Of a stretch of 64,000 nucleotides of DNA, positions 1 through 64,000 are shown piece by piece. This DNA is from Octopus bimaculoides (lineage: Eukaryota). Where the stretch lies: contig NC_068991.1 in NCBI RefSeq assembly GCF_001194135.2, forward strand, positions 52,407,294 through 52,471,293, given 5' to 3'. The notes beneath the pieces were generated by a model. The model saw only the letters and a program-made list of their open reading frames with translations, had not been told where the DNA came from and did not search any database. A program made the translations under genes and the position numbers. The stretch's first letter is position 1; every line of letters starts with the position of its first letter.

Positions 1-52910: not shown

Positions 52911-53489
52911 TTTAAGTATCTCTTATCTATCACCGCTGGTAAAGATTTGTGAAAATGTCCGCTACAATAAACTTGTAGTTATCTCCGAAAGCCATGTTAC
53001 ATTTGTAAGATGCCTTATTCAAAATATTTCCAATATTTTGTTTGTTTAGGATACAATTTTAGATATTTTCAGAAAAAGTTTGTCATTCTTTCAATTCTGA
53101 AAAAGCAATTTTCATTCTTTGCAACATAGTTGAAATATTTTTATTACACTGTGGAATTTCGTAAATGCTTTCGTAAACAGGCGCGCGCGCATGTGTGTAT
53201 GTGTGTGTGCATGCATGCGTATATACAGAAGGTATGATTTGTTTTATAAAGGAGGTGCCTCTCAAAAAATTAGAATATTGAAATTGAGATTTCCGTTGAT
53301 ATAATCTCAGTATTTTGTTAATGTAAGCTAATATTTATGGTGTCCACGCTGAGGTGGGCAACTGATTGGAACACTGCTGGGAGGGTTACCCGGGACGACC
53401 CGAGCAAATACGAACAAGTGGTGGCTATAGCAACGCACTGTAACAGTGCATGCCACCGTACCTGACCCGATCCAATCATTAAAAATTTC

Positions 53490-53745
53490 ATATCCCATAT
53501 TGTTAGAATGTTATAGCTAAGAACCGAAATAAAGCGTTGAGCTGGTAGAATCGTTAGCACGCTCAGTAAAATGCCTAGCGACATTTCGTCTGTCTTTATG
53601 CTTTGAGTTCAAATTCCGCTGGGATCAACCTTGCCTTTCATCCTTTCGGAGTCGATAAATTAAGTACCAGTTGAGCACCGGAGTCAATGTAATCGACTTA
53701 CCCCTCCCCCGAAATTGCTGACCTTGTGCCAAACTTTGAAACGAA
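53490..53745 (+). mobile_element. SINE family A
   Basis: Consensus from about 53535, with TTGTGCCAAACTTTGAAAC tail. Confidence 0.8.
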
Positions 53746-54024
53746 TATCTAAGAATCCAAAACGTACGCTGAAGCAAGTTGGTTAAAATTAGTACGGAAT
53801 GTAAGTCAGTGCTTGTTTGGAGTTCCATCGGCGGCGATGGTTATCTACATAAGTCATGGCAGAGAGCAAATCATTTATCATCATGTGACATGGTGATCGA
53901 AATTCAGATAGTTACGATAGCAGACTTCATCCGCGTTTGATTGTTAGCACGCAAGTTAGTCATCTTTTAAACTACACTCTCAGGTCATGTCAGTTATTAA
54001 GGAACCTCTTTGATAGAATGAAGT

Positions 54025-54330
54025 GGAGATGAGTGGCTTAGTGGTTAGGGTACTCGCTCACAACCGTAAGGTCGTGACTTCGATTCCCGGCGACGCGCTG
54101 TGTCCTTAAGCAAGGCGCTTTATTTCACGTTGCTCCAGTTACTTAGCTGACAGTAATGAGTAGTACCTGTATTTCAAAGGATCGGCCTAATCACATTGTG
54201 TCACGCTGAAACTCCTTGAGAACTACTTTAAGGGTACGCGTGTCTCTGGAGTTAATTTCTCGAGCAGACTGTTCCGTTGATCGGAGCAAATGGAACACGC
54301 GTCGTCGTAACCGACAGAATGCCAGTTTGA
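54025..54330 (+). mobile_element. SINE family C
   Basis: GAGTGGCTTAGTGGTTAGGGTACTCGCTCACAACCGTAAGGTCGTGACTTCGATTCCCGGCGACG head and full body. Confidence 0.85.
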
Positions 54331-54996
54331 TGGAATGATCTTCAAACGATGCCATGGTTGCTTTGGCACTGAAGTTTTACTCTTTTTTTATTTCTTGGAA
54401 TCCTAGAATTTATAAGGCCGGTTACCCAGTTTCAAAGATGTATAAGTAACCAAAATCACAACATTCTCCTGAACAGTGCGCCGACCTGTTGCAGGGTTCA
54501 ATGCTTGCAATTTTGAAGTGGTGAGGTACAAGTCGATTACATTGACTCCAGTACTTGACTGGTGCTTCATTTCATCGATCTTAAAGGGATAAAAGGCAAA
54601 ACCGACCTAACATAAAGAGCCGGAAGAAATGACACTAAACATTTCGTCCGACATTCTAACAATTCTACCAGCTTGGCACCTTTTAGAACTTACGCAGATG
54701 CTAAATTCTGCTAGAATAGAAATTCCACATCACCAAGTAGCTTGTTAGCTAACAAATACAAGAAGAGCCCTCCTATCCAACTCTCCTCCAAACTCTGAAC
54801 TTGGAACCAGTGGTTGTGAAGTGATCTTCTGAAACACACAGCCTTGCCTGAAAGGAATAAAAAGAATTATAAATTTATTTATTCCTAACTATTTTTGTAT
54901 TTGGTTTGAAAGATTCTTGATGTGAACCCGTATATTGAAACATCTTTTGTTGTATCTCGAGAGGTCGTAATAATGAAGACACTCACTGATAAAAAG

Positions 54997-55004
54997 AAAA
55001 AAAA
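54997..55004 (-). terminator. RNA polymerase III T-tract terminator downstream of the tRNA-like gene
   Basis: T8 on the minus strand, 5 nt after the discriminator base. Confidence 0.55.
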
Positions 55005-55009
55005 GGCTG

Positions 55010-55101
55010 CGCTCGCGAAGGGATTCGAACCCGTGACCCTCAGATCACTTTTGGAATGTGTTTTAGAAAGTCTGATGCTCTACCGACTGAGCTATGCAGG
55101 T
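55010..55101 (-). tRNA. Intron-containing tRNA-Lys(UUU)-derived gene, probably a pseudogene
   Basis: ACCTGCA TA GCTC AGTCGGTA GAGC A TCAGA CTTTCTA [AAACACATTCCAAAAGTG] A TCTGA GGGTC ACGGG TTCGAAT CCCTT CGCGAGC G. D arm and anticodon stem match eukaryotic tRNA-Lys(TTT); the acceptor stem has 3 mismatches; the anticodon loop has an extra C. Confidence 0.8.
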
Positions 55102-55430
55102 GACCACTAATTCAGGTGTTTATCATTGGAATAATGACCCTGTCGAAATAAAATGAATTTATTGTTCGCCGTTATCATTTCTATTATGTACTGTTATTAC
55201 GCCAGCAGTTTGTTTATACAGAGAAAGATCATAGAACTTATAATGGTGAGTACTATGTATGAGTCAATGAAGGAACCTCAATATAGTCGAAAAATATGCT
55301 AGAAATAGCTGCAAAATTCCCTCAAATACTTCCGACTATCTTAAGGAAAAAGCATTACCACATTCCATGATGTATTCCTTGATATCCAAGAATAATCATG
55401 GCTGAAAAGTCATAGATTGAAGCTCTGCTC

Positions 55431-55676
55431 TGGTGGATCTCAACCTGGGTCTATATAACACTTGGGGTTCCATATAAGATTTTATTGTTAAAATTTATGT
55501 CCCATAAGTTGATTATACTTCTACAACACACAAAGCATTTTTTAATCTCTTACAAAGTTCCTAATAATATATAATTTTTAAAAAATACAATAGGATTTTT
55601 TAAAGATGGAATAGCTGTGAGGATCCATCCGAGGAACCAAAGGGATCCATAGGTAAAATATGGTTGAGAAACACTG
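55431..55676. mobile_element. hAT-type MITE
   Basis: Ends TGGTGGATCTCAACC / GGTTGAGAAACACTG; 8-bp TSD CTCTGCTC / CTCTACTC. Confidence 0.75.
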
Positions 55677-56229
55677 CTCTACTCGATCAGGACTTACTTA
55701 GGGCTACATAACAAAATAGTCTATACCAACTGGTGATGGTACCATTTTTCACCTACAGTGAATTTAGATTATTACTATTATTTTTTGCACTGATTTTTTT
55801 TTTTCTTTTTAGTCTTTCTCTGTCATCTTGTTTCATTCACACACAACTTTATGATTGACAGTTTTGTCTACTTTGCCACATCTGATACTATCTGGCTGTC
55901 AGTTTTTGTTTTAACAAGTTTGTTCTTTCGCATCCATGGCTAGAGTTTCTGTTCCATCTTTCAATCAAATCCGTTGTTCTTCTGCTAAATGTCCTCACAC
56001 TCTCACAAGAGCCACCACCTAACACCTTTCTTTTCCTCCTTTATATTTTCTCTGTTGTTCTTATCTACTTCTATGTACTATTCATTCGCTCTTGATCTTT
56101 CTGGCTGTACATATATACAAGTTTCTTCTCTCTTTTCTTAACCTACTTCTCTAGTTCGACAAGTTTACTATGTCTATTTAAGTGAGTGACCCTCGGCCTC
56201 CTTCTATCCTCACTATGTATGTGTGTGTA

Positions 56230-56610
56230 TTTTACTTGTTTCAGTCATCAAACTGCGGCCATGCTGGGGCATAGCCTTCAAGAATTTTTAGTCGAATGAA
56301 TCGCTCCCCTCCTATCCCCAGTACTTATTTTCTTTTTTAACCTGGTGAGTACAATGCATGAGTCATTGAAGGAGCCTCCATATAATCGCTCTTTTGCCGA
56401 ACCGTTAAGTTACGGGACGTCAACACACCAACACTGGATGTCAAGCAATGGTGGAGGACAAACACAAACACATACATATTTATATGTGTATGCATGTGTA
56501 TGTCTGCATATGTGTGTGTGTAATATTCAGTGGACTTCTTTCAGTTTCCATCTACCAATTCCACTCACAAGGCTTTGGTCGGCCCGAGCCTATAGTAGAA
56601 GAAACTTGCC
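56230..56610 (-). mobile_element. SINE family B
   Basis: Tail at 56230, microsatellite slot at 56470-56520, head truncated. Confidence 0.85.
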
Positions 56611-56779
56611 TGTATGTTATATATTATCATTTTACCCAAGTTTAAATTCTACCGAGGTCATTTTTGCCTTTCACCTTTTTGGGTTCGATCAAATAAAATA
56701 CCATCTAAATAAACACTGGAGTCGATGGTACTGATTGGCCCCTCCCCTCAAAATGGCTGATCTTGTGCCTAAATCAGAA

Positions 56780-57000
56780 ATCATTCTATGAACTGGCAGA
56801 ATCATTAGAACGTTGGCAAACAGTACTTCACGGTGTTTTCTCTGGTTCTTTATATTCAGTGTTCAAATTCCGCCGAGGTCAACTTTGTGTTTCACCCTCC
56901 CGGGATTGAAGAAATAGAGTATCAGTCTAGTACCGAGGTCGATGTAATTGACTTATCCGCTTCTTCTAACATTGCTGGTCTTGTATCTAAATTCGAAATA
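56780..57000 (+). mobile_element. SINE family A, diverged
   Basis: GAACTGGCAGAATCATTAG...GTTCAAATTCCGCCGAGGTC. Confidence 0.78.
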
Positions 57001-57011
57001 ATAATAATTAT

Positions 57012-59320
57012 TATTCAGTGGTCTTATTTTTATCATGTGCTTTCATTGCACTACTGAGCGCAGCTATATGTGCCTTGGGTGTATGCTGTGGTTTGTTGTG
57101 ATGCTCTTATTTTTACTGCATTGAAAGTAGGATGTGTGCGGTACCTAGTAGTGCTATTTTATGTATGTTAATATATATATATATATANNNNNNNNNNNNN
57201 NNNNNNNNNNNNNNNNNNNNNNNNNNNNNNNNNNNNNNNNNNNNNNNNNNNNNNNNNNNNNNNNNNNNNNNNNNNNNNNNNNNNNNNNNNNNNNNNNNNN
57301 NNNNNNNNNNNNNNNNNNNNNNNNNNNNNNNNNNNNNNNNNNNNNNNNATATATACACTTGTTAGTCCTGGTGTTTTTGTTATGTATATGTCTGAATATT
57401 TTTTATCACACCTAATGCGCCTACTATGTTAGGAATTGTTTCTGTTTTTAGACTCCACATCCTAGTTACCTCTATTTCCAGATCTTTATATTTTGAAAGT
57501 TTCTCCGTTTCTTTTAGAGAAACATTTTCATTTGTTGGTATTGATACATCGATTAGAAAGCATTTTTTTTTCTTGATGATTTCTGACAACTACATCCGGC
57601 CTATTGGCCTTAATTTCTCTATCTGTGTGTATTGGCATAACCCAGAATATGGTTATTTGCTCATTTTCTGTGACCTTTTCTGGCGTGTGCCTATACCATC
57701 TTTTTTCTGTTGTTATTCCATATGGTTGGCATAGTTTCCAGCGTATATAGGTCCCAACTCTGTCGTGTCTGTGAATATATTTCTTCTTAGCCAGGACTGG
57801 GCAGCCAGAGACAATGATTTGTTTCTTCTCCATCTCCACATATTCTGCAGTTACTTGTATTTCTTTTCGTTACATGTTTTTGTTAATATCTGGTGGGAAA
57901 GTTTTGATCTTGTGCTGCAATTACAGATCATTCAGTTTCTGTTTTTAGTCCTGAGCTTTTCAACCATTGTTGGGATTTTGCTTTGTCTATTTCTTTTCTG
58001 TTTAGTTTAGCCCAGTATTTGCCATGAAGGGGCTTTTCTGACCATCATTTTATCATTATCCGTTGTTGTTCCAGTTTTAGTTTGGATTTCAGTTGTTTTA
58101 CAGCTTTCGTTGTTTCTTCTTTTTCTTCATAGTTGTTAGGTACTATGACATCTTTTTTTGTATTTGTCAGCTTCTTAAAGACCGAAAACAGTTTTTTGTT
58201 TTGTTCGTGTTTTATGGCTATTTGTTTTAGTTTTCTTTGCTTCTGAAGTAGGTATTTCTGTAGTCATATGGTGAGTATTTTGTAATAGCTTTCTAGCTGT
58301 ATAAGGCCTCTTCCACCTTTGATACGTTGTATATATAACCTTTTTATGTCAGATTTTAGGTGGCGCATCCTAAATCCTATCATTATTTTTCTTGTTTTCC
58401 TGTCTATTTTGATTAGTTCATTTAGAGTCCAGTTAAGAATATTGTAGCTGTAACTTATAACTGGGATGGCCAGAGTGTTGATACCTTTATCTTGTTTTTC
58501 ACATTGAGCTCTGTTTTCAGTATTAATCTAACTCGTCTATAGTATTCTTTTCTTATCTTCTCTTTCATTTGTGTGTGTTGTATCGTATCTAGTTCATTGA
58601 TTCCTAAGTATTCGTATGTCTGGCTTTGGTCTAATTCTTTTATTTCATTGGCTTTATCTAGTGTGATGTTGCTACTCTTAGCTAGTTTTCCTCTTTTCAA
58701 AATTGCTTTGACACATTTTTGTAAGTCAAATTTCATGCTTATTTCTTTGGTAAATCCAAGTACTGTCTGTAGTAATGCTTCCAGCTGTTTATCATTTGTA
58801 GCGTACAGTTTTAGATCATCCACATATAAGAGGTGGCTGATTGTTTTGCCGCAACAGTTGTATCCACATCCAGTTCTGTTTAGCATGTCAGATAAAGGTG
58901 TCAATGCCAAGCAGAAAAGGAGTGGAGAGAACGTGTCTCCCTGGAATATTCCCCTTCTTATGGGGATGGCTTTGGTTTTTATGATTACCGCTTTTATCTG
59001 GAGCTGTAGCTCTGTCTGCCATTTATTCATGAAATGTTTTATATATTTTACGATTATTGGTGCTACCTTGTTCATTGCTAGTCTTTCTAGGATCCATGTG
59101 TGAGGAATACTATCAAAAGCTTTTCGGTAATCGATCCGAGCCAGACTTAGACCCTTCTTCTTTCTGCGGCTGTCTTCAGTTATGGCTTTATTGATCAGTA
59201 ACTGATCTTTACAGCCGCATGAGCCCTTTCAGCATCCCTTCTGCTCTTCTGGAAACAGGTTCTTTTCATCCAGATTTTTATTCATTCTCTGTGATATTAT
59301 TGCAGTAAAGGCTTTGTAAA
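57012..59320 (-). mobile_element. 5'-truncated R4/Dong-clade non-LTR retrotransposon (RT, CCHC, restriction-like endonuclease), frameshifted
   Basis: EEQKGC, DYRKAFDSIPH, RRGIFQGDTFSPLLFCLAL, HLLYVDDLKLY, YEYLGI, IVSGCPVLA...RHD, ANRPDVV...LIDVS..., EKLSKYKDL, VGALG, KIALLGTAHIL; several frameshifts and a stop. Confidence 0.93.
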
Positions 59321-59326
59321 TTATTA

Positions 59327-59397
<71 letters not shown>
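59321..59397. repeat. (TAT)n / (AAT)n microsatellite at the LINE 5' junction
   Basis: Direct reading. Confidence 0.95.
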
Positions 59398-59400
59398 GGG

Positions 59401-59575
59401 AGGCGGCGAACTGGCAGAATCGCTAGCACGCCGGGCGAAATGCTTAGCGGTATTTCGTCTGTCGCTATGTTCTGAGTTCAATAAGTACCAGTTGATCACT
59501 TGGGTCGATGTAATTGATGCATCTCCTCCCCCACGGAAAAAAAATTGCTGCCCTTGTGACAAAATTTGAAACCAT
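59401..59575 (+). mobile_element. SINE family A with internal deletion
   Basis: Head and B box followed directly by ATAAGTACCAG (middle missing). Confidence 0.85.
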
Positions 59576-59604
59576 TATTAATTATCATTATTATTATTCA
59601 CTAT

Positions 59605-60856
59605 ACGATTCTTATGGAAGGGCCAAGTTTTGCTTGTCAGAAAATCCATCTGTTGTCAACACCCACTCCGTACTGGTCTTAGAATGCCATTCTTGGTGAT
59701 GCGGCGCGACGTGTTGAGGCTGAAGCACCTGCAAAAATATCTAAGTCACTGCGATAGTGTGAACGACGGCGACGAAAACAAGGATGAACTGATGTGGGCA
59801 TCCTTCGTGCGACACGTCTTACTGCAGCTCACTTCATTGACCGAACTGCAGGCATGGGTCAAACGTAGACCAAGATTGGACCTTTGGCATCTAAAGTATT
59901 GCCAGGCGTTCACTGCATTGTACCAGCAAGACAAGACCGTTAGCGGAAAAACAAACCTAGATTTCTATTGGGGACTAGTTGAGTGTGATTTAGGACTGAC
60001 AATTGAGCATCTACGAAAACAGTTTGAGTGGTCTCTCCCGGAGAACTTTCGGGTCGAAGATCGTGGACAATTTCCAAAAGTCTTTGGTATAGCAGCGCTA
60101 CATTGGAGCATTGCCAGTTCGAGACGATTTTTTCAGCTATGGAAGCGCCAACAGCCGAACTTGCTCGAGATGCATGCAGGGGGACGAAACCGTCCTGCAT
60201 GCAATCGTTCAATGTCAGTGCATTAGTGACTTGTGGGTTTTTGTTGAGCAGTTGCTGTCTTGTGTCAGATGAATCCAGCTGTCCGTCGAGCGTATAGTGA
60301 AGATCGACGCACCACCTTCCTTTTGGAGAGATGGAAGGCGGGTCTTTCTCTACTTAGTGACTGTGGCAAGAGAGAATGTGTGGTGGACCCGTTTGAAAGG
60401 TTTGAAGACGGGTATGTTCCTATCTGGCTAAGCCCTCACCAGTTTCTTCATATATCATTTGAAGAGGAAGGTGAAGATAAAAAGGGAGGTGCTGCCTTCT
60501 AGTGTGTTTATCAAAAGGTGAACGAGAGTGACAGGACTGGTGAGATTGAATGGATCTACTCTGAGTAGGAGGAGAGAAACTAGAACAGAGCACTTTTTCA
60601 TACCGTGGGGATGGCAGAGTAATCTGGGTCTCTTGCTTGGGAATTACCCGAATTATCCTATGTGGACTGCCCCGCTCTTGGGGATTCTATTTATTAATTA
60701 TTATTTCTCTAACTTCTATTTATATATCCTTTGTTATATCCCTAGATATTGTGTCTCCCTTTCATCGATGTAAATCTCACTTGTTTTTGTGTGTTGTATC
60801 TCGTCCTTTGATATTGTCCTCTATGCCTTAGGCCCTTGAGGCCAGTAAAAGAAATT
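59605..60856 (+). mobile_element. Tx1/L1-clade LINE 3' fragment (post-RT region, CCHC knuckle, 3' UTR)
   Basis: FLWKGQVLLVRKSICCQHPL.. then CSRCMQGDETVLHAIVQC (60162-60215) and VARECVWWTRLKG; stops and frameshifts present; UTR ends CCCTTGAGGCCAGTAAAAGAAATTA. Confidence 0.8.
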
Positions 60857-60885
60857 ATCATCATCATCATCATCATCATTATTAT

Positions 60886-61055
60886 TAAGGCGGCAAGCTG
60901 GCAGAATCGTTAGCACGCCGGGCGAAATGCTTAGCGACATTTCGTCCGTTTTTACGTCTTGAGTTCAAATTCCGCCGAGATCGACTTTGCCTTTTATCCT
61001 TTCGAGATCGATAAATTAAGTACCAGTTAAGTACTGGGATCGATGTATTTTACTT
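60886..61055 (+). mobile_element. SINE family A, 3'-truncated
   Basis: GGCGGCAAGCTGGCAGAATCGTTAGCACGCCGGGCG... Confidence 0.9.
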
Positions 61056-61443
61056 TCAGCCTTATCTTATCTTCTAATAGCTTCAAAATTCAACGTTAAT
61101 TATTCATATGTAGTTGTGTATGTATTTTTCTATTCATAATTTTTATGACTGTTTGTATCATTTTTAAAAATGAATTATTTTTAGTTATTGTTGTGTTTAG
61201 TAGTGAAGCTTTAAAAATATTCTCATTCCCTTTAATCTTCTTATATATACGTACGTACATTCATCCATGCATACATACATACATATGTGCGTACGTATGC
61301 ATGCATGTATGTATGCATGCATATATATATATGTGAGTATTGTAGTTCGCTTGAAGCATTGTGTATTGTTTGTAAAGGATAAAAGTTTAGAATGGTACAA
61401 GAAATGGACTATATACCTGTTGTAATTTGGTTATCAATAGTCC

Positions 61444-61479
61444 GATGATATTTCGGAATTACAATTCCTTCTTCAGATC
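61444..61479 (-). ncRNA. Minimal type I hammerhead ribozyme motif (antisense mirror copy)
   Basis: Exact reverse complement of 61507-61542. Confidence 0.6.
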
Positions 61480-61506
61480 TTCTTGGCTGGAGTCTCCAGC
61501 TAAAAA

Positions 61507-61542
61507 GATCTGAAGAAGGAATTGTAATTCCGAAATATCATC
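61507..61542 (+). ncRNA. Minimal type I hammerhead ribozyme motif
   Basis: GAT-CTGAAGA-A-GGAAT(TGTA)ATTCC-GAAA-TAT-C-ATC: intact CUGANGA and GAAA cores, 5-bp stem II with tetraloop, palindromic AUAU stem III, UC cleavage site at 61538-61539, 3-bp stem I. Confidence 0.65.
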
Positions 61543-61717
61543 GGACTATAGATAACCAAATTACAACGGGTATATAGTCCATTTCTTGTTTTATAGTGCA
61601 TTATTGTACCATTCTAAACTTTTATTCTTTACATACATATATGTGTTTGTGTGTGTGTGTGTTTTATATATGCCAAACTGAAGATGTCTTCTATTATTTA
61701 TTTCAGGCAGTTTCATA

Positions 61718-62237
61718 ATGATGGTGAGGCACCAATTGATGCTAGTTGTAGTTCTCTTCGTACTCCTCCATGGACAGGTGTTGGCCATCATCCTATCTAC
61801 TGACACCTTTTCGCATCACTTACCGCCGGCGTCGACATCACCGTTATCAACATCACCATTATCAGTGTCATCTTCATCATCTTCATCATCTTCATCATCG
61901 TCAACATCGTCCTCATCATCATCGTCGCCGTTGGTGTCATCATCATCATCATCAACATCATCATCGTCGTCGTCCTCATCCTCATCATCTGTAAAAGTGA
62001 CAACAAACAAAAGAGACAATTTTCCACAGACCCATGATGATTTGTTTAAAGCTTTTGAAGCGAATTTGCTTCAGATATTTGGACTTAAGAATCGACCCAA
62101 ACTGAATGAGAAAACATTTGTTCCCCAATACATGTGGGATTTATATGATAGCCATAAACAGAAGAGGGATCCTTCAGCCCCCACCAGTGGACGAGGTTAT
62201 TTACCAGCCAACACTGTTCGCAGTTTCTACCACATCG
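61718..62237 (+). CDS. BMP2/4 (dpp): Bone morphogenetic protein 2/4 (decapentaplegic), first coding exon: signal peptide and N-terminal prodomain; continues beyond the window
   Basis: Hydrophobic leader MMVRHQLMLVVVLFVLLHGQVLA; FEANLLQIFGLKNRP, FVPQYMWDLY and ANTVRSFYH match BMP2/BMP4/Dpp prodomain motifs. Acceptor TTATTTATTTCAG at 61705-06; donor G|GTAAAT at 62238, phase 1, the position of the BMP2/4 intron after SF.H. The ORF track runs on into the intron. Confidence 0.93.
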
Positions 62238-62289
62238 GTAAATCAGCAACTATTTTTTTCGTTAAATGTTTTCTTTATTATTTTTTTTT

Positions 62290-62690
62290 CTTCTCTTTTA
62301 CTTTTTACTTGTTTCACTCATTGGGGCACCGCCTTAAAGAATTGTAATCCAATGAATCGGCATCACTACTTTCATTTTTTTTTTATGCTTTATACATATT
62401 CTATTGGTCTTTTGCCGAACCGCTAAGTTACGGGGACGTAAATACACTAACACCGGTTGTCAAGCGGTGGTAGGGGACAAACACAGACACAAAGGTATAC
62501 ACACACACACACACACACACATACATATATACGACGGGTTTCTTTCATTTTCTGTTTACCAAATCTAGTCACAAGACTATCGTCGGCCCGAGGCTATAGG
62601 AGAATTCACTTGCCCAAGATGTCACACAGTGGAGCTAAACCAAGATCCATGTGGTTGGGAAGCAAGCTTCTTACCATACAGCAACATCTT
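62290..62690 (-). mobile_element. SINE family B in the BMP2/4 intron
   Basis: Tail TTTTACTTGTTTC at about 62300, CA tract at 62498-62530, head at 62620-62690. Confidence 0.85.
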
Positions 62691-62744
62691 CGTTGAATTT
62701 TTTTTTTAGTTTATATTTTGGCACATTTGACTTAAACTTCGAAT

Positions 62745-62867
62745 ATAAAATTTTTTCTGTTCTAGAAGATAAAATATACAAGTATACGAAGTTTGAAAGT
62801 GTTTCGGTAGAAAACACACTAAATAAAACATAAATAAAAAGTGACGCCCGCCAAATCAGAAAGATCC
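62745..62867 (+). mobile_element. Right end of the GGATC-TIR MITE family
   Basis: AAGTATACGAAGTTTGAAAG...AGTGACGCCCGCCAAATCAGAAAGATCC is the reverse complement of the 49211 left TIR. Confidence 0.8.
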
Positions 62868-64000
62868 TGTAATATATAATATATATGCGTGTGAAACTAT
62901 CTGTGTATATGCGCGTGTTGTACGTATGTGTGTATGTATATATTCATGTGTGTATGTGTTTTAATATTGCTATAGTCCTTGCCTAGGTTAAAGCAGTATC
63001 GCTCAGAGTGTCTAGTTGCAGTTGTGTGTGCGCGCGCAATTGGCTGCAAAGTATCTCCTCTTCGCATTTGGGCAGCCAGACTCATGGAATAGAATGCAGT
63101 TGATGTAAGGGAGGCAACTTCTTTAAAATGATCATACGTTATACATTGGTTATTTCCCTTACATATGTTCTTGGGTACACGCATACATTTGTAGGAGAGC
63201 TCTTCCCAGCAGCAAAAAAGTTCATAGAAAGACTTGAGATAAGGAATGACTACTGAGATGTTGCTCGATAAATGTGATGATTCAGATCAAGAAATGAGAG
63301 GAAGAGAGTTAGCTAACAATGTAAATCAATGAGAAGTGTGTGGATTTTAATCTGGAGGTGGTGTAAATATCCAGTTTTAAAATAGAAGTATGGTCAGGTA
63401 ACATGATTAACAATTAGAGAGAATTTATCCCTTAGTTCAATGTGTATTTGCTAATTTGATGGTGAGGGAATTGTCAGAAATTAACCCGAAATTTGTCTAA
63501 GTGGCATTACTTCATGAAAAACTCAGATCTTGTAATCAAAGAGAGTCACAGAATTTTTGATGATTTTTTTTGCAATAGTTTTTTTTTTCTTCACCTATAC
63601 ATAATTGACATAATTAAGTACCATATTAAAATCTGTTCCTGAGTATTTAAGCTTCAAAGTGTGAGGAAAAGTGCATAGTATGCATGATTAAATTTTGACA
63701 TTATCTACACTCTGTAATTAGGAAATGTATTGATAGCTGTCAAAACTGAATTCCATATTAAGGAAAGACGAAAATGTATCAGCATAACAGTTGTTTTTTC
63801 CATATGTTTATAAATCTAAAACTGATTTGTTTATCTTAATAAAGCTAATATAAAGTAAAGATAAATACACTTCTCCTATCAATATCTGATCTAACTGAAT
63901 CCACATTCCATTAAATTACTTTTGATTTTTGCATAAAATATATAAAACTAAAATGTTCCAAATTGAAAGACTACTTGTGATAATGATTAACATTTTTTCC

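What the first reader, a model, noticed from the sequence alone, without database searches (positions are those of the whole stretch)
61371..61633. Twin hammerhead ribozymes in a palindrome just upstream of the BMP2/4 coding exon
Seen: a ~260-bp palindrome ends ~72 nt before the splice acceptor. Each arm has a complete minimal hammerhead core (CUGAAGA, extra A, 5-bp stem II, GAAA, palindromic AUAU, UC). The + copy would be cut after 61539, 167 nt upstream of the exon, within the BMP2/4 pre-mRNA. Established: Penelope-like elements carry such minimal type I hammerheads, which lack a monomeric stem III and work as dimers, and they often leave inverted repeats; coleoids edit dsRNA heavily via ADAR. 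Inference: the sense ribozyme is locked by its own antisense arm in a long hairpin. Editing, co-transcriptional folding or dimerisation could switch between an inert duplex and a cut intron, making it a possible RNA switch on a morphogen gene. It may equally be an inert fossil.
Basis: partly seen in the sequence, partly recalled or inferred. Interest (0 to 1): 0.82.

Follow-up and report, generated by a model that had tools for sequence, protein, structure and literature searches.

The report
Inverted retroelement pair with hammerhead motif
The palindrome in front of the BMP2/4 coding exon is two inverted, truncated copies of a dispersed octopus repeat that carries a Penelope-type minimal hammerhead motif, and it is most likely an inert transposon remnant rather than an RNA switch.

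Summary
At 61371-61633, with weaker pairing out to 61367-61637, there is a near-perfect palindrome. It folds as RNA at -192.7 kcal/mol. Each arm carries CUGAAGA-A-GGAAU/UGUA/AUUCC-GAAA-UA-UC, one copy per strand. These are the only matches to a minimal-hammerhead descriptor in the window, and chance predicts about 0.065 such loci.

The "twins" are one motif seen twice, because the arms are reverse complements. The BMP2/4 transcript therefore holds one sense motif plus its antisense.

The arm is a dispersed repeat. A single, non-palindromic copy in Octopus bimaculoides (L002:11020-11166) is 91% identical. It has the same 30-nt motif and the same 3' end (TTTACA next to TA-rich DNA), and it extends further 5'. 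So the palindrome is a head-to-head pair of 5'-truncated retroelement 3' ends. That layout, the AT-rich microsatellite flanks and the motif's special features fit published Penelope-like elements.

Against an active ribozyme:
- Helix I is only 3 bp here and 2 bp in L002.
- There is no monomeric helix III.
- There is no same-strand partner for dimerisation.
- No Rfam hammerhead model matches.
- The hairpin sequesters the core.

A Penelope origin is plausible but unproven, since no linked RT/endonuclease was found. The switch idea has no support. This is a new member of a known kind, of low interest.

The parts
61371..61492 (-). Left arm. It is a 5'-truncated copy of the repeat, read on the - strand, with its 3' end (TTTACA) at 61371. 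It lacks 18 nt that the right arm and the L002 copy both have.
61493..61493 (.). Centre of symmetry. This single nucleotide sits between the two truncated 5' ends, and both arms are truncated at the same position.
61494..61633 (+). Right arm. It is a 5'-truncated copy of the repeat in the sense orientation of BMP2/4, with its 3' end (TTTACA) at 61633. It is 91% identical to L002:11020-11166 of O. bimaculoides.
61510..61539 (+). Minimal hammerhead motif, sense copy. It reads CUGAAGA, bulged A, helix II GGAAU/AUUCC with loop UGUA, GAAA, U-A, then U16.1 and C17. The predicted cut falls after 61539.
61447..61476 (-). The same minimal hammerhead motif on the - strand, antisense to BMP2/4. The predicted cut falls after 61447 on the - strand.
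61507..61509 (+). 5' strand of the only possible helix I (GAU). It would pair with AUC at 61540-61542, giving 3 bp.
61242..61330 (.). TA/TACA/TGCA-type microsatellite about 40 nt upstream of the insertion. It marks the AT-rich, low-complexity target context.
61634..61670 (.). TA/TG-type microsatellite lying immediately against the right 3' end of the insertion.
61707..62238 (+). First coding exon of a BMP2/4-type TGF-beta family gene. The acceptor TTTCAG|GC is at 61706/61707, the ATG at 61718, and the donor near 62238/62239 (CATCG|GTAAAT).

Best explanation
The 263-bp palindrome is a head-to-head pair of severely 5'-truncated 3'-terminal fragments of a dispersed octopus retroelement family. 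Each fragment is about 122-140 nt long. The fragments sit in AT-rich, microsatellite-like DNA about 72 nt upstream of the first coding exon of BMP2/4.

The family's 3' region carries a Penelope-type minimal type I hammerhead motif about 98 nt from its 3' end. For that reason each arm shows the motif, one copy per strand.

The most likely origin is a single retrotransposition event by Penelope-like machinery. That machinery cuts and extends both target strands, and the perfect symmetry about one central base suggests that the cDNA snapped back on itself. The two 3' ends therefore face outward.

Since then the arms have diverged by about 5%, and the left arm has lost 18 nt. At this locus the motif is a passenger. 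The pre-mRNA contains one sense motif and its perfect antisense. It has no same-strand partner for the dimer such motifs need and only a 3-bp helix I. It is buried in a hairpin of about -193 kcal/mol. Self-cleavage of the BMP2/4 transcript is therefore not expected.

**Shown:** the palindrome, the motif, the existence of the repeat family, the constant 3' end, the variable 5' end, and the hairpin energy.

**Inferred:** the Penelope affiliation, the mechanism of formation, the lack of activity, and the position inside an intron.
For: - The palindrome and its symmetry are seen. The arms differ at 6 of 126 positions plus an 18-nt deletion, so this is an aged genomic feature and not a fold-back assembly artefact.
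- A translated-arm search hit an O. bimaculoides protein model. Its locus L002 has one non-inverted copy, 91% identical over 147 nt.
- That copy ends at the same TTTACA next to (TA)n and continues further 5' than the window arms. The unit is therefore the arm and not the palindrome, and copies are anchored at the 3' end and truncated at the 5' end.
- The 30-nt motif is identical in all three copies. None of the 12 substitutions fall in it (P = 0.03).
- The motif shows the non-descriptor features of PLE min-HHRs: an extra nucleotide between 9 and 10.1, G10.1-C11.1, and a palindromic 15.2/16.2. The same paper reports pairs on opposite strands 100-700 bp apart (PMC4209133).
- Penelope-like elements (PLEs) are described as highly 5'-truncated, often with an adjacent inverted 5'-truncated copy, and as biased toward microsatellite targets (PMC8557442).
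- The Anolis element PAc cleaves AT-rich DNA and extends both strands. Its hammerhead cut site lies 85-92 nt upstream of the RT start that defines the 3' end (PMC11167929). Here that distance is 98 nt.
- Penelope families are abundant and recently active in Octopus (PMC13282606).
- Arguments against activity: hairpin of -192.7 kcal/mol; helix I of 3 bp here and 2 bp in L002; an alternative CUGA:UCGG pairing in the isolated arm; and the reported low or absent in vitro cleavage of such motifs as monomers.
Against: - No RT/GIY-YIG ORF or pLTR could be linked to the family. The nearby reverse transcriptase at 58458-59228 (-) gave only a generic RVT_1 hit, and the arm matches nothing else in the window.
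- Rfam hammerhead models give no hit at E<=10, in the palindrome or in the single L002 copy.
- Helix II has 5 bp and helix I has 2-3 bp. Both are shorter than the 6-8 bp and 4-5 bp reported for most PLE min-HHRs.
- In PAc the ORF starts at stem II, whereas here no ATG or ORF follows the motif.
- Only three copies were available, and two of them are not independent. Family-wide conservation and covariation are therefore untested.
- No clear target-site duplication and no 30-40-bp 'tail' were seen.
- A chance hammerhead-like core in a SINE or LINE tail is not excluded.
Confidence: 0.6

Rival explanations
1. The repeat is an ordinary SINE or LINE 3' fragment, or another retroelement unrelated to PLEs. 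On this reading the CUGAAGA...GAAA arrangement with a 5-bp hairpin is a fortuitous hammerhead look-alike that was never a ribozyme. The inverted pair would have arisen by template switching during retrotransposition or by a later inverted duplication.
For: - No Rfam hammerhead hit was found.
- Helix I is only 2-3 bp and is not conserved between copies. G2.3 in the window is U in L002.
- The relaxed descriptor is expected by chance about 0.065 times per 58 kb, which means thousands of times per genome.
- SINEs make up about 12% of Octopus genomes, with hundreds of unclassified families.
- No PLE ORF could be linked to the family.
- Other stretches of the arm are also invariant among the three copies.
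Against: - The motif has four features that are not required by chance and are characteristic of PLE min-HHRs: the bulged nucleotide, G10.1-C11.1, a palindromic 15.2/16.2, and a cut site about 90-100 nt from the 3' end.
- The strict descriptor never occurred in 23 Mb of simulated sequence.
- The copies have no poly(A) or simple-repeat tail of their own.
- L1-type twin priming does not produce two full copies of the same 3' region. This last point rests on established knowledge.
Confidence: 0.25
2. The sense hammerhead in the BMP2/4 5' intron would be conditionally released from the hairpin by co-transcriptional folding, ADAR editing or intermolecular dimerisation. It would then cut the pre-mRNA and tune morphogen output.
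For: - The core nucleotides are all intact, in sense orientation, 167 nt upstream of the acceptor.
- Intronic hammerheads that act on mRNA biogenesis exist in amniotes (cited in PMC7229834).
- The left arm is transcribed first, so the hairpin cannot form until the right arm emerges.
Against: - The antisense arm is transcribed before the ribozyme and lies only 17 nt from it across the loop. The hairpin (-192.7 kcal/mol) therefore zips up as the motif emerges.
- There is no helix III and no same-strand partner.
- Helix I is only 3 bp.
- Inosines at A6, A9, A13, A14 or A15.1 would inactivate the core.
- PLE min-HHRs cleave poorly even as engineered dimers.
- The arms have been drifting apart.
- A sister copy lies, apparently uncut, inside an annotated mRNA exon.
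- A distant cephalopod has nothing at this site.
Confidence: 0.03
3. The ribozyme motif is irrelevant, but the roughly 125-bp intronic hairpin itself has an effect. It could act as an ADAR hyper-editing substrate or as a hairpin-RNA (endo-siRNA or miRNA-like) precurser. It could also alter splicing, since the arm carries usable splice signals.
For: - The duplex is very long and nearly perfect.
- Generic long-hairpin miRNA models score on it, though far below their gathering thresholds.
- The sister copy in L002 is exonised using a GT donor (ACAACAG|GTATAT) that the window's right arm retains as ACAACGG|GTATAT.
- Inverted repeats are the main ADAR substrates across Metazoa (title and abstract of PMC5625713).
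Against: - There is no expression, editing or small-RNA data.
- The Rfam scores (74 against a threshold of 211 bits) reflect hairpin shape only.
- No conservation could be tested.
Confidence: 0.08
4. The palindrome is an assembly or library artefact, that is, a chimeric fold-back.
For: The window is a gapped short-read-style scaffold with 17 runs of N. Palindromes are a known type of artefact.
Against: The arms differ by 6 substitutions and an 18-nt indel. The outer ends coincide with the true 3' end of the repeat family as seen in L002.
Confidence: 0.02

Closest known systems
Minimal type I hammerhead motifs (min-HHRs) of metazoan Penelope-like elements (Cervera & de la Pena 2014, PMC4209133)
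   Same: - The CUGANGA and GAAA boxes are intact.
- There is an unpaired nucleotide between A9 and 10.1.
- G10.1-C11.1 closes helix II.
- There is no monomeric helix III, and 15.2/16.2 is palindromic (AUAU), so the motif can work only as a dimer.
- Most genomic copies are scattered, truncated single motifs or opposite-strand pairs a few hundred bp apart.
   Different: - Helix II has 5 bp rather than 6-8.
- Helix I has 3 bp here and 2 bp in the sister copy, rather than 4-5. This is comparable only to the atypical D. virilis variant.
- No pLTR or RT-EN context has been shown.
- The two motifs are only 33 nt apart, across a perfect palindrome centre.
Penelope-like element insertion architecture (Craig et al. 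2021, PMC8557442; PAc of Anolis, PMC11167929)
   Same: - Copies are heavily 5'-truncated and have a fixed 3' end.
- There is an adjacent inverted 5'-truncated copy.
- The target is AT-rich, microsatellite-like DNA.
- The hammerhead cut site lies about 90-100 nt upstream of the insertion's 3' end.
- The element has no poly(A) tail.
   Different: - No full-length partner, no partial tandem and no 30-40-bp tail were seen.
- No ORF starts at stem II.
- Both arms stop at exactly the same base, which points to snap-back copying rather than two independent cDNAs.
Non-LTR retrozymes and SINE-like hammerhead repeats (Schistosoma Sm-alpha, newt satellite 2, mussel and axolotl retrozymes; PMC7229834)
   Same: These are short non-autonomous repeats that carry a type I hammerhead with a weak, palindromic helix III that needs dimerisation. 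A 2026 preprint proposes them as PLE derivatives.
   Different: - Those elements occur as head-to-tail tandem repeats, which supply the same-strand partner and yield circular RNAs.
- They have 6-bp helix I and loop-loop contacts, and they match Rfam Hammerhead_1-type models.
- The element here is inverted rather than tandem, and Rfam finds nothing.
- In vertebrates the same preprint reports them as excluded from introns.
Intronic and UTR hammerheads with proposed gene-regulatory roles (amniote HH9/HH10; discontinuous Clec2 3'UTR hammerhead)
   Same: A hammerhead motif lies in sense orientation inside a protein-coding transcript.
   Different: - Those are complete, stable three-helix ribozymes.
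- They are ultraconserved at orthologous sites and are recognised by Rfam models.
- This one is a truncated transposon copy lacking helices I and III, and its conservation is untested.
MITE / foldback DNA transposon
   Same: It is a short AT-rich palindromic insertion in an intron.
   Different: - The related copy in L002 is a single arm with no inverted partner.
- No target-site duplication was found.
- The arms are full-length inverted duplicates meeting at one base, rather than terminal inverted repeats around a core.

Membership tests
Hammerhead ribozyme (any type) | Conserved catalytic core: C3 U4 G5 A6 N7 G8 A9, G12 A13 A14, A15.1-U16.1, and H17 at the cleavage site | tested here: met
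   The sequence is CUGAAGA ... GAAA-UA-UC at 61510-61539 (+) and 61476-61447 (-). It is identical in L002.
Hammerhead ribozyme (any type) | Three helices around the core: I, II and III | tested here: not met
   Helix II has 5 bp and forms in the MFE of the isolated arm. Helix I is only 3 bp (GAU/AUC) in the window and 2 bp in L002. Helix III cannot form in a monomer, because A15.1-U16.1 would close a 2-nt loop. It would exist only in a same-strand dimer, and none is present.
Hammerhead ribozyme (any type) | Recognition by the curated Rfam covariance models for the hammerhead families | tested here: not met
   There was no hammerhead hit at the gathering threshold in the whole window. There was none at E<=10 in 61300-61720 or in L002:10600-11400 (47). 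Caveat: these models expect helices I and III, so they may miss min-HHRs in general, and I could not calibrate this.
Hammerhead ribozyme (any type) | Site-specific self-cleavage giving 2',3'-cyclic phosphate and 5'-OH ends | not testable with these tools
   This needs in vitro transcription and cleavage assays or end-specific RNA-seq.
PLE minimal hammerhead (min-HHR) | Unpaired nucleotide between A9 and 10.1 | tested here: met
   There is an extra A at 61517. The feature is defined in PMC4209133.
PLE minimal hammerhead (min-HHR) | G10.1-C11.1 pair at the base of helix II | tested here: met
   The sequence is GGAAU...AUUCC.
PLE minimal hammerhead (min-HHR) | No helix III or loop 3, with palindromic 15.2/16.2 so that two motifs form an extended helix III | tested here: met
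   GAA-AUAU-C: the stretch AUAU is self-complementary.
PLE minimal hammerhead (min-HHR) | Long helix II (6-8 bp) and helix I of 4-5 bp | tested here: not met
   Helix II has 5 bp. Helix I has 3 bp in the window and 2 bp in L002. Only the atypical D. virilis variant has so short a helix I.
PLE minimal hammerhead (min-HHR) | Genome-wide consensus families with covariation in the helices | tested here: inconclusive
   Only 3 copies were retrievable, and the motif is invariant in all of them. None of 12 substitutions fall in it (P = 0.03). No covariation can be assessed.
PLE minimal hammerhead (min-HHR) | Location in the pseudo-LTR of an element encoding RT plus a GIY-YIG endonuclease | not testable with these tools
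   No octopus genome collection is searchable by DNA. No PLE ORF lies next to either copy.
Penelope-like element insertion | Constant 3' end with variable 5' truncation | tested here: met
   All three copies end at TTTACA. The window arms start 16 nt upstream of the motif. The L002 copy has further sequence 5' of that point, up to about 60 nt before a (CAT)n run, although its 5' boundary was not mapped.
Penelope-like element insertion | Adjacent inverted 5'-truncated copy (head-to-head, 3' ends outward) | tested here: met
   The feature is described in PMC8557442.
Penelope-like element insertion | AT-rich or microsatellite target | tested here: met
   TA/TG/TACA repeats flank the window insertion, and (TA)n abuts the L002 copy.
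Penelope-like element insertion | Optional 30-40-bp tail at one end | tested here: inconclusive
   All three 3' ends are flush at TTTACA, so no tail is seen. The tail is optional, so this says little.
MITE / foldback transposon | Terminal inverted repeats present in every copy, with target-site duplication | tested here: not met
   The L002 copy is a single arm with no inverted partner within 1.2 kb. There is no flush direct repeat at the window insertion.

The most novel reading that the evidence does not exclude
The intact sense hammerhead core in the 5' intron of BMP2/4 could be conditionally active. For example, it might be assisted by a Penelope-encoded protein, as reported for the protein-assisted PAc hammerhead, or it might act during the short co-transcriptional window. 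Its competition with the antisense arm, or with ADAR editing of the hairpin, would then tune how much BMP2/4 pre-mRNA survives in one octopus lineage. A weaker but still new variant is that the hairpin acts as an editing sponge, a small-RNA source or a cryptic exon that modulates BMP2/4.
Probability: 0.04. Interest if true: 0.8.

Novelty: new member of a known kind. Interest (0 to 1): 0.22.

Why it matters
If the best explanation is right, this is routine genome furniture. It is one more truncated, inverted copy of a hammerhead-bearing retroelement of the kind already catalogued by the thousand in other animals. Its closeness to a developmental gene would be incidental.

It has modest value in three respects:
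- It points to an octopus repeat family with a Penelope-type minimal hammerhead that I did not find described for cephalopods in the literature searched.
- The perfectly symmetric head-to-head junction is a clean example for models in which Penelope-like elements prime on both strands or snap back.
- A sister copy has been exonised into an ALKBH2 gene model, which shows that the family can donate splice sites.

Only if cleavage or editing at this site were shown in vivo would it bear on ribozyme-based gene control in animals.

Tried and rejected
**Searches that led nowhere.**
1. Rfam at gathering threshold on the whole window, then at E<=10 on 61300-61720 and on L002:10600-11400, gave no hammerhead. 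It gave only generic long-hairpin miRNA models far below threshold. I reject the miRNA labels as effects of hairpin shape.
2. I looked for orthologous BMP2/4 loci in other Octopus species. Two protein searches with exon 1 returned only distant cephalopod-like sequences at 34-58% identity. The exact-product look-up found nothing. The one long locus obtained, L001, aligns only over the exon and the acceptor and has no palindrome. It is too distant to date the insertion.
3. I looked for more family copies. BLAST and nhmmer over the window, L001 and L002 found none beyond the three known. A metagenome scan with a 26-nt motif string gave 0 hits.
4. A full-text search for the helix II string gave 0 papers. 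Supplements of the two key PLE papers are not held.

**Ideas considered and rejected.**
5. MITE or foldback reading: rejected, because the L002 copy is a single arm.
6. Target-site duplication: only an imperfect, non-flush TGTGT(A)TTGT repeat in microsatellite-like DNA, which is not convincing.
7. PLE coding remnants next to the copies: none in L002 upstream frames. The window's nearby RT and APE-type endonuclease ORFs gave only generic RVT_1 and Exo_endo_phos hits, and they share no sequence with the arm.
8. Long-range helix I formed by the left arm: rejected on topology. The 5' strand of helix I must abut C3, whereas here about 60 nt of hairpin intervene.
9. Assembly artefact: rejected because the arms have diverged.

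I did not run the representative-library protein search. The word-indexed search with all six frames of the arm had found only 6 candidates and 1 hit.
Full report
**1. What is in the sequence.**

The region 61371-61633 is a near-perfect palindrome. The inner arms, 61397-61492 and 61494-61589, are 96% complementary and are separated by one base (61493). Pairing continues outward to 61367/61637. The element proper starts with TGTAAAGGA at 61371 and ends with CTTTACA at 61633.

Aligned arm against arm, there are 6 substitutions in 126 columns. The left arm also lacks 18 nt, and the deleted stretch is flanked by TTGT microhomology. Transcribed, 61360-61645 folds into one hairpin of -192.7 kcal/mol, against -53.9 +/- 4.3 for shuffles.

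Downstream, TTTCAG|GC at 61706/61707 is followed by ATG at 61718 and an open frame to a GT donor near 62238. The product has a signal peptide, a long poly-Ser tract and the ...LPANTVRSFYHIG segment. It hits Pfam TGFb_propeptide at 31 bits against a cutoff of 25.8. From general knowledge, the NTVRSF(H/Y)H box is typical of BMP2/4/Dpp propeptides.

The acceptor and the 11 nt before the ATG are conserved in a distant cephalopod-like locus, L001. This supports a real 3' splice site. The upstream non-coding exon was not seen, so the status of this region as an intron is inferred.

**2. The motif.**

On the + strand, 61510-61539 reads CUGAAGA-A-GGAAU-UGUA-AUUCC-GAAA-UA-UC. The reverse complement of the left arm gives the identical string on the - strand at 61476-61447.

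All invariant hammerhead core positions are present. Helix II is 5 bp and is closed by G10.1-C11.1. One extra A separates A9 from 10.1. A15.1-U16.1 would enclose only UA, so a monomer has no helix III. AUAU is self-complementary. Helix I is limited to GAU/AUC, 3 bp.

My descriptor finds only these two sites in the window. In 400 simulated 58-kb sequences, the relaxed form occurred 0.065 times per sequence. The strict form (stem II of at least 5 bp, palindromic 15.2/16.2, helix I of at least 3 bp) never occurred.

Two qualifications apply. First, the two motifs are one observation, because the arms are reverse complements. Second, thousands of relaxed chance hits are expected in a genome of several Gb. 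No Rfam hammerhead model reports anything, even at E<=10 in a 421-nt search.

**3. The arm is a dispersed repeat, and the palindrome is not the unit.**

I translated the arm in all frames and searched the protein collection. One hit came back, an O. bimaculoides ALKBH2 model whose N-terminus contains ...RISEEGIVIPKYHQTIDNQITT..., which is the arm in its sense frame.

The locus of that model (L002, GCA_001194135.2 CM046626.1) has a single copy at 11020-11166, 91% identical to the right arm over 147 nt. It has no inverted partner. It contains the 18 nt that the left arm lacks, so the left arm suffered a deletion.

The L002 copy ends at the same TTTACA, directly followed by (TA)n. It also has sequence 5' of the point where the window arms meet, up to about 60 nt before a (CAT)n run. 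Its true 5' boundary was not mapped.

The family is thus anchored at the 3' end and variably truncated at the 5' end, which is the signature of target-primed reverse transcription. The 30-nt motif is identical in all three copies, while 12 substitutions fall elsewhere (P = 0.03). That is suggestive, but weak with only three copies, two of which share an origin.

**4. Which kind of element.**

Published descriptions fit in several independent ways.

- Cervera & de la Pena (PMC4209133) define metazoan PLE min-HHRs by the features seen here: no helix III, palindromic 15.2/16.2, a nucleotide between 9 and 10.1, and conserved G10.1-C11.1.
- The same authors note that most genomic copies are scattered single motifs or opposite-strand pairs 100-700 bp apart.
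- Craig et al. (PMC8557442) describe PLE insertions as highly 5'-truncated, often with an adjacent inverted 5'-truncated copy, and biased to microsatellites.
- The Anolis PLE protein cleaves AT-rich DNA and, unlike R2 and L1, extends both strands.
- Its RT start, which defines the 3' end of the insertion, lies 111-118 nt into the ORF, and the hammerhead cut lies at +26. That places the cut 85-92 nt from the 3' end (PMC11167929). Here the distance is 98 nt, or 80 nt in the deleted arm.
- Penelope families are abundant and recently active in Octopus (PMC13282606).

The window insertion sits between TA/TACA/TG microsatellites.

Several points count against membership:
- Helix II has 5 bp and helix I has 3 bp, or 2 bp in L002 where G2.3 is U. 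Both are shorter than usual.
- No ORF starts at stem II.
- No tail or target-site duplication is evident.
- No RT/GIY-YIG element could be linked to the family. The nearby RT at 58458-59228 and the endonuclease at 50459-50992 gave only generic RVT_1 and Exo_endo_phos hits, and they share nothing with the arm.

I therefore file the element as working like, and probably derived from, a PLE-type hammerhead element. The defining genomic context remains untested.

**5. How the palindrome arose (inferred).**

Both arms stop at exactly the same base, and their 3' ends face outward. Two independent truncated cDNAs would rarely end at the same nucleotide. The better fit is a single cDNA that snapped back and copied itself, or a template switch between the two primed strands during one PLE-type insertion.

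Two full copies of the same 3' region are not what L1-style twin priming gives (general knowledge). I used the octopus calibration quoted, in which a Jukes-Cantor distance of 0.09 corresponds to about 25 My. About 5% divergence between arms that began identical then suggests an age of roughly 5-10 My. That is younger than the O. bimaculoides / O. vulgaris split of 13-33 My. The orthologous site in those species is therefore predicted to be empty. I could not test this.

**6. Does it act on BMP2/4?**

Nothing supports that, and several points argue against it.

- The transcript carries one sense motif and its antisense, not two ribozymes. The dimer these motifs need has no same-strand partner.
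- The antisense arm is transcribed first and lies 17 nt from the motif across the loop. The -193 kcal/mol duplex therefore forms as the motif emerges.
- Even the isolated arm is predicted to pair UCUGA with UCGGA, at -7.5 kcal/mol, rather than adopt the hammerhead fold, at -4.5 kcal/mol.
- ADAR editing targets adenosines, and the core depends on A6, A9, A13, A14 and A15.1. Editing would disable the motif rather than release it (an inference from established hammerhead biochemistry).
- PLE min-HHRs show no monomer activity and only weak activity as engineered dimers. No reads ending at the PAc cut site were found in vivo.
- The sister copy in L002 forms an 80-nt exon (11017-11096) of an annotated mRNA model that contains the whole motif. 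If the model reflects real transcripts, the motif is not cutting efficiently there.
- The arms are diverging from each other.

**7. Verdict.**

A PLE-type minimal hammerhead in an inverted retroelement remnant is likely, and the hairpin lock is correct. The 'twin ribozyme' and 'RNA switch' readings are not supported.

The most likely account is an inert, fairly young, head-to-head pair of truncated retroelement ends (confidence about 0.6). The main rival is a fortuitous hammerhead look-alike in a non-PLE SINE or LINE tail (about 0.25).

This is a new member of a known kind, of low interest. It would rise sharply only if in vivo cleavage, editing-dependent regulation or deep conservation were shown.

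Noticed in passing
L002:11017-11096 (O. bimaculoides CM046626.1, ALKBH2 gene model P0005): A sister copy of the repeat is exonised. An 80-nt exon runs from acceptor ...TAGCAG|AGACTCC to donor ACAACAG|GTATAT and encodes RLHLRISEEGIVIPKYHQTIDNQITT. It contains the entire hammerhead motif in sense orientation.
   Followed up: partly
window 61494-61570 (+): The right arm keeps the same GT donor context used in L002 (ACAACGG|GTATAT at 61568/61569). It also has an acceptor-like CTCCAG| at 61499 after a pyrimidine-rich run. It could therefore supply a cryptic 5'UTR exon to BMP2/4.
   Followed up: no
window 55010-55101 (-): Rfam tRNA hit of 38.8 bits, with a 22-nt insertion after the anticodon stem and several mispaired acceptor-stem positions. 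ARAGORN calls no tRNA anywhere in the window. It could be a tRNA-derived SINE head or an intron-containing tRNA gene.
   Followed up: partly
window 61860-61990 (+): The BMP2/4 propeptide contains a very long poly-Ser/Thr tract encoded by TCA/TCG/TCC triplet repeats. The decapodiform-like homologues P0001 and P0002 lack it and have a short Pro-rich stretch instead.
   Followed up: no
window 58458-59228 (-) and 50459-50992 (-): Retrotransposon-derived ORF fragments, a reverse transcriptase (RVT_1, E = 5e-23) and an APE-type endonuclease (Exo_endo_phos, E = 6e-11), lie 2-11 kb upstream of the palindrome. They share no sequence with it.
   Followed up: partly
window 61588-61605 vs left arm around 61402: The left arm lacks 18 nt (TTGTTTTATAGTGCATTA) that are present in the right arm and in L002. 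The deletion is bounded by TTGT direct repeats, which is consistent with a microhomology or slippage deletion.
   Followed up: yes
window 61242-61330: A self-complementary TACA/TGCA/TATG microsatellite block, reported as inverted repeats at 79-83% complementarity, lies just upstream of the insertion. It also produces spurious miRNA-model hits (mir-297, mir-1277).
   Followed up: no
window 61679-61685 (+): A second CTGAAGA box lies 22 nt upstream of the acceptor. It has no GAAA box or helix II after it, which shows how easily half-cores arise by chance.
   Followed up: yes
L001 (ENA ERZ21867824 ctg122285l, 361 kb): A contig from a metagenome assembly carries a two-exon BMP2/4-like gene (TGFb_propeptide plus TGF_beta). 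Its first exon and acceptor align to the window at 66-77% identity. It is evidently cephalopod-like host DNA inside a metagenome.
   Followed up: partly
window, whole: There are 17 runs of N totalling 5774 bases. Many long 'ORFs' listed mechanically span these gaps or microsatellites and are not genes.
   Followed up: yes
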